Source of the DNA: an uncultured Planctomycetota bacterium
GTDB lineage: Bacteria > Planctomycetota > Planctomycetia > Gemmatales > Gemmataceae
Length of the DNA: 64,000 nucleotides
Assembly: GCA_963849325.1 (NCBI GenBank)
Contig: CAWKHF010000007.1
Coordinates: 480,001 to 544,000 of the forward strand
Reading direction: 5' to 3'
Below the pieces are notes generated by a model. That model was given only the letters and a program-made list of their open reading frames with translations, had not been told where the DNA came from and searched no databases. This document shows positions 1 to 64,000 of the stretch, piece after piece. Numbering within the stretch: the first letter of the stretch is position 1; every line of letters begins with the position of its first letter. Made by a program: the position numbers and the translations under genes.

Positions 1-1
1 C

Positions 2-178
2 ACGGCCGGAATACCGCAGGGTCCAGCGTCCATGGCCCCGCGAGCGATCGTGGAGCAGCACTTTCGCGTCCATGACACCCCGACGTGCGCGGATCCGCTG
101 CATCGTACGGTCGAGTTGCCCAAACCGATGACGCAACAAATGGCCGACCTGTTCAATCAATTGTTCGGGCGGAAGTGA
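2..178 (+). CDS. 3' end of an ORF entering the window, possibly a polymorphic-toxin-like C-terminal domain
   Basis: Frame 2 is open from the window edge (…VHDTPTCADPLHRTVELPKPMTQQMADLFNQLFGRK*); its TGA overlaps the next ATG (TGATG at 176-180). Confidence 0.4.
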   Translation, partial: TAGIPQGPASMAPRAIVEQHFRVHDTPTCADPLHRTVELPKPMTQQMADLFNQLFGRK

Positions 179-666
179 TGAACCCGCAATCAACTCCCTG
201 CCGGTCGTGGCGCGAGGGCGCGGACTATCCCTCTCCCGTCGAGAAAGTGCTGGCCTTGGAACACTATGACGGCCCGATGGAGGGGGTGTTGCAATGCGCC
301 GGTGGCGATGTTTATCGCTTTGACATGCTGGCCTGGGACGAGGAAACACAGGACGTGCGCATTTTCGGCCTCTCTCCCCTGTCGCGGTTGGCATGGGACC
401 ACCTGCTCGCGCTGTGTGCCGGCCACGATTCGCCACGCTGGCCCGTCTGGGCTTTTCGCTGGCAGGAACAACTGCGGCAAGCGATCGAAGAGGTCCTTCG
501 CCAGGCAGGTCCGATGCAATGGGTGGTTGCCACAACGGATTTGTTGGGAGAAATAGGGCGCGTCAAAGCGCTACGTCCCGAGGAACGGATGCAGGTCACG
601 AATTGGGGCGCTTTTTTGGGATTGGCTCCGGAATGGCCTGTCCGCGCCCCCCACGAAAAAGGTTAG
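178..666 (+). CDS. Hypothetical protein, possibly an immunity protein
   Basis: ATG coupled to the upstream stop; 162 aa, Trp- and acid-rich, with a YDGP motif. Confidence 0.55.
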   Translation: MNPQSTPCRSWREGADYPSPVEKVLALEHYDGPMEGVLQCAGGDVYRFDMLAWDEETQDVRIFGLSPLSRLAWDHLLALCAGHDSPRWPVWAFRWQEQLRQAIEEVLRQAGPMQWVVATTDLLGEIGRVKALRPEERMQVTNWGAFLGLAPEWPVRAPHEKG

Positions 667-681
667 ACCGAGAGATCTTCC

Positions 682-2302
682 ATGCCACGTGTTCTGGTTT
701 GCGATAAGTTGCCGGCGGCCGGCCTCGACATGCTGCGGCAGGCCGGCATCGAACTCGATGAACGGCAGAAGCTCAAGGGGACCGAGCTGCAACAGGCCCT
801 CCGCGCCGCCGACGGCGTCATCGTCCGCAGTGAGACACGCCTGACGGCGGCGGAGTTGGAGAATCCCGGCAACTCCGCGTCATCGTCCGCGCCGGCGTCG
901 GCGTGGACAACATCGACGTGGCGGCGGCGACGCGGCGAGGGCATCGTCGTCATGAACACGCCCGGCGGCAACACCGTCAGCACCGCCGAGCACACCATCA
1001 CGCTGCTGATGGTCCTGGCCCGTCACGCGGCCGCCGCCGACGCCAGTATGCATCAAGGCAAGTGGGAGCGCGGCAAGTTCGTCGGCACCCAGCTGGCCGG
1101 CAAGACTCTCGGCGTCGTCGGCCTGGGACGCATCGGCCGTGAGGTCGCCCGCCGCGCCGCCGGACTGGACATGAAGGTAGTCGGCTTCGACCCGTTCCTG
1201 GCGCCGGCCGGCGCCGCCCAGATGGGCATCGAGGCCGTCTCCGAGCTGGCCCAATTGCTGCCGCGCATCGATTTCCTCACCGTGCATACGCCGCTGACCG
1301 ACGAGACCCGCGACCTGATCGGCGCCCGCGAACTGGCGCTGTTGCCCAAGGGCGCTCGCGTCATCAACTGTGCCCGCGGCGGCATCATCAACGAGGAGGC
1401 GCTGGCCGAGGCGCTGCGTTCGGGCCACCTGGCCGGAGCCGCCCTCGACGTGTTCGTGCAGGAGCCGCCGCCGCCCGATCATCCGCTGCTCAAGCTGCCC
1501 AACGTCGTCCTGACGCCGCACCTCGGTGCCTCGACGGTGGAGGCGCAGCTATCCGTGGCCAAGGAAGCCGCCCAGCTACTCATCGACTACCTCATTCGCG
1601 GCGTGGTCGGCTTCGCGGTCAACATGGCCGCCGTGGACCAGACCGAGTTGGCCGAGCTGCGGCTGTACGTGGACATGGCCCGCCGTCTCGGTCTGCTGCA
1701 CGCCCAGATGAGCCAGGGAGCCATCCAGAAGGCGGTACTGCACTATCGCGGCGACGTGGCCCGCCGTCCCACGCGGCTCATCACCGCCGCCTTCGCCGCC
1801 GGCCTGCTCGAATCGCACCTCGATCAGAACGTCAACATCGTCAACGCTCCGCTGCTTGGCCGCCGAACGCGGCATCGAGATCGTCGAGCAGACCTCGTCG
1901 CAGCAGGGCGATTTCAGCACCCTCTTGCGCGTCGATGTGGTCACCGACAAGAAGACGTACACCGCGGCCGGCACGCTGTTCGGCAACCAATTCCTGCGGC
2001 TGGTGCAACTGGGGCCGTACCACCTCGACGCCTTCCTCGACGGCGTGATGCTGCTGTTCACGCACCGCGACGTGCCGGGGCTGATCGGCTTCATCGGCAC
2101 CATCTTCGGCAAGCACCAGGTCAACATCGCGCAGATGACAGTCGGTCGTCAGCATCCGGGCGGCGAAGCCATCGCCGTGCTCAACCTCGACAGCCTGCCG
2201 CCGGAGGAAGCCCTGAAGGAAGTCCGCGCCCATCCGCAGATCAGCAGCGTCAGCGTCGTCAAACTGCCGCCGGCCGGCCAGATGCCGCCCTGGTTTGGCT
2301 AA
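682..2302 (+). CDS. serA: D-3-phosphoglycerate dehydrogenase with C-terminal ACT domain (frameshifts near 875, 935, 1860)
   Basis: GLGRIG, INCARGG, ALDVF and TPHLGAST motifs; the ACT domain (HRDVPGLIG…NIAQM) lies in ORF 1856..2302. Confidence 0.93.
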
Positions 2303-2308
2303 AAACCA

Positions 2309-2448
2309 TTCACCACGGAAGACACGGAAAGAACGGAAAAAAGACAAAAGATCATTACCTGCCGATGGCGCATCTGCGCCGAAGTCGATGGCACGATAAT
2401 TGATCTCTTTTGTCTTATTTCCGTTCTTTCCGTGTCTTCCGTGGTGAA
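2309..2448. repeat. Palindromic element with a perfect 31-bp inverted repeat (CACCACGGAAGACACGG type)
   Basis: 2309-2339 is the reverse complement of 2418-2448. Confidence 0.9.
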
Positions 2449-2659
2449 CTCTTTGGGTTCCTTTCCGAGAGCAACAAGAGTCCCTTCTTTTTTCTTCCTG
2501 TCAAGAAGCGCGCTCTGGACAGCATAGTAAAAATAGGTAATATAGTTAAACTCGGTCTGGTCGAGGCCGAGCTTCCTCCCTGACAGGGCCGCCGGTTGCC
2601 ATCGACGCTCAACCAGCGATAGCAGGGCGGTGTCGTGAACACAGAGAGAGGAGCATCTA

Positions 2660-4933
2660 ATGGTGCAACTCCCGCAGCCCCGGCACGGGCCGGGGTCTCT
2701 TCCCTTCGCGTCCAGACCGGGCGACATCTGGCAAATGGCCTGGCGCTGGCGTCTTTTCCTGGCCCTGGGCCTGTTGGCCGGCCTGGGTCTGGGTGCGGTC
2801 GCCTTCACGCGGATACCTCCGGTTTATCAATCCGAGGCGCAGATCCTGGTGTGGCAGAAACGGCCCGACGCCATGACCTCGGTGGACTCGCGTCAGGGGA
2901 GCGTCGAGGATTCGTTGGCCACGCACCAGGAGCTGCTCAAAAGCTCCGCCATCATCGACCGCGCCCTCCGCGATCCCGCCCTGGCCGATTTGCGTTCGTT
3001 CCAGGGAGAACAGGAGGCGCCGATCGAGGTGGTTCGCAAACTGCTTGCCGTGACGCGCGGCAAGAGCCTCAGCGGCGGCAACAACGTCTTGCAGGTATCC
3101 TTCCGCGGCAAGGTCGCCCGGGAGTGCGCCGCCATCCTCGCCGCCGTCCTCGACAGCTACAAGACCTTCCTCGACCAGAAATACCAGACCTTCGCCGGCG
3201 ACACGTTCGAGCTGGTCCTGCGCAAGCGCGCCGACCTGGAGAAGGAACTGGCGAAGAAGGAGGCGAGCTACCGGGCATTCCTCGAAAAAAGTCCGCTGTT
3301 GATGAAAAAGCCGGACGGCTCGGACCTGCGGCGCGAGCGTCTCACCAGCATGCAGACGCGGCGCTCCGCCCTGCTGCTGCGCCGCGCCGAATTGCAGAGC
3401 CAGCTCGACAGCATCGAGGAGGCCCGGCGACAGGGCCGCGGCCGGGCGACGATCCTGGCCCTGATCGCCGAGTTCTCCCACAAGGGTGAGGACATCGAGC
3501 CGGCCCGGACGCCGGCGATGACGACTTCGGACCAACTGACGCCGTTGCTGTTGGAGGAGCAGAAATTGCTCGAACGCTACGGGGCCGGCCATCCGGAGGT
3601 GAAGTCGGTTCGGCAGCGCATCGCCATCGCTCGGGCGGTGCTGGTGCTGCCGGCCGCGGCCTGGGACGCAACGCCGGACGCGGCGGGAGGGCGCGGTCCC
3701 GTCCCGAACGACCCCGTGCAGTTGCACGTGCTGATCCTGCGGCAGAAGCTCCATTACGTCGTGGCGGCGGAAGAGCGGCTCAGCCAACTCTTCGAGACGG
3801 AGCACCACGAGGCCCGCCAGCAGGCGCGCTACGAAATCCAGGACGAGTCCTTCCGCACCGGCATTCTGCTGACGCGGCAATCCTACGAATCGCTCAACAA
3901 ACGCTTGCAGGACGTCAGCCTGGTCAAAGGAGTCGGGGGCTACGACATCGAAGTCATCACGCCGCCGTCCGAGGGCCGGAAAGTGGCCCCCAGCGCGACG
4001 TTGATCTTCCCGGCAGCCTTGCTGTTGGGCGGACTCACTGCCCTGGGTCTGGTCTATTTGCGCGAGAGGATCGGCGACCGTCTGCGCTGCCCCGAAGACG
4101 TCCGCGAGCAGTTCGCCCTGCCGATCGTCGGCTGCATCCCGCCTTTCACGGCGGAAGCGAAGGGGCGAACCCGTGTCGCTCGGCTCGCGGCACCTACCGG
4201 CCTCGATCCCCTGCTGTGTACCTATCACCATCCGCGCTCGGGCGAGGCGGAGGCGTATCGCAGCCTGCGCAACGCCCTGTTCTTCCAGGCGCGCGATCCG
4301 GCGCGCAAGGTCATTCAGGTCACCAGCCCCAGCGGCGGTGACGGCAAGAGCATTCTGGCCGCCAACCTGTGCGTGTGCATGGCGCAGGCGGGGAAGAAAG
4401 TTCTGCTGATTGACGCCGACTTGCGTGGCCCGCGCATCCATCAACTCTTCGGCCTCGGCACGGGCGGCGGGCTGGGGTCGGTCCTGGCCGGCGAGAGGGC
4501 GCTGAAAGAGTCCATCCAGGACAGCGGCATTCCCGGCCTGTCCGTCCTGTCCTCCGGTCCTCCGTCATCTCATCCGGGCGACCTTCTCACGGCGCCGCGC
4601 TTCAAGGAAATGCTGGACCAGCTGCGCGAGGAATACGACTTCATCCTCGTGGACAGCCCGGCCCTGCTGTCGGTCACGGATGCGGCGGCGGTAGCCGCAC
4701 GAGTGGACGGCGTGCTGTTGGTGGTGCGTCTCACGCGAAACACCCGGCCGGCGTTGGGGCATGCGCTGGAGGTGCTGGCGATGGTCGGGGCCAAGGTGCT
4801 CGGCGTCGTCGTCAACGGCACCACCCCGACCGTCCACCGCCTCCGGCGGGGGAAGATCAACGCGACAGCAGACGACGTCCACGCGGAAGGGCGGAATGGT
4901 TGGACCACGACAGGGGCCACGGAAAGGAGCTGA
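2660..4933 (+). CDS. Polysaccharide co-polymerase / BY-kinase (Wzc/GumC-like)
   Basis: Two TM segments around a coiled-coil region; EAYRSLR, Walker A SPSGGDGKS, LIDADLR, LVDSP. Confidence 0.9.
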   Translation: MVQLPQPRHGPGSLPFASRPGDIWQMAWRWRLFLALGLLAGLGLGAVAFTRIPPVYQSEAQILVWQKRPDAMTSVDSRQGSVEDSLATHQELLKSSAIIDRALRDPALADLRSFQGEQEAPIEVVRKLLAVTRGKSLSGGNNVLQVSFRGKVARECAAILAAVLDSYKTFLDQKYQTFAGDTFELVLRKRADLEKELAKKEASYRAFLEKSPLLMKKPDGSDLRRERLTSMQTRRSALLLRRAELQSQLDSIEEARRQGRGRATILALIAEFSHKGEDIEPARTPAMTTSDQLTPLLLEEQKLLERYGAGHPEVKSVRQRIAIARAVLVLPAAAWDATPDAAGGRGPVPNDPVQLHVLILRQKLHYVVAAEERLSQLFETEHHEARQQARYEIQDESFRTGILLTRQSYESLNKRLQDVSLVKGVGGYDIEVITPPSEGRKVAPSATLIFPAALLLGGLTALGLVYLRERIGDRLRCPEDVREQFALPIVGCIPPFTAEAKGRTRVARLAAPTGLDPLLCTYHHPRSGEAEAYRSLRNALFFQARDPARKVIQVTSPSGGDGKSILAANLCVCMAQAGKKVLLIDADLRGPRIHQLFGLGTGGGLGSVLAGERALKESIQDSGIPGLSVLSSGPPSSHPGDLLTAPRFKEMLDQLREEYDFILVDSPALLSVTDAAAVAARVDGVLLVVRLTRNTRPALGHALEVLAMVGAKVLGVVVNGTTPTVHRLRRGKINATADDVHAEGRNGWTTTGATERS

Positions 4934-4942
4934 GATTGCTTG

Positions 4943-5001
4943 CTCAAGCCGCTTGCGGCTTAGCGAGACATCGGCAAACGCTAAGCCGCAAGCGGCTTGA
5001 G
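4943..5001. repeat. REP-like hairpin (GCCGCTTGCGGCTTAGCG type); a single arm recurs at 30304-30321
   Basis: Perfect 23-bp inverted repeat. Confidence 0.85.
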
Positions 5002-5038
5002 TAAACGGCGTATCGCGGACGGAACAGGGTGGATATTC

Positions 5039-7010
5039 ATGCAGCTTCGTCATCGTCTGATCCGCACGGGCAAGGCGCTGCTGGACGGCAGCGTGCTGGC
5101 GGCCAGCTTCGTGCTGGCGTGCGTCATCCGCTTTGAAGGCGCCGTGCCGGACTACATCGTCCAGGGCTTGCTCTTCACGTTGCCTTTTGCCGTCGGCGTG
5201 CAGCTGGTCTGCCTGTCGGCCTTCGGGCTGCGCCGCCGGACCTGGCGGCACGTCAGCCTCTCCGACGCGCTGCGGGTCGTCGCCGCCCTGGCGCTGGCCG
5301 GCATCATCCTGGGCGCCTGGCGGGCGCTGGGCGGCTTTTACGATTGGGGGCCACCCTTGGAAGATGACAAAATCATTCCCTGGGGCGTGACGGCGTTCGA
5401 CCTGCTTCTGGGCTGCGTGGTCCTGATCGGACTGCGCGTCATTGGCCGCTTGCTCCACGAGCGCCGCGAACGTCGCCCGCCGCGCTCGGAGCGAACGCCT
5501 ACCTTGCTGATTGGGGCCGGCCGGGCCGGCGCGATGGTGGCCCGCGAGGTCGCGTCCTGCCCGGAAGTCGGCATCGCGCCGGTCGGCTTTCTCGACGACA
5601 ACACCGATCTGCTGGGCCTGTACGTCGGCGGCGTGCCGGTGCTCGGCACTCCGGCGCAGGTCGGAGAACTGGCGGCCCGGCACGGCGCCAAACAGGCGCT
5701 CATCACCATCGCCCACGGCTCGGCGCCGGCCCTCCGCCGCATCAGTCGTCTGTGCCAGGAGAGCGGCCTGCCCGTCCAGATCATCCCGTCGCTGCACGAG
5801 ATCGTGGGCGGGACGATCAACCTGTCGCGCATCCGCGATGTCGCCATCGAGGACTTGCTACGCCGCGAGCCGGTTCGCCTGGACGGCAACGACATCCGCG
5901 CGGCGCTGCGCGGCCGCCGCGTGCTGGTCACCGGCGCCGGCGGCAGCATCGGTTCGGAGCTATGCCGCAAGGTGTGCGGCTTCGGCGCCGCCAGCCTGGT
6001 CCTGGTCGAGCAGGCCGAGAACAGCCTGTTTCAAATTCACCGCGAACTGGTCCGCGGCGCTCGCGGCGTCCAGGTGGTCCCGTGCATCGCCGACATTTGC
6101 GACCAGACGCGCATGCGCCAGCTGTTCAGCTCCTTGCTGCCGGAGGTGGTGTTCCACGCGGCGGCGCACAAGCACGTTCCGCTGATGGAGAGCAACGCCA
6201 GCGAGGCCATCAAGAACAACGTGCTCGGCACGGCCGGACTGGCTCGCCTGGCCCACGCCCACGGCGTCGGTCAGTTCGTCCTGATCTCCACCGACAAGGC
6301 CGTCAAGCCGGCGTCGGTCATGGGCGCGTCCAAGCGCATCGCCGAGCTGTTCGTCCAGGCGTTCGCGGGTCACAGCCGCACGCGCTTCATCACCGTCCGT
6401 TTCGGCAACGTGCTCGGCTCCAACGGCAGCGTCGTGCCGCTGTTTCAGGAGCAGATCGCGCGCGGCGGGCCGGTGACGGTGACGCACCCCGAGATGCGCC
6501 GCTATTTCATGACCATCCCCGAAGCGTGCCAACTCGTGTTGCAGGCGGCGGTCATGGGCCGTGGCGGTGAAATCTTCATTCTCGACATGGGCGAGCCGGT
6601 GAAGATCGTGGACCTGGCCCGCGATCTGATTTGCCTGTCCGGCCTGATACCGGACGAGGACGTGCAAATTCGCTTCACGGGGCTGCGGCCGGGCGAGAAG
6701 CTGTATGAGGAGCTGTTCTCCAAGGACGAGGCGGTGCAGAAGACGGCTCATCCGCGCATCTTCGTCGGCCGGCAGCCGCCGCCGGACTGGCCGCTCATCA
6801 GCCGGCAGGTGGAGGAGCTAGGCGAACTGGCGGTCCTCGGGAAAGTCGATCTTCTCCACGACAAGCTCAAGGACATCCTTCCCGACTATCAGCCCCAGCT
6901 GCCGCCGCCCGACGCGGACAGGAGCTACCGTCTCGACACGGCGCACGAGGGAGCGATCGGACTCCCGGCCCTCGAACGGGGTCGTCTTTCCGCTGGCGCC
7001 GCCGGCCTGA
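5039..7010 (+). CDS. Membrane-bound UDP-sugar 4,6-dehydratase (CapD/PglF/WbpM family); end approximate
   Basis: TGAGGSIGSEL, HAAAHKHVP, STDKAV, RFGNVLGSNGSV, GLRPGEKLYEEL within ORF 4997..9331. Confidence 0.9.
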
Positions 7011-7087
7011 TGTTCGATCGCCCCAACGGTTACGAGGTCCACGGACGAATGTTGCCAACGCCCGCTACCGCCGAAGTCATCGAGCGA

Positions 7088-8410
7088 ATGCCGACGGAAA
7101 CGTCGGCCGACGGGACGGCCTCGTCTCGGCCTCGCCGCCTGACGCTGCGGCACAATTTTGCCTGGACGTTTCTCGGCAACGTGGTGTACAGCGGTTGTCA
7201 GTGGGGAATGCTCGTCGTGCTGGCCTGGCTCGGCAGCCCGGAAATGGTCGGCGCGTTCGCGCTGGGGCTGGCGGTGACCGCTCCCGTGTTCATGTTCACC
7301 AACCTCCAGCTGCGCAGCGTGCAGGCGACGGACGCGCGCGGCGACTTTCATTTCGGCGATTACCTGGGGACACGGTTGCTGATGACGTCCGGAGCGCTGG
7401 CAACGATTGCGGGCCTGGTCGGCCTGTCCGATTTCGGCCGGGAGTCGGCGGCGATCATCCTGGCGGTAGCAGGTGCCAAGGCGTGCGAATCGGTCAGCGA
7501 CGTTATCCACGGTCTTTTGCAGCAGCATGAGCGGATGGACCGCATCGCCGTATCGATGATGCTGCGCGGCGTCGTGTCGCTCGCCGCCCTGGCCACGGGA
7601 GTATGGCTGACCGGACGGCTGTTCTGGGGCGTCCTCGGGATGGTCTTGGCCTGGGCGCTGGTCCTTGCCGTCTACGACTGCCGTAGTGCGTACCTGTTCT
7701 TGTCGGAAGGGGCGAGAGAAGCGACTTCTTCTTCCCTCGCCCCTCGTTCCTCGTCCCTCGCTCCTCGCCTCGCCGTGCTGGGGCGAGTGATCTGGCTGGC
7801 CTTGCCGCTCGGCGTCGTCACCTGCTTGATCTCGCTCAACACCAACATTCCGCGCTACTTCATCGAGCATCAACTTGGTCTGCGAGCGCTGGGGATCTTC
7901 TCGGCGATTGGCTATCTGATGGTCGCCGGCAATACGGTCGTCGGCGCCCTGGGGCAATCGGCTTGCCCGCGCCTGGCGGTCCATTACGCGGCCGGCGAGC
8001 GGACGGCGTTTCGGCTGTTGCTGCTGAAGCTGGCCGGCATTGCTGCTTTGCTGGGAGGCGCCGGCGTTCTGATCGCGGTCCTGGCCGGGCCGACCGTCCT
8101 GCGCCTGGTCTACGGGCCGGAGTACGCCGCTTACAACGAACTGTTCGTCCTGGTGATGGCCGCGGCGGGACTGGGATACGTGGCTTCGTTCCTGGGCTAC
8201 GCCGTGACAGCGGCTCGTCACTTCGGCGTTCAGACGCCGGTGTTCGTGGCTGTCGGCCTAGTCACGGTCGCGGCCTCCGTGCTGCTCGTACCCCGCGCCG
8301 GTCTGCAAGGCGCCGGCTGGGCGGTCCTGGTGGCAATGGCCTGTCAGCTCACCCTCCTCGGAGCCGTCACCGTCGTCATCTCCGTGCGCATGCCAGGGAA
8401 GGAGGTCACG
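7088..8410 (+). CDS. Oligosaccharide flippase (Wzx-like); boundaries approximate
   Basis: Many TM helices; starts LRHNFAWTFLGNVVYSGCQW; located in an EPS locus. Confidence 0.8.
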
Positions 8411-9583
8411 ATGGGCAAGACCATCCGCGTCCTCCACGTCCTGGGAGCGTTGAACCGGGGCGGCGTCGAAAACTGGCTCTTGCACGTCCTGCGCAAGCTG
8501 GACCGCGACCGCTTCCGGCTCGACTTCTTGGTCCACACGACTTCCTCCGGCGTCTTCGACGAAGAGATCCGTGCGTTGGGCGGCGCGATCCTGCACTGCC
8601 CGCAGCCCTCGCGGGCGTGGTCGTATGCCCGGCGCTTTCGCCGACTGCTGCGCGAGCACGGGCCGTATGACGTGGTTCACAGCCATGTCCATCATTACAG
8701 CGGCTTCGTGCTGCGCCTGGCGCGGCGAGCGGGGGTGCCGGCACGAATCGCCCACAGTCACACAACATCGGGTGGAGGGTGGAGGGTGGAGGGTGGAGGG
8801 AGAAGAAATACTCTGCACCCGGCGGAGTTATTGCGACAAGGCTATCTTGCCCTCATGAGGTACTGGCTGACGCGCCACGCCACGGTCTGCCTGTCCGCCA
8901 GCCGGCAGGCTCACGAGGCGCTGTTCGGCCCAGCCAACGGCCACGATCAGGGACATCGTGTGCTGCCCTGCGGCATCGACCTGGAGCCGTTTCGAGTGAA
9001 AGTCGATGCGGCCGCCGTCCGGGCAGAGTTCGGTCTGCCGCCGGATGGTTTCGTCCTCGGCCACGTCGGCCGTTTCGCGGCGTGCAAAAACCATAACCTC
9101 CTCGTGGCGATCACCGCCGAGATCCTGCGGCGCATCCCGAACGTCTATTTGCTGCTGGTCGGCGACGGCGAATTGCGATCGGACGTTCGAGCGGGAGGCG
9201 ACCCGGGGAGGAATCCGCGATCGCGTCGTCTTCGCCGGCGCACGGGCCGACGTGCCGCGACTGTTGCAAGGGGCGATGGACGTGTTCGTTTTTCCGTCGA
9301 AATACGAGGGATTGGGGTTGGCGGCGGTTGAGGCCCAGGCCGCCGGCGTGCCGTGTGTACTCTCCGATGCCGTTCCCGCCGAAGCGTCGGTGGTTGCTCC
9401 GCTCGTGAGGCGCGTTCCCCTGTCGCAATCGCCCGGCGAGTGGGCCGATACGATCCTCGCCGTTCGCACGGACGCCCCGCAGTCAGCCGCGAGGAAGCGC
9501 GGGCCGTCCTGGAGAGGAGCCTGTTCAACATTCGGACCAACGTGCGCGAGTTGGAGGAACTGTACGCGACAGGTCCGGGATAG
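8411..9583 (+). CDS. GT4 family glycosyltransferase (frameshifts near 9185 and 9490)
   Basis: AGGAGG ribosome-binding site upstream; RVLHVLGALNRGGVE, GHVGRF…KNH, PSKYEGLGLAAVEAQAAG. Confidence 0.85.
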
Positions 9584-9589
9584 AGTCGG

Positions 9590-10562
9590 GTGACGCTCAT
9601 GATGTCGATGCGTTCGTTCGGCGGCCGGATCGTCCGGCAGGCGTACAAGGTAGGTTACCGTTTTTTCCCGCGTCTGCTCGAACCGGCAGCGCGCGGCCCG
9701 CTCGTGCTGCTGTATCACAGCGTCGAGGACGCCTGCGACGCCTGGACGAACAAGCTCGGCCACAACGTCACGCCGCGCCGCTTCGAGGACCACGTTCGCT
9801 ACCTGACCGCGAACTTCCGCGTCGTCCCGTTCTCGCGCATCTGCCGCCCCGACGCCGCGCCGGACGAGATCGCCATCACCTTCGACGACGGCTCCGCCAG
9901 CATCCGGACGGCGGTGCTGCCGATCATCGAGAAGTACCGCTGTCCCATCAAGGTTTACATCACCACTTGCAACCTGACGGACATCAACTGGCTCAACAAG
10001 CTCTCGTATCTGCTAAATGTGCTCGCCGTGGAAGACCGGAACACTCTCGCGGTCGCCGCCACGGATGCCCCGACACGTTCCGGGAAGGCGGTCGGCGTCC
10101 ATGATTTCGTACATCATTTCGACCCGGAGCGCACGGCAGGGGTGATCGATGAGTGCTTCCGCAAAGTCTGCCGGAGCGGCGCGCGGCGTCTGTATCTGAT
10201 GGAAGAGGAAGTTCGCCGCCTCGCCGCGCATCCGCTGGTCGAAATCGGTTCGCACAGCCGCAATCACTATCCCCTCCCTCGTCTCGGCGCGGCCCAGCTG
10301 CGCGATGAAGTGGTAGAGAATCACCGCGAGCTGAATGGCTTGTTCGAGAACACGGTGGAGGGCTTCGCCATCCCCTTCGGTTTTCGCACGCACTGCACGC
10401 CGGACGTCGTGCAGGTGGTCCAAGAGATCGAACTCGGTCCTTGTGTCGGCCTACGGCGGACGGCTGGATTTGCAGCCGTGCCACGGTCTGCCCGAGGTGA
10501 AGCGAGTTAGTATTGGGGGAAATTTGGGATCGCTGTGGTATCAGATGAGTCATCCGAACTAG
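9590..10562 (+). CDS. Polysaccharide deacetylase (CE4/NodB), frameshift near 10430
   Basis: LLYHSV, ITFDDG, EIGSHSRNH, FAIPFG motifs. Confidence 0.85.
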
Positions 10563-10574
10563 ATCATCGCGGAG

Positions 10575-11927
10575 TTGTGGGACTTCATGTACGCCGTCGA
10601 GCCGAACCAAGACGTTTCCCCCTCCAGCGCCCGCTGGCGCTTCTTCGCGCTGTGCCTCTTCCTGGGGTCGCAGGGCTTCACGCTACCCGTGCTTGCCATC
10701 GGGCCGTCCTGGGCCGTCTGGCCGACCTTGCCGGACTTCGCGTCCATCGTTCTGGGGCTGGTCTGCGTCCTCCCGGATCGTTCGATGCCGCCGGCGCAGC
10801 GGGCGCTCGGTGGCTGGTTCGCGCTGCTGTTCGCCGCTTGCCTGCTGTCGTTTCTTTACATGATCGTCCTGGCGCCTCCGGCCGGCGTGGAGCAGGCGGA
10901 TCGGGCGGTCGGACTGTTCGAGTTGTGCCGGCTGACGCAGTCCCTCGTCATCTTCCGGGCCGCAGCGCGCATTCCTCTGACGCCGCAGCGAACCCATATT
11001 CTCTACGCGCTGGTCACGGCCGTCCTGTGGCTCGTGTGCTTCGGCATCCTGGCCACGTTCTTTCACCTCGTCGAGCCGCACGCCTTGATCCAGCACTTGC
11101 CACAGGATCGGGATGTCCTTGGTGCGTGGTACGGCTACGCGGACGACGAACTGGCGCACGGTTGGGGAGCCGTGGGTTACAACCACGCTTACGGAGCGGC
11201 CCAGGTGCTTATCCTGCTCGCCCTGCAGATGCGTCTTCAGCCCGAACCTCGACCGGCGTTGATGACGATCTCGGTCGTCCTCGCCCTGGCGGCCAGTTTC
11301 CTCAGCGGCAGCCGGGCCGGCTTCGCCGCCGTCGCGGCCTTCATCGTCCTCACGCTCATGCAGCGGCCGGCCTTCGGTCTGCTGGTCCTCCTCGTCGTCC
11401 TGGCCATCGGCTCGCGGATCACTCCCGAGGAGCTGCCGGATGACGTTCGGCAAGTGGTCGAGAGCCAGCGGGCGCTCTCCGACCCGGCCGAGGAGGACAG
11501 CCTCAATGGTCGGACCCAAATCTGGGACAGACACCTGACGTTCCTACGCGCCAATCCGTGGTTGCTGCCGACCGGCGCCGGCTTCGGCTACACCGCCGCG
11601 ACCGGCGATGCGCACTGCCTGTATCTGCAAATCCTGGTCGAGATGGGCGTGCTCGGTTTGCTGCTGTGGGGCATCGTCGCGTTTCAGGTGCTCGCCGCGC
11701 TATATCGGCTGGAGCCGGGACCGCGACCGCTGTTCTGGGCGACGGTCGCATTTCTGTTCTCCGCCGTCACCCAGGAAACGTTTTATCCGGTGGCGGCGCT
11801 GGGCAATTTTCTCGGCCTGTACCTGTGCGGCCTGGCCGTGTCCCTGTCCGACACAAGGGTAGCTCGGACGGCCGATGCGATGACGTGCGCCGAAGGTTCT
11901 TACGAAACGGAGACGTTGGCCTCATGA
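10575..11927 (+). CDS. O-antigen ligase / Wzy polymerase family membrane protein
   Basis: Multi-TM; SGSRAG, GRTQIW, GAGFG…AHCLYLQILVEMG. Confidence 0.8.
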   Translation: MWDFMYAVEPNQDVSPSSARWRFFALCLFLGSQGFTLPVLAIGPSWAVWPTLPDFASIVLGLVCVLPDRSMPPAQRALGGWFALLFAACLLSFLYMIVLAPPAGVEQADRAVGLFELCRLTQSLVIFRAAARIPLTPQRTHILYALVTAVLWLVCFGILATFFHLVEPHALIQHLPQDRDVLGAWYGYADDELAHGWGAVGYNHAYGAAQVLILLALQMRLQPEPRPALMTISVVLALAASFLSGSRAGFAAVAAFIVLTLMQRPAFGLLVLLVVLAIGSRITPEELPDDVRQVVESQRALSDPAEEDSLNGRTQIWDRHLTFLRANPWLLPTGAGFGYTAATGDAHCLYLQILVEMGVLGLLLWGIVAFQVLAALYRLEPGPRPLFWATVAFLFSAVTQETFYPVAALGNFLGLYLCGLAVSLSDTRVARTADAMTCAEGSYETETLAS

Positions 11928-14900
11928 ACGTGGTCGTGACCCTCAGTCAGCGTTTCGAGCGTTCCCCCGACGGGCGCGTGTGGACGCCCGCCGCCTTCGC
12001 CTACCCCTTCTGGACGCGCTATCTGGAAGTCTTCGATGGCGTGCGTGTCGTGGCTCGCGTTCGGGACGTGGCCGCGGCGCCGGCGGGATGGAATCGCGCC
12101 GACGGCGACGGCGTTGTCTTCACGCCGATCCCTTATTTTCGGGGACCGTGGCAGTATTTGCTCAAGGCGCGCCGCGTTGCCCGTACCGCTCGGGCGGCCA
12201 TCGGCCCGACAGACGCCGTCCTCCTTCGCGTACCGTCGGAACTGGCCCGCTGTGTGTCAACGTATCTACGGCAGAGCGGCCATCCCTACGGTGTCGAGGT
12301 CGTGGGCGATCCGTATGAGGTCTTCGCGCCGGGTGCGCTTCGTCATCCGCTGCGTCCGTTCTTACGCTGGTACTTCCCCGCGCAGCTGCGGCGCCAGTGC
12401 GCCGGCGCTTGCGGGGTTGCCTACGTCTCTCGCCACGTCCTGCCCCAGCGCTATCCCTGTCCCCATCACGCCGCGTACTTCTCGGACGTTGAGTTGCCCC
12501 CGGCCGCCTGGGTGTCCGCCCCAAGACCGCCTCGACCCGACGCGCGCGCCTTCACGCTCGTTACCATTGCCTCGCTGGAACAGCTCTACAAGGCGCCGGA
12601 CGTGCTGATCGACGCTGTCGCCGTATGCGTCCGGGATGGCTGGGACTTGCGGCTCGTGTTTGTCGGCGGAGGGCGGCATCGCGCGGAGTTGGAGGCGCGG
12701 GCGGCATCGCGGTGCCTGGCGGAGCGCGTCGTTTTCCACGGTCAGGTGCCGGCCGGCGAGGGCGTTCGCGCGGCGCTGGATGCGGCGGACCTGTTCGTGC
12801 TGCCCTCGCGCACCGAGGGACTTCCGCGGGCGATGCTGGAGGCGATGGCTCGCGGTCTGCCCTGCCTCGGCTCGCGCGTCGGAGGTATCCCCGAATTGCT
12901 CTCGGAAAAGGAGCTAGTCGAACCGGGCAACGTCGCCGGCCTGGCCGCCAAGATCGCCGAGGTGCTGAGCGACCCCGACCGTCTCTCGCGTCTGTCAGCC
13001 CGTAACCTGGCGAGGGCCGCCGAGTATCGCCCGGATATTCTGCGCGAGCGCATGTTGGCGTTCTATCGCCACGTCCGCAACCAGACGCAAGCCTGGCTGT
13101 CGGAGGAAGAGACTCGGAAGAGTGGCGCGTGGCGAGTGGCGTGTGGCGAGGGAAGAAGAAGCCTCTTCCCTCGCCACACGCCACTAACCACGAGCCACTC
13201 TTCCGACATCCGGCTGCTCCACGTCACCACCGTCCCGCAGTCGCTTGGCTTCCTGCGCGAGCAGGTGCGCTACGTCCAGAAAGAGGGCTTCAACGTACAC
13301 GTGCTTTCCTCGCCGGGGGAGTCCCTGGAGCGCTTTGGGACGGAAGAGCAGGTCGTCACCCATGCCGTGTCCATGCCCCGGCGAATCACGCCGCTGCGCG
13401 ACCTGTGGACGCTGGGACGGCTGTGTCGCATCCTCCGCCGCGTTCGACCGGACATCGTACATGGCCACACGCCCAAGGGCGGACTGCTGGCCATGCTCGC
13501 GGCCTGGTGTTGCGGCGTGCCGGTGCGCGTCTACCACATTCACGGCCTGCCTCTGATGACGGCCTCCGGATGGCGGCGCCGGCTGCTGCGCTGGACGGAA
13601 AAGACCGCCTGCCTCTTCGCCCAGCAAGTGTTCTGCGTCAGTGCCTCGGTTCGCCAGGTCGCGGTTGAAGAAGGTCTGTGTCCGGCCGAAAAGGTCCGCG
13701 TGCTGCTCGACGGCAGCATCGATGGCATGAACGCCGACAGGTTCGACCGGACGAAGCTGTCGCCGGAGACACAGCGGCGCGTCCGCGAACAGTACGGCAT
13801 CCCTCCGGATGCTCTCGTGCTGGGGTTCGTCGGGCGGGTGGTGCGCGACAAGGGGCTGATCGAGCTGGCCGAGGCCTGGCAGCGACTGCGGATGGAGTTT
13901 CCCGACGCCCACCTGCTCATCGTCGGCGGGACCGAGCCGCAAGATCCGATCCCTCCGGACGTGGAGGACCGGCTGCACAACGAGCCGCGCATTCACCAGG
14001 CGGGCACCGTCCGCGACACCATCTCACTCTACGCGGCGATGGATCTCGTCGTCTTGCCGTCGTACCGGGAGGGTTTCCCCATCGTCCCGCTGGAGGCGGC
14101 GGCGATGGAACTGCCGGTCGTTGCCACGCGCATCCCCGGTTGTGTCGATGCCGTCCAGGACGGCGTCACGGGTACGCTCGTGCCGGTGCGCGATGCCGGC
14201 GCCCTGGCCGACGCGATTCGCCATTACCTGCGCGACCCGGTGCTCCGGCTCCAGCACGGCGCGGCGGGACGCCAGCGCGTCCTGCGCGACTTCCGGCCGG
14301 AGAAGATGGGCCAGGCCGTCTACAGCGAATACCGCCGGTTACTCGCCTCCGTGAAAAAAGGGACTAGGGGCGAGGGACTAGGGACTAGGGAAGAAGCGAG
14401 ATCCCTGTCTTCCCTAGTCCCTAGTCCCTCGCCCCTAGTCCCTTTTTCCGAGCATGGCACTTTCTACCAGCGTCGCGGCAAACGCTGGCTCGACTTGCTG
14501 CTGACGCTCCCGGCCCTGGTCGTCCTGGCGCCGGTCTTTCTCCTCCTTGCCGTCCTGGTCCGCCTGATGATGGGCGCTCCGGTCCTCTATCGGCAGCGGC
14601 GCGCGGGGCGGAACGGCGCACCGTTCACCATCCTGAAGTTTCGCACCATGACCAATGAGCGCGACGCCTCGGGACGGCTCGCTCCCGATTCGCGGCGATT
14701 GACGCGACTGGGCCGCTTTCTGCGCGGCACCAGCCTGGACGAACTGCCGGAATTGCTCAACGTCCTCCGCGGCGACATGAGCCTGGTTGGACCGAGGCCG
14801 CTGCTGCCGCGCTACTTGCCCTATTACTCGCCGCGCGAAGTGCGGCGCTTCGAGCGGCTGCCCGGCATCACGGGTTGGGCCCAGATCAATGGCCGCAATA

Positions 14901-15121
14901 GTCTCGGCTGGGACGAACGCCTGGCCCATGATGTGTGCTATGTCGAGTCCTGCTCCCTGGGACTGGACCTTCGCATTCTTGTCATCACCGTTTGGAAGGT
15001 GCTGCGGCGAGCCGACGTTCACGTGGACACCACCCTCGTCCTCCGCTCCCTCGACGAGGAGCGGAGCGCGGGCGTCCCGCCCGCCGTTGTACCGTGCGAA
15101 CCTCAAACGCAGGAACTGTGA
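11924..15121 (+). CDS. Fused GT4 + GT4 + bacterial sugar transferase (PglC-like phosphoglycosyltransferase)
   Basis: ATGA overlap with the upstream gene; two EX7E motifs (PSRTEGLPRAMLEA, PSYREGFPIVPLEA); KFRTM, SLDELPEL, GDMSLVGPRP. Confidence 0.85.
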   Translation: MNVVVTLSQRFERSPDGRVWTPAAFAYPFWTRYLEVFDGVRVVARVRDVAAAPAGWNRADGDGVVFTPIPYFRGPWQYLLKARRVARTARAAIGPTDAVLLRVPSELARCVSTYLRQSGHPYGVEVVGDPYEVFAPGALRHPLRPFLRWYFPAQLRRQCAGACGVAYVSRHVLPQRYPCPHHAAYFSDVELPPAAWVSAPRPPRPDARAFTLVTIASLEQLYKAPDVLIDAVAVCVRDGWDLRLVFVGGGRHRAELEARAASRCLAERVVFHGQVPAGEGVRAALDAADLFVLPSRTEGLPRAMLEAMARGLPCLGSRVGGIPELLSEKELVEPGNVAGLAAKIAEVLSDPDRLSRLSARNLARAAEYRPDILRERMLAFYRHVRNQTQAWLSEEETRKSGAWRVACGEGRRSLFPRHTPLTTSHSSDIRLLHVTTVPQSLGFLREQVRYVQKEGFNVHVLSSPGESLERFGTEEQVVTHAVSMPRRITPLRDLWTLGRLCRILRRVRPDIVHGHTPKGGLLAMLAAWCCGVPVRVYHIHGLPLMTASGWRRRLLRWTEKTACLFAQQVFCVSASVRQVAVEEGLCPAEKVRVLLDGSIDGMNADRFDRTKLSPETQRRVREQYGIPPDALVLGFVGRVVRDKGLIELAEAWQRLRMEFPDAHLLIVGGTEPQDPIPPDVEDRLHNEPRIHQAGTVRDTISLYAAMDLVVLPSYREGFPIVPLEAAAMELPVVATRIPGCVDAVQDGVTGTLVPVRDAGALADAIRHYLRDPVLRLQHGAAGRQRVLRDFRPEKMGQAVYSEYRRLLASVKKGTRGEGLGTREEARSLSSLVPSPSPLVPFSEHGTFYQRRGKRWLDLLLTLPALVVLAPVFLLLAVLVRLMMGAPVLYRQRRAGRNGAPFTILKFRTMTNERDASGRLAPDSRRLTRLGRFLRGTSLDELPELLNVLRGDMSLVGPRPLLPRYLPYYSPREVRRFERLPGITGWAQINGRNSLGWDERLAHDVCYVESCSLGLDLRILVITVWKVLRRADVHVDTTLVLRSLDEERSAGVPPAVVPCEPQTQEL
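13114..13206. repeat. 93-bp heptamer-based palindrome (GTGGCG[A/T] units), translated in frame
   Basis: Arms TCGGAAGAGTGGC… and …GCCACTCTTCCGA; lies at the GT/GT junction. Confidence 0.85.
14355..14447. repeat. 93-bp heptamer-based palindrome (GGGACTA units), translated in frame
   Basis: Perfect 37-bp inverted repeat 14355-14391 / 14411-14447; lies at the GT/sugar-transferase junction. Confidence 0.9.
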
Positions 15122-15123
15122 CG

Positions 15124-16236
15124 ATGGCCCAACTTCGCCTGATCCAGACCGACCAGCCCTCGGAGTGGGCGGCTGTTTTGTCCCAGTCGTTTCCGTACGA
15201 CTTCTACCACTTGCCAGGCTATCACGTCCTGGCCGAGCAGCAGGGAGAGGGGACCGCTCACCTGTTCGTCTGGAGCGAGGACGGCTGGACGATCGCTCTG
15301 CCGCTGCTGCTGCGGTCGCTGGAGGGAGTTCCTGGCATCAACGGAGAGGGAACCGGCTGGCGCGATGCCACCTCCGTCTACGGCTATGCCGGACCCATCG
15401 CCTCGCAGGCCGTCGTCCCCGAGGCGATCCGCGAACACTTTCGCGTGGCCGTCCGCGAGGCGCTGCGCGAGCTGAGAGTGGTCTCGGTTTTCTCCCGGCT
15501 GCATCCGCTTCTGCCCGAGCAGGGCGATTGGCTCGCCGGCCTGGGGGAGTGCATGGCGCTCGCCAAGACGGTCTCCCTCGACCTCACTCTACCCTCCGAG
15601 GCGCAGCGCGGCCGCTATCGTCGCAATCACAAGGAGGGCATCGGCAAGCTCCGCCGTCAGGGTATCGCCTGCGTGTACGACCCGGAGTGCGAACGCCTGC
15701 CGGATTTCATCGACCTGTACCATGAAACGATGCGGCGGGTCGGCGCCGCCCCGGCTTACTTCTTCCCGGCCGCTTACTTCGCGGCCCTGCGTTGCTGCCT
15801 GGGGCGGAGCTTCCATCTTTTCGGCTGCGTCATTGAGGGACGCTACGCTTGTGGCGGTCTCTTCGTGGAATGCAACGGCATTCTGCAATTCCACCTGGGC
15901 GGGACGCGCGACGACTTTCTCCGCATGGGTCCGATGAAGCTGCTGTTCGACGAGGTGCGCGAGTGGGCCACCGCGCGGGGTCTGCGGGTGCTGCACCTGG
16001 GCGGAGGAGCGACATCGCGGCCGGACGACTCATTGCTCCACTTCAAGACCGGCTTCTCGGATCGCCAGCACGATTTCCGTGTCTGGCGCTACACCCTGGC
16101 TCCCGAGGTGTACGACCGGTTCTGCCGTGGCCGAGCGCGCTGGAACGACCAGAATCGACTCTGCGCGACGGCGCCGGACTTTTTCCCCGCCTACCGATGT
16201 CCGACCGTTCCAAATTCCTCCGAGCCTGAAGCGTAA
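15124..16236 (+). CDS. GNAT / FemAB-like acyltransferase
   Basis: DATSVYGYAGP, FIDLYHETMRRVGA, LHLGGG…LLHFKTGF. Confidence 0.75.
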   Translation: MAQLRLIQTDQPSEWAAVLSQSFPYDFYHLPGYHVLAEQQGEGTAHLFVWSEDGWTIALPLLLRSLEGVPGINGEGTGWRDATSVYGYAGPIASQAVVPEAIREHFRVAVREALRELRVVSVFSRLHPLLPEQGDWLAGLGECMALAKTVSLDLTLPSEAQRGRYRRNHKEGIGKLRRQGIACVYDPECERLPDFIDLYHETMRRVGAAPAYFFPAAYFAALRCCLGRSFHLFGCVIEGRYACGGLFVECNGILQFHLGGTRDDFLRMGPMKLLFDEVREWATARGLRVLHLGGGATSRPDDSLLHFKTGFSDRQHDFRVWRYTLAPEVYDRFCRGRARWNDQNRLCATAPDFFPAYRCPTVPNSSEPEA

Positions 16237-16274
16237 GCGAAGGAAGATCCCTTCGCTTACGCTTCAGGCTCGGA
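16219..16274. repeat. REP-like hairpin overlapping the GNAT stop codon
   Basis: 25-bp perfect inverted repeat (GAGCCTGAAGCGTAAGCGAAGG). Confidence 0.85.
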
Positions 16275-16306
16275 CAAGAACTGTTTGTCCGCCAGGGGAG
16301 CAAGCC

Positions 16307-17487
16307 ATGAAGCGCCTTTACCTGTCGCCGCCACACCTGGGCGGAGAGGAACTAAAGCTGGTCCAGGACGCCTTCGCCTCCAACTGGATCGCGCCCTGGG
16401 TCCGCACGTCGATGCCTTCGAGGAAGAATTCGCTCGCGCCGTGGGCGCTGGCTATGCCGTCGCCTTGTCTTCGGGCACCGCGGCTCTCCACCTCGCCCTG
16501 CGCCTCGCCGGCGTCCGTCGCGGCGACGCGGTGCTCTGTCCCACACTGACCTTCTGCGCCAGCGCCAACCCGATCGTCTACGAGGGCGGCTCTCCCGTCT
16601 TCCTCGACGTGGACCCGACTACCTGGAACCTCGATCCCGAACTGCTGCGCGAAGAACTGCGCGTGTGTGCGGCGCGCGGCCGACTGCCCCGGGCCGTGGT
16701 CGTCGTCGATCTCTATGGACAGAGCGCCGATTACGACGCGATCCTGGCGGCCTGCGCCGCCTATGACGTGCCGGTGATCGAGGACGCCGCCGAGGCGCTG
16801 GGGGCGACCTACAAGGGGAGGATGGCCGGGACGTTCGGGCGCATGAGTGTGTTTTCCTTCAACGGCAACAAAATCATCACCACGTCCGGCGGAGGCATGT
16901 TGGTCTCCAACGACGGAGCGCTGGTCGAACAGGCGCGTTTCCTCGCTTCGCAGGCCCGCGACCCCTCGCCGCACTATCAGCACTCGGTTGTCGGCCACAA
17001 CTACCGCCTCAGCAACATTCTGGCGGCTATCGGCCGCGGACAGCTGCGCGTGCTGCCGGAGCGTGTCGAGGCCCGCCGCCGCAACAACCGATGGTATCGA
17101 CAGGCGCTCGCCGACCTGCCGGGCGTCGCCTTCATGCCCGAGGCGGCTTACGGCCAGGGCAACGGCTGGCTTACCTGCATTACGATTGATCCTCACCGCT
17201 TCGGTGCCAGTCGTGAGGACGTGCGACTGGCCCTGGAGGCGAAGGACATCGAGTCGCGGCCGGTGTGGAAACCGCTGCACCTGCAGCCGGCCTTCGCCGA
17301 ACGTCGGGTGCGGGGCGGGAGAGTGGCGGAAGGCATTTTCGAGCACGGCCTTTGCCTGCCTAGCGGCTCCAGCCTGACCGAGGCCGACCGTGAGCGCGTC
17401 GCCGCTGTCATCCGCGAGACGTGCCGTCCGGCCGTCGTTCGCCGCCGGCCCAGCGGGCGGCGTACAACCGCCATAAGCGATCCGTAA
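16307..17487 (+). CDS. DegT/DnrJ/EryC1 PLP aminotransferase (PglE/EpsN-like), frameshift near 16397
   Basis: YLSPPH, SSGTAALHLAL, EDAAEALG, SFNGNKIITTSGGG. Confidence 0.9.
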
Positions 17488-18761
17488 CGTCGATACGGAG
17501 GGAATCGGCCGAGATCGTGGCGTCCACCACCTGCCAACGAGGGATACGTTGTTGCAGGTCCAGGAAGCGCTGGCGCTGGAACTCGAGCGTGTCCGGGTCG
17601 AGGTCGCCCTTGGCGCAAACATGACTTGCCCCGGAACGTCGAGCAGGATCACCGCGTCGGGCGCCGGGCAAGCGTCGCGCCTTGACCCACGAGGAGAGAC
17701 GGCGCAGACGGCCACGCCGGCCAGGCGGCGGCGCCAGGCCGTCGTAGGTGTAGCGATCGAAGAGCACCAGGCGCCCGCAGCTGGTGATAGCGCGCTTCCA
17801 GGAAGCGCCGCCACAGCACCAACAGCCGGCCCGGCGCCAAATCTCGTTTAGCCGCGACGCGCAGCGGAGCGCGACTCGCGCTCCGCTGCGCGTCGCGGCT
17901 AGACTTTTTCCCCGATACGCCGAAGCCCATGTAGATCGTCCGTACCGGGCAGAAAAAGGACTGCTGCAGCCCCGCGGCCAGAGTGGATTTGCCGGCGCCG
18001 TCCGGTCCCAGCAGGGCCACGCTCAGGCCACGGCGGCGCCAGTGGTTCCCCATACGGGCCGGCAGGCGTAGGCATTCGCCCAGCAGTCTCCCGATCCGTG
18101 CGACGAAAGACCCCCGCTTCCGCCAGGCGGACGCGAGGTTCGGGGCCAACTGCTCCAACTCGTCCCAGTCGCCCCGTCGAACGCACTCCAGCAGGCGGGC
18201 CGTGTCCCAGCCGCGAGGACAAACCCGCTCGATTACCGCCCGCAGCGGGCCGCCCGGTTCGGTCCCACGGACCCGTTTTTGCAGACGGTCCCGGTGCCGG
18301 GGAGCGATGGCTCCCTTGTCCAGCAAGACATGGAGCAGCGTCGCCCAGAAGGCATCCTCGGCCGCCAGTTCCGCCAGCGTGCCGGCGCGGACACGCCGCT
18401 CCAGGCACGCCTCCTCGGCCTCGGTTCGCAAGCGATGACGCGAACCGAAGGCCAGCGCGGCTACGAAATGCAGACGTATCCAGCAATCGGTGGCGGCGTG
18501 ATAGGCGAGAAAGACCTGCTCCCAGCCGGAACCCACACCCGGAAAGCGGACAAGGCCCAGGGGCGCCAGCAGGGAGGGAAGCCGGCCGATGTCGCGCGGA
18601 TGGACGAGCAGATCGACGTCGCCGGCAGGGGCGACAGGGTTGGCAGGCCAGCGAAGCAAACACCAACGCACGCCGCCGTGCTCCAGGGCCGCCGACGCCA
18701 TTTCGAGCAAGGGATGCAGCGTCGGCGTGAGGCACTCCGCGTCCATCTCGGGGACCGCCAT
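17408..18761 (-). CDS. Nucleotidyltransferase-like plus thymidylate-kinase-like P-loop protein (frameshifted)
   Basis: GDVDLLV motif; GPDGAGKST; FDRYTYD in the downstream frame. Confidence 0.65.
17849..17901. repeat. REP-like hairpin inside the kinase-like CDS, in frame
   Basis: 26-bp perfect inverted repeat (TAGCCGCGACGCGCAGCGGAGCGCGA). Confidence 0.85.
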
Positions 18762-18762
18762 G

Positions 18763-19770
18763 TCAACCGCCCTCCGACCGAGGGGGCCAGAAGCGGAGAG
18801 GGTCGGCACCGGCATGGAAGACCTCTCCCCAGTAGCGAGACAGGTGCAAGCCCTCGCGATAGTCGTCGGGGTCGCCCTCGCAGACCTCGCCGCACGCCTC
18901 CTGGAGGATGGAACGAAACAGACGACCGCCGGTCGCCTCGTTGGCCAGGACGCATCCGCTGCCGAGCCGGGCATTGACCTCGATCAGGACCGGGACGTCC
19001 CCCGTGAAGAGTTGTACGTTCAGCGGGCCGCGGTAGCCGCGCTGGGCCAGGGCGTCAATGGTGCGGTCGGCCAGGCCGGCCACGACCGGACAGCGGATGG
19101 TATGCGACTGGATGACCTCTCCCCCGCTCACCCGATCGCGCAGGCGCGGCACGCGCACGGTGCAACGGCCCCGGATCGACACGTAGGCGTCAACGCTTAC
19201 CTCCGCTCCTTGCACCCATTCCTGAAAGATCAGGTCGGGACAACGTTCCAGGGCGGCGTGGGCTTCCGGCAGAGACCGGCACACGCCCGCCCCGGCCGAG
19301 GCGGAACCCCGCGACTGCTTGACGAACAGCGGGAACAGGTCGGCCCGAAGAGCGGCGGGTGGATAGGTGCGTGGGAAAGGCAACCCCTCTTCGCGGGCAA
19401 ACGTCTCGAAGCGATGTTTGTCCCGGCACAACTCCACCAAGTCCGGGTGCGGACAGATGACCGTGGTGCCAACCTCCGTGAAACGCGGCAGGTTCCGGGT
19501 CAGATGATCCAGATCGATGTCGAGATGGGGGACCAGGACGTACACGTCCTGACGGATGCAGATGTCGAGGAGACGATCGATGTAGTCGGGATCGGCCACC
19601 GGCGGCACCGGGAACGAAGCGTCCGCGAAAAGACCGGCGGGGTTGAGCGGATCGCAATCGACCACGTACAGGCGTCCCTGCCGTAGCATGGCCACGTCGC
19701 GCATGGCCTGCCGCATCTGAAGAATGAGGCCGACCCATCTGCCCCCGCACGTTACCAGAACATTTGGCAT
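18763..19770 (-). CDS. ATP-grasp domain protein
   Basis: NVLVTCGGR, CRDK, FPLFVK…GSAS, FQEWVQG.E, IEVNARLGSG. Confidence 0.85.
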   Translation of the reverse strand: MPNVLVTCGGRWVGLILQMRQAMRDVAMLRQGRLYVVDCDPLNPAGLFADASFPVPPVADPDYIDRLLDICIRQDVYVLVPHLDIDLDHLTRNLPRFTEVGTTVICPHPDLVELCRDKHRFETFAREEGLPFPRTYPPAALRADLFPLFVKQSRGSASAGAGVCRSLPEAHAALERCPDLIFQEWVQGAEVSVDAYVSIRGRCTVRVPRLRDRVSGGEVIQSHTIRCPVVAGLADRTIDALAQRGYRGPLNVQLFTGDVPVLIEVNARLGSGCVLANEATGGRLFRSILQEACGEVCEGDPDDYREGLHLSRYWGEVFHAGADPLRFWPPRSEGG

Positions 19771-19948
19771 TGGACGACATGCCTCCTCGGTAGAGCGCGA
19801 GGACTCGGAGACTCAACCTCCTTCCACCTTCCTTGCCTACCCGGATGCGCCGCAGCCCGGGTACGAGGGTTTCAACGAGTATACTTCGACGGTGGAGGAA
19901 GGGCAAACGGATGGAAATATTATAAGAAGTCCTAACTTTTTGCCGACA

Positions 19949-20001
19949 AGCCCGGAGCGCCAGCGACGGGTTGCGCTCACCCGTCGCTGGCGCTCCGGGC
20001 T
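19949..20001. repeat. REP-like hairpin, same family as 23997-24063
   Basis: AGCCCGGAGCGCCAGCGACGGGT inverted repeat. Confidence 0.9.
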
Positions 20002-20018
20002 AGTTTGAGAAACCGTTT

Positions 20019-21461
20019 CTACCGTAAACCGCTGCCGCTGAGGTTATTGTAATTGCCGACGCCGATACGGCCGGGGATTTGCTGGAACGCGGATACGTCA
20101 CCGACGCCGACCAGGCCGCCGCTGTTAAACGGTATCCAGCTCATGTTGAGGCTGAACAGGGTCGTGCCCATGTAGCGAGCCAGGGCGGCGTTGGGCATTT
20201 CTTGCAGGATCAGCACGTCGCCCGGCTGGACGAGGATGCGTTCGCGTGGATCGCGCAGCGCCTGGTTGAGATCGACGCGGATGGGCAGCTGGCCGCCGCC
20301 GGGCAGGCGGCGCACGACGACGAGCAAGCTGGGGCTGTCGAAGCCGACGCCCGGATTGATGAGGTTGCCGGCCAGGTTGTTGTTGACGAAGGCGCCGTTG
20401 ATGAGCGGGCCGCGAACCGCGGCCACGGCCTCGACCACGTCGAAATCGCGGTCGCGCGGCAGCACGTGCTCGCCGGAGGGCAGCAGACCGCCGGTGAAGA
20501 AGACGTCCTCGTCGCGCACTGCGACGAAGACAACGTCGCCATCGTGCAGCACCACGTCTTCCGGCTGGAAGGGCAGCGGCCGGCCGGGCCGCCAGCGCAG
20601 TGGAATCCGCACACAGCCGGCGGAAACCTCTGGGGACGCACCCCCGTTGGGCGACTCGATTTGTCGCCGAATGGCCTCGGCCCCCTCCTTGTCCTGGAAA
20701 CAGCCGCGCTGGATGACGACCTCGTCGCAGGCGTCCAGGCCAGGCAGGCCGCCGGTCACGGTCAGGGCGTGCAGCACGTCGTTCTCACCGGCGGGCAGGT
20801 CGATGCTGAAGCCGGTGCCGCGCTTGCCGGTGATCATGATTCCCAGTCCTCCGGCGGGAGCGTTGCCGAACCCGGCCGCTTCCTGACGCAGCACCACGAC
20901 GTGATACTGACGCGGTTGCAGCAGCGTCACCATGATGCGGTCGTTGCCCGCTTGCAGGACCTGTTTCTCGACGGTGTATAGATGGCGGATAGCGTCCTCG
21001 ACTTCGCCCAGGGTCTTGCCGTTGACCTGCAAGGGCGTCGCCAGGGGCAAGACGATGGTGCCATCCTCGCGCAGGGGCACTGGGTAGCCCAGGGCGGGCG
21101 GAAGCCGGCGCTGATCGCGGGTCGCCACCGGCGGCGAGGTGTGGACGGGCGGCGGCACCGTTCGCTCGCCCAGGACACTCTCGATCCAGACCCCGAGCAC
21201 ATCGCCCGGGGCCAGGCGATACGTGGCGGAGCGCGGCTGCTCCAATAGCGTCAACGGCAGAGGCAAACACGCCTTCCGCGATTCGCCCAGCACCTCGGGC
21301 GGCAAACAGCGCACCGGCACGCCGTCGGCCACCGGGTTGGTCAACGCCGCGCAACCGGCGAGCCCGTTCGCCAACAGGAAGGCGAGAAGCAACCGCGGCC
21401 TCGTTGCAGCGAATGGACGCATGACTGTCCTCCCCAGCCGGAGATACCAACCGCGGATCAT
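20019..21461 (-). CDS. Polysaccharide biosynthesis/export protein (Wza-like lipoprotein)
   Basis: Lipobox LAGC; YRLAPGDVLGV; DGTIVLP; LHDGDVVFV. Confidence 0.75.
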   Translation of the reverse strand: MIRGWYLRLGRTVMRPFAATRPRLLLAFLLANGLAGCAALTNPVADGVPVRCLPPEVLGESRKACLPLPLTLLEQPRSATYRLAPGDVLGVWIESVLGERTVPPPVHTSPPVATRDQRRLPPALGYPVPLREDGTIVLPLATPLQVNGKTLGEVEDAIRHLYTVEKQVLQAGNDRIMVTLLQPRQYHVVVLRQEAAGFGNAPAGGLGIMITGKRGTGFSIDLPAGENDVLHALTVTGGLPGLDACDEVVIQRGCFQDKEGAEAIRRQIESPNGGASPEVSAGCVRIPLRWRPGRPLPFQPEDVVLHDGDVVFVAVRDEDVFFTGGLLPSGEHVLPRDRDFDVVEAVAAVRGPLINGAFVNNNLAGNLINPGVGFDSPSLLVVVRRLPGGGQLPIRVDLNQALRDPRERILVQPGDVLILQEMPNAALARYMGTTLFSLNMSWIPFNSGGLVGVGDVSAFQQIPGRIGVGNYNNLSGSGLR

Positions 21462-22429
21462 GGGCGCTTCTCCGGCGTCGGGTCCGTCGGGCCGGACCCT
21501 GTCGTGGCTCGGGACGGTGGCAGGCTGCGTACCCCCGAGTTGGCGGAGCCGGGTTCCATGTCATCGAGTCCTCCCGCGAGAAAGTCGTCGTCATCGTCGT
21601 CCGATGCTTCCCTCGGTATTGTCGTGCGCTTGGCATCGGCCGCGGCTGGTTGTGCAAGCGACAGCAAAGGAATCGATCGCGGGATCGGAAGCGGCGGCGG
21701 CGCTCCCAGAGGTAGCTCGGGGGTCGGCGGCTCGGATGTCTCTGTCGCGGCCTCAAGGGCCGCGTTTGGCGGCTCCTTGGGACGCGCCGAAGGCGTCGTC
21801 GGGGAGGACATCTCGGGCTGGCTCCGCGGCAATTTCACAGGTGCCATCGGTACGGGTGCCTCAACGGGCGTTTCCGTCGGCGTCGGAGGCGGAACCTCGG
21901 GCGTCTTCCCTTCCTTCCACGGCAGGGGCAGGGCGGAGGGGTACACCGGCGCGTTCGGCTCGGCCTGCGGAGCACCGACGACAACGGTGGGAGGCGGCGC
22001 GTGCGGCATCGGCAGCGAGAGGACCACGAGCCGGCGCAGGCCGCTCTCCCGCGCCACCGCGGTGCCGTGACGGAAGCCCGCGTACCAGTCCATCACGCCT
22101 TCGCAGCCTTTGGACCCGTGGACGTGGTAGCGGAGGTAATGCTTCGGCGGCACCGCCGGCGGTTCTCCACTGCCGCCGGCGTACAGGTAATCCACGAAAC
22201 CGCAATGGAACCCATAAGCGTAGTCCGAGGAATAGGCGCTCTCCGGGCAGGCCCGCCGGACGTCCGCCCAGGCCTGGTGGGCCAGTCTGGCGTAGTGAAT
22301 CTTTTCGATGCGGCTGTCTTTGATGAGGTTGGCCTCATAGAGCAGGTTGCGCGTGCCGATGGAGAACAGGCCGCAACCCGTGCTGAACGGGCAGAGCAGG
22401 ACGACGATGACAGCGATCTTGCTCCGCAT
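21458..22429 (-). CDS. Hypothetical lipoprotein with Pro-rich tail
   Basis: Signal peptide ending STGC; overlaps the start of the Wza-like gene. Confidence 0.6.
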   Translation of the reverse strand: MRSKIAVIVVLLCPFSTGCGLFSIGTRNLLYEANLIKDSRIEKIHYARLAHQAWADVRRACPESAYSSDYAYGFHCGFVDYLYAGGSGEPPAVPPKHYLRYHVHGSKGCEGVMDWYAGFRHGTAVARESGLRRLVVLSLPMPHAPPPTVVVGAPQAEPNAPVYPSALPLPWKEGKTPEVPPPTPTETPVEAPVPMAPVKLPRSQPEMSSPTTPSARPKEPPNAALEAATETSEPPTPELPLGAPPPLPIPRSIPLLSLAQPAAADAKRTTIPREASDDDDDDFLAGGLDDMEPGSANSGVRSLPPSRATTGSGPTDPTPEKRP

Positions 22430-22686
22430 GGCTCGCTTCCTTGAGCACCCGCCCCACCCTCCGGAGGGCGGATGGCAACCCGACGGCTTGCCCCGACCCG
22501 GCCAAGCAGCACCAAGGACTTGCCTTGCGCTGCCCGCCCGGGTACCGTCGGCGATCGCCGCGGGGTACGCGTCCCCTGCGCACGTTGGAACCACAACATT
22601 GGTAGTGAAGCGGTCTCCTTACCATTGAAGCAATCTCTTGTAAAGAGCAGCCGTCTGCGGAGTGAAGCGCCATCCGGTCATGCGGT

Positions 22687-23931
22687 TCATTCTCGCTTCG
22701 TCAGGCGCGAGAGAAAGTCCGGGTCGGCCTGAAATTGCAGAGTGAGCCAGGGACCGTCCAGGGCGGTCTTGAATGTCGGGTCCGGGCGGCGCAGCGTGCG
22801 GAAGTATTCCTCCAGCCCCCCCGCTGCCGCCGCATCTTCGCACTCGAAGACCGCCTTCACGTCCAGCGACCTGTCCGGCACCAGCCAGACGCCGAAGGTC
22901 CGCAGCGCGGTCAATCGTTCCTGGACTTCCTTCTTCATCCCGCCGAGGAACTTCCCCGCGGAGGTTTTGGCCCAGTTGCGCGAATGGCCGACGACCCAGA
23001 CGAGGGCCGCCGGTTCGCGCCGCTGCTGCAAGACCGTTCGCACCTCCTCCGGCAACTGCCGGAGACCATCGGCGGGCTGGTCCGGCAGCGCTTCGAGCTG
23101 GTCCGGAAACAGGGCCACCACCAGCGTGCGCTCGTCGGCGAACCAGACGTAAAGGGGAACGTCCCGGTGCGGCGCGCGGAAGGCGTACAGTTTTTTCTTG
23201 CCGGCGCCGGCGGCACGGGCGCCGTTGAGCCGTTGGCGCATCGCGGCGTCGTCGTAAGGCTGCGTGGTGCGGAGGACCAGGTAAAATGGTGGGATCACGG
23301 CGTCGTCGATCTGGGCGGCGAAGATGAAGTGATCGAGATCCTCCAGTCGCAGTCCGACCCACGCCGGCAGGTCCGCCAGACGATATTTCGACGTACCAAA
23401 ATGGATGGGGTTTCGGAGCACTTGCCCGCCGACTGGCGTTTCGAGCAGTTCGGCGACGTGGACGCCGGCGAGGACGTTGACGTTGGCGGGCAGATAGCCC
23501 AGGGCGGCGAGCTTGTCCGGGGCCACGCGGACGACAGGAACGATGTCCGGCTCCGGCACACCTGGTTGTCGTCCCGGTCGGCGCGGCGGACGGCTGGTGT
23601 CATGAGCGCGGCGTTCGCCCTGCGTCCGCAGCATGAAGGCGAGTCCGCCGCCGGCCATGAGCAGCATGACGCCAAGCACCACCGCCGCGATCAGGCCATT
23701 GGACCGGCGCGATCGCCGTTCCAGGATAGGGGCCGCAGCGGGCGGGGCGTCGGCCGTGATACCGGTCTCCGCCGGACGCGGCGGCTGGGGCAGTGGCGTG
23801 AACGCCTCCGCCGGGCGCAAGGCGAAGGCATCGCCGCAGCGCGGACAGATAATCCGCTGTCCAGCCGTCGCGCTTGCCGGCACGCCGATCGAGGCGTTGC
23901 AGTAGGGACAGGTCAGAGTTTCCGAAGTCAT
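22687..23931 (-). CDS. Hypothetical membrane protein with N-terminal zinc ribbon
   Basis: CPYC…CPRC followed by one TM helix. Confidence 0.7.
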   Translation of the reverse strand: MTSETLTCPYCNASIGVPASATAGQRIICPRCGDAFALRPAEAFTPLPQPPRPAETGITADAPPAAAPILERRSRRSNGLIAAVVLGVMLLMAGGGLAFMLRTQGERRAHDTSRPPRRPGRQPGVPEPDIVPVVRVAPDKLAALGYLPANVNVLAGVHVAELLETPVGGQVLRNPIHFGTSKYRLADLPAWVGLRLEDLDHFIFAAQIDDAVIPPFYLVLRTTQPYDDAAMRQRLNGARAAGAGKKKLYAFRAPHRDVPLYVWFADERTLVVALFPDQLEALPDQPADGLRQLPEEVRTVLQQRREPAALVWVVGHSRNWAKTSAGKFLGGMKKEVQERLTALRTFGVWLVPDRSLDVKAVFECEDAAAAGGLEEYFRTLRRPDPTFKTALDGPWLTLQFQADPDFLSRLTKRE

Positions 23932-23996
23932 TCCATCTATTGTCGATGACCCGGCGCGACCTGTCCAGAGGTTCCGCGCTCAAGGAGCGCCGCACT

Positions 23997-24063
23997 CACA
24001 AGCCCGGAGCGCCAGCGACGGGTTGTAGTTGTAGCAACCCGTCGCTGGCGCTCCGGGCTTGTG
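23997..24063. repeat. REP-like hairpin
   Basis: ~29-bp inverted repeat with the same arm as 19949-20001. Confidence 0.9.
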
Positions 24064-24075
24064 GAGAAATCGCTT

Positions 24076-26078
24076 TTAGGGAGCTTTCTTCCGCGAGGAT
24101 TTTTGCAGACGGTTGATTTCTTCATCCAAGACTTCCCTCTCCGCGAGGATCTTAGCCAATTCCACTTGCAGCTGGGCGTTTTCGCGCATTAGCTGCTCCA
24201 GGCGCGAGTCGGAGGACAAGTGTCGCTGTACGTCGCGTTCCTCTTGCAACATGCGGATATAATCGCGAGCACGTTGCAGGCGTCGTCGCAGTCTCTCGTT
24301 CTTCTGCTGCCAGTCCTTGATAAGGACATCATCGCGATTCGGCGTTTCCGTAGCGCCATGTCGCGGCTTGGCCTCGATTTTCTCCCTATCGAATACTTCG
24401 CCGCCATTGGCGGTGATGGCTGCTCGCAACGTCGCCTCATCATATTTTTTCGTGAGCGTGTACACGTCTCGGCTGGCGAACGCCGCCTGGAAAAAGTCGC
24501 GGAACAGACCGCCCAGTTCCGGCAGCGGTTCGTCGGCGGCGTAGTGTAGGTCTTCCGGCTTGGTCCACGGCACGGCGTTGCCCGCCTCAACGATGAGGAT
24601 GGTGTTGGCCGTTCCGTCGGGAAAGTGCGCGGGGAATCGCGTGTACCATCGTTTCACGAATGCTGCCTCGATTCCGCCCGGCAACCAGAGGCGCTTTGGG
24701 TCTGCAGGAGCAGGAACAGCGTCTCTTTTCGCCTCCTCTATCTTGGGCACGAACAACGCCCCTCCCATACCCTTCTCCATGTTCGTGCCCCCTCTCGCCG
24801 GGCTGACGAAAACCTGGTAGTACGTCCGCAGAGGCGCATATGCCCTCCCCGGAGGGGCGTACACCTTCGGGACGTAAGTTTCCAGGAGCTTGCGATTATG
24901 CGGACTGTCCCAGGATTCACTGAGGTGGAACAGCTTGTACAGGTTGCCTTGGTCGAGGTACGGCAACAGGGCCACACGCCAACTCAGCAGCGCCTTGCCA
25001 TCCTTGCCGTAGATGGCAGGGGCGGGGAGATGGCCATGCTTCTCGGCGTAAGCGTGCATGGCCAGGGCGAGCGTCCTCAGGTTGAGCCGGCTCTGTGCCA
25101 TGTCGTGAATGAGCTTCGCCGTATCTTCCCGCGTGTTCGCCTCGGGGGCGTCAGCAGCGGGAGCGACCGCGTGGGGTGGGGGCGATTGGTCCGGCGGCTC
25201 CGTTGCGCTTCGGGCTGAGGCCCAAAATGTCGTCATCGTACCGCCGGCACAAACCACCAGGAAAAGCATCATCACGATCTTGATCCGCGTCCAGTACATC
25301 GCTTTCAACACTCCTTCCGCCAGGGCGGCGCTGCGCGGCAAGGCCATGGCGCTCGCCGCCTGGCCCGCCGCGAACGACTTCGCGCCCTGAATGGTGGTAT
25401 GGATTAGTCTCACCATCGCCGCCTGGGAGCTTGGCAGCGGTGAAGCGGCAGCGGATGCGGCCGCGGCGAGAGTTACGCCGCGGCGAACGAGCCGGCGGCG
25501 CAGCAGTTCGCGGCGCGCAGACAAACGCCCCGCCACGGTGCGCGCGGCCAACCCAGTTGGCTCGCCGCTTCCTCGTGCGTCTTCGCCTCGAAATAGCAGG
25601 CCACAATCACGGCGCGATACTTCGCCGACAAACGATTCACTTCCTCGCAGACGAGCCGGCGCAGCTCGCGCTGCTCCGCGTCGTCGGTCTCCGCCGGGGC
25701 CGCGATGCCTTCCAATGCGGGGCCGGCGGACGCGCGTTTCTGGACCTCGGCCCGGGCCTTCAAGGCGACGTGATAGGCGACGCGGTAGAGCCAGGCGCCG
25801 AGCGATTGACGGCGGCTGATGGAGCCGGCCTTGCGGACGAACACGAGGAACGTCGCCTGGAAAGCGTCGTCGGCCGCCTCGTCGTCGCGCAGCACCTGCC
25901 GGCAAACGTGCAGAACCATCGCCGCGTGCCGCCACAGCAACAACTCGAACGCCGCCTCGTCACGCGCGCTGACGAAGCGGCTCAGCAGGTCGGCATCGCT
26001 CACGCTGCCGCCGGCCGGTGTGCCGAGCACCCGGCGGAGATAGTGCAGGATCGGATGCTGTCGTGTGTCGGTCATCAC
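24076..26078 (-). CDS. ECF sigma-70 factor with C-terminal TM and DUF1559-like domain (frameshift near 25545)
   Basis: SDADLLSRF…[24 protein letters not shown]; then [30 protein letters not shown]. Confidence 0.8.
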
Positions 26079-26188
26079 AAGCTCGCTGCCGAAGTCGCCT
26101 CTTCTTTAATAGATCCCTCCGCGACCCGGACGCATACACTATTTTTGCATCGAGACTTTTTGTTTCGCCGCGAACTTTGGATCCTACC

Positions 26189-27412
26189 ATGAACAATTAC
26201 GTCACCCACCTCGAAAGCGCCCTCGACGGCACGACGTTGCCCGCCGGCCAGGTCCACACGGTCCATCAGGGCCGTCCGCTCTGGGTCCGCTACGACCTGC
26301 CGCGCCTGCGCGGCGCCGTCACCCCGGACACGTTCGCGTCCCGGCCGCCAACGCTGTGGCGTTACCGCGAGCTGCTGCCGCTGCCGCTGGACGCCGAACC
26401 CGTGACGCTCGGCGAAGGGATGACGCCGCTCTTGCCCTGTCCGCGTCTGGGCCAAGCGCTGGGCCTGCGGCGGTTGTTCGTCAAGGACGAATCGCAGTTG
26501 CCGACCGGCAGTTTCAAGAGCCGCGGCATGACCCTGGCCGTCAGCATGGCCAAGCATCTCGGCCTTCGCCGCCTGGCCATCCCCACCGCCGGCAACGCCG
26601 GCGGCGCGCTGGCCGCCTACGGCGCCCGCGCCGGCATGGAGGTTTACGTGTTCATGCCCCAGGATACGCCGATCATCAACCAGATCGAGGCGCACCTGGC
26701 CGGGGCGCGCGTGTTTCTCGTCAACGGACTCATCACCGACTGCGGCCGACTCGTCCGCGAGGGCACGCCGGCACTCGGCTGGTTCGACGTATCCACTCTC
26801 AAGGAACCGTATCGCCTCGAAGGCAAAAAGACGATGGGCCTGGAGCTGGCGGAGCAGAACGGCTATCGGCTGCCCGACGTGATCCTGTATCCGACCGGCG
26901 GCGGCACCGGCCTCATCGGCATGTGGAAGGCGTTTGCCGAGCTGCGCGAGCTGGGTTGGCTGCGCTCGGAGAGGCTGCCGCGTCTCATCAGCTGTCAGAG
27001 CGATGGTTGTGCCCCGATCGTGCGGGCGTTCGAGAAGGGCGAGCGCTTCGCGGAACCGTTCGCCGATGCTCATACGGTGGCCAGCGGCCTGCGCGTGCCG
27101 GCCGCCGTCGGCGATTTCATGATGCTCGACGCCATCCGCGCCAGCGGTGGTTGTGCCGTCGCCGGCCGCGAGGGGCGCATCCTCGAATGGATGCGGCGGG
27201 GCATGAGCCTCGAAGGCATCTCCTTCTGTCCCGAGACGGCGGTTTGTCTCGACTGCCTGGAGGTGCTTGTCGCCGAGGGACGGATTGGCGCGGACGAGGA
27301 AGTGGTCGTCTTCAACACCGGAGCGGCGCAGAAGTATCCCGAGATCGCGTCCTTGCGGCTGCCGCACCTCGACAAGGATCGCCCCGTGGATTACGAAGCG
27401 ATTACACGCTGA
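26189..27412 (+). CDS. thrC: Threonine synthase
   Basis: [41 protein letters not shown]. Confidence 0.85.
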
Positions 27413-27474
27413 CGATGCTTTACTGTCCGTCCCTGGACCTGAAATCCCGATGTCCAATCGGTCTTCATGGAAGC

Positions 27475-28753
27475 TCAACTCGCCGAAGCGTTGGCGGGGG
27501 TGATGGCCGGTACGTCCGCGGCGGGCGGAGTAGGGGTGATCAAGGCGAGGAACTCGTTCTCCCAGCGCGGCCGCAGCCGCCACAGCACGACCGCGCACAG
27601 GCAGGCCATCAGGGCGAGGACCGCGAAGCCGGGGGCAAAGCTGGCCGTCGTTCGCTTCAGCGTGCCCAGTACGTTCGGCAACAGAAAGCCGCCGACGCCG
27701 CCGGCCGCGCCGACGATGCCGGTGACGACGCCGATCTCGCGCGGGAAACGCTGCGGCACGAGCTGGAACACCGAGCCGTTGCCCATGCCGAGCAGGCCCA
27801 TGAGGACGAACAGCAGCACGATCGCCGCCGGCAGCGGCGGCAAACTCGTCAGGGCCAACAAGGCAAGCCCTGCGCCGATGTAGAGCAGCATCAACATGCG
27901 AATGCCGCCGAAGCGGTCGGCGAGGTAGCCGCCCACCGGCCGCAAGGAAGGAGCCGGACAGGACGCACAGCGTCGTGATGTAGCCGGCGTAGATTTCGCC
28001 GCTCTGGGCGTCGAGCGGGAAATACTGGTCCTTGAAGAAGATGGTCAAGAAGCTGGCCAGGCCGACGAAGCCGCCGAAGGTGACGGCGTAGAGCAGGCAG
28101 AACCACCACGTATCGGCCTGGCCGAGAACGGCGCCGTAGTCGCGCAGCGATTTGGCTGGCGGTTGGTTGGGGCTGTCCTTGGCCAGCAGCACGAAGACGC
28201 CCAGGGTCAACAGTAGCGGGATCAGGGCGAGACCGAAGACGGCGTGCCAGCCGAGGGAGCGGGCGAGAACGGGACCGAAGAAGGTGGCCAGGGCGGTGCC
28301 GCTGTTGCCGGCGCCGGCGATGCCCATCGCCAGACCCTGATACTGCGGCGGATACCAGCGGCTGGCCAGCGGCAGCGCCGCCGCGAAGCTCGCCCCCGCC
28401 ACGCCCAGAAGCAGACCGACCAGCAGCATTTCCGGATAGCTGTCCGCCCACAGCCAGCCCAGCAGCAGCGGGATCGTCGTCAGCACCATGCCGAGGATGG
28501 CCGTTCGCCGTGCGCCGATGTGGTCGGTCAGCAGGCCCAGCACCAGGCGCAGCAGCGAGCCGCCCAGCAGCGGCACGGCGACCAGGAAGCCTTTCTTCGC
28601 CGCGTCGGTTACCGGATCGAGTGCGAGATGGGCCGAGATGCTCACGCCCAGCGAGCCGATCAGCACCCAGACCATGAAACTGACATCGAAGTAGAGAAAG
28701 GCGCAGAGCAGCGTCGGGAAATGACCGGCACGGCGAAAATCACGCAAGTTCAT
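27475..28753 (-). CDS. narK: NarK/NasA-family nitrate/nitrite MFS transporter (frameshift near 27945)
   Basis: [54 protein letters not shown]. Confidence 0.88.
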
Positions 28754-28777
28754 CGCCTCGTCCCACAAAAAACAATT

Positions 28778-28874
28778 AACCACAGATGAACACAGATGAA
28801 CACAGATAAAACAAACTCAAATCAAATGATTCGTTTGGTTTTTCATCTGTGTTTATCTGTGTTCATCTGTGGTT
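28778..28874. repeat. Palindromic element of tandem CACAGATGAA units
   Basis: Three tandem 10-mers followed by their inverted copies. Confidence 0.9.
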
Positions 28875-29094
28875 CATTATTGGCCCATTGAGGTAGCGCA
28901 GCAGACTGACGTTGACGATACAGCAGACGACGCTGGCCGCGGCGGCCGGCCAGAGGACGGCGTCGTCGCCGCCCAGCCAGGCATGGACCGTCGCCGTCAG
29001 CAGCCACAGTTGGACGCAGCACGACGAACAGCACCAGGCAGAGGATGCCCTGCAAGATCGTCGTCATTTGTTCGCGGGTCAGTGGACGGTTCAT
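28863..29094 (-). CDS. Small two-TM membrane protein (DUF6755-like), frameshifted
   Basis: [23 protein letters not shown]… then [15 protein letters not shown]…WPAAAAS in the second frame. Confidence 0.6.
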
Positions 29095-29637
29095 GTGTGA
29101 GTTCACCTCCACTCCGGTGGCGTACAGGACGCCGCCGCGGTCCTCCAGGGTGATGCGGGGTAAGGGACGCCGCGGCGGACCGGCCAACGGCCGGCCGCTG
29201 TCCAGGGCGAAATAGCCCTTGTGACAAGGGCACAAGAAACAGTTGCGTTCCGGCTCCGGCGTCACCGCACAGCCCAGGTGCGTACACTTCTGGCTGAAGG
29301 CCAGCAGGGTGTGTTCGTCGGGACGCAGCAGCAGGCAGGGATCGTGGTCTTCCGGGTAGGCGAAGGCGAGCACGCCGCCGACCGGGACGTCGGCGAGGGG
29401 AGCGATGGCCTTGACGCCCGGCCGGCCGCGACGGCGGCGAAACCAACTCAGCACGCCGATGCCGAGCTGCACCAGGGCGAACGGCAGACTGGTCAGCACG
29501 AGAAACTTCGTGAAATCGCGGCGCGCGACGAAGTGGTCCTGCGGCCAGTCGATGGGAAAGTCCTGGCGCCAGGCCGGCTGCTCGCTCAGCGGCAGGCCGT
29601 TCGGGGCGGTCGTGCCTTTTTTCGTCGTCTCGTTCAT
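29095..29637 (-). CDS. Rieske 2Fe-2S protein with Tat-like membrane anchor (end approximate)
   Basis: CTHLGC…CPCH; RRDFTK followed by a hydrophobic helix. Confidence 0.88.
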
Positions 29638-30290
29638 TCACGCCCCCTCGTCCGGATCGAACAGGTTGGCATCCATCAGATCCAGGGCGAAGACCTTGTC
29701 TTCGGCCGTCTCGTGCATGCCGGCCGTCACGTCGATGCGCGGAGGCGTGGCCGTTGCGCGGGGCCATCAGGTTCACCTTCGTGGTGATGGTCTGGCCGCC
29801 GAACTGGAAGCGGTTCGTTGCAGCGGAGCGCGGCCGCAGTCGTTCGAATTTCCTCGCGCGTGCCGAAGAACAGCGCCTGGCTTGGGCAGACCGAGGCGCA
29901 CATCGGCTTCTTGCCGACGGAGGTGCGGTCGTAGCACAGATCGCACTTCATCATCAGGTCGAAATCGCTGTTCATCTTGGGCACGCCGAACGGGCAGGCG
30001 AGGACGCAGTTGTTGCAGCCGAGGCAGCGGGCCTTGAGGGCGCTGCGGACGACGCCGTCCTCGCCCTTCTTGATGGCGTCGGCGGGACAGACCTCGGCGC
30101 AGGTCGGCGAATCGCAGTGCATGCACACCATCGGCATCGTCTGCGTCGAGTAGGCCCGGTCGAGGTACTCCAGATGGATCATCGGCAGGCCCTTGTGCGT
30201 GTCGCACTCGCTGCACGCCTGCACGCACGCCTTGCAGCCGATGCAGCGGCTCGGGTCGATGAAGAAGCCATACTGTTCGGGGACCGGCAT
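29638..30290 (-). CDS. Multi-[4Fe-4S] ferredoxin subunit (DmsB/NrfC-like), frameshifted
   Basis: [41 protein letters not shown]…CASVCP. Confidence 0.9.
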
Positions 30291-30315
30291 CACCCCATCC
30301 TTTGCCGCTTGCGGC

Positions 30316-32578
30316 TTAGCGTGGCGAGCGTTCAGCCACAAACGGCTCGTTTCCCTCGGCATACGCCGGTGCGGCCGGCACCTTGAACACGCGCACGGCA
30401 CAGACCTTGAACTCCGGGATCTTCGAGATCGGGTCCTGAGCGGCGATCGTCACCTGGTTGATGCTCCGCGCCCCGGCCCAGTGGTAGGGCACGAACACGG
30501 TATCGGGCCGGATCGTCGTCACCACCTGCGCCCGCAGCGTACACGAGCCGCGGCGCGATTCGACGGTCGCCCAGTCGCCGTCGGCGATGCCGAGCCGGCT
30601 CGCCAGGCGCGGGTGCATCTCGATGCGCGGCTCGGGATATTGATCGACCAGCGGCCCGATGCGGCGCGTCTGCGTGCCGGACAGAAACTGGCTGACCACG
30701 CGGCCCGTCGTCAGGATGATCGGATACTCGTCATCCACGTCCTCCGCCGGCGGCGCGTAGGCGGCGACGTGGAAGCGCGCCTGGCCGTCGGGGAAGTAGA
30801 AGCGGCCGCGGCCGCGAGCGATCGGGTTCCACGAATCGGCCTCGAACAGCGCGGCGTGCCGGGGTGGTCCTCCGTGGGGCACGGCCAGAAGACGCCGTAT
30901 TCCTCCTCGATGCGCTCGTAGGTGATGCCGGCGTAATCGGCGATGCCGCCCGCCGAGGCGCGGCGCAGCTCCTCGAAGATTTCGCGCGAGTTCTCGAAGG
31001 TGAAGCCTCGTGGCCGGCCCAGCGCGCGGGCGATGTCCTGGATGATGCGCCAGTCCTGCCGGGCCTCGCCGGGCGGATCGACGCATTGATTGATCTTGAT
31101 GACGCGGCCCTCGATCTGCGTGACGGTGCCCTCGTCCTCCTCTTGCAGCGACCCGGCAGCACGATCGTCGGCGTGTTGCGCCGTCTCGTTGAGGAAGAAA
31201 TCGATGGCGACGTAGAAATCCAGCTTGTCGAGCATCCGGCCGACGAAGTGGCTGTCCGGCAGCGAGACCTTGGGGTTGAAGCAGAGCGACAGCAGGCCGC
31301 GCACCTCGCCGCGATCGATCTTGCGGAAAATCTCGTAGGCATCGACGCCCGGACCCGGCAGTTCGTCGGCGTCGATGCCCCAGACCTCGGCGACGTGCGT
31401 CCCGATGCTCCGGGTTGGCGATGTCGCGGCCGCCGGGGAGCTGATCGCACTTCTGGCCGTGCTCGCGTCCGCCCTGGCCGTTGCCCTGGCCGGTGATGGT
31501 GGCGTAGCCGCAGCCGGGCCGCCCGATGCGGCCGGAGGCGAGGACCATGTTGATCGCACCGAGGACGTTCTGTACGCCGTGGCTGTGGTGCTCGATGCCG
31601 CGCGCGTGCAGCAGAAAGCTGCTCCGCGCCGTGCCCCACCACTCCGCCGCCTGCCGGATCGAGCGCTCGGCGATGCCCGTCACTTCCGCCGTGCGCCGCG
31701 GCGTCCAGTCGCGGACGTGCTCGGCGACCTTGTCGAAACCGATGGTGTGTTCCGCGATGAAATCGTGATCGAGCCAGTCGTTCTCGATCATCAGGTGGAG
31801 GATGCCGTTGAACAGGGCGATGTCGCGGCCAGGCTTGACGGGCAGGAACAGATCGCAGGTGCGGGCGACCGGCGTGATGCGCGGATCGACGACGATGATA
31901 CGGGCGCCGTTCTCGCGGGCCTGCCAGACGTAGTTCGTCGTGATGGGGGCGCACTCGGCGATGTTGGCGCCGCTGATCCACACGACCTCGGCGGACAGGA
32001 TGTCGGACCACGGATTGGCGGCGCGGTCGATGCCGAAGGCGAGCTTGTTGGCCGCCGCGGCGCTGACCATGCACAGCCGGCCGTTGTAGTCGATGTTCGC
32101 CGTCTTCAGGCACATGCGGGCGAACTTGCCCATCAAGTACGCTTTCTCGTTGGTCAGGCTCGCCCCGCTGAGCACGGCGAAGGCGTCGGCGCCGTGCGCC
32201 GCCTGAATGTCGCTGGATGGCGGCGGCGACGCGCTCGATGGCCGCGTCGTAGGGGATGGAGCGAAAGCCTCCCGGCGCGGACGGATCGCGGTGGTAGGCG
32301 TGCAGCAGGCGGTCGGGGTGCGAGCCTTGCAGGTAGCGCTTGACGCCCTTGGGGCAGAGCATGCCGCGATTGAAGGGGAACTCGTCCCACGGCTCGAAGC
32401 CGACGACCTGGTTGTCCTTGACCTTGAGCTGGATGCCGCACTGCTGGCCGCAGAAGCAGCAGTGCGTCTTGACGAGGCGGTCCACCTCCGCGCCGGCGGC
32501 GGCCGAGCCGAGGGAGTAGGCGCGGTGCGGGCCGAAGTGCTCGAGGATGTCCAGAGATGCGACGGGTTGCGTGGCCAT
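30316..32578 (-). CDS. Mo-bisPGD oxidoreductase, nitrate reductase (NasA/NapA-like) catalytic subunit; several frameshifts
   Basis: [11 protein letters not shown]…LCPKG [4Fe-4S] motif; [30 protein letters not shown]; no Tat signal seen. Confidence 0.85.
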
Positions 32579-32590
32579 GATCGTCCGTTC

Positions 32591-33694
32591 TCACAAGGTC
32601 ACGACAACAGGGATTGCGAGCTTTCGCACCGAAGCATCGGGGCTGACTCGTCCCGGTCCGGTCCACAGGTTCGCGTGCGCCCGGCAGACGAGCGGCTCGG
32701 CGGCAGGGCGGGCAAATCCACTGGTAATGTCCCGCTGGCGTGCCGCCGATCTCGTAGCGATAGCCGAGCTGCCGCTTCGACGGCGATGAGGTCCTCGACG
32801 TGCATCCGCGAGGCGAAGACGGCGTGGCAGCGACGACAATGGGCCGGCTCGCCCTCGCGGCCGGCGTCCTTGTAGGCGCCGACGGCCAGGTGGGCCGGAC
32901 GCATGAAAATGTGAAACAGCTTGCCGAACGGCAGCCACAACAGCGTGAAGATCACGGTGACGGCGTGCAGGATGGCCAGGAAGTCGTAGGCGTAGCCGTG
33001 CATCCAGGTGTAGCTGACCGTCAAGCAGCAGGCCGGTGACGCTGATGGCGAACAAGCAGTACCAGGGGCAGGAAGTCCTCGCCGAACTGTTGCAGCGCCG
33101 CCGCCCCCTGGTCGCGCAGCCGCCGCCGCATCGCCAGCAGCACGCCGGCGATCACCAGCAAGCGACGACCAGACCAGACCGTGAAAGATCACGAAGCCGA
33201 ACAGCGAGTGCGATGGCGAACTCCATGGCGGCGAAGCCGAACACGTGGACGCGGTAGCGCGTCAGGTCGCCCGGCACCGTCTCGAAGTGGACCCAGCCGA
33301 ACACGAGCGGGAAGGTGATGGCGAGGGCGGTGACGCAGCCCCACATGATGCAGAAGTGGGCCGCCCCGCGCAGCAGGCCGCGCCGCCAGATGAAGCGGTT
33401 GCCGGCGAAGTCGGCGGCGAACCGCCGCAGCAGACGGACGCCGTGACGGCCAAATCCGCCGTTGCGGAGCAGCAGTCGTCCGCCACGCCGCCAGTACATC
33501 GCGGTCGGCGGCCGTTGCAGCCACATTACCCAGCGATAGGTGATGCCGAAGACGGCGAACAGCGTGGCGAAGGTGTAGCCGAGCAGGGCCACGTCGAAGT
33601 CGGCCAGGTTGCGCGATCCCAGGACGATAAGCCCAGCCAGCGTCACGGTCGCCAGCAAGGCCCATCGGGTCGCTCGTCGTCGCTCGGGAACCAT
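32591..33694 (-). CDS. Multi-TM membrane protein, NarI/cytochrome-b-like, with Cys-rich tail; frameshifted
   Basis: His residues in TM segments ([20 protein letters not shown]); LPFGKLFH; C-terminal CRRC…ICPPC. Confidence 0.65.
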
Positions 33695-33886
33695 CGTCAC
33701 ATGCGACTCCTTGCCGTGGCCGCCGACTTTCGGCGCCAGGCGCAACGCGGACGTATTCCGCGTCCCCTCCAGGACGCGGAGCCAGAACCTTCAAGGCTTG
33801 GCTCAAGCAGCTTATTGCGGATGTCGGCCACCAACGCATTCCGATTGCCGGGGCCGTCCTCGGGGCATGGAGGACATCGCCTTGTA

Positions 33887-33902
33887 AGCACGTTCAATGC
33901 CA
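33887..33902 (-). promoter_or_regulatory. sigma54 (-24/-12) promoter for the nitrate cluster
   Basis: Minus strand reads TGGCATTGAACGTGCT, i.e. GG-N10-GC. Confidence 0.6.
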
Positions 33903-34002
33903 TAACCGTGCGTGCGGGGAGAATGTTCCCTAAATCTCCCGTGGACAAGAAGATAAGCGAGAAGGATTCCGGAAGGCGAAGGGACCGGGACTGCGGCGCG
34001 CG

Positions 34003-34032
34003 TGCTTGCTTGCTATGCACGATCTGTTAGCA
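34003..34032. promoter_or_regulatory. Two overlapping TGC-N11-GCA sites, possible NtrC-type enhancer
   Basis: 34003-34019 and 34016-34032, about 100 bp upstream of the sigma54 motif. Confidence 0.35.
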
Positions 34033-34331
34033 AGCTGAGCAGATACCCTCCCGACCAGCCGCGAGCGAACGCTTGCGACGGATGTTTTTCGCCTTGCGGA
34101 TGGGGTGGACATTTCCGCGATATAACTCAATCCGATCCTTTCTCCGGTCGATAACGGACCTGGCGGGCTTACGGAATAATCGCGCGGACCCGCACCGTTT
34201 CGCCAGTCGGCACAGACGGCGAATCGAGAGCGGTCTTCGCATCCACCCCCTCTTCGCGCGTCGCCGGAAGCCTCCCGGAGAGGAGGCCGTTTGGACTGCG
34301 CGCCGCAGGCTCCCTAATGTAAGGAGACACA

Positions 34332-35075
34332 ATGGCCGATCTCGCCTCCACGAATCCCTATCAATACGAGGACTTGCTGGTCCGCTCGAACGATCTGTAC
34401 GCCAACACCAAGTATCAGATCCTGCATCGTCATTTGAAAGGTAAGAAGGGCTTGCACATCCTCAACGCCGGCTGCGGCTCGGGCGAGCTGTCGCTCCAGC
34501 TGGCGGCGGCCGGCCATCGCGTGCTGGGCATCGATCCCGCGCCGGACTACATCGACCTGGCCCGCCGCAACGCCGAACGAATCGGCGTGGCGAATTGCTC
34601 GTTCCTCGTCTCCGCCATCGAGGATTTCCACGCCGACGAGGCGTTCGACTGCGTCGTGGCCACCAACGTCCTCGAACACATCGAGGACGACTCCACGGCG
34701 TTCGAGAAGCTGGTGCAGCTGGTCAAGCCGGACGGCCTGATTCTGATTACGGTCCCCGCCGGGCAGTGGCTCTTCGGCTACCACGACGTGGAGCTGGGGC
34801 ACTACCGCCGTTATTCGCGCAGCCGCCTGCGCCGCCTGGTGTCCGGCTGGTGCCGCGTCGAGGCACTCCGCTACTTCGGCTTCAGCCTGATTCCGGTTTG
34901 CTACCTCTACAGCAAGGTCCTGCGCAAACCCTACCCCGTCGGCGAATCGGGAGACAGCAAAAAGAACCCGGTCGTGGCGTTGACCTTGAAGTCGATGCTG
35001 GGCCTGGATCGCCTGCTGCCGATGCCGTTTGGCACCAGCCTGATCCTGAAAGCGACGCCCCGGCGAGCGGCCTGA
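34332..35075 (+). CDS. Class I SAM-dependent methyltransferase
   Basis: LNAGCGSG, VLEHIEDD, LITVPA…GHYRRY; AAGGAG ribosome-binding site. Confidence 0.85.
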   Translation: MADLASTNPYQYEDLLVRSNDLYANTKYQILHRHLKGKKGLHILNAGCGSGELSLQLAAAGHRVLGIDPAPDYIDLARRNAERIGVANCSFLVSAIEDFHADEAFDCVVATNVLEHIEDDSTAFEKLVQLVKPDGLILITVPAGQWLFGYHDVELGHYRRYSRSRLRRLVSGWCRVEALRYFGFSLIPVCYLYSKVLRKPYPVGESGDSKKNPVVALTLKSMLGLDRLLPMPFGTSLILKATPRRAA

Positions 35076-35083
35076 GCCGCCGC

Positions 35084-35770
35084 TCACGTTCCGCGTCGAT
35101 TGCCATACAGTTCGATGTGCAAACGCGGACAGTAGCGGAAGCCGTGCTGTTTGCATACCTCGGCCAGCCAGGCGCCGCGGCGGGCCAGTTCCTCGGAGCT
35201 GGTCCCCTGCGGCATCAGCAGCACCTTGGTCGGGTCCACGTCGCGCAGCCCGGCCACGATTTCGTGTACCTCGGCCACGTCTGCGGCCTGGTCGATGACG
35301 AATTTGAGCTGATAGTCCGAGCGCTCCATGAACGCCTGGATGACGTCCCGGCGCAGACGCAGCCGGTCGTGGCGGGCGGCCCAGCGGCCGCCCTCGCGCT
35401 CGTGCGGGATCGAGTTCGTCAGCTTCGGACTGAGGCTGGCCAGGTCGCACGCCACTTCCTTGAAGATCACGCCCGCCGTCTCGATGGTGATGTGATAGCC
35501 GCGCTCGCGCAGGCCGGCGCACAGCTCTTCGATGCCCGCCGCGATGAACGGTTCGCCGCCGGTGACAACGACGTGTCGCGTGGGGAATGAGGCCAGGCGC
35601 GCCAGGATCTCGTCAATGCGGAGCGGCTCTCCCCGCGGCCGCCAGGACGTGTATTCCGAATCGCACCAGACGCAGCGCAGCGGGCAGCCGGTGGTGCGCA
35701 CGAACGCCGACGGCACACCCAGGAGCCGGCCCTCGCCCTGAATCGAAAAGAAAAGGTCCGCGATCTTCAT
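35084..35770 (-). CDS. queE: 7-carboxy-7-deazaguanine synthase (radical SAM)
   Basis: SIQGEG, CPLRCVWCD, VTGGEP, SLSPK, PRLH. Confidence 0.88.
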   Translation of the reverse strand: MKIADLFFSIQGEGRLLGVPSAFVRTTGCPLRCVWCDSEYTSWRPRGEPLRIDEILARLASFPTRHVVVTGGEPFIAAGIEELCAGLRERGYHITIETAGVIFKEVACDLASLSPKLTNSIPHEREGGRWAARHDRLRLRRDVIQAFMERSDYQLKFVIDQAADVAEVHEIVAGLRDVDPTKVLLMPQGTSSEELARRGAWLAEVCKQHGFRYCPRLHIELYGNRRGT

Positions 35771-35867
35771 GCGACATCCGCCTCGGCCGCCCCACCGGGA
35801 CGGCGCTCCTTCATCGTAGAGCATCGCGGAGCGGATGTCTCCGTAGAGGCGAATACGGCCGGGGAAC

Positions 35868-36820
35868 TCACCAGTCGGAAGCGAGCGGGTTGCCGTCGCG
35901 CGGGTCGCAGGCGTTGGCCCAGGTGGCCGGGCTGATGCCCTCGGCGACGAAGCGAACGCTGCCGTCGCCCAGGCCGACGTTCGTGCCGCCGGTGTGGCCG
36001 GACTGGCCGCGTCCGGGATCGCAATTGGTGAACGGCTGCGGCCGTACCTGGAACAACTCGCACGGGGCGTAACCGGGTGAGGCGTTCTTGAGCACGTTGT
36101 TGTGGCACAGCATCGGCCGCCATTTCAACGTCGAGTCGGACCACAGCGAGCCGAAGGCGAACGACGCATCACCCCACAGACCGCACGAGGCGTAGACCTC
36201 GCCGAAGAGGACCGTGTTCGACAGGCCGTCCGGCACCGAACGCGGCAGGGCGGCGGACCCCTGGACGCAGTCGAAATCACTGTTGCCGTTGGGATTGCCG
36301 AAGACGTAGTAGTTGGCGCCGTAGCAGCCGGCGGCGAAGCTGTCGGCGCCCGCATAGGTGGTCGTGCAGTAGCCGTTGGCGACCGACGGGTCCGACGGAC
36401 AGACATACGTCTTGATGACCGTCTGATACTGTCCGCCGCAATAGCCGCCGCTGTAATTGGAGCTGCGCGGGATGTCGCCTTTGACCAACAGGTTGTAGAC
36501 GTTTTGCTGTTCCAAATAGGGCAACAGGAAGGAGAAGCACGTCCAGGCGCCGCCGTTGTAACAGGGGGCCGCCTCCGTCAGGGCCGTCCAGCCGTCCGGG
36601 CGCACAAGGGCGGCAGCACTTGCATCGTGTCGTTGATGTTCTGCGTCGCCAGGCCGATTTGCTGGAGGTTGTTCTGACACTGGACGCGGTTGGCCGCCTC
36701 ACGCACTTTTTGCACCGCCGGCAAGAGCAGGGCGAGCAGCACGGCGAGAATAGCGAGGACCACCAGTAGTTCGATGAGCGTGAATCCACTCCGGTGGCCG
36801 TCTCGGCAAGGCGGGAACAT
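35868..36820 (-). CDS. Prepilin-type DUF1559 protein (frameshift near 36605)
   Basis: [10 protein letters not shown]…[20 protein letters not shown]9-DG motif. Confidence 0.88.
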
Positions 36821-36965
36821 GGATTGCTCCTGGACAACGGATCGGGGCGAATCATGCTCGTTTGCCCGCGCGAGAGAACACGGGTGGGAGCTGGATGCGT
36901 GCCGTGATGGACAATTCACCTCCTCGGCGGTAGGCTGATCCCAGTTTAACACGAGGGCCTCTCGC

Positions 36966-38216
36966 ATGAAAGTCAGCGCATGTGCGGCGTTGTTCCTTCT
37001 GAGTTTTTCCCTGTCGATCGTTGCTCTCGCCGACGAGAAAAAGGACGTTCCCGCGCCTCCCAGGTCGCGGGGGCCGGTGAAGCTAACCGAGGCGGCCCTG
37101 CGCCTCCACCGCGAGGCGCTGGTGATCGACGGTCACAACGACCTGCCCTGGCAGTTCCGCGAGAAGGACGACCTGTCGCTGCGCAAGATCGACCTGCGCC
37201 GGCCGCAGAAGGGGTTGCACACGGACATTCCGCGTCTGCGCCAGGGCGGCGTCGGCGCCCAGTTCTGGTCGGCCTTCGTCCCGGCGGACACGCGCCGCAA
37301 GGGCACGGCCGTCCGTCTGACGCTGGAACAGATCAACGTCATCCACCGCATGGTGGCGGCCTATCCCGACACGTTCGAGATGGCGTACACCGCCGACGAC
37401 ATCGTGCGCATCCGCCACAAGGGCAAGATCGCCTCGCTGATCGGCATCGAGGGCGGCCATTCCATCGACAATTCGCTCGGGGTGCTGCGCATGCTGTACG
37501 CGCTGGGCGCCCGCTACCTGACGCTGACGCATTCCGAGACGCTCGACTGGGCGGACTCGGCCACCGACGAGCCGAGACATCACGGCCTGACCGCCTTCGG
37601 CGAGGAGGTGGTGCGCGAGATGAATCGGCTGGGCATGTTGGTGGACATCTCGCACGTCTCCGCCGACACGATGCGTCACGCCCTGCGCGTGACGCGGGCG
37701 CCGGTGATCGCCTCGCATTCGTCGGCCTACGCCGTGGCCGAGCACCCGCGCAACGTGCCCGACGACGTGCTGGCACTGGTGAAGAAGAACGGCGGCGTGG
37801 TCATGGTCAACTTCTATCCCGGCTTCGTCGTGCCGGAGGCGGCGCGGCTGACCCGCAATATGTTCCAGGTGGCCCGCGAGCTGCGGAAGAAATATCCCGA
37901 CGACCGCGACTATCGCGCGGCGATACGGCAGTGGCACAAGGAACACCCCATTCCCACCGGCAGCGTACACCACGTCGTCGATCACATCGAGCACATCATC
38001 CAGGTGGCCGGTGTCGATCACGTCGGACTCGGCTCCGACTTCGACGGCATCGCGGCGGTGCCCCGGCAGCTCGAAGATGTCTCCTGTTATCCGTACATCA
38101 CGCAGGAATTGCTGAATCGCGGACACAACAAGGAGGATATTTTGAAGATACTCGGCGGCAACCTGCTGCGCGCGCTGCGACAAGCGGAACGAGTGGCGAA
38201 AGAGACAATAAAGTGA
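36966..38216 (+). CDS. Membrane dipeptidase (peptidase M19), secreted
   Basis: Signal peptide; [28 protein letters not shown]. Confidence 0.92.
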
Positions 38217-38217
38217 A

Positions 38218-38949
38218 TCAGCGGATACGGAGCACCTGGCACGTCTCCTCGTAAGTCTGTTCCAGTTCCAGCGGCACGGCCAGGTTGCTCGCCAGCCACA
38301 GGGGTAGCGTCGGCAGTGGGGCGCCGAGCGCGAGCTGTTCCGGCCAAATCTCCATCCGCCAGGCGTCCTTCTCCTTGGTGGTGCGATAAGCGACGGCGTA
38401 GAGGGACACAACGTCCGGGTCCACCGCCGGCGCAGGCAGTTGCAGCAATTCCATCAACTCGACATGGAGGTTGGCGAGCCGATCCGTCACCACATCGACG
38501 ATGACGACGGACACACGCTGCTGCAAATAGGCGGCGCACTTGATGGCGAAGGCCTGGCGGGTTTCGAGACGGTCTTTATTGCTGGGGCTGACCAACTCGA
38601 CGGCTGCGACGAGTCGGTACCCCTCGTCCTCATCGTAGACGCGCACCTCGAAGACATCCTGCGCCGGAAGATCAATGGCTATCGTCTGTGCCGGTCGAGG
38701 AGGCGCCCAGACGGCGGTAGCGACTCCACCGTTGGGGCTGCCTGTGTCAGGGACGGGCGACTCTTCCTCGAAGGTCGCTACATCCACTTCCACGAACGTC
38801 CCGAGGTGGGCGTGGGGAGCTGAACGATAACGGCGGGACAACCAGCGCAAATTTAAACAACGAACGATTGTGTTCGCCCAGGCACTATGAAAGCTTTCCC
38901 AATGGGGCTGGTTTTTCAGCGGTGGATGAAAGTGATCGCGTAGCGGCAT
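38218..38949 (-). CDS. DUF4058 family protein (PD-(D/E)XK-like)
   Basis: MPLRDHFHPP…WESFH; LVAAVELVSPSNK; LPTLPLWL. Confidence 0.75.
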   Translation of the reverse strand: MPLRDHFHPPLKNQPHWESFHSAWANTIVRCLNLRWLSRRYRSAPHAHLGTFVEVDVATFEEESPVPDTGSPNGGVATAVWAPPRPAQTIAIDLPAQDVFEVRVYDEDEGYRLVAAVELVSPSNKDRLETRQAFAIKCAAYLQQRVSVVIVDVVTDRLANLHVELMELLQLPAPAVDPDVVSLYAVAYRTTKEKDAWRMEIWPEQLALGAPLPTLPLWLASNLAVPLELEQTYEETCQVLRIR

Positions 38950-39004
38950 GGACCGATCCTCCGGGATGGTGGTAAATCACGGCCCTCTCTTCATGATACC
39001 AGGA

Positions 39005-40508
39005 TCAGGCCAGCACCTCAGGGATGACGGCGCCTTCGGACAGCAGCGGCAGGGGACGACCGGCGCGGTCGGTCAGAGTGGTTTCCGGATCGATGCCGAG
39101 CAGATGATAGACAGTAGCGAGCACGTCCTTGGGCGAAATCGGCCGTTCGATCACGTCGCCAGCGATCTTGTCGGTCTTGCCTACGACTCGTCCTCGGGCC
39201 ACGCCGCCGCCGGCCAGCAGTCCGCAGTAAGCCCGCGACCAGTGATCGCGTCCGCCGCCCTTGACGTTGCTCAGCTTCGGCGTCCGCCCATGCTCGCTCA
39301 GACACAGCACCAAGGTTTCGTCGAGCAGGCCGCGCACGTCCAGGTCTTCGATCAGCCCGGCCAAAGCGAGGTCGAAGCCCGGCATCAGCTCTTGCTTCAT
39401 GCGCGGGTAGTGGTCCCAGTGCGTGTCCCACGCCGAGCCGGCCAGACCGTACTCGTCCCAGAAGACGCTGACGAAGCGCGAACCCGCCTCGACCAGTCGC
39501 CGCGCCGTCAGGGCGGCCTGGCCGAAGATGGTCAGGCCATACGACTCGCGCAGCCGTCGCGGCTCGCGGCTCAGATCGAGGGCGGCGCGGACCTTCTCGG
39601 AGCCGATCAGGTTGTAGGCCATCTCGCGGTAGCGGTTGAAACTGCGGCCGGCGTCGGTCGTTCGCAGGTCGCGCCGCGCCTGATCGAACTGCTCAACCAG
39701 CGAACGGCGGCCGTCGAGTCGATCCAGCGTGATGTCGCGCGGCAGCTCGGTGGCCGTCGCCAGTTCGAAGCGGCTATCCGGCGTGATGCCCACGTATGGC
39801 TCGGCCACGTCCAGTTTCTGCTCTTGCAGCGTCTTGACGATGTGCCGCGTGGCTTGCCCGTGGAACTCGGTCCAGACCGGGTTGTAGGCGCCGCCGAGGA
39901 AGGCGGCGTAGGGACCAGCGCGAGCAACCTCGCCGACGCGGCGACTGCTGAACGGGAACGGCAAGGCGATGTTCTGGGGCACCGCTGGCGGCTTGCGACC
40001 CGGTTTTTGTCGGCCGACGTAGTCCACCACGGAGCCGAGGAACGGCCAGTGTCGGGGATCGCGCGGATTCAGCTCCATCGGCACATCGATTTGCGGCACA
40101 CCCGTCAAAGCGTAGGCGACGCCGTGCAGCGGATACGGATGGCGGAGCGAGCGCACCACCGTGACGCGGTCCATCACGCGGGCGGCGTTGGGCAGCAACT
40201 CACAAACGTCCAGGCCGGGCAGGCGCGAACGGATCGGCTTCAGCTCCCCGCGAATCTCCACTGGAGCGTCCGGCTTCATGTCGAAGGTTTCGAGCTGACT
40301 GGGCGCGCCATACAGATAGAGCAAGATGCACGACTTGGCCCGGCCGAAGCTTTGGTGCAATCGTTCCGGCGAGGGGGCGGCTTGCGTCCGGCTCAGGCGC
40401 AAGTAGTCCGCGAGACTGATGCCGAGCAAGCCCAGCCCGCCGGCGCAGCATCTCTCGCCGCGTCCAGCCGTTGCACAGGCGTTTGGGCGAGCCGAGAATC
40501 CGAAGCAT
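39005..40508 (-). CDS. DUF1501 family protein (frameshift near 40445)
   Basis: AKSCILLYLYGAPSQLETFDMKP, ARRLVEAG, WDTH, GRTP…GRDHW. Confidence 0.88.
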
Positions 40509-40713
40509 GAACCGAGCCTCCGCCGTTCTCTGTTCGCGGTTACGCTGTCTTGTTCTTCCGATGCTAGGCGAAGCGGCGCTCCACTGCAAGGAACAAAACC
40601 GTGCCGGGAGCCTTCGCGGATGCTTTGACCCTCGCCGCGGCCCTTGCTAGAATCAGTTCATTCCACGGCCGACGGTTGGATGATCGACGGCTTCGGGGAG
40701 GGGGAGGAACACC

Positions 40714-41295
40714 ATGTCGGCGACGTTGACGTCGGTCTCCTATTTCAAGCGCTACAAGATGGAAATGGACCTGCATGGGCTGCCGTCGCCGCAGCTGCCG
40801 GAGGAGTTCCACTTCCTTGGCTGGGGCGCCGATCAGCTCGACGTACATGCCGAATTGCTGTTCGACTGCTTTCACCAGGAGATTGATGCCCGCGTCTTCG
40901 CCAGCCTGGGCGACCGGCAGGGTTCGCTGTGCCTGATGATCGAGATGAGCCGCAAGCGCGGCTTTCTGCCCGAGGCGACCTGGTTGCTGATGGGTCCGTT
41001 CGGCCCGTGCGGCACGGTGCAGGGCATGCGCGAACGCAGCGGGCTGGGGTCGATTCAAAACATCGGCATCGTGCCGGCCTACCGCGGCCGGGGGCTGGGC
41101 GAGGCGCTGCTGCTGCAAGCGCTGCATGGCTTTCGAGGCCTGGGACTCGGCCGCGCCCAGCTGGAAGTGACCGCCCAGAACGATACGGCCATCCGTTTGT
41201 ACCGTCGCCTGGGCTTCCGCCGCTCCAAGACGCTGTACAAGGCCGTGCCCGATCAAGTTCTCAGTTGTCAGTTGCCAGTTGTCAGTTCTCGGTGA
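40714..41295 (+). CDS. GNAT acetyltransferase
   Basis: IGIVPAYRGRGLG, N.TAIRLYRRLGF. Confidence 0.85.
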   Translation: MSATLTSVSYFKRYKMEMDLHGLPSPQLPEEFHFLGWGADQLDVHAELLFDCFHQEIDARVFASLGDRQGSLCLMIEMSRKRGFLPEATWLLMGPFGPCGTVQGMRERSGLGSIQNIGIVPAYRGRGLGEALLLQALHGFRGLGLGRAQLEVTAQNDTAIRLYRRLGFRRSKTLYKAVPDQVLSCQLPVVSSR

Positions 41296-41348
41296 AGAAG
41301 TTCGGAGTTCCGTCTTCACTGACAACTGACAACTGACAACTGACAACT
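41260..41348. repeat. Heptamer palindrome (CAGTTGT / ACAACTG) overlapping the GNAT 3' end
   Basis: Tandem 7-mers followed by inverted tandem 7-mers. Confidence 0.85.
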
Positions 41349-41357
41349 ATTTGTGAG

Positions 41358-42602
41358 GTGCATGTGCAGCCTGAAGTCTACCAGCACACCTTCGCCAATG
41401 GACTGACCTTGCTGGCCGAGCGCATGGAGCACGTGCGTTCGGCCGCCCTCAATTTTCTGGTGCCGGCCGGCTGCGTCTACGACCCGCCCGACCAGCTCGG
41501 CGTCGCCGCCGTGCTCGCCGACCTCATCACGCGCGGCGCCGGGCCGCGCGACAGCCACGAGCTGACGTTGGCCCTGGACAACCTCGGCCTGGATCGCAGC
41601 GAGAGCGTCGGCCTGATGCACACGCGATTCTGGGGCGCCACCGTCGCCCGCAACATCCCCGCCGCGCTCGAAATCTACGCCGACATCCTTCGCCGTCCGC
41701 ACCTGCCCGACGATGAGGTGGACGCCGTGAAGGCCCTCGCCCTGCAGGACCTGCGCGGCCTGGAAGACGAGCCGCGCTCCAAGGTGCTCATCGAGCTGCG
41801 CAAGCACTATTACCCGACGCCGCTGAGCAACGATCATCGCGGTACGGTCGAGGGCATCAATCGTTTGACCGGCGACCTCATCCGCGCTCAGCATCGCCGT
41901 TTGTTTCATCCCGCCGGCACCATCCTGTCGGTGGCCGGCAATATCGCCTGGCAGCCGCTGCTCGACCAGGTGGGCCGTCTGTTCGGCGACTGGACCGGCC
42001 AGTCCGAAACGCCCCTCTCGTGCGGCCCGCAGCCGGACACTCGCGCCCACGTCGCCAAGGAACTGGAACAGACGCAGATCGGCGTCGCCTACGCCAGCGT
42101 TCCCATCGGCGATCCGGAGTATTACGCTGCCCTGGGCGCCGTCAATGTCCTGTCGGGCAACATGAGTTCGCGCCTGTTCACGGAGGTACGCGAGAAAGAG
42201 GGACTGTGCTACTCGGTGTGGGCGACCTATCAGACGCTGAAGGATCGCGCTCGCGTCATCTGCTACGCCGGCTCGCGCAACGAACGCGCCCAGCGTACCC
42301 TCGACGTACTGCTGCGCGAGCTGCGGCGACTGCCCGAGGGCGTCGAAGCCGACGAGGTCGAACGCGTCCAGGCCGGCCTCAAGTCGTCGCTCATCATGCA
42401 GCAGGAATCGACCGCCGGCCGCGCCCTGTCGCTGGCCTCCGACTGGTACTACCTCGGCCGCGTGCGCAGCTTCGACGAGATCCAGGCGGCGATCGATGGA
42501 CTGACGCCTGAGAACATCGGCCAGCACGTGCGCCGCTGTCCGCCGCGCGATTTCACCATCGTCACCCTCGGACCCAAACCCTTAACCGCGAATGAGCATT
42601 AA
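41358..42602 (+). CDS. M16 peptidase family, probably the non-catalytic subunit
   Basis: M16-type motifs (SSRLFTEVREKEGLCYSV) but no HxxEH. Confidence 0.8.
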   Translation: MHVQPEVYQHTFANGLTLLAERMEHVRSAALNFLVPAGCVYDPPDQLGVAAVLADLITRGAGPRDSHELTLALDNLGLDRSESVGLMHTRFWGATVARNIPAALEIYADILRRPHLPDDEVDAVKALALQDLRGLEDEPRSKVLIELRKHYYPTPLSNDHRGTVEGINRLTGDLIRAQHRRLFHPAGTILSVAGNIAWQPLLDQVGRLFGDWTGQSETPLSCGPQPDTRAHVAKELEQTQIGVAYASVPIGDPEYYAALGAVNVLSGNMSSRLFTEVREKEGLCYSVWATYQTLKDRARVICYAGSRNERAQRTLDVLLRELRRLPEGVEADEVERVQAGLKSSLIMQQESTAGRALSLASDWYYLGRVRSFDEIQAAIDGLTPENIGQHVRRCPPRDFTIVTLGPKPLTANEH

Positions 42603-42719
42603 AACCACGAATCACACGAATAACACGAATAAATACAAAAGACAAAACACACCGATAATGGAGGCGTATTCTATTTCTGTCTTTCTTTTATTTGTGTGAT
42701 TCGTGTGATTCGTGGTTTT
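42601..42719. repeat. Palindromic element of ACCACGAATCACACGAA type
   Basis: Inverted tandem units; same family as 47901-47980. Confidence 0.85.
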
Positions 42720-42735
42720 GAAATGGAGCGTTTTC

Positions 42736-43993
42736 ATGCCTTTCCACCGCCACACCCTGGCCAACGGCCTGCAAATCATCGGCGAGACCAGTCCCTCGGC
42801 GCGCTCGGCGGCGCTGGGCTTCTTCGTCCGCACCGGCGCCCGCGATGAGACGCCCTCGGAGTGCGGCGTGACGCACTTCCTCGAACACATGGTCTTCAAG
42901 GGCACGCCGCACCGCACCGCCCTGGACGTCAACCGCGACTTCGACAAGCATCGGCGCCGACTACAACGCCTTCACCAGCGAGGAGAACACCGTCTTTCAC
43001 GCCGCCGTCCTGCCCGAGTATCTGCCGCAGGCCGTGGACATCCTCGCCGACATCCTTCGGCCGAGCCTCCGCCACGACGACTTCGACATGGAGAAGAAGG
43101 TCATCATCGAGGAGATCGGCATGTACGAGGACCAGCCGATGTGGTCCGCCTACGACCACGCCAAGCGCGTCTACTTCGCCGAGCACAAACTGGGCAACAG
43201 CATCCTCGGCACGCCGCAGAGCATCACCGCCCTGACGCGCGACCAGATGCACGCCTACTTCCAGCGCCGCTACGTCGCTCCCAACATCACGGTCGTCGCC
43301 GCGGGGAACTTCGATTGGCCGCGTTTCATCGGCATCGTCGAGAAGCATTGCGGTTCGTGGGAGAAAGGCTCCGTCGGTCGGGACGGCGTGTGTGAGACGC
43401 ACGGCTCGGGGCGGTTCGAGGTGATGACCAAGGAGAAGGTCATGCAGGAACACGTCATCCTGATGACGCCGGGTCCGGCGGCCGACTCGCCGCTGCGGCA
43501 CGCCGCCGACCTGCTGAGCATGGCCGTCGGCGACGACTCGGGCAGCCGGCTGTACTGGGCGCTGGTCGATCCGGGACTGGCCGACTCGGCCGATTGCAGC
43601 TTCCACGAGTACGAGGGCACGGGAGCCTTCTACACCTCGTTCGGCTGCGAGCCGGACCAGGCCGAGGACGATTTGGCCATCGTCCGTGATGTGCTGCATG
43701 GGGTGCAGACCAACGGCATCCGCGAGGAGGAATTGAACCAGGCCCGCAGCAAAGTCCTGTCGCGCGTGGTGCGCGGCAGCGAACGGCCCAAGGGACGCAT
43801 GATGGCCATCGGCATGGGCTGGACCTACCAGCACGAATATCGTTCGGTGGACGACGACCTGCGCGCCTACGAGGCGGTCACGCTGTCGGCCATCCGGGAG
43901 GTGCTGGAACGCTATCCCATCGATCGGTTGACGACGCTGGCGCTGGGACCGCTGGCGAAGCTGTCCGAGCCGACGGCGAACGGATCGAGATGA
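42736..43993 (+). CDS. M16 zinc peptidase, catalytic subunit (frameshift near 42948)
   Basis: [27 protein letters not shown]. Confidence 0.88.
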
Positions 43994-44109
43994 GCGACGC
44001 TGCCGGTCGTCTTTTTTTTCTTCTCGCTTGACAGGGCTGTCGCCGTCGTCATACAACAGATGAGGGCTCTTTCACGCCCCCTGTGCATTGTCTAGCCGAA
44101 AACGAACTG

Positions 44110-44173
44110 GGCGACGGCCGGCGTCAGCCGGCTGGTTGGGGCCGCACCAGCCGGCTGACGCCGGCCGTTCGCC
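44110..44173. repeat. REP-like hairpin
   Basis: CGGCCGGCGTCAGCCGGCTGGT inverted repeat. Confidence 0.85.
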
Positions 44174-44236
44174 ATATCGGCGTACCACGGAGAAGGACTC
44201 TTTCCTTTTTCTTTCTTTTCCTCTTGAGGAGTCATC

Positions 44237-45062
44237 ATGTTCTTCCGGCACATCTCCCGTCGCTGGCGCGGTTTTACCTTGATCGAATTGCTGGTGGTGA
44301 TTGCGATCATCGCCATCCTGATCGGCCTGCTGCTGCCGGCCGTGCAGAAGGTGCGCGAGGCCGCCGCACGCACCCAGAGCGTCAACAACCTCAAGCAGAT
44401 CGGTCTGGCCATGCAGAACCACCACGACACGCTCAGCATGTTGCCCGACCCCGGCAACGGCGATCCCGTCGCCAACGCCAGCGGTATGGCTCAACCCGGC
44501 AGTTGGTGCTATCAAATCCTGCCCTTCATCGAGCAGCAGGCGATCTTCACCAATCGCAGCGTCACCATTCCGGTCAAGGCCTTCCTCGATCCGGGCCGTT
44601 CTCGCCAAGCTACGATCCCCAGCGACACCTCTCACGGAGGCGTCTATACCGGCTGGGCCGTGACGGATTACGCCATTAATACGGTCCCGTTTGGCGGGGG
44701 CACCAACGGCGATCCGCAAAGGCAGGTAACTCTTCCTTCCTTCACGGACGGGACGTCCAACACCATCTTCGTCGGCGAGAAGTCGGTCGATCCCACCATG
44801 TACGTCAGCAATGGCGGCAGCTGGGATGAGCCGGCCTATTGTGGCCAATGGGGAGGCTGTCTCCGTCAGGGGACCGCGGTCTTACGGGATGTCAAGGGGG
44901 TGAGTTACTCGAATAATTGGGGCGCCACCTTACTCCGGAGGCGCTCCCTTCGTCATGTACGACGGCAGCGTTCACATGGTCACCTACGGCTTCGATCCGG
45001 TCTCCTTCGGTTACTACCTGACTTCCAACGCCGGCGACGTTCCGACCTCCACCATCAACTGA
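44237..45062 (+). CDS. Prepilin-type DUF1559 protein (frameshift near 44928)
   Basis: [48 protein letters not shown]. Confidence 0.88.
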
Positions 45063-45075
45063 GGCCGCTGGCGCC

Positions 45076-45117
45076 ATCCTCGTTTCGCCGCGACGCGCTC
45101 CGCGGCGAAACGAGGAT
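45076..45117. repeat. Hairpin (REP-like or terminator)
   Basis: 17-bp inverted repeat just after the DUF1559 stop. Confidence 0.7.
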
Positions 45118-45224
45118 TCGTCGTTTCTCGCCCATCATCTTGCGGGGTCGCGGACGCCCCCATAGAATCAACTCCGTGGACCTCGAACCATCCTCCGAAC
45201 AGCGCCCACTCTCCCGAGACTGCC

Positions 45225-45766
45225 ATGCGCGTCTGGTTCCATAACCTCATCGTGGCCATCCGAACGGTGGCCCAGGGCATGTACGTGACCCTGTGGTATT
45301 TCCTGCAAACGTACCGGCGGAAGACGTTCACGGAACGCTTCGAGTATCCCGAACTGCCGGTGCCGGTCAAGCCGCGCTACCGCGGCTTTCATCGCTTCGA
45401 CCTGAGCACCTGCATCGGCTGCGACAAATGCGCCGCGCCTGTCCGGTCGATTGCATCTACATCGAGAAGATCAAGAACCCGGTCGGCAAGGGTTTCCGGG
45501 TCAACGGCTTCACGATCGACTATACCAAGTGCATGTTCTGCGCCTTGTGTGTCGATCCGTGCCCGGTCGATTGCATCTTCATGGGTTCGACCCACGATCA
45601 GAGCTGCTTCAGCCGAGATGGCTGCATCGTCGATTTCGCCAAGCTGCCGCTGGAGATCGCCTGGGGCCAGGCCACGCTCAATCCGACGGCCGTGTCCGCT
45701 TCCAAGCTTCAGGTCGAGCCGGTCTGGACCAAGCCGCCCGACCCAGCCCCGGCGGCGAAGAAATGA
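45225..45766 (+). CDS. nuoI: NADH-quinone oxidoreductase subunit I (frameshift near 45435)
   Basis: YPE…RYRGFH; CIGCDKC…[14 protein letters not shown]. Confidence 0.85.
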
Positions 45767-45820
45767 CGAGTCAGGGGTCAGGGGTCAGAAAGAAGGGCTG
45801 ACCCCTGACCCCTGACTCCT
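45767..45820. repeat. Heptamer palindrome (GTCAGGG / CCCTGAC)
   Basis: Tandem 7-mers followed by inverted copies. Confidence 0.85.
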
Positions 45821-45946
45821 ACTGGCAAAGCCGGTGCGGTGGATTTACAATGGCGAATACCAGGAGCGAATGTTGCGGATTGGAAGCCTCATCCTTCTCA
45901 CTCAGGCGGGTAAACAGTCCCGCCACTCCCCGGAGGAGGGACAGAG

Positions 45947-46381
45947 ATGGCGGCACCCAAGAACGGCACGAGATTCTTCACGACGACCGAGGCCAACAAC
46001 ACCCTACCGCTGGTCCGCGCCATCGTGCAGGACATCACGGAACTGGCCCGCGAGCTGCGCGAGCGGCACGAACGGCTGGAACGACTGCGGCCGGACGGAC
46101 GCTTCGCCCTCAGCGACGCCCACGATGAGGAACTCCAGCAAGTGCGGGCGGAGCTGGAGCGCGGCCAGGAGAAGATGGAAGAATACGTCCGCGAGCTGAA
46201 TCAGCTCGGTGTCGAGTTGAAGGACTACTTCACCGGCCTGATCGACTTTCCCAGCGTGCGCAACGGCCGAGTGGTTTACCTGTGCTGGCGCCTGGGCGAG
46301 CCGGAGGTCGGCCACTGGCACGAACTCGAAGCCGGCTTCGCGGGCCGACAAAAGCTGGTGCCCGACACCAGCCGCGTCTGA
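45947..46381 (+). CDS. DUF2203 family protein
   Basis: [19 protein letters not shown]…YLCWRLGEP…[12 protein letters not shown]. Confidence 0.8.
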
Positions 46382-46400
46382 CGCCGCGAGTATACTTTCG

Positions 46401-46454
46401 GAGCCGCGACCGTCAGGGAGCGGAGAGAAGACCGCTCCCTGACGGTCGCGGCTC
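46401..46454. repeat. REP-like hairpin
   Basis: GAGCCGCGACCGTCAGGGAGCGG, 23-bp perfect inverted repeat. Confidence 0.88.
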
Positions 46455-46472
46455 GGTTTGGAGAGGGTTCGC

Positions 46473-47203
46473 ATGACTCCCCTGGCTGCCTATGCTCTGC
46501 TGTTCGTGGCCGTCGGCATCGGCTTCATCTTCGTTCACCTGATGGCCGGCAAAATGATCCGGCCGCACAACCCCAACGCCTCCAAGGGCACCATCTACGA
46601 GTGCGGTGAGCCGACCATCGGCAGTGCCTGGATCCAGTTTGACCTGCGCTTCTACGTCGTCGCCCTGCTGTTCGTCATCTTCGACGTGGAAGTGGCGTTC
46701 TTCTTCCCGTGGGCGGAAGTGTTCGGCAAGGCCAACGCGGTGGCATCGGCCAACCAACTGTCCGACGCCGAGGGCTACCATCAGACGGCGGAGCGAGCGG
46801 CGGAACTGCTGTCGCCGCAGGTCCGAGAAGAGCACGCCCGGCAGATCGAGCAACTTCGGCAGATCACGCCTCAGAATGTCGTTCGACTGCACGAATTGCG
46901 CCAGCAGAAGGAGAATGCTACCAACCACCGGCTGGAGGCGGAAGAAGAGGCCGAGCTGGAACCCCTGGACAATTTGGAGAGACTGGCCACTCAGACCCGC
47001 AGCAGGGACGCCAACTCGGCTGGCTCGCCTTGCTGGAGATCGCCGTCTTCTTCGGCGTCCTGCTGGTGGGATTCGCCTACTTGTGGAGTCGCGGCGATCT
47101 CGCCTGGGTCCGCAGCCTGGCCGCCGAGCGTACCGGAGCGGAGCCAGGGTCGCCGGTGGTTCGACAACCCGCGCCGCTGGCCGGCACCGCCGCGCATTCG
47201 TGA
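46473..47203 (+). CDS. nuoA: NADH-quinone oxidoreductase subunit A with a long insertion (frameshift near 47000)
   Basis: YECGEP, FYVVALLFVIFDVE…PWA; GFAYLWSRGDLAW. Confidence 0.85.
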
Positions 47204-47260
47204 CCATTCACCCGGATCGGAATAGAAGAAAGCCTCAAACCCGAGGCGGGAGTCCTGACG

Positions 47261-47894
47261 ATGGGATGGCTGGAAGGACGTTTTGAAGAGAGCGTTATCA
47301 CGACCTCGCTGGAGCAGGCCATCAACTGGGCGCGCGAGTCGAGCATGTGGCCGATGACGTTCGGCCTGGCCTGCTGCGCCATCGAGATGATGGCCACCGG
47401 CGCCTTGCGCTACGACATCGACCGCTTCGGCGCCGGCGCCTTCCGGGCGACGCCGCGCCAGGCCGATCTGATGATCGTGGCCGGCACCGTCAATTTCAAG
47501 ATGGCCAGCCGCGTGCGTCGCCTGTACAACCAGATGCCCGATCCGAAGTTCGTCATCGCCATGGGCGCCTGCACCTGCGGCGGCGGGCCGTATTACAAGT
47601 ACGGCTACAACGTCGTCAAGGGCGTCGATCTGGTGGTGCCGGTGGACGTGTACGTTCCCGGCTGTCCGCCGCGGCCGGAAGCGCTGCTGGAAGGGCTCAT
47701 GCGCATTCAGGACAAGGTGCGGGCCATGAAGGACCTGACCACGGATCAGCCGCTCGACGTGCCGATCCCCTCGCGCAGCGGCTATACTCTGCTGCCGCCG
47801 GAATTGGACGATCCCGACCCGGTCGCGGCGCCTGGAAAAGCAGAACGCCTTCGCCAAGAAGACCAAGGAACTCGCCGCCCCCGCCAAGGCATAA
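47261..47894 (+). CDS. nuoB: NADH-quinone oxidoreductase subunit B (3' end uncertain)
   Basis: [34 protein letters not shown]. Confidence 0.92.
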
Positions 47895-47900
47895 GAGAAC

Positions 47901-47980
47901 AACCACGAATCACACGAATCACACGAATAAAAAAAGATTTGATTTGTCTCTTATTCGTGTGATTCGTGTGATTCGTGGTT
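47901..47980. repeat. Palindromic element of ACCACGAATCACACGAA type
   Basis: Perfect ~30-bp inverted repeat of tandem 9-mers. Confidence 0.9.
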
Positions 47981-47999
47981 TGTCTTGAGGAGCCAACGT

Positions 48000-48531
48000 A
48001 TGACTGCCGCCGAGATCGCCGTCCTTCTCGAACAGCAGTTCGGTTCGCGCATCCCCTCGAAGAACCTGGAAGCGATCGACCCGTTCGTCGTGGTCGAGGC
48101 CGCCAGACCTCTTCGACGTGTGCCGCTTCCTCAAGCGAAGACCCGCGTTTGCAGTTCGACATCCTCAACTGCATCAGCGGCGTCGATTACCTGGAGCCGG
48201 ACGCCAAGAAGGCACCCAAGGCCGGCTTCAGCCGCATCTGGAAGTCGTCTATCACCTGTCCAGCTTCCGTCATCGCCATCGCTTCGTCCTCAAGGTGCTG
48301 CTGCCGCGCTGGAAGAACGACAAGGCCGGCGAACTGCCGGAAGTCCCCTCGGTCACGTCGCTGTGGCGCACCGCCGACTGGCACGAGCGCGAGGTTTACG
48401 ACCTGTCCGGCGTGTGGTTCACCGGCCATCCCGAGCTGACGCGCATCCTGCTCGCCGACGATTGGGTCGGCCATCCGTTGCGGAAGGATTACGAGTTTCC
48501 GCTGGAATATCACGGTATTCGCGGACGTTAA
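48000..48531 (+). CDS. nuoC: NADH-quinone oxidoreductase subunit C (frameshifted)
   Basis: [19 protein letters not shown]…GHP…RILL…GHPLRKDY. Confidence 0.88.
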
Positions 48532-48565
48532 CCTGCCGCCCCCGGCAAGCGGGGGCTATGTGAGG

Positions 48566-49789
48566 ATGTTCATGGCCACTGTCGCAGCACCGGAACGCAA
48601 ACAAGACCAAACGGTCATCGAATTCGACGTCCGCACCGACGAGATGCTCGTCAACATGGGTCCGCAGCACCCCAGCACGCACGGCGTACTGCGGCTGGTG
48701 CTGCGCACCGACGGCGAGGTCATCTCCGAAGTGACGCCGCACCTGGGCTATCTGCACCGCTGCGCCGAGAAGATCGGCGAGAACGTCACGCCGATCCAGT
48801 TCATCCCCTACACCGACCGCATGGACTACCTGGCCGGGATGAACATGAACCTGGCCTACTCGTTGGCCGTCGAAAAGCTGTGCGGCATGAAGCTGCCGGA
48901 GAAGGCCAACGTCATCCGCGTCCTCATCGCCGAGCTGAACCGCATCGCCAGCCATCTCGTCGGCATGGGCGCCTACGGACTCGACCTCGGCACGTTCAGC
49001 CCGTTTTTGTACGCCTTCCGCGAACGCGAGATGATCCTCGATCTGTTCGAGGAAGTTTGCGGCGCCCGCCTGACCTACAGTTACATCACCATCGGCGGCG
49101 TCCACGACGATCTGCCGGCTGGCTGGGTCGAGCGCTGCCGCGAGTTCCTCAACTACTTGAAGCCGCGCATCCCGGAGTATCACACGCTCCTGACGACCAA
49201 TCACATCTTCGTCCAGCGGACGGCCAACATCGGCATGCTGTCGCGGGAGATGGCCCTCAGTTACGGCTGCACCGGCCCGATGCTGCGCGGCTCGCTCGAC
49301 CGCCGACAGGGCGACCCGGACTGGGACCTGCGCCGCATCGAGCCGTACTGCGGCTACGAAACCTACGATTTCAACGTAGTGGTGCCGCCCTTCGATGACC
49401 GCTGGGGTTGGCGGAAACCCCAGGGCACCGTCCTCGGCGACGCCTGGCATCGGTTCATGGTGCGCATGCTCGAAGTGGTGGAGAGCATCCGCCTCTGCGA
49501 GCAAGCCCTCGACCGTTATCCGACCGCGCAGGGCGCGCACCGCATCGAAATGCCACGTCATCTGCCGGCCGGCGAAGCCTACGTCGAGACGGAATGTCCG
49601 CGCGGCCAGATGGGTTTCTACGTCGTCGCCGCTCCCGGCAAGGGCGTGGTGCCGTTGCGCGTGCGGGCGCGATCGTCGAGCTTCTGCAACCTGAGTGTGA
49701 CCAACGACATCTGCCGCGGCTGTCTGATCGCCGACGTGCCGGCCATCGTCGGTAGCATCGATATCGTCATGGGCGAGATCGATCGGTGA
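48566..49789 (+). CDS. nuoD: NADH-quinone oxidoreductase subunit D
   Basis: NMGPQHPSTHGVLRL, GYLHR, DRMDY, ELNRIASHL, DIVMGEIDR. Confidence 0.92.
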   Translation: MFMATVAAPERKQDQTVIEFDVRTDEMLVNMGPQHPSTHGVLRLVLRTDGEVISEVTPHLGYLHRCAEKIGENVTPIQFIPYTDRMDYLAGMNMNLAYSLAVEKLCGMKLPEKANVIRVLIAELNRIASHLVGMGAYGLDLGTFSPFLYAFREREMILDLFEEVCGARLTYSYITIGGVHDDLPAGWVERCREFLNYLKPRIPEYHTLLTTNHIFVQRTANIGMLSREMALSYGCTGPMLRGSLDRRQGDPDWDLRRIEPYCGYETYDFNVVVPPFDDRWGWRKPQGTVLGDAWHRFMVRMLEVVESIRLCEQALDRYPTAQGAHRIEMPRHLPAGEAYVETECPRGQMGFYVVAAPGKGVVPLRVRARSSSFCNLSVTNDICRGCLIADVPAIVGSIDIVMGEIDR

Positions 49790-49887
49790 GACGAATTTCC
49801 ATAAATTGCTTGTAAATCAAGTAGTTGCGTCGAACCGATAGTGCCGAGGCAGCTGGCACCATCCGCGAAGATTGTTCGGTGGCGGTC

Positions 49888-50676
49888 ATGAATCGTCTCA
49901 AGATCGGCATTTGTCTGGAATCGCTCGACCTACCGCTGCGGCGTGCGCTGACGGAGGCGGGGCGGCTGGGCGTCTCCGGCGTGCAGGTGGACGCGGTCGG
50001 CGATCTGGCGCCGAATGCTCTGTCGGAGACCGGCCGCCGCGAGTTCCGTCATCTGCTCCGCGCGCACAACCTGGAGTTGACGGCGCTGGGCTGCCCGCTG
50101 CGCCGCGGTCTCGATTCGGCCGAGAACCAGCAGCCGCGCCTCGAGCACGTCCAGAAGGTGCTCAACCTCAGCTACGATCTCGGGCCGCGCGTCGTCATCG
50201 TCCAGGCCGGGTCTATCGTTGAGGACGCCGCCAACCCGCACATGCACATCCTCAGCGAATCGCTGCAAGCCCTGGCCCGTCACGGCGACCGCAGCGGCAC
50301 CATCCTCGCCCTGGAAACCGGCCTGGAGGACGGCGCCGCGCTCGCGTCCTTCCTCGACCGCTTCGATACCGGCGCCCTCGGCGTCAACCTCGATCCCGCC
50401 AACTTGCTGCTGCACGGCTTCGATGCGTATGCGAGCGTCCAGGCGCTCGGCCACCGCATCGTCCACACGCACGCCAAGGACGCCCGACAAGCCAGCGCCA
50501 GCCGCGCCGCTCAGGAAGTGCCTCTGGGCCATGGCGACATCGACTGGATCAAGTATCTGGGCGCCCTCGAAGAAATCGAATATCGCGGCTGGCTGACCAT
50601 CGAACGCGAGACGGGCGACAATCACCTGGCCGACGTCACCGCCGGAGTCACCTTCCTGCGCCGCCTGATTGGCTGA
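49888..50676 (+). CDS. Sugar phosphate isomerase/epimerase (xylose isomerase-like TIM barrel)
   Basis: LALET, NLDPAN, HTHAKD, GHGDIDW, LTIERE. Confidence 0.82.
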
Positions 50677-50854
50677 GCCTCCGTCTTTCGCGCACTTGTC
50701 CGCGGCTTTTGCTTGCTCCGCGCCGGTCGTCCTCCTAGCATGGCTGGGACACGGTGGCATGAGGTGGATTGGGGGGCCGCTCTCCGATTCGACCCGGTCG
50801 TTCCGAGGTCGGCGCGGCGCACCCTCTCCGCCGTACTCCTCCACGAGGTACACC

Positions 50855-51856
50855 ATGAAACGATGCCTGGCGGGCGCATGTGCCCTGGGGCTGACCTTGG
50901 CCTGGATCAGTCTTGGCTCGGCCGATGACGACAAGAAGGCGAAACCGAAGCGCGATACGCACATGGCTTTCACCGATGCCGTCACCGCAGGTCCGGATTT
51001 CTTCATCCAAGGCGAGTATGAGGGGAAAATCGCCGAGAAGAACAAACTCGGCGCCCAGGTCATCGCCGACGGGGATGGCAAGTTCACGGTGGAGTTTCTC
51101 TCCGGCGGCCTGCCGGGGGCCGGATGGGACGGTAAGACGAGAAACAAGGCGTCCGCCAAGTTGGCCGACGGCAAGGTGAGCGTCGAGGGAAGCGGCTGGA
51201 CGGGCGAGATCAGCGGCTCCAAGTTCACCGGCAAGACCAAGGAGGGCGAGGCGTTCGCGCTCACGCATGTCGAGCGCAAGAGTCCGACGCTGGGCCTGAA
51301 GCCGCCCGCCGACGCCTTGGTCCTGTTCGACGGCAGCAGCGCCGACCAGTGGAACGGCGGCAAGTTGGTCGAGGGCAACCTCCTTAACGCCGGCATCACC
51401 AGTAAGAAGTCGTTCCAGGACTTCACCCTGCACCTGGAGTTCCGCCTGCCTTTCATGCCGTACGCCCGCGGCCAGGGTCGCGGCAACAGCGGCGTCTATC
51501 TGCAGAACCGCTGGGAATTGCAGCTCCTCGACAGCTTCGGCCTCAAGGGCGCCAACAACGAATGCGGCGGCATCTATTCGCAGTACGCCCCCAAGGTCAA
51601 CATGTGCTTCCCGCCGCTGTCGTGGCAGACCTACGACATCGAGTTCAAGGCCGCGCGCTTCGACGGCGACAAGAAGATCGAGGATGCCGTCGTCACCCTC
51701 AAGCACAACGGCGTCGTCGTCCACGATCATCAGAAACTCGACAAGGGACCGAGCGGCGGCGGACAGAAGGAAAGCGCCAAGCCCGGCCCGATTCAGCTCC
51801 AGAACCACGGCAACCCCGTCGTCTTCCGCAATATCTGGGTCATCGAGAAAAAGTGA
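50855..51856 (+). CDS. DUF1080 domain secreted protein
   Basis: Signal peptide; [33 protein letters not shown]. Confidence 0.85.
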
Positions 51857-51868
51857 CGACGCGCATTG

Positions 51869-51934
51869 GGCGAGCGGGGTCGCGTCAGCGCCCCGAGTAC
51901 GAACCCTCGGGGCGCTGACGCGACCCCGCTCGCC
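51869..51934. repeat. REP-like hairpin
   Basis: 29-bp perfect inverted repeat (GCGAGCGGGGTCGCGTCAGCGCCCCGAG). Confidence 0.88.
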
Positions 51935-52025
51935 GGCGCTTGGCACCTCGCATTGTTCGCTCCCCGGGGTGACTTATAATTGAGGTAGTGGACCTCTCCT
52001 CCCTACCACTCCGAGGGAACGTGTG

Positions 52026-53205
52026 ATGGCCGACGCCTTTCTCCTCTCCGCGGCCCGAACCCCCATTGGCAAATATCTCGGCTCCCTGGCGGACGTGCCG
52101 GCCCCACAGCTCGGGTCCGTGGCCATCGCCGAGGCACTGCGCCGCGCTCGATGTGCCTCCCGACCGAGTCGAGGAAGTGATCCTCGGCAACGTCATCCAG
52201 GCGGGCGTCGGCCAGAACCCGGCGCGGCAGGCGGCGCTCAAGGCCGGACTGCCCGACTCCATCGCCGCCTTCACGGTCAACAAGGTGTGCGGTTCGGGAC
52301 TCAAGGCGGTCATGCTGGCGGCGCAGGCCGTCCGCGCCGGCGACGCCGAGCTGATCGTCGCCGGCGGCATCGAGAGCATGAGCCGGGCGCCGTACCTTCT
52401 CTTCGGCGCCCGCGCCGGCTGGAAGTACGGCGACCAGAAGGCGGTCGATGCCATGATCCACGACGGTCTGTGGTGCGCCTTCGAGGGCTGGCACATGGGC
52501 GAGGCCGCCGAGTACATCGCAGCGAAATGCGGCGTGTCGCGCGGCGAGCAGGACCGTTTCTCGGCGCAGAGCCAGCGGCGAGCCGTGGCGGCGTGGGAGA
52601 AGGGAGCGTTCCACGCCGAGGTCGTCCCCGTCACGGTCGGCACCGGGGCGAAGGCGAAGGTCGTATCGCGCGACGAAGGCATGCGGCCGGAGACGACGGT
52701 GGAGACGTTGGCGAAGCTGAAACCGGCCTTCCGCGAGGGTGGCACGGTCACGGCCGGCAACGCCTCGACGCTCAGCGACGGCGGCGCGGCCGTCGTCGTT
52801 GGCTCGGCCCGCGCGGCCGAGCGCCTGGGCACCAAACCGTTGGCCCGTGTCGTCGCCTACTCCACAAGCGGCGTGGCCCCGAAGGACATCTTCCTCGCTC
52901 CGGTATTGGCCGTGCGCCAGGTGTTGGACAAGGCCAATCTGCAGATGAAGGACATTGACCTGTTCGAGCTGAACGAGGCGTTCGCGGCCCAGATGCTGGC
53001 GTGCGGCCAGGAGCTGAAGCTGGACGAGGAGAGAGTCAACGTCCACGGCGGGGCCATCGCGCTGGGACATCCCATCGGGGCGTCGGGAGCGCGGGTGCTG
53101 GTGACGCTGCTGTATGCTCTCGAACAGCGCGGGCTGAAGCGCGGGCTGGCGTCGCTGTGCCTGGGCGGCGGCAACGCCGTGGCGATGGTGGTGGAACGGG
53201 TGTAA
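52026..53205 (+). CDS. Acetyl-CoA C-acyltransferase (thiolase), frameshift near 52145
   Basis: [25 protein letters not shown]. Confidence 0.92.
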
Positions 53206-53225
53206 GCCAGGAGGGGCTCTTTCGT

Positions 53226-53900
53226 ATGAGTACCATCGTAATTGCAGACCAGGTTCGTATCCCTTCCTGGGTGAATGACCTGGAGTCGTTCCGTCGCTGG
53301 GCTCGCTCGGACGATTATCCCGAACGAGGGTGGGTGTCCTTCCTCGACGGCGAAATTTGGGTGGATACGAGCATGGAGCAACTATTTACCCATAATCAGG
53401 TGAAGACGGAGTTCACCGTCGTGCTGGGGAGCCTAATGAAACGGGAAGAGTTGGGCTACTACTTCTCTGATCGAGTGCTCCTGAGCAATGAGCAGGCGAA
53501 CCTCTCGACGGAGCCGGACGGCACGTTTTGCTCGTTCGCCGCTCTCGAGGCCAAGCGCATCCGATTGCTGGAAGGAGTAGAGCAAGGGTATGTGGAGATC
53601 GAAGGGGCGCCGGACATGGTGTTGGAGGTGGTTAGTGCCTATTCGGTTCGTAAGGACACGAAAATCCTTCGCCATCTCTACGGACGCGCCGGCATCCCCG
53701 AATACTGGCTCGTCGATGCCCGAAAATCTTCTTTGCAATTCGACATCCTGCGCTGGACGGAGCGCGGCTACTTGGCCGGCCGGCGCCGGCACGGTTGGTT
53801 GAAATCGAAGGTGTTCGGCCGATCCTTCCTGCTGGAAACCAAGCCGGATCGGCTGGGGCATCCGCAGTTCTTCCTGCGCATGGCAGGCGCCGAACCGTAG
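53226..53900 (+). CDS. Uma2 family endonuclease
   Basis: EPDG, APDMVLEVVS, AGIPEYWLVD. Confidence 0.8.
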   Translation: MSTIVIADQVRIPSWVNDLESFRRWARSDDYPERGWVSFLDGEIWVDTSMEQLFTHNQVKTEFTVVLGSLMKREELGYYFSDRVLLSNEQANLSTEPDGTFCSFAALEAKRIRLLEGVEQGYVEIEGAPDMVLEVVSAYSVRKDTKILRHLYGRAGIPEYWLVDARKSSLQFDILRWTERGYLAGRRRHGWLKSKVFGRSFLLETKPDRLGHPQFFLRMAGAEP

Positions 53901-53975
53901 AGGACGCATCGGAGACCGCAGGCGCGTTTCCGTAAATAGGGGCATATCTTACCCACAAGAAAGAAGGAAGCTCCG

Positions 53976-55628
<1,653 letters not shown>

Positions 55629-55651
55629 AATCCAAAGTGAGGAGAAACGAA

Positions 55652-56242
55652 ATGGCCACAGTGACAGCCGAACCTCTGAGCGCGACCGCCGTTGAGCGAG
55701 CCTTGATGACGGCGGAGGAATTTCTGCGCCTTCCTAATGACGGTAGGCCGAGGGAATTAGTGCGAGGGAGAGTAATTTACATGAACGTGCCGACGCCGCG
55801 ACATGGGCAGATATGCGGTCAAGTCTATTACCTGTTGCGGCACTTCTTGGAAGACCATTCCGTGGGGCACGTTGTCTGCAATGATTCGGGAGTGCGTACC
55901 GAACGCGGCCCAGACACCGTGAGAGGAGCGGATGTCGCCTTCTACAGTTACCAGCGCGTACCCCCCGGCCTCTTCCCTCAAGGATACTTGCCCGTCGTGC
56001 CCGAACTGGTCTTCGAGGTCCGCTCGTCGGGTGACCGTTGGGGGCGGATCTGGACCAAGGTTGGCGAGTATCTGGAAGCAGGGGTGACGGTCGTGTGCGT
56101 CCTCGATCAGATCCGGGAAAGATGTCATGTCTTTCGTCCCGATGATTCCGGTGAAATCTTCTCGGCCGAGCAGGAATTGACTCTCCCGGACGTTCTGCCT
56201 GAATTTCAGATTGTCGTGCGGCGATTCTTCGAGTATCCCTGA
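55652..56242 (+). CDS. Uma2 family endonuclease
   Basis: ELVRG…P…HG; RGADVAF; PELVFEVRS; YLEAGV. Confidence 0.82.
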   Translation: MATVTAEPLSATAVERALMTAEEFLRLPNDGRPRELVRGRVIYMNVPTPRHGQICGQVYYLLRHFLEDHSVGHVVCNDSGVRTERGPDTVRGADVAFYSYQRVPPGLFPQGYLPVVPELVFEVRSSGDRWGRIWTKVGEYLEAGVTVVCVLDQIRERCHVFRPDDSGEIFSAEQELTLPDVLPEFQIVVRRFFEYP

Positions 56243-56251
56243 GGAAACTTC

Positions 56252-56662
56252 ATGGCCGAATCTCACCCCGTGCGCGTCGTCCTCGCCAAGGTCGGTCTGG
56301 ACGGCCACGACCGCGGCATCAAGGTCGTCGCTCGTGCCCTGCGCGATGCCGGCATGCAGGTCATCTACGCCGGCCTGTGGCAGACGCCCGAGGCGGTTGT
56401 GCGCACCGTCGCCGACGAGGACGCTGATTGGCTCGGTCTGAGCCTCCTTAGCGGCGCTCACATGACCCTGGTGCCGCGCGTCCTGCAACTGTTACGCGAG
56501 GCGGGGCTGGAACACGTCGGCGTCCTGGTCGGTGGCATCATCCCCGAGGACGACGTGCCGAAGCTGCGCGAGATGGGCGTGGCCCACGTCTTCGGTCCCG
56601 GCACGGCGCTGCCGGAAATCGTCGCGTTTTTGCAACAGCGCAGCGGAGCGGGCCATGCTTGA
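56252..56662 (+). CDS. Cobalamin-binding small subunit of the mutase
   Basis: GLDGHDRG, SLLSGAH, GGIIP, FGPG. Confidence 0.92.
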   Translation: MAESHPVRVVLAKVGLDGHDRGIKVVARALRDAGMQVIYAGLWQTPEAVVRTVADEDADWLGLSLLSGAHMTLVPRVLQLLREAGLEHVGVLVGGIIPEDDVPKLREMGVAHVFGPGTALPEIVAFLQQRSGAGHA

Positions 56663-57590
56663 GACGCTCCTGGAACGCTTTCGCCGCCGCGACCGCCTGG
56701 CCCTGGCTCGGCTCCTCAGTCTGGCGGCGCGGGGCGAGCAGGTCGAAGACATTCTGACCGGCGTAGGAGAACCCGCGCGGCCGGCCCGCGTGGTCGCCGT
56801 CACCGGCAGCGGCGGCGTCGGCAAGAGCACCCTGATCGGCAAGATGATTGACGAAGTGCGACGCCAGGGGGCGAGCGTGGCCGTGCTCGCTTGCGATCCG
56901 CAAAGTCCGCTGAGCGGCGGCGCGCTGCTCGGCGATCGCTTCCGCATGCCGGCGCGGCCCGACGACGACGGCGTCTTCATCCGCAGTCTGGCCGCCGCCG
57001 GAGGACACGGCGCCCTGGCCGAGCACCTCGCCGTCCTCGTCCGTCTGCTGGAAGCGTTCGGCTTCGACGTGGTACTGATCGAGACCGTCGGCGCGGGGCA
57101 GGGCGATACGGTCGTGCGCGAGTTGGTCGATGTCCTCGTGCTGCTGCTCCAGCCGGAGACTGGCGACGATTTGCAGTGGGAGAAGGCCGGACTGCTGGAG
57201 GTGGCCGACGTCCTTGTCATCCACAAGGCGGACCTGCCCGGCGCCGAGCGCGTCGAGGCGCAGGTGCTGGCGACGCTCGCCCTCGGCACGGCGGCCGCCG
57301 CGCCGGTGCTGCGCATCAGCTCGCGCACCGGGAGCGGACTTGCCGAGCTGTGGCGGACGATCGCCGCGCGGCCGCTGCGCCGCGGCCGACAGAGGAGCGG
57401 CCGCGACCTGCTCCGACTCGCTCAACAGACGTTGGCCGCGCGCTTCGCCGCGGCCGAGGGCGCCGATCGACCGGAGTTACGGCAACTACTGAAACGCTGG
57501 CAGCGCGGTGACATCCCTACCGCCCAGGCCGCCTCGTCTCTTCTCGACCTGCTCCGCGAAGCCACGACTCCCGCCGAACCGCGCCGTTAA
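56655..57590 (+). CDS. meaB: MeaB/ArgK GTPase metallochaperone
   Basis: GSGGVGKST, DPQSP.SGGALLGDR, ETVGAGQ, HKAD. Confidence 0.88.
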   Translation: MLETLLERFRRRDRLALARLLSLAARGEQVEDILTGVGEPARPARVVAVTGSGGVGKSTLIGKMIDEVRRQGASVAVLACDPQSPLSGGALLGDRFRMPARPDDDGVFIRSLAAAGGHGALAEHLAVLVRLLEAFGFDVVLIETVGAGQGDTVVRELVDVLVLLLQPETGDDLQWEKAGLLEVADVLVIHKADLPGAERVEAQVLATLALGTAAAAPVLRISSRTGSGLAELWRTIAARPLRRGRQRSGRDLLRLAQQTLAARFAAAEGADRPELRQLLKRWQRGDIPTAQAASSLLDLLREATTPAEPRR

Positions 57591-58114
57591 TCGCGCGGCT
57601 TGATGACTTTCCGCGGCCGAGCGAAGACCTGCGTGTAGTAAACCTCGCCCTTGTCATTGCGGGCGATGCCCAGGCCCGTTTCCGTGACCTTGTTGCCGAG
57701 CAGGTTCTCGCGGTGAAGCTTCGATTCCATCCAACCCTTGACGATGGCCGTGAGGGGTGCTTCCGCTCCCTCGCTCATGGCGATGTTCTCGCTGACTTTG
57801 CCGTAATCGTAACCGACGGCCAGGACGCGCTGGCCCGGCGTCTTGCCGTCGAGAACGTGTTCCATCTTCCCCTGCCTGGCCATGTTTGCCGAGTGCCCGC
57901 GCGCCGCTCGGAACAAGAGCGTCTGCGGCCGCAGAGGCGGCAGCTTTTCCTTCGCCCGCTCCTGGTTGATTAACTCCAGGAGGGTCCCCTCGTCCTTGCT
58001 CATCTCGACGTGGGCGCCTTCCAGCCTGCCCTTTCCCTTGGCGTCCTCCGCGAAGGCCGTCGAGGCCAAGGCGGCGAAGATCAGGAAGCCAAACGCGGAA
58101 GCGAATCGAATCAT
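57587..58114 (-). CDS. CAP (SCP) domain secreted protein
   Basis: INQER, AARGHS.NM, SENIA, WMES..HRENLL. Confidence 0.88.
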   Translation of the reverse strand: MIRFASAFGFLIFAALASTAFAEDAKGKGRLEGAHVEMSKDEGTLLELINQERAKEKLPPLRPQTLLFRAARGHSANMARQGKMEHVLDGKTPGQRVLAVGYDYGKVSENIAMSEGAEAPLTAIVKGWMESKLHRENLLGNKVTETGLGIARNDKGEVYYTQVFARPRKVIKPRD

Positions 58115-58194
58115 GACAGCACCTCGCCCAAGGTCGATAGGATGGCCGCGAACCAGACCGACCTCCTGTCCCTACGATTGTCGCCCGCGGCATC

Positions 58195-58228
58195 CGCATG
58201 GCCGTTCTGCTGCAGCGACGGGTTCGGC
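58195..58228 (-). other. Truncated attC site (R''/L'' arm only)
   Basis: Minus strand GCCGAAC-CCGTCG-CTGCAGCAGAACGGCCATGCG just after the toxin stop; closely similar to the corresponding arm of the split attC. Confidence 0.7.
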
Positions 58229-58234
58229 AGCCTG

Positions 58235-58594
58235 TCAGAGCGCACTGGGCCGGCGGATGCGGATCGAGCCCGGCGCGATCACGCAGAAGGCTCCGGCCAA
58301 CTCGGCCGCATGGTCCCGAAACAGCTGGGACACGGCCTCCGCCTTCGCTGAGGGAGACAGCCCCGCCAACCGGGTGAGCACGACGCCGCCGTGGATGCGG
58401 CCGAGGCGGTACACTAACTCGCCAAAGTCCTTGTCCGCGGTCACGAGCAGGGCCGACCGCGCGTTGGCCTCGCCGAGCACTTGATCGTCCGTGATGCTCG
58501 GCGCCAGTTCGGCGACGTACACCGTGGCATGGCCATCGGCGCGCAAGCGCTCCACCACCTCCCGCTCAACACTCTCGTCGGCCAGTAAGTTCAT
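58235..58594 (-). CDS. DUF5615 PIN-like toxin
   Basis: LLADESV…DDQVL…LVTADKDFGEL; overlaps the antitoxin stop. Confidence 0.85.
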   Translation of the reverse strand: MNLLADESVEREVVERLRADGHATVYVAELAPSITDDQVLGEANARSALLVTADKDFGELVYRLGRIHGGVVLTRLAGLSPSAKAEAVSQLFRDHAAELAGAFCVIAPGSIRIRRPSAL

Positions 58595-58827
58595 ACCGGC
58601 TGCGGGCTCAAGGGGTAGACTGTGTCAGCCCGCAACGCCTGGGCGGCAAAGGCGAAGGCGGCCAGCACGGCCGGCCGGGTCAGCCGGGGGTGAGCAGCGA
58701 GGATCTGTTCGATAGGCTCGCCGGCAGCCACCTTTTCCAAGATCAACTCCACCGTCACACGGGTTCCGGCGACCACCGGTTTACCCATCATGACGGCGGG
58801 ATCGGAGACAATCAATGGTTCGCTCAT
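58591..58827 (-). CDS. DUF433 antitoxin
   Basis: IVSDPAVMMGKPVVAGTRVTV. Confidence 0.88.
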   Translation of the reverse strand: MSEPLIVSDPAVMMGKPVVAGTRVTVELILEKVAAGEPIEQILAAHPRLTRPAVLAAFAFAAQALRADTVYPLSPQPV

Positions 58828-58996
58828 CGGGGCACCTCCGACCGCCAGTCTACAGCAACCGACGAGCCAAGAGCAAGCGCGGGCCGCCGAACGACACAGC
58901 TCAGATGGGGATGATGCCGGGTTGCTCCCACCGACGACAAGCCGGCGGTATTATGGAGTAACCCAGTAAAAGCCACCCCATCTGGAGCAACCCGAC

Positions 58997-60010
58997 ATGT
59001 CCACCACTCTACCACTGTTCGTCGGACTGGACTACTCCCAACACGCCGTCCAACTGTGCGTCTTGGACCCCACGGGTCAGGTCTTGTGTAACCGCGCCGT
59101 GCCGGACTCCGCCGACGCCATCGATCAGGCCGTCCGGCGATTCGGTGCCGTCCGCGGCGCCGCCCTGGAAGCCTGCACCGGAGCCGCCAACCTCGCCGAA
59201 GAACTCGCCGACCGCTACGCCTGGCCCGTCCACCTCGCCCACCCCGGATTCGTCAGCCGCATGAAACAGTCGCCCGACAAAACCGACTTCTCCGACGCCC
59301 GCGTCCTGGCCGACCTCGAACGGGTCGGCTACCTACCCCGCGTCTGGATTGCACCCCAGCAGCTCCGTGAACTCCGTACCCTGGTCCGCGACCGCCAACA
59401 ACTGGCCGCCCAGCGACGCAACCTCAAGCTCCAGATCGGTGCCCTGCTACGGGAACACCGCCTACGCTGTAGCCACAACCGCTGGACGCGGGCCTGGCAC
59501 GCCTGGTTGGAGCATCAAGCTCAACTGCCCGAACAAGCACGCTGGGTCATGCAACAACGCCTGCGTCGGCTGGCCTGGATCGTCCAGGAGATCCGCACCG
59601 TCGAAGAACGTCTCGAACAAGTCACCGCTGTGGACGGCACCGTAACTTGGCTGCGGACGATCAAGGGCATTGGTCCGGTCACCGCCTGGACGTTGCGGGC
59701 CGAGATCGGTCGCTTCGACCGTTTCCGAACCGGCAAGCAGTTGGCGCGGTACTGCGGCCTGACGCCGTGCAACCGCTCCTCGGGCGTGCGTGAGGCCGAC
59801 GCCGGTTTGATCCGGGCGGCCAATCCCGAACTGCGTCGCGTGCTCATCGAGGCGGCCTGGCTGTTGGCTCGTCTGCAGCCGCGTTGGCGGCAACTGGCCG
59901 AGCGTCTGAAGGCACGGGGCAAACCGAGTACGGTGGTGATAGCGGCCGTGGCCAACCGCTTCGTGCGTTGGTTGTACCACGAAGGAGTCCGCCAACAGGC
60001 GGCGGCCTGA
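58997..60010 (+). CDS. IS110 family DEDD recombinase/transposase
   Basis: VGLD, LEAC, KTDFSDA, IKGIG, YCGLTP…SSG. Confidence 0.93.
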   Translation: MSTTLPLFVGLDYSQHAVQLCVLDPTGQVLCNRAVPDSADAIDQAVRRFGAVRGAALEACTGAANLAEELADRYAWPVHLAHPGFVSRMKQSPDKTDFSDARVLADLERVGYLPRVWIAPQQLRELRTLVRDRQQLAAQRRNLKLQIGALLREHRLRCSHNRWTRAWHAWLEHQAQLPEQARWVMQQRLRRLAWIVQEIRTVEERLEQVTAVDGTVTWLRTIKGIGPVTAWTLRAEIGRFDRFRTGKQLARYCGLTPCNRSSGVREADAGLIRAANPELRRVLIEAAWLLARLQPRWRQLAERLKARGKPSTVVIAAVANRFVRWLYHEGVRQQAAA

Positions 60011-60330
60011 CGGATAGTGACAAGGCGTTGTCATTGTCGGGGGAGTTCCTGAGCGGTTGCGGGTGTGCTCGGCCGGCTGCTGGGGTTTAATCCTCGCGCT
60101 CAGATGGGGCAGCCCGCAACCTTTCTTCGCATCCCATTTGGGCAGGGTCTTGAACCCACGCTCGGATAAGAAGCATGGGAGCCCCAACAGCGTCGGCGTC
60201 CTGCCGAAGATTTCGCCGCCTCCGTGCGGCGACCAGGGGCGCTCATTGCCGCCCCCTGGACCCCCGGCTAGCCTCTCTCTGTTCCGGGAGGAAGAGAGGA
60301 GACTAACGCCGAGAAAAGGTGATTTTGCTC
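60011..60330 (+). ncRNA. Predicted bridge/seekRNA of element 1 (boundaries approximate)
   Basis: 60072-60081 is antisense to the right flank; 60098-60109 is identical to the left junction. Confidence 0.6.
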
Positions 60331-60518
60331 TTGACGAGTGGCCTGGCATCATAGAAGCAGCCGGCTCACGCGGGAGGAGGCGTGATGTCGCGCGAAACCG
60401 TTAGTCGCGTGGCCGGTCTGCCGCAGCGACTGGATACTCATGAAGGCTCTTGAAGCACACTTGAAGGAGACAGCACTCAGCCGCTGTCTCCTTCACCTGC
60501 TAACAACGAGAGGTCTTC

Positions 60519-61568
60519 ATGCGCTACTTCCAACCTACACCTGACACTCGATTCTATGCCGGTGTCGATCTCCACGCCAGATCCCTCTTTCTTGTTGTCC
60601 TCGACCACACCGGACAGATTCGCTACGCACGCAATCTCCCCGCCGCACCCCAGCCCTTCCGCAAAGCCATCACACCTTTCCGCGATGGACTCGTCGTCGG
60701 CTGCGAGTGCATGCACTGCTGGTACTGGCTGGCCGACGCCTGCCGCGACGACAACATCCCCTTCCGGCTCGGACACGCCTGGGCAATGAAAGCCGTCCAC
60801 GGCAGCAAGACCAAATGCGACCGTAAAGACGCCGAGGCCATCGCCCACCTGCTCAAGGGCGGCAACTTCCCGCTCGCCTATGCCTACCCCAAAGAACGAC
60901 GTGGACTCCGCGACCTGCTCCGCGCACGCCTCCGCCTGGTCCGCCAACGCGCCGAACTCTACGGACACGTCCACACCGCACGACGACAGCTCAACTTGCC
61001 GCCCATCTCCAACGATGTCAAATACAAGTCCAAGCGTGCCAGCGTCCTGGCCGACATCGACGACGACTGCGTCCGTCGCCGCGTCGAGGCCGACCTGTCG
61101 CTGCTGGAGCCGCTCGATACCACCATCCGACGACTGGAGAAGGACATCGAGGTCGCCGCACGACAGCACTATGCCACCGAGATGGCCGTGCTGCAATCGA
61201 CACCCGGCGTCGGCCTCGTCATCGCCCTGACCATCCTTTTGGAGATCGACACCCTCGAACGCTTCGACACCCGCCAACAGTTCTGCTCCTATGCCCGGCT
61301 ATGCGGCGCCCGCCAGGAGTCGGCCGGCAAGAAGGTGGGCACGGGCAACGCCAAGCAGGGCAACGCCTGGCTGAAGTGGGCCTTCTCCGAGGCGGCCGTA
61401 CTCAGCGCCCAGAAGAACGAACGCATCGGCCAGTACCTGGACAAGCTGTCGGGCCGTCTGGGCCAAGCCAAAGCCTTGTCGGCATTGGCCCACAAGCTGG
61501 GACGAGCCTTCTACCACATGCTCCACAAAAAGGAGGTCTTTCAGATCGACCAATTCCTGAGACACTGA
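60519..61568 (+). CDS. IS110 family DEDD recombinase/transposase, clearly different from element 1
   Basis: AGVDLH, GCEC, KCDRKDA, PGVG, SYARL…ESAG. Confidence 0.93.
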   Translation: MRYFQPTPDTRFYAGVDLHARSLFLVVLDHTGQIRYARNLPAAPQPFRKAITPFRDGLVVGCECMHCWYWLADACRDDNIPFRLGHAWAMKAVHGSKTKCDRKDAEAIAHLLKGGNFPLAYAYPKERRGLRDLLRARLRLVRQRAELYGHVHTARRQLNLPPISNDVKYKSKRASVLADIDDDCVRRRVEADLSLLEPLDTTIRRLEKDIEVAARQHYATEMAVLQSTPGVGLVIALTILLEIDTLERFDTRQQFCSYARLCGARQESAGKKVGTGNAKQGNAWLKWAFSEAAVLSAQKNERIGQYLDKLSGRLGQAKALSALAHKLGRAFYHMLHKKEVFQIDQFLRH

Positions 61569-62170
61569 GAAGCCAGGGCGCGGCCGGCGAGCCGAAGCCG
61601 AACGGGAGCCGCTACGGGCTAACCCTTACGACGACCCCCACCATCCAGGGAGCATCGACTCCGCAGTGGGGGTCCGGGACCGCCCAGGCATCCAGCCGCT
61701 TTGATGGGACGCCGGCCGCGTCCGTATTATTTCGACCGCGGTGGTCGCAAAAACAGGCCGCGATCCGCCGGTGGGTCGGGGGACCAACGGGATCAGCGTA
61801 ACGCTGTCCCAAGGAATCGGGCTTGGCTTTGAGCCATCCCACGTCCTCCCGACCCCCGCCAGACCGCGACCCGTGATCGCAAGGAGCCATTCGCCCGGAC
61901 GATCCGCCCCAGTCGCCAGCCTGGCCGAACGGGACGCTCCTTTGGGGGAGTGAGCCAGTCGCTTTTTGAATGGCGGCGAAGCTGGGAACGTATGAATATC
62001 GGGACCGGCCAGGGCAGGTTCCCTGGCACAGCCGCCTGGTCCTTCGGGTCTGGGCCGCCGGAGTCCGCATGAGTGTTGGGTGCGGTTCGCCTCGGCCGTG
62101 GGCCGAAGGTGTTCCGCGTCCGTCGCTGATATCCAAGCCGGATCGCCGAGGACGATTGCTCACTGCCGCT
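61569..62170 (+). ncRNA. Predicted bridge/seekRNA of element 2, with two target-like modules and one donor-like loop
   Basis: Repeated GCCGAACGGGA…CCAG(C/T)CGCTTT; ATGAGTG at 62069 and TATCCA at 62130 match the element ends. Confidence 0.6.
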
Positions 62171-62361
62171 GCAACCTTGTTCGGTCATCCTTCCGGCAAG
62201 AAAAACGCCGGAGATACCCGTTCCCGTGGAAAATATTTTTACTTGACACCAAGAGCCTTATGAGTGCAACCTTGTTCGGTCATCCTTCCGGCAAGAAAAA
62301 CGCCGGAGATACCCGTTCCCGTGGAAAATATTTTTACTTGACACCAAGAGCCTTATGAGTG
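62170..62361 (+). repeat. Exact tandem duplication with a 95-bp period
   Basis: 62170-62266 equals 62265-62361, overlapping at TG. Confidence 0.95.
62243..62266 (+). promoter_or_regulatory. -35 box at the IS right end that would form a promoter on circularisation
   Basis: TTGACA at 62243 (copy at 62338); joining the ends places GATACT from the left end 17-18 bp downstream. Confidence 0.55.
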
Positions 62362-62473
62362 TTCGGCGTCTGGTGTATTGTCGCTGACTCCCGCCGAACG
62401 ATAACTAAGTTAGTCGCTGGGTGACGAACAATAAATCCTCTCTCGTCCATCCCTTCCGCTTTGCTCTTGGAGC

Positions 62474-62800
62474 TTACTTACGGTAGCCCTGTCTCTTTAA
62501 CTCATCATTTATCAAGCGCCTATTCGCATCTTTACGTTCCCTTTCATTCCTATCCTCCATCCATTTTAACGTCTCTCTCCACTTTTTTTTCTCCTTCTCC
62601 GTCTTCTCCGCCTGTTCTGCTGCTTTCTCCTGCTGACGTTTTTTTGCCGCCTCCTCCCTCTCTTTACTCTCTCGCTCGATTCTCTCCTGTTCTACGGGTT
62701 GATTCAACCATATGCCGATCAAAGCTATCGGCACTATCGTTAATAAAGTAAATACGACCCCTCGACCCCATGGTGTCGGTGAATCACTCGTCTTATTCAT
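62474..62800 (-). CDS. Hypothetical protein (one TM plus charged coiled coil), low GC, possible cassette gene
   Basis: 108-aa ORF, purine-rich leader, same strand as the attC sites. Confidence 0.6.
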   Translation of the reverse strand: MNKTSDSPTPWGRGVVFTLLTIVPIALIGIWLNQPVEQERIERESKEREEAAKKRQQEKAAEQAEKTEKEKKKWRETLKWMEDRNERERKDANRRLINDELKRQGYRK

Positions 62801-62826
62801 ACCTACTACCCCCTGCTGTCGCCGAG

Positions 62827-62970
62827 TTACTGATCATTGCGCAAAGAAAGTTAAGTTTCTTACAGCTTGCCTTTCAGGTCGAAATCCTCAGCGATTCCCG
62901 CAGAAAGCAACGATTTCGGCCCCAAATTCACCCGGAAAAAGTTTAACATTCTTTGCGCAACGGTCAGTAA
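62827..62970. mobile_element. MITE-like element
   Basis: 28-bp terminal inverted repeats (62827-62854 / 62943-62970, 3 mismatches); too short to encode a transposase. Confidence 0.65.
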
Positions 62971-63418
62971 GACTAGAATGTGCTTGCGCACTTGGACCAT
63001 CCCCGGATTTCACTCCCCCGACGCTGAGGATTCAAGCGAAATCCTTTTATCCTCAATAAATGCCCTGTGCTTATCAGAGCCACAAGCCGATCGCACAACC
63101 GTCTGAGAAACATCCGGTCCATTTGAGCGTGCCATGTGGAGTAATTGCCGTTAGCGTGTCTGTGTCACCCACACCCGCCAGGTCTCTTCCTGATCGTTTC
63201 CGCCCAAATGCTGGGCCTCCTGCCGTTCCCCGTGGGTTTCCGGAACTATACGCTTGTCACCCTCGCCCCGTGAGCGCCTACCTCAGGGCAACGCTGTGGC
63301 ACAAGACGCACATGTTCCCCCACACCGTTCCAGTAGTGTGAAGGTCAGGCTGATGCCCGTCTCGATGGCGAAGCCCGTCCTGTCGCCGAAGACCACCGCC
63401 ACAGGAATGCCCTTCTTC

Positions 63419-63437
63419 GCCGAACAACTGATTAGAT
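63419..63437 (-). other. attI-like site
   Basis: Minus strand ATCTAAT-CAGTT-GTTCGGC has the same L-5bp-R layout as attI1 (CCCTAAA-ACAAA-GTTAGGC). Confidence 0.5.
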
Positions 63438-63447
63438 CGCGCACATC

Positions 63448-63566
63448 GCGCAATCTAGCACGGCTGCTGCGCAACCTAGCAAGGGGCTGCGCGATCTAGC
63501 AAGGGCGTGCGCGGCCTAGCACGGCTGCTGCGCGACCTAGCAAGGGGCTGCGCAGACCTAGCACGG
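63448..63566. repeat. Six direct repeats with a 20-21 bp period (GCGC..[C/T]CTAGCA[A/C]GG)
   Basis: CTAGCA at 63455, 63476, 63496, 63516, 63537 and 63558. Confidence 0.9.
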
Positions 63567-63573
63567 TTCTCCT

Positions 63574-63603
63574 TATCTATCCGCAATCTTGCGCAGCCGT
63601 CAA
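63574..63603 (-). promoter_or_regulatory. Possible Pc-like promoter facing the cassettes
   Basis: Minus strand TTGACG-N18-TAGATA. Confidence 0.35.
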
Positions 63604-63664
63604 GGAAAAAACGACTCCGCTTGGGACTTGCTCCCGGGCGGATGCGTGCGTGGATTCTGGAAGT

Positions 63665-63709
63665 CGTTTGGTAGGATGGGTCGAGGGACGAGACCCATCC
63701 TACCAAACG
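63665..63709. repeat. GTAG-type REP hairpin
   Basis: GTAGGATGGGTC…GACCCATCCTAC, 18-bp inverted repeat. Confidence 0.85.
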
Positions 63710-63814
63710 GGCCAACTACCAGAAACCATTCGCGCACCATTCCCCGGCCCTTCCCCAGCGGGGAGTTGCACAAGATCGATGGCCGAGGACCGAGGGACGA
63801 TACAATAAGCGATC

Positions 63815-64000
63815 ATGGAGAACGCCGCCACTGAAAGGGAATTCCTCGATCCGCCTCGGACGTCGGCCTGGCTCGACCAGGCGCCGGGGCCGGTGGCCGG
63901 CTGGTTTCGCCGGCGCTTCGGTGAGCCGACCGAGATCCAGCGCGCCGCCTGGTCGCATCTGCCATCCGGGCGGCACCTCCTGCTCAGCGCCCCGACCGGC
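63815..64000 (+). CDS. Lhr-like DEAD/DEAH helicase, 5' part running off the window
   Basis: WFRRRFGEPTEIQRAAW…LLLSAPTG (Q motif and start of Walker A). Confidence 0.75.
   Translation, partial: MENAATEREFLDPPRTSAWLDQAPGPVAGWFRRRFGEPTEIQRAAWSHLPSGRHLLLSAPTG

Follow-up and report, generated by a model that had tools for sequence, protein, structure and literature searches.

The IS1111-attC group of insertion sequences reportedly goes back to Tetu & Holmes 2008 and Post & Hall 2009, two sources known to us through the papers citing them. attC-targeting IS1111 elements have been described in clinical integrons and in those of Pseudomonas, and those treated in PMC3001079 and PMC11187229 all occupy one position: ISPst6, ISPa21, ISKpn4 and also ISPa25 are inserted at a fixed point near the 5' end of attC, antisense to the cassettes. 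Their transposases form one clade with ISPst6 and ISPa21, as Tetu & Holmes 2008 is summarised in PMC3001079. The IS1111 family is characterised in PMC11187229 by subterminal inverted repeats with short asymmetric terminal extensions. In the seekRNAs of this family, as described by Siddiquee et al. 2024 (PMC11187229), the segment complementary to the top strand lies 5' of the one complementary to the bottom strand.

We analysed a window of 64,000 nucleotides from an uncultured Planctomycetota bacterium (GCA_963849325.1, CAWKHF010000007.1:480001-544000). Its positions 58886-62367 form one attC-type site in three pieces, split by two IS110-family (IS1111-type) elements, E1 and E2. Both elements have subterminal inverted repeats with short terminal extensions, a DEDD transposase of the 330-350 aa class with the domains PF01548 and PF02371, and a longer non-coding region downstream of the transposase gene, as in the IS1111 family. 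The features of the locus are, in window coordinates:

58143..58228, minus strand: next attC, shorter and divergent (profile match C7:538195-538236, E 5.8e-4, model positions 72-113; the left limit, 58143, was set by eye)
58235..58827, minus strand: DUF433 / DUF5615 (PIN-like) gene pair, the cassette downstream of the split attC (Pfam E 3e-20, 2e-22)
58886..58904, minus strand: attC piece 1 (from the flanks of the E1 copies, n=4, the family alignment and the profile score of the restored site)
58905..60355, plus strand: E1, IS1111-type, 1451 bp (4 full copies, 98-100% identity, identical junctions)
58997..60010, plus strand: E1 transposase, 337 aa (PF01548 E 5e-20, PF02371 E 9e-25)
60059..60117, plus strand: predicted target-binding stem-loop of E1, seekRNA/bridge-RNA type (matches abutting the insertion point, covariation)
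60160..60179, plus strand: second conserved module of E1, GCTCGG then ATAAGA-AG (near copy of right end and core)
60356..60432, minus strand: attC piece 2, with inner L' arm, variable centre and L'' arm (profile match C7:540356-540451, E 4e-16; alignment)
60433..62359, plus strand: E2, IS1111-type (from the copy at C12:879971-881804, its own junctions and junctions across the clade)
60519..61568, plus strand: E2 transposase, 349 aa (PF01548 E 2e-11, PF02371 E 6e-17)
61597..61603, plus strand: candidate right-target guide of E2, GCCGAAC (antisense of G+TTCGGC; position conserved across the clade)
62069..62080, plus strand: E2 module ATGAG-TG-TTGGG (last 5 nt of the right end, TG, near copy of the right flank)
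62170..62359, plus strand: right end of E2, present as two identical 95-bp units in tandem (repeat search, 100% identity)
62362..62367, minus strand: attC piece 3, TTCGGC (junctions, family alignment)

In cassette orientation, that is on the minus strand, piece 1 is the 3' end of the site, with the R' box GTTCGGC, a spacer and the outer L' arm, and is closed by the left copy of the core AG (58903-58904). The second AG (60356-60357) and the core TG (60431-60432) form the edges of piece 2. TG is repeated at 62360-62361, and G62361 together with piece 3 makes up the R'' box (GCCGAAC) in cassette orientation. Precise excision of E1 removes 1453 nt, and excision of both elements in silico left a site of 100 bp. 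On a leave-out profile from 27 uninterrupted sites the restored site reached 77.8 bits; family members score 49-87 bits on this profile, and the best of 200 shuffled versions of the restored site 1.8 bits. The hairpin of the restored site had -28.2 kcal/mol versus -20.8 +/- 2.8 for shuffles. A single attC split by two IS110-family elements had been proposed in a preliminary description of this DNA, and the score on a profile trained without the site bears this out. The length of about 103 bp given there for the restored site has to be corrected, since that version of the excision scored 68.7 bits, 9 bits less than the 100-bp site. The triplet AGA regarded as shared at the E1 junctions is reduced to AG, because uninterrupted family members read AGCTCAG-CAGCCGG. 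The shared TG of E2 was correctly recognised: it is present at both junctions, and the flank of the copy on contig C12 also has TG. The assignment of the R'' and L' sides likewise holds, with cassette genes and intI oriented opposite to the window's plus strand of the site. A half site placed at 58195-58228 gave a weak profile match (E 5.8e-4) and lies within what appears to be a shorter and divergent attC.

The split attC sits within a small cassette cluster without an integrase. The DUF433 / DUF5615 pair, which judging from its sequence looks like a toxin-antitoxin pair, was also found between attCs elsewhere in the genome, and GTTCGGC occurs 41 times in the window versus 19.7 expected. A profile built from the sites of this genome gave 50 matches at E<=0.01. 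These sites, about 50, lie scattered on 10 of the 14 contigs; groups do not exceed three, and most sites are single or paired. Each is an imperfect palindrome whose arms are conserved and pair with compensatory changes around a variable centre, and the alignment of 27 uninterrupted sites revealed at least two alternative inner-stem sequences, paired on both arms. The consensus of the attC end boxes is RYYYAAC for R'' and GTTRRRY for R'. In the end boxes GCCGAAC/GTTCGGC the AAC/GTT triplets are present, and one position deviates from RYYYAAC/GTTRRRY. Single small genes or toxin-antitoxin-like pairs lie between the sites, with a fixed orientation. Pfam-identified genes beside the sites all lie opposite to the profile orientation (three in the window, 7/7 elsewhere, 1/1 further); they supersede a gene orientation based on GC3 beside 37 sites (left: 8 opposite, 6 same; right: 5 opposite, 3 same). 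An intact integron integrase was not found in the assembly, which is 84.7% complete; the best TIGR02249 match had 85 bits against a cut-off of 265. The only integrase trace of the genome is an N-terminal IntI fragment (C5:71041-71631), about 4 kb from one attC cluster. A 353-aa integrase candidate on C10 was rejected; it carries ordinary Phage_integrase and SAM_1 domains.

The subterminal inverted repeats of E1, ATGATGCC (58911-58918) and GGCATCAT (60345-60352), are 8 nt long; outside them remain 6 nt at the left end and 3 nt at the right end. Non-coding sequence extends over 92 nt upstream and 345 nt downstream of the transposase gene. The transposases of E1 and E2 share 27% identity, in agreement with the earlier view of two distinct lineages. 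The genome holds four full copies of E1 including the one in the window; the other three match with 98-99% identity over query positions 1-1450 and have the same flanks. The left flank consists of GCCGAAC, 4-5 nt and AGCTCAG; the right flank begins with CAGCCGGCTCACGCGG and continues through a variable centre into CGCGTGGCCGGTCTGC(C/T)GCAGCG, 3-4 nt and GTTCGGC. In cassette orientation the insertion point falls within the L' arm at a distance of 10 nt from the R' box, and not at the R'' end. E1 would recognise about 14 bp, GCTC-AG-CAGCCGGC (plus strand), and recombine at the dinucleotide AG.

Guide RNAs of the seekRNA/bridge-RNA type would be encoded by E1 and E2 each in its own 3' non-coding region. 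The internal loop of the predicted E1 stem-loop holds both guides. For the right target the guide is GCCGGCTGCT (60072-60081), antisense to the core plus right flank; for the left target it is GCTCAG (60098-60103), which has the sense sequence of the left flank plus core and runs directly into ATGGGG, the left end of E1. Such matches, 10 nt antisense and 6-7 nt sense and abutting the insertion point, were reached by 2 of 5000 shuffles. Relatives of E1 occupy many different targets, mostly outside attCs, so that the guides of E1 would have been set to attC separately. In a relative with 59% identity (G103) a different target is accompanied by matching changes at both guide positions, and in three others (L075, L076, L082) the guides also change with the targets, as seen by eye. 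The alignment of the guide region, comprising 11 sequences, revealed compensatory changes in 9 of 24 predicted pairs around the internal loop. The second E1 module, a candidate donor-binding segment, is conserved as GCTCGGATAGAAG in relatives with right ends ..CATAGA-AG. No Rfam family matched between positions 57000 and 63500 at the E-value threshold.

E2 has a canonical length of 1834 bp including one TG; the window copy, with 1929 bp, is 95 bp longer. Its duplication units, 62170-62264 and 62265-62359, are identical and absent from the C12 copy, and the perfect tandem duplication thus provides the window copy with two right ends. The subterminal inverted repeats of about 15-16 nt lie at 60438-60453 and 62345-62359, and in relatives of E2 the extensions outside the repeats fit 7 nt (left) and 3 nt (right) if the core is counted. 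The non-coding parts measure 86 nt upstream and about 790 nt downstream. Besides the two full copies, in the window and on C12, the genome has a remnant on C5. The C12 copy (879971-881804) is 99% identical over query positions 1-1834 of 1929, with ...GCAGCGCC-TG on its left and TTCGGC on its right. E2 would recognise the R'' end, ..GCGAC-TG-TTCGGC (plus strand), and recombine at TG, overlapping the last base of the R'' box. The conserved GTT/AAC triplet overlapped by this core is the integrase crossover in canonical attCs. The use of attC as target, as first described for the split site, holds for every copy in this genome when checked for unrelated targets: four of four for E1 and, for E2, two full copies and the remnant, with sub-site and orientation unchanged throughout for each element.

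By its sequence, E2 is a member of a large and widespread clade located at the R'' end of attCs, antisense to the cassettes. Of 150 other genomes of the order, 14 contain relatives of its transposase, with 43-89% identity. At 13 of the 16 loci with a left flank an attC-profile match abuts the left end of the element, and inspection by eye gives 14 of 16. A motif search located right junctions reading ..GAGAGC-GG-TTCGGC at four loci; matching of inverted repeats recovered 1 of 11 right ends. A relative on an Alteromonas plasmid occupies the same spot of a canonical CACCTAAC...GTTAGGTG attC, and the left flank of another on a Vibrio plasmid is not clearly attC. Among the loci examined, the clade spans planctomycete attCs and at least one gammaproteobacterial attC. 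The named IS1111-attC members were absent among the 244 plasmid records matching at E<=1e-6.

The candidate right-target guide of E2 has a second copy at 61924-61930. In the Alteromonas relative the guide position reads GCCTAAC with a flank TG-TTAGG, and in a relative with 86% identity the second copy reads CCTAAC with a flank GG-TTAGGG. The 7-mer match alone is not significant, being reached by 385 of 5000 shuffles. The 5-nt part of the module at 62069-62080 tracks five right-end variants across eight relatives. A left-target guide was not found in the non-coding region of E2, in which the only match was one to the top strand. CAGTCGC (61910-61916) was rejected as a left guide: it complements the left flank in the window, but would share its pairing strand with the right guide, and it mismatches the C12 site. 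The proposal that both lineages are RNA-guided is thus well supported for E1 by the covariation of guides and targets, and partly supported for E2.

With a probability of roughly 85% we regard the locus as a genuine attC of the planctomycete family, in which two unrelated IS1111-type elements have inserted independently, each guided by its own 3' non-coding RNA. The RNAs would be made and bound, and insertion would proceed via a circular intermediate. The palindromes could instead be some other repeated extragenic element favoured by IS1111, as REP is targeted by ISPa11. IS1111 members target REPs according to PMC11187229, some relatives of E1 were found in other palindromes, and the sites here are scattered in a genome without an intact IntI. 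The related genomes speak against it. At 7 of the 14 integrase loci examined there, with integrases above the TIGR02249 cut-off, the profile found attC matches, and in several genera these form regular same-strand arrays with a spacing of 350-1000 bp that start directly after intI; in one genome (G009), 18 kb next to intI contain 31 sites on the same strand. The sites are taken as real attCs because the same profile finds these arrays beside bona fide integron integrases, and the rejoined sequence, earlier read as an attC, belongs to this family by its profile score. The integrase locus of a genome of the same genus (G100) had no profile match in the 19.5 kb examined, and six further integrase loci with short flanks had none. 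Considering also the single small genes and toxin-antitoxin-like pairs flanked in constant orientation and the IntI fragment close to one cluster, another kind of palindrome is the least probable of the alternatives, with hardly any chance of being correct.

The transposase could also recognise the folded attC hairpin without RNA guides, the matches in the non-coding sequence being incidental. Both targets do lie within a structured palindrome, and for E2 a weakly significant 7-nt match and no left guide were found. Relatives of E1 with unrelated, partly non-palindromic targets argue for guides, since both guide positions track the flanks and the surrounding stems are conserved; in the E2 clade the right-target 7-mer and the module matching the right end covary. 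Experiments reported in PMC11187229 showed seekRNA dependence for the attC-targeting ISKpn4 and ISPst6, and recognition of the hairpin alone appears very improbable. Slightly less so, and still unlikely, is one inherited or composite unit of E1, the 77-nt attC piece and E2 in place of two insertions. It would account for a locus of another organism (L074), where an E1 relative with 82% aa identity shows the same double occupancy in the order E1-type element, attC piece ending ..GCAGCGACTG and E2-type left end. However, L074 and the window have different centres in the attC piece, and beyond about 14 nt the E2-type left end in L074 departs from that in the window and is similar to another member of the clade. 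In the genome studied here E1 is present without E2 in three other attCs, and E2 without E1 in the C12 copy and at the left flank of the C5 remnant. From about 50 attCs with four E1 and three E2 occupancies, roughly 0.24 co-occupied sites are expected if random, a value that becomes higher if only sites with both targets are counted. Four public runs, of which short contigs were available (<=0.15 of sampled words), contained short pieces of E2-type relatives and, in one soil run, a few exact pieces; an excision or circle joint was not found in these contigs, which carries no weight either way. Two independent, RNA-guided insertions into an attC are preferred.

A wider picture is offered tentatively, at somewhat less than even odds. 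The planctomycete attC may be a shared landing pad for several unrelated RNA-guided IS110-family lineages with separately set guides and their own sub-sites, the R'' box for the E2 type and the L' arm for the E1 type. A third, IS110-type element interrupts the attC holding the E1 copy at C5:65.7 kb. Double occupancy would recur across organisms, and E1 would be the first attC-targeting lineage off the classical sub-site. Apart from this picture, the locus extends the habit of targeting attC to planctomycete integrons via the large E2 clade, and it adds a second, unrelated lineage, E1, with a predicted guide RNA set to a different part of the same attC. E1 and its relatives present a natural series of 11 guide regions with different targets, in which guides vary along with targets, as material for testing the programming rules of seekRNAs. 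Until E1 and E2 have both left, an integrase would be unable to use the split attC. Should such insertions disable attCs, cassettes could become locked where they are, and the insertions could also help to explain the scattered integrase-less attCs of this genome; experimental evidence for such effects is limited as presented in PMC11616780.

In comparison with known systems, the sites resemble the CALIN and single attCs of Cury et al. 2016 (PMC4889954), with small clusters without a nearby integrase and with toxin-antitoxin-like and unknown small genes. They differ from CALIN in their distribution, about 50 sites over 10 of 14 contigs and mostly singletons or pairs, and in an integrase trace consisting of the N-terminal fragment only. 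Group IIC-attC introns are likewise attC specialists and insert near the 5' end (PMC3001079); unlike E1 and E2 they belong to the retroelements, their mechanism is different, and they have no sequence relationship to either element. E2 agrees with the IS1111-attC group in its subterminal inverted repeats, a long 3' non-coding region, the fixed R'' (5') position, the antisense orientation and the lack of a duplication beyond the shared core. It differs in its host, the Planctomycetota, in the attC type GCCGAAC/GTTCGGC and in a much longer 3' non-coding region, of about 700 nt, with two candidate guide copies. E1 has the antisense orientation in common with the group, but uses the L' (3') arm as sub-site, has 27% identity to E2 and has relatives mostly on non-attC targets. 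In comparison with the seekRNA/bridge-RNA elements ISEc11, ISPa11 and IS621, E1 as predicted from sequence has its two segments in the order described for IS1111 seekRNAs (PMC11187229) and on opposite sides of an internal loop, and the natural retargeting among its relatives resembles that of the ISEc11/ISXne4 pair described in PMC11187229.

The window corresponds to G000:C7:480001-544000 in the genome of a planctomycete; planctomycete cytochrome domains are encoded nearby. Two DEDD transposase genes of the IS110 family, each with PF01548 and PF02371, lie within window 58886-62367, where a single attC is present in three pieces. The inserted elements are:

58905-60355, E1, left IS1111-type element, core AG
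60433-62359, E2, right IS1111-type element, core TG

Uninterrupted sites read AGCTCAG-CAGCCGG at the E1 position, hence the dinucleotide shared by target and element is AG (58903-04 and 60356-57), not AGA as the preliminary description had it. Exact excision of E1 takes out 1453 nt, and once E2 and one copy of TG are gone too, a site of 100 bp is restored. On a profile trained on the 27 uninterrupted sites only, this site scored 77.8 bits (E 2e-21 at genome size) and the originally proposed version of about 103 bp only 68.7 bits, so that the length was corrected; the family's own members scored 49-87 bits and the best of 200 shuffles 1.8. The hairpin fold of the restored site had -28.2 kcal/mol versus -20.8 +/- 2.8 for shuffles (DNA parameters). 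The central claim, one attC interrupted by two IS110-family elements, is sound in view of the domains, the restored-site score and the recurring flanks, attC also flanking other genomic copies of both elements. The two lineages are distinct, as had been stated, with 27% identity between the transposases.

The split site is an attC. A nucleotide profile built from the genome's sites had 50 matches at E<=0.01 in this genome, mostly single, the others in pairs or triplets on the same strand with a spacing of 600-850 bp. In the alignment of the 27 uninterrupted members the ends GCCGAAC and GTTCGGC and the outer arms are conserved and the centre is variable; the inner stems occur as alternatives, changed jointly on both arms. 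Among 151 genomes of the order, 72 encode an integrase above the cut-off of the integron-integrase model TIGR02249, and at 7 of 14 integrase loci examined matches to this genome's profile lie directly downstream. In one genome (G009), 31 same-strand sites within 18 kb form an array ending beside intI. No profile match was obtained at the integrase locus of a same-genus genome (G100, 19.5 kb examined) and at six loci with flanks of at most 1.5 kb. No gene of the present assembly (84.7% complete) passes the TIGR02249 cut-off. What it does contain, at C5:71041-71631 (13041-13631 of locus L005), is an N-terminal integrase fragment (PF13495, E 6e-24), about 4 kb from an attC cluster and on the side where intI would be expected. 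This open frame of 196 aa has two stretches of the SAM-like N-terminal domain PF13495, matches positions 1-83 of the integron-integrase model, lacks the catalytic domain and is likely a remnant of the genome's own integron integrase.

The sites are oriented opposite to intI in all seven integrase loci with profile matches, and all Pfam-identified genes adjoining sites run against the profile orientation: DUF433, DUF5615 and CAP in the window, 7/7 elsewhere in the genome (RelE, DUF433 twice, DUF5615, DUF2262, a Schlafen-like gene and a sub-threshold PIN), and in the G009 array one SUKH gene, the sole Pfam match among 28 ORFs tried. It follows that the minus strand of the window is the cassette (top) strand at the split site. 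On that strand E2 occupies the R'' (5') end and E1 lies within the L' (3') arm, in agreement with the initial assignment. Both elements are antisense to the cassettes.

The E1 stretch (58906-60355) has three further full-length copies in the genome (98-99% identity). The left flank is always GCCGAAC, 4-5 nt and AGCTCAG, the right flank always CAGCCGGCTCACGCGG, a variable centre, then ..GGCCGGTCTGC(C/T)GCAGCG, 3-4 nt and GTTCGGC. The four sites have strongly different centres but hold elements that are 98-100% alike, so E1 arrived recently in pre-existing, diverged sites. Its exact 14-mer target occurs four times occupied and once unoccupied, inside an attC at C5:750906. E1 matches the IS1111 layout of subterminal inverted repeats and a long 3' non-coding region (PMC11187229): 6 nt lie outside the left inverted repeat and 3 nt outside the right one, and 345 non-coding nt at the 3' side compare with 92 nt upstream. 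Two guides are predicted in the 3' region:

60072-60081, right-target guide, reverse-complementary without mismatch to the core and the sequence right of the insertion point, 10 nt in all
60098-60103, left-target guide, copy of the 6 nt left of the insertion point, core included, followed by the element's first 6 nt

When the region was shuffled 5000 times, only 2 shuffles reached two such matches abutting the insertion point. Their order, top-strand complement before bottom-strand complement, is that described for IS1111 seekRNAs (PMC11187229). A relative with 59% identity and 14 copies (genome G103) uses the target CGACTGT-AG-GACTAG, not an attC, and carries sequences matching this target at both homologous guide positions. 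Of 12 relatives in other species (47-82% identity), L075, L076 and L082 showed guide-target co-variation by eye; by these comparisons the relatives confirm the predicted guide assignment. The consensus fold of 11 E1-type guide regions presents the two guides on opposite sides of an internal loop with two closing stems; compensatory changes are seen at 9 of the 24 predicted pairs. Also conserved is GCTCGG with, after it, an imperfect copy of the right end and core, a module that may be donor-binding. The copies on G103:C1 (L034-L050) form inverted pairs about 2.5 kb apart, always in ..CGACTGT-AG-GACTAG, a motif resembling the end of another repeated element.

The E2 stretch (60433-62361) has one other full copy, C12:879971-881804 (99% identity, query 1-1834), besides a remnant on C5 with an internal deletion and an 86% relative lacking its 5' part. 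Its flanks are ..GCAGCG-NN-TG|IS|TTCGGC. In the window copy a perfect tandem duplication of the right end (62170-62264 = 62265-62359) adds 95 bp, so that this copy has two right ends. The duplication begins at a TG inside 62163-62184, a stretch resembling E2's own attC target; slippage, or self-directed recombination followed by deletion, are possible origins. A search of 150 further genomes of the order turned up relatives (43-89% amino acid identity) in 14, some of these relatives 1-3 kb from integrase matches (e.g., G104:C18, G027:C10). Of 16 relative loci with a left flank, 13 had an attC-profile match abutting the left end in the orientation of the transposase, and 14 showed ..GCAGCG-NN-(T/G)G|GATAC by eye; the exceptions were one tandem-repeat flank and one unclear flank. 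The tandem repeats, in L057 (G105:C172), are GAGTGAGTTGG-like and stand in place of attC. Four loci revealed the right junction ..GAGAGC-GG-TTCGGC. The closest plasmid relative (Alteromonas, 48%) occupies the same spot in a canonical CACCTAAC...GTTAGGTG attC with antisense neighbouring genes. A 7-mer complementary to G+TTCGGC is conserved across the clade directly past the stop codon; its Alteromonas version, GCCTAAC, fits the TTAGG flank there. E2's sub-clade has a second copy at 61924-30, which is CCTAAC in the 86% relative with flank GG-TTAGGG. A module that copies the terminal 5 nt of the right end follows five different variants of this end over eight relatives. The 7-mer alone is not significant (reached in 385 of 5000 shuffles) and no left-target guide was identified for E2, so guidance is better supported for E1. 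Of the RNA guidance initially proposed for both elements, that of E1 is well supported by the guide-target co-variation, that of E2 only partly.

In another organism, locus L074 presents the attC piece right of an E1-type element followed by an E2-type left end, therefore the same double occupancy. Such a pair could have travelled as a composite. We read it rather as recurrence, because each of the two elements is also found without the other in this genome, the window and L074 have different attC centres, and the E2-type end of L074 belongs to a different member of the clade. A third IS110-family element of about 1.95 kb (G000:C5:67226-69176; L005 about 9217-11177), with a long non-coding region upstream of the transposase gene, abuts the attC holding the E1 copy C5:65707-67156. 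The element interrupts this attC after ..CTGCTGCA, and its own left terminus resembles the attC end that is missing there. Another copy of it, 99.5% identical (C1:444191-446138), lies within a CRISPR-like array of repeats of about 37 nt.

The R'' box is now 3.4 kb from its partner and the L' arm is cut, so that the hairpin used by the integrase would be unable to form. The DUF433/DUF5615 pair on the left and the cassette on the right (62368 onward), which has a low G+C content and no Pfam match, would stay fixed until both elements leave. As no intact integrase is present in the assembly, there is no current effect here; experimental evidence on the effect of such insertions is limited according to PMC11616780. 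Within the low-G+C stretch, 63448-63553 and 63665-63709 hold short tandem repeats (about 20-61 nt; GCTGCGC..CTAGCA..) together with a perfectly matched 18-nt inverted repeat. A lone GCCGAAC box (57573-57579), without a recognisable attC around it, is located 8 nt past the stop codon of the gene for the CAP-domain protein (57587-58114, minus strand). This box is probably where the cassette cluster ends, because the next gene is:

56532-57590, plus strand, MeaB-like GTPase gene

The IS1111-attC elements ISPst6, ISPa21, ISKpn4 and ISPa25 are described as inserting 'near the 5'-end' of attC, antisense to the cassettes (PMC3001079), and ISKpn4, ISPst6 and the 46%-identical ISPa25 share one common position (PMC11187229). 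In the literature searched, no IS was described that targets attC at a different sub-site or does so in planctomycetes. As far as these sources describe them, E2 resembles the IS1111-attC elements in insertion position and antisense orientation. E1 differs from them in position and, at the level of comparison used here, appears unrelated to E2. Most E1 relatives have other target sequences, partly other palindromes; the E1 sub-site is common to two of them, L082 (62%; attC-like flank GACCTAAC-6 nt-GGCTCAG|..|TTGCCGG) and L074 (82%; in an attC, profile match E 3e-16). New with respect to the known elements are the sub-site used by E1, the recurrence of double occupancy and the natural series of guides.

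Follow-up and report, generated by a model that had tools for sequence, protein, structure and literature searches.

What selects the insertion site of an IS110-family element, and can that site be read from the element's own non-coding DNA? The question is raised by an insertion sequence, here called element 1, that lies on the + strand of the window (the whole 64,000-nucleotide stretch of DNA that was analyzed). Downstream of its gene are two short segments that mirror its two junctions, and a reading made from the letters alone (the sequence-only reading) had taken them for the guides of an RNA. The boundaries of the element, the matches at its junctions, the relatives of the element, and the predicted structure of the putative RNA were examined in turn.

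The boundaries were fixed by aligning occupied and empty sites. Four copies of the element, ~98% identical, are present in the genome of origin (8.16 Mb, 14 contigs), and their alignment yields the occupied site ...AGCTC-AG-ATGGGGATGATGCC ... GGCATCATAGA-AG-CAGCCGGCTC..., in which the element extends from ATGGGGATGATGCC to GGCATCATAGA. Nine unoccupied copies of the target repeat read ...gCCGAACaacaAGCTC-AG-CAGCCGGCTCACGCGG... at the same place. The left flank of element 1 ends ...AAGCTC and the right flank starts CAGCCGGCTC; when compared with the empty sites, only AG is common to both junctions, and all four copies are located at one position of the repeat, which indicates site-specific insertion. 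The element measures 1451 bp without its core (58905–60355, + strand). The left copy of the core dinucleotide AG (58903–58904) was placed using the overlap of left and right identity together with the comparison of occupied and empty sites, and the right copy (60356–60357) using the latter comparison. The bases GCTC (58899–58902), which constitute the left target flank, are kept at all four occupied sites as well as at the best empty one (L011); they are matched by the sense guide described below. The sequence-only reading had described the left junction (58899–58910) as flank, core, and first bases of the element. The alignment of occupied and empty sites agrees with this description and resolves the junction into 4 nt of flank, 2 nt of core, and 6 nt of element.

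The right target flank (60358–60436, + strand) is the remainder of a REP-like palindromic repeat of ~100 bp; a second element starts at ~60437. The 77 bases to the right of element 1 have many weaker matches in the same genome, and the copies of the repeat found elsewhere in that genome are 74–86% identical. With up to two mismatches allowed, 26 hits to the repeat arm were obtained in the genome, compared to 8 for the reversed control; one perfect, unoccupied 14-nt target was present. Further exact 10-mers of the repeat arm were encountered in the window, with GCCGGCTGCT at 13578, 29573, and 54945 and AGCAGCCGGC at 36323. These are probably more REP-like copies and possible unoccupied targets.

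The transposase gene (58997–60010, + strand; 337 aa) was assigned to the DEDD/IS110 family using Pfam, NCBIfam, and relatives in the PDB. Two Pfam domains were detected (PF01548, E = 5e-20; PF02371, E = 9e-25), and the protein scored 204 bits against NCBIfam NF033542, "IS110 family RNA-guided transposase" (cut-off 140). The N-terminal DEDD/RuvC-like domain and the C-terminal IS116/IS110/IS902 domain of the family are thus both present. The nearest relatives of known structure were ISCro4 (9t56, E = 1.6e-16) and IS621 (8wt6, E = 5e-16). Within the family, the IS1111 group is described as having transposases of 330–350 aa, subterminal inverted repeats, and a longer non-coding region 3′ of the gene (PMC11187229; see also PMC11208160). 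Element 1 shows this combination: the transposase has 337 residues, only AG is duplicated, and 345 nt of non-coding DNA follow the gene (60011–60355) compared to 92 nt that precede it (58905–58996). The subterminal inverted repeats are positioned 6 nt (left) and 3 nt (right) from the tips of the element, and the end motifs recur in relatives. The left arm, ATGATGCC (58911–58918, + strand), matches at 10 of 12 positions if extended, and the same LE motif is found in relatives; the right arm, GGCATCAT (60345–60352, + strand), was read from the sequence. ISPpu9 of Pseudomonas putida (PMC12288879), which has no subterminal inverted repeats and carries its bridge RNA upstream of the gene, belongs to the IS110 group, in contrast to the IS1111 features of element 1. 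An Rfam scan of 58000–63000 (E up to 1) returned no family match. A search for the transposase in 400 other genomes of the same phylum gave no match outside its own genome at E up to 1e-40, a threshold so strict that this negative result says little.

Two segments of the downstream region correspond to the junctions. Guide A, GCCGGCTGCT (60072–60081, + strand), had been proposed to be antisense to the right flank, and it is the exact reverse complement of AGCAGCCGGC (60356–60365); that is, it is complementary to the top strand of the core and right target (AG+CAGCCGGC), and its match covers 60358–60365 of the repeat. The second segment, GCTCAGATGGGG (60098–60109), had been proposed to equal the left junction at 58899–58910, and this identity is likewise exact. 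It comprises most of the target part of guide B (60097–60103, + strand), i.e., five variable nucleotides and the core AG, which equal the top strand of left flank and core and match here over 4+2 nt. It continues with an extension, ATGGGG (60104–60109, + strand), that is the same as the 6 nt with which the element starts (58905–58910). The likelihood of such matches was estimated using 5000 dinucleotide-preserving shuffles of the 345-nt non-coding region, which were compared with the junction sequences. A reverse-complement match of at least 10 nt to the core and right flank was rare (33/5000), and a sense match of at least 12 nt to the left junction never occurred (0/5000). The flank-and-core part of guide B taken alone (GCTCAG, 6 nt) was matched in 1757/5000 shuffles, which is not above chance, so the meaning of these 6 nt is drawn from the comparison of relatives.

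The sequence-only reading had named covariation among homologs as a check. The relatives comprised 12 usable loci (of 13) from genome contigs, having 47–82% identity, and 80 of 519 confirmed metagenome stretches; the window's own locus and the three sister copies brought the total to 96 loci. Element ends in the relatives were set by motif rather than by empty sites. Loop 1, the structure that holds both guides, was parsed in 75 of the 96 loci, and 21 were left out (truncated contigs or variant motifs). A common scaffold was evident: a stem, GCGCUCG, ten variable nucleotides, GGGC, a short hairpin, GCUCG, five variable nucleotides, AGAUGGGG, CAG, and the second arm of the stem. The order of guide A followed by guide B was found in all 75 parsed loci.

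On the right side, 59 loci with at least 8 nt of flank gave 40 unique A guides; because the relatives are kin, such counts are non-independent, even though the guides were collapsed to unique sequences. Three registers were allowed, and the window's guide was represented by that of the relative L019. Complementarity of guide A to the core and 8 nt of flank averaged 7.97/10, compared to 4.61 in 1560 mismatched pairs. A match of at least 8/10 was reached by 30 of the 40 unique guides and by 3.1% of the mismatched pairs, and none of 10,000 permutations attained the observed mean. By position, the frequency of matching was 0.82 and 0.92 for the core, and 0.88–0.98 for right-target bases 1–6; it dropped to 0.50 and 0.25 at bases 7 and 8, respectively. 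Low scores were obtained for L025 (3/10), L075 (6/10), and L087 (6/10), and also for L039 and L047 (4/10 each), in which the parser had chosen another segment; under an alternative parse, the guides of the latter two match core and right flank at 10/10, as judged by eye. On the left side, 63 loci with a left flank gave 41 unique B guides. Their identity to the flank at positions -1 to -4 was 1.00, 0.90, 0.76, and 0.54 (0.22–0.30 in mismatched pairs) and fell to the chance level at -5 to -8; again, a mean as high as that observed arose in 0 of 10,000 permutations. Both segments therefore covary with their flanks. In one relative (L022), the core is GG at both junctions, with GG or CC in guide A, guide B, and the corresponding strand of a second loop.

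Several individual loci deserve mention. In L028, the cores differ, being AG on the left and GG on the right; the former is read by guide B and the latter by guide A, so this locus is a natural core mismatch between the two guides. In L025 (2728–2760), another left-end-like sequence, GGGATGAGCACG, occurs ~20 nt downstream, and the right flank resembles the end of another element; the locus may be a nested or rearranged insertion. The closest genome relative, L019 (82% aa identity, on a 2.7-kb contig), shares both guides and the REP-like target, AG-CAGCCGGCTCACGCGGGAGA, with element 1. The metagenome-assembled genome that contains it is labelled Chloroflexota, and those of other relatives are labelled Planctomycetota or Phycisphaerae; the label of L019 could reflect a binning error or a transfer.

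The structure of loop 1 was examined using RNAalifold on 43 sequences, i.e., the window and those 42 of the 75 parsed loci in which the hairpin was short, the guide pair unique, and the second loop complete. A stem, P1, closes loop 1; its arms are located at 60055–60064 and 60112–60121 (+ strand), a 3-bp extension having been added by eye. For the window positions 60058–60064 and 60112–60118, seven pairs were predicted, six of which show compensatory changes (up to 20 sequences for a given pair). The sequence-only reading had placed a short stem-loop between the two segments, and a small hairpin is indeed conserved there (60082–60095, + strand; GGGG...CCUC here, GGGC...GCUC in relatives). Its fourth and last pair is changed on both sides in 7 of the 43 sequences, and it contains a G.U pair in 42 of them. 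Three helices in total each have a G.U pair in 42/43 sequences, a pattern consistent with a + strand RNA but with neither DNA nor the opposite strand. The guides are accordingly situated in a loop framed by conserved helices, as in seekRNAs, given the compensatory changes in 6 of the 7 pairs of P1 and the conserved hairpin. The fold of a single sequence was much less informative: a 151-nt piece folded no better than its shuffles (z = -0.40), and the minimum-free-energy structure of the region paired guides A and B with one another, such that these folds were useful only for spotting stem P1. The rest of the non-coding region (60190–60330) contains three strong hairpins. This stretch is common only to element 1 and its closest relatives (L019, L036, and L043); it may have a role in processing or termination, or act as a spacer.

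Published seekRNAs of the IS1111 group (ISEc11, ISPa11, and ISKpn4) are described as carrying a guide complementary to the top strand 5′ of one complementary to the bottom strand, the two overlapping in the target and both including the core; the order is reversed in the IS110 type (PMC11187229). A target-binding loop with the antisense guide first and the sense guide second, as had been proposed for element 1, is supported by the covariation of both guides, by the compensatory stem P1, and by this published order. The boundaries of the element, its target, the covariation of guides with targets, and that of the stem are established directly. It is very likely that element 1 belongs to the IS1111 type within the IS110 family and is inserted at an AG core in the arm of a REP-like repeat, that its downstream 345 nt encode a seekRNA/bridge RNA, and that the guides of loop 1 pick the site. 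That this RNA is made and is bound by the transposase is what we infer for element 1. In the proposed mechanism, the non-coding region downstream of the gene would give rise to the RNA; loop 1 would form an internal loop closed by P1 (60055–60064 / 60112–60121) with the small hairpin between its strands; the 5′ strand would bear guide A (60072–60081), and the 3′ strand guide B (60097–60103) followed by AUGGGG, the sequence of the element's own left end. Guides A and B would jointly select the insertion site, the core being read by both. A second loop (60130–60179), built on the same scaffold, would read the ends of the element.

Two explanations do without a guide RNA altogether. The ends of IS200/IS605 transposons pair as DNA, and the covarying segments of element 1 might similarly act as DNA, with single-stranded or unwound element DNA pairing with the target. 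Covariation between segment and flank cannot by itself distinguish RNA from DNA, and the sole RNA run in which a match was found (one soil metatranscriptome, 5% of words) contributed only short contigs of 85–95% likeness, which represent relatives and in which ends and strand are not readable. The G.U pairs of the three helices, however, would become mismatches if the segments acted as duplex DNA or were read from the opposite strand, and for this transposase family both co-purification of the RNA and its reprogramming have been demonstrated, as described in PMC11187229 and PMC11208160; we thus consider pairing as DNA to be very improbable. Scarcely credible is the notion that the matches arose by chance or represent a captured, functionless fragment of the REP-like repeat. 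In its favor, the genome is GC-rich, the repeat is common, GCCGGCTGCT is present at three other places in the window, and the 6-nt flank-and-core part of guide B is at the chance level noted above. This notion nevertheless has to contend with 40 different guides that match 40 different flanks in the relatives, with segments that occupy fixed positions in a conserved scaffold, and with a 12-nt match that no shuffle reproduced.

The extension of guide B is a separate matter. It had been proposed that this guide extends across the post-recombination junction. The 6-nt identity to the left end of the element stands, and a guide role for ATGGGG does not follow from it: AUGGGG is invariant in 72 of the 75 parsed relatives and is possibly part of a stem. 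Because it is invariant, covariation says nothing on the extension, and because it does not track variants of the left end, its guide role is putative. The variable part of guide B that reads the left target amounts to only 3–4 nt plus the core. A structural role for the segment, given somewhat less than an even chance, would have AUGGGG, and above all its GGGG/GGGC, pair with the invariant GCUC that precedes guide A (60067–60070, + strand) and thereby extend P1, such that only GCUC+AG, and perhaps AU, read DNA; the identity to the left end would then have another cause, e.g., the same protein surface binding both. RNAalifold predicts that GCUC pairs with GGGC (60107–60110) in all 43 sequences, and relatives with the left ends ATAGGG, ATGGGA/T, and ATGGTA all retain AUGGGG in guide B, in keeping with a structural role, as is its near-invariance. 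Furthermore, the comparable "handshake" of IS621 is described as only 2 nt (PMC11208158). The four predicted pairs are nearly or fully invariant, however, and covariation neither supports nor excludes a helix in which both strands are invariant. With the commonest variant of the left end (G to A at position 3), an rG.dT wobble with the bottom strand would remain possible. Moreover, the left end is ATGGGG in most relatives, as is also expected of a guide and a donor that are jointly constrained.

A more speculative proposal, which we regard as doubtful, is that guide B is a composite "junction guide" in which one strand of 12–13 nt reads the left target (3–5 nt), the core, and 6 nt of the left end, and that the second loop is a duplicated module fixed on the right end. 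If this were true, the extension would be three times as long as the IS621 handshake, and loop 1 alone could recognize the target before insertion as well as the left junction after it. It would also explain two properties described for IS1111 elements, in which a short, one-loop seekRNA is enough for transposition and excision needs target-derived flanks (PMC11187229).

The scaffold of loop 1 is repeated at 60130–60179 in the order CATCCCATTT, GGGC, hairpin, GCUCG, and GATAAGA-AG-CA-TGGG. The 5′ strand of this second loop, CATCCCATTT (60130–60139, + strand), holds CCCATTT and is, by positional analogy with guide A, a candidate guide for the top strand of the core and left end. The hairpin (60140–60163, + strand) consists of GGGC...GCUC with inner GGG/CCC pairs that RNAalifold finds changed on both sides in 4–10 sequences. 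The 3′ strand, GATAAGA-AG-CA-TGGG (60165–60179, + strand), resembles the right end plus core (ATAGA+AG) with one extra A here; GATAGA+AG is found in this strand in 47 of 57 non-redundant relatives. CCCATTT had been called a weaker candidate for the donor guide. It lies at 60133–60139, at the site equivalent to that of guide A, and is partly complementary to the left end; the case for a donor role is weak: the 5′ strand pairs with AG+ATGGGG only by using two G.U pairs. Four lineages have the left end ATAGGG, among which L072 shows a full matching change in loop 2, L064 a partial one, and two none; the ends vary too little for more to be read from them. By analogy with loop 1, the most likely role of loop 2 would be to read the element's own ends, and donor binding by it is plausible.

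Two additional features of loop 2 were considered. A handshake in this loop, in which the two bases after ATAGA+AG track right-target bases 1–2, was present in 4 of 48 loci compared to 1.4% in the control; all four belong to the window's own sub-clade and thus represent one event, and the candidate was rejected as evidence. A stem between loop-2 AAUGGG and CCCAyU of the 5′ strand, judged by eye, fits the window and fails in L023 and L022. In the RNAalifold prediction, the partner of the loop-2 GGG is instead a CCC located at the 5′ end of the RNA, and these pairs show little covariation. Near the right end of the element is TTGACG (60331–60336, + strand), a candidate -35 box of a promoter that would be formed at the junction on circularization, with GAAGAT, spanning that junction, as the putative -10 box. 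TTGA(C/T) keeps a constant spacing to the right end in all relatives for which that end was parsed, which fits the junction promoter known for the family (PMC11187229; PMC12288879).

Element 1 most resembles ISEc11, ISKpn4, and ISPa11 (Siddiquee et al. 2024, PMC11187229), with which it was compared by description, in the size of its transposase, its subterminal repeats, its downstream non-coding region, and the order and overlap of its guides. The seekRNA of such elements is described as co-purifying with the transposase and as reprogrammable (PMC11187229), and IS1111 bridge RNAs as located in the right end (PMC11208160). As in ISPa11, the target is a palindromic repeat, and as in all three, natural retargeting appears to proceed via guide bases alone (PMC11187229), with 40 unique right guides here in one clade. 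The 6-nt run-on of guide B and the second loop of element 1 are absent from the Results text of PMC11187229, although the fold figures of that paper may contain the scaffold. The hosts differ as well, being Planctomycetota-like soil and sediment bacteria in the clade of element 1 and Proteobacteria for ISEc11, ISKpn4, and ISPa11.

The transposase is a distant relative of that of IS621 (8wt6, at the E-value given above), and the putative RNA shares features with the IS621 bridge RNA as described by Durrant et al. (2024, PMC11208160) and Hiraizumi et al. (2024, PMC11208158). Both have two similar internal loops with the core in each target guide, and both have one long guide (8–9 nt) and one short guide (4–7 nt), an extension by the core on the short guide matching the other DNA partner. 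In IS621, this handshake consists of two bases of the 3′ guide that adjoin the core and, once the strands have been exchanged, pair with the donor (PMC11208158). The likeness is closer when element 1 is viewed on the opposite strand. The core would then be CT and the guide order the same as in IS621 (PMC11208160; PMC11208158); guide A would be a long 5′ guide identical to the "left" target and core, and guide B, complementary to the "right" target, would be the short 3′ guide and run on into a handshake-like stretch that is complementary to the end of the donor. On the gene strand, the guide order is reversed relative to IS621, and the RNA of element 1 would follow the gene in the right end, in contrast to the published arrangement (PMC11208160; PMC11208158). 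The handshake-like match also differs in length (6 nt versus the 2 described in PMC11208158), and recognition of the donor by loop 2, unlike that described for IS621, draws no support from covariation in the clade of element 1, in which the ends vary too little.

Taken as a whole, element 1 is an ordinary, well-supported addition to the known IS1111 seekRNA/bridge-RNA kind, and the known picture of RNA-guided IS110/IS1111 transposition is unchanged by it. Its use lies in the fact that the target specificity of the clade is readable straight from DNA. The 10 nt between the invariant GCUCG and GGGC give the core and right target, and the 5 nt preceding AGAUGGGG give the left target; the effective lengths are the core plus about 6–7 nt on the right and 3–4 nt plus the core on the left. 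The 40 right and 41 left natural guides, with their flanks, can be regarded as a small reprogramming series provided by nature. Members of the clade are widespread in metagenomes of soil and sediment, in which one scan found 519 candidate stretches that encode a relative.

The neighboring element 2 (60437–62358, ORF 60519–61568), whose guide layout the sequence-only reading took to be different, a putative contrast, is also of the IS110 family by its Pfam and NCBIfam matches and is inserted in the other arm of the same copy of the REP-like repeat; two different elements thus target two positions of one repeat family. Its junctions read ...GCAGCGACTGG|ATACTCATGAAGG on the left and ...CTTATGAGTG|TTCGGCG on the right. 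It has subterminal inverted repeats and a region of ~790 nt after its gene. In its non-coding region, CCAGTCGC, which is antisense to the left flank and core, occurs at 61909 and 61955, and GCCGAAC, which is antisense to the right flank, at 61597 and 61924. Inspection by eye of its right end (62165–62358) revealed a block of ~95 bp, ...caaccttgttcggtcatcc...cttgacaccaagagccttatgagtg, that is present twice, which suggests a tandem duplication of this end.

Follow-up and report, generated by a model that had tools for sequence, protein, structure and literature searches.

Structure of the insertion sequence

The window, i.e., the whole stretch of 64,000 nucleotides that was analysed, comes from a host genome of 8.2 Mb with a G+C content of 65%, the assembly of which is 84.7% complete. 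An insertion sequence of 1928 bp, an IS1111-type member of the IS110 family, occupies positions 60434-62361 on the + strand. The closest database relatives of this element are found in Gemmataceae assemblies. Its ends (60433|60434 and 62361|62362) were fixed by a second copy and by uninterrupted sites in the same genome. The second copy (copy B, G000 C12:879951-881804) is 99% identical and is bounded by ...GCAGCG(A/C)CTGG|ATACTC... on the left and by ...TTATGAGTG|TTCGGC on the right. It measures 1833 bp and contains once the 95-bp unit which the window copy alone carries as two exact tandem units (62170-62359, + strand). The tandem units indicate that the right end was duplicated. An internal site, CCGCTG|CAACC at 62164-62176, adjoins this duplication.

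The element encodes an RNA-guided transposase of 349 aa (60519-61568, + strand). It was recognized by Pfam profiles PF01548 (44.1 bits, cut-off 29) and PF02371 (62.3 bits, cut-off 21.3) and by the NCBIfam model for IS110 RNA-guided transposases, NF033542 (183.3 bits, cut-off 140). The two domains of the IS110 family, DEDD_Tnp_IS110 and Transposase_20, are both present. As for the IS1111 type, it is distinguished by subterminal inverted repeats of 7-17 bp and by a longer non-coding region downstream of the gene for the transposase. The repeats, of 15-16 bp, lie at 60437-60452 (+ strand) and 62345-62359, with 15 matching positions and one indel, and they are conserved in relatives. The non-coding tail downstream of the gene is 793 nt long (61569-62361), or 698 nt if the 95-bp duplication is discounted, against 85 nt upstream (60434-60518).

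The tail ends with what may be the right half of a junction promoter (62338-62361, + strand), in which a -35-like TTGACA (62338-62343) is followed by 17 nt and G62361. In an excised circle, the joining of G62361 to the ATACT of the left end would create a -10-like GATACT. Both CTTGAC and ATACT are conserved in relatives. A promoter role is suggested by analogy with IS1111 and IS110 elements, as far as the accessible parts of their descriptions go.

Target site and insertion point

The left target half (60413-60433, + strand) corresponds to the L' arm of an attC-like repeat. It ends with TGG and is common to copy B and the uninterrupted sites. The right half, TTCGGCG (62362-62368, + strand), forms the R' box together with G62361, as seen from the uninterrupted sites (...CTG GTTCGGC) and from the flanks of relatives. 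In the same genome, the uninterrupted sites read ...GGTCTGCYGCAGCGnnTG GTTCGGC, and this sequence places the element between G and TT. A TG core was ruled out, the uninterrupted sites reading CTGGTTCGGC. A GG core, or at least its last G, fits the right ends of the relatives, which finish with GG in 34 of 47 cases and with TG in 10 of 47.

Each such site forms the 3' end of an imperfect palindrome, some 105 nt long, with the order GCCGAAC, arm, spacer, arm, GTTCGGC. The corresponding layout R'' GCCGAAC .. L'' .. L' .. R' GTTCGGC was visible by eye in 18 of 35 pattern hits. We take this layout to be that of attC sites, from which the box names are borrowed, and G|TT of the R' box is where integron integrases exchange strands. 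In the 84.7%-complete assembly, no integron integrase scored above the cut-off (best hit 85.3 bits against 265), and the sites are therefore termed attC-like.

Relatives were taken from 80 of 359 and 80 of 567 reported matches. The left flank was visible in 68 of the listed relatives, which stem from genomes and soil metagenome contigs and share 62-93% protein identity, and it ended with TGG in 64 of them. The right flank, visible in 47, started with TTCGG in 34 and with TTAGG in three. A gammaproteobacterial clade of 45-50% identity, with elements of about 1585 bp, inserts at ...nnnnCTTG|TTA(G/T/A)..., i.e., at the same box position. Altogether, the insertion position is shared by at least about 70 Gemmataceae and soil relatives and at least about 60 gammaproteobacterial ones. 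Moreover, an unrelated IS110-family element (58905-60357) occupies the same attC-like site as the 60434-62361 element, and the repeats thus serve as landing pads.

Folding of the non-coding tail

The sequence-only reading of this locus had described a module that occurs twice in the tail. Its two segments are each repeated in the window, at the positions given in that reading: GCCGAACGGGA is found at 61597-61607 and 61924-61934 (two matches against 0.17 expected, reached in 2 of 100 shuffles) and CCAGYCGCTTT at 61692-61702 and 61955-61965 (again two matches, where 0.10 would be expected, a number reached by none of 100 shuffles). The same two modules, M1 and M2, occur in the gammaproteobacterial clade and are therefore real. 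Their common form is (G)AGCC, 2 to 4 nt, GCC(G/U)AAC and GG on the 5' side of an inner hairpin, followed on its 3' side by CC, (A/C)G, nCG.., YTTYG, A(U/A) and GG.

Module M1 (61576-61723, + strand) is a stand-alone stem with an internal loop, closed by the outer arms 61576-61589 and 61710-61723, and is predicted to be the working target-binding loop. Its consensus fold, built from 53 sequences, contains 32 pairs, of which 16 show compensatory changes; 97.4% of the positions concerned are paired, and none of 500 shuffles equalled it on any measure. The stability of the single sequence is also unusual (z -4.26). M1 is followed by a conserved spacer domain (61724-61899, + strand), which is missing from the gammaproteobacterial relatives.

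The second domain (61900-62089, + strand) is closed by the long-range helix P1 (61900-61911 with 62077-62089) and encloses M2, the donor guides and the helices P4 (62009-62014 with 62021-62026, + strand) and P5 (62031-62042 with 62047-62058, + strand). The consensus fold of 46 sequences has 44 pairs, 19 of them compensatory, with 96.9% paired and 0 of 500 shuffles reaching it; the energy of the single sequence is ordinary (z -0.15). Helix P1 covaries, C-G being replaced by U-A in seven sequences, and it is present with unrelated sequence in the gammaproteobacterial clade. Furthermore, G-U pairs arise only if the + strand is the RNA, for instance in 32 of 46 sequences at alignment columns 16/201. 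M2 itself is a paralogous arm resembling a target loop (61914-61978, + strand) with an outer stem of 61914-61921 and 61972-61978. According to the consensus fold of the P1 domain, its loop strands (+ strand) are 61922-61931, including GCCGAAC at 61924-61930, and 61957-61971. An Rfam scan of 58500-63000 gave no matches at E <= 1.

Probable target guides in module M1

The heptamer GCCGAAC at 61597-61603 (+ strand) lies in the unpaired 5' loop strand of M1 (61594-61603). It is the reverse complement of G62361 and TTCGGC (62362-62367), and is thus complementary to G|TTCGGC, the top strand at the right target. The heptamer in the 5' strand of the M2 loop has the same relation to the target, as the sequence-only reading had noted for both. 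The sole variable position of the M1 heptamer, 61600 (T in 29, G in 22 and C in 1 of 52 elements), faces the one variable base of the R' box. The facing base is U or G in 51 of 52 elements and has changed at least nine times on a tree from which the guide columns were left out. A U facing the C of GTTCGGC makes a central mismatch, a point against this pairing; T is found there in 29 of 52 M1 and 37 of 52 M2 modules.

The probable guide for the left target is the 8-mer CCGCTTTG in the 3' loop strand of M1 (8-mer 61696-61703, whole feature 61696-61705, + strand). This segment repeats the left target in sense orientation and is therefore complementary to its bottom strand. Its identification rests on covariation and on the homologous 8-mer in the gammaproteobacterial clade. 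In that clade, 57 elements were scanned with all RNA columns against 12 flank positions in both senses, the scan-wide 95% null being z 4.26. Just two diagonals exceeded the null, and both were sense: that of the M1 8-mer with z up to 8.5 and that of the M2 8-mer with z up to 5.1. The gammaproteobacterial M1 8-mer ends directly before AU-UAG. The best antisense diagonal reached z 4.1.

For the family of the window element, the register of M1 was taken from the gammaproteobacterial alignment before testing. In 47 elements, 61696-61703 and the left target -8..-1 shared 235 identities, against 222.5 +/- 3.5 expected (z 3.54, 0 of 5000 shuffles). The chief carrier of this signal is column 61699, with 31 identities to flank position -5 against 21.1 expected (1 of 5000). 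In a scan of this family, the sense reading of M1 gave z 3.5-3.7, under the scan-wide 95% null of 4.65, and these values count only because the register had been fixed in advance. No guide position survived multiple testing in a mutual-information scan of all RNA columns against the flanks (5937 tests). Against the sense guide speaks that it matches the left target of its own copy at only 4/8 positions in the window copy and at 5/8 in copy B. A GATGG register in M1 was also tried and rejected (z -2.03).

The heptamer 61597-61603 and the 8-mer 61696-61703 overlap at the G before the junction. M1 thus carries the complement of the top strand 5' of the complement of the bottom strand, with overlapping matches, as in IS1111 elements.

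Probable donor guides

Two segments of the tail had been proposed as a donor pair, ATGAGTGTT at 62069-62077 and TATCCA at 62130-62135, and both lie where they had been placed. The first of them holds as a donor guide. The left-donor guide (62069-62077 as a whole, + strand) consists of ATGAGTG (62069-62075), which repeats the right end in sense orientation, and of a following TT. Columns within it covary with the right end by identity, with a mutual information of 0.88 between 62072 and position -4 and of 0.57 between 62073 and position -3 (0 of 500 shuffles). They track the right end through four alleles, with variants such as GAC, GCG, GTG and CCG. ATGACGG, for instance, is found at both the guide and the right end in a further copy in the same genome (copy C) and in the relative L016.

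TATCCA was not confirmed as the partner, as it is not conserved and most relatives have GATAGCC. A better candidate for the right-donor guide, judging from the alignment, would be ATGAATATC at 61992-62000 (+ strand), the complement of G|ATACTCAT at 8/9 positions in the window copy. The commonest form among the aligned relatives, ATGAGTATC, is complementary at 9/9. In the divergent relative L146, two changes in this segment go together with matching changes in the left end. Apart from this case, the left end hardly varies, which makes the covariation test of this guide weak; the gammaproteobacterial relatives show two departures.

The sense guides extend beyond their own partner. After the left-target 8-mer of M1 comes AT, with which the left end of the element begins, and after the left-donor guide comes TT, with which the right target begins. 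The sense guides thus run two bases into the non-cognate right partner, and the same is seen in the gammaproteobacterial clade. Since the two-base extensions equal the non-cognate partner, the sense guides would span the recombinant junctions in the way that handshake bases do. The unrelated neighbour (58905-60357) contains an antisense CCGGCTGCTG at 60073-60082, a sense GCTCAG+ATGGGG at 60098-60109 and a sense AGAAG+CA at 60169-60175. Its guide order and its sense-guide extension are the same as those of the 60434-62361 element.

Probable mode of action and role of the second module

The tail is probably the guide-RNA region of an IS1111-type element of the IS110 family whose insertion point is G|TT, at the R' end of attC-like palindromes. 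This supports the sequence-only reading, which had taken the tail for the possible guide-RNA region of an IS110 element aimed at attC. The RNA would be transcribed from the + strand with or after the transposase gene, most likely from the junction promoter of the excised circle, and processed; it would have two domains. The internal loop of M1 would be the working target-binding loop, with CCGCTTTG in its 3' strand pairing with the left target's bottom strand. The multiloop of the P1 domain would carry the donor guides, namely ATGAATATC, complementary to G|left end on the top strand, and ATGAGTG, which copies the right end in sense. Metatranscriptome contigs of relatives with 85-95% identity cover the tail (four runs), but they may contain DNA, their ends and strand are unusable, and they are not evidence of transcription. 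Nine RNA runs contained just 4-5% of the sampled words.

As for M2, this paralogue of M1 sits where the simpler neighbour 58905-60357 would have its sole target loop; the order in the neighbour is target loop, right-donor guide, left-donor guide. M2 retains the right-target heptamer, and its left strand seems no longer to track targets independently. From this we infer that the ancestral loop is M2, and that M1 arose as a duplicate which now selects the target. It is conceivable, and we propose it tentatively, that the clade has a duplicated target loop in which M1 took over target choice and M2, the ancestral copy, stayed nested in the donor multiloop, with a heptamer flipping between R'-box variants. 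If true, the clade would have a naturally split guide system with two loops, which could widen the range of attC variants that are hit or separate excision from insertion.

It is unlikely that M1 and M2 are both working canonical target loops, be it for two attC variants or for excision and insertion, though several observations speak in favour of such an arrangement. M1 and M2 alike are retained in two clades that are only distantly related. In the M2 heptamer, the one variable base faces the variable base of the R' box, as in M1, and is U or G in 49 of 52 elements with at least 13 changes. The alleles of the two modules differ in 11 of 52 elements (G/T in nine, T/G in two), and copy C, which sits at TTAGGG, shows CCTAAC in its M2, whereas its M1 reads GCCGAAC. 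Moreover, the gammaproteobacterial M2 8-mer, whose diagonal exceeds the scan null, scores 268 against 241.1 +/- 6.5 expected (0/5000). Lineage effects can, nevertheless, produce this signal, and the sense registers of M2 in the window family gave z 0.09 and 1.19. A further comparison concerns the 147 positions at which the two modules are discordant in 52 gammaproteobacterial elements. The target equals M1 at 67 of them (expected 55.0 +/- 4.9; 42/5000) and M2 at 29 (expected 35.7 +/- 4.4; 4753/5000). M2 is thus without a signal of its own, and the signal that it shows is borrowed from its likeness to M1. The earlier idea of two loops that each choose targets is not supported on this point, as the targets match M1 only where the modules differ. 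GAATGG (61968-61973) was tried as a left guide of M2; it fits CG..TGG, but it is the register with z 1.19, and GAAT(A/G)G also occurs in gammaproteobacterial relatives with another target.

Strand reading of the guides

The sequence-only reading had proposed another guide geometry, in which each module reads one strand only. GCCGAAC and CCAG(Y)CGCT would then make up a split antisense copy of the uninterrupted site, perhaps for pairing with folded single-stranded attC. The window copy agrees well with this geometry, as CCAGTCGCT (61955-61963) equals 60425-60433 in reverse complement without a single mismatch and the complementarity to the top strand is exact over 7 + 9 nt. The antisense match to the left target is 9/9 for M2 and 8/9 for M1, and it is 8/9 in copy B. 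Across relatives, it still averages 6.33/9 (M1) and 6.06/9 (M2). The two segments also lie mainly in loop strands; most of the bases are in the internal-loop strands, but the CC of CCAG belongs to an invariant stem.

The antisense matches arise through invariant bases, because of the stem CC, which is part of AGCC(N)G, and the CG dinucleotide. As CG is self-complementary, it serves the sense reading equally. Of the nine matches in the window copy, seven fall on conserved bases, one on an A that is typical of the clade, and one is due to luck. CCAG(Y)CGCT does not covary with the left target as an antisense guide, with z 0.26 in M1 and 0.10 in M2. No more than 22 of 59 M1 loops and 16 of 53 M2 loops have the A that would be required to face the invariant T(-3), and column 61696 is the complement of left-target position -5 in 15 cases against 18.7 expected. 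Nor does the motif vary with the target: AGCC(N)G is retained in gammaproteobacterial relatives whose left target differs, and no antisense diagonal rises above the null there. The CCAG portion is a scaffold motif. In addition, the neighbouring element and the published seekRNAs, according to the accessible parts of their description (PMC11187229), read opposite strands. Reading of one strand by each module is therefore very improbable. In the covariation test on homologues and their flanks, the antisense segments failed and the sense 8-mer 61696-61703 followed the target (z 3.5, 0/5000), and the geometry is therefore the published one of IS1111, with the complement of the top strand 5' and that of the bottom strand 3'.

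Lastly, it is hardly credible that the modules act as DNA, either as internal attC-like half-sites binding the recombinase or as decoys or pseudo-targets, for although GCCGAAC with CAG..CGC after it looks like the R''-L'' half seen in the genomic repeats and the internal CCGCTG|CAACC borders the 95-bp duplication, the helices keep their pairing through G-U pairs that exist in the + strand RNA alone, the compensatory changes in helix P1 fit an RNA fold, and members of the family have been found experimentally to use RNA from the tail region, according to the accessible text of PMC11187229.

Comparison with known RNA-guided elements

The published systems are compared here on the basis of the accessible parts of the respective reports. 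IS1111 elements use a seekRNA of 70-100 nt from the downstream non-coding region, with a longer form of 145-170 nt (Siddiquee et al. 2024, PMC11187229). In these RNAs, the complement of the top strand lies 5' of the complement of the bottom strand, and the matches overlap in the target (PMC11187229). Many IS1111 bridge RNAs have their donor-binding bases in a multiloop, and the guides of IS621 pair with opposite strands (Durrant et al. 2024, PMC11208160). In IS621, the handshake guides include extra bases that pair with the non-cognate partner (PMC11208158).

With the IS1111 elements ISEc11 and ISPa11 and their seekRNA or bridge RNA, the present element shares a transposase of the DEDD type with about 340 aa, inverted repeats in subterminal position and a long downstream non-coding region. 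It also resembles the IS1111 seekRNA, as far as it is described in the accessible text, in guide order, overlapping matches, donor bases in a multiloop and the putative circle-junction promoter. In contrast, the tail here is 793 nt long, against the 70-100 and 145-170 nt of the published RNAs, and the target-loop module is double, with one module outside and one inside the donor domain. No description of a second target loop or a second seekRNA was found in the accessible literature, although the supplementary figures on the long seekRNA may show one.

ISKpn4, ISPst6 and ISPa25 are IS1111 elements that target attC (PMC11187229). In the available text, this group is like the present element in being IS1111-type, in its single orientation of insertion close to the R' end, of attC in the group and of attC-like sites here, and in using a seekRNA, which is predicted for the present element. 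Their insertion point is printed as 6 nt left of GTTAG in a review (PMC13604230, Table 1, citing Siddiquee et al.). The insertion here is at G|TT, and the position printed for the group is 7 nt further left, so the present element does not share the insertion point of the ISKpn4 type as it stands in that table. A plasmid search with the protein of a gammaproteobacterial relative gave, among the 25 matches listed, none above 71% and none in hosts expected for ISKpn4 or ISPst6.

The likeness to the IS621 bridge RNA, again judged from partial sources, lies in loop strands that pair with opposite DNA strands on either side of the crossover, in separate guides for target and donor, and in extra bases for the non-cognate partner. 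The IS621 loops are described there as simple internal loops, with a 2-nt core covered by all four guides. In the present element, on the other hand, the guide order is reversed in both M1 and the donor guides, a multiloop holds the donor guides, left and right guides share a single base (G), and it is the sense (left) guides that bear the extension bases.

Relevance for the family and for guide-RNA research

The element follows the published IS1111 rule, and a guide RNA that reads one strand does not hold. Compared with the IS1111 RNAs in the accessible literature, it differs in tail length, in the duplicated target loop and in the insertion point. The exact G|TT insertion in the R' box is distinct from the position printed for the ISKpn4 group in the table consulted. 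With about 70 soil and about 60 marine members, the relatives form a well-populated natural family with known flanks, which is useful for the study or engineering of bridge and seek RNAs. The same recombinase scaffold bears a duplicated target loop, and its donor guides are placed in a multiloop supported by covariation. Moreover, sense guides that extend two bases into the recombinant junctions are relevant to the engineering of bridge and seek RNAs.

Probable guide-RNA region in relatives

Contigs from relatives of the main element, an IS1111-type member of the IS110 family (60434-62361), were found in four soil and rhizosphere RNA libraries (runs X1, X3, X4 and X6). They are 85-95% identical and span the whole tail, the probable guide-RNA region, although DNA carry-over possibly accounts for them. 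The window range matched is 61450-62264, and one contig of 691 nt, which may likewise derive from DNA carry-over, covers 61582-62263. Between M1, the probable working target-binding loop, and the P1 domain, which encloses its paralogue M2 and the donor guides, lies a conserved stretch of about 175 nt (61724-61899) that includes small conserved hairpins. This stretch is present in the Gemmataceae family of the element and missing from its gammaproteobacterial relatives.

Other copies and derivatives in the genome

The source assembly contains a miniature derivative of the main element on the minus strand of contig C5 (954502-954889; loci L004 and L006). In this derivative, 96 bp of the left end are fused to the final ~290 bp of the tail; the donor guides and the right end are kept, but it has neither the transposase gene nor M1 and also lacks the 5' half of M2. 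Its flanks, GCAGCGAATGG and TTCGGCG, place it in a normal target site. Another copy (L003, C12:1417572-1418760) is 86% identical, lacks the 5' part and has TTAGGG at its insertion point. Compared with the window copy it has a different M2 heptamer and a different left-donor guide, and these changes match its own flank and right end. Three isolated matches of about 55 bp (L008-L010; C12:510833, C7:458540 and C7:405422), 83-91% identical to the terminal right-end bases and flank, are possibly either solo ends or the termini of related elements.

attC-like sites and the neighbouring element

About 18 attC-like palindromes, each of about 105 nt, occur on at least nine contigs of the assembly, some of them spaced 4-6 kb apart. 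A search of the whole assembly (84.7% complete) returned no integron integrase above the model cut-off. In the window, two attC-like sites (58100-58229 and 58886-58904) enclose a cassette-like stretch of about 650 bp that includes 58235-58827. Its two overlapping minus-strand ORFs, of 118 and 77 aa, have no NCBIfam matches, and their layout looks like that of a toxin-antitoxin pair.

A second IS110-family element, unrelated to the main one, occupies 58905-60357. Its transposase (58997-60010; 337 aa) scores 204.4 bits against NF033542, and its inverted repeats are ATGATGCC/GGCATCAT. It is inserted in the L'' arm of the attC-like site that the main element also occupies, with junctions GCTCAG|...|CAGCCGG sharing AG. 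The tail carries, in order, the antisense segment CCGGCTGCTG (60073-60082) and the sense segments GCTCAGATGGGG (60098-60109) and AGAAGCA (60169-60175). A further copy of its right end lies on C5 near 713181.

Duplicated right end

The last 95 bp of the main element are duplicated in exact tandem (62170-62359), giving the window copy two right ends. Each unit begins with TG, the same two bases that follow the right end, and the upstream border of the duplication, CCGCTG|CAACC, is similar to the left target. The duplication is possibly an event made by the recombinase, or the units could serve as alternative right ends, such as are described for ISPpu9.
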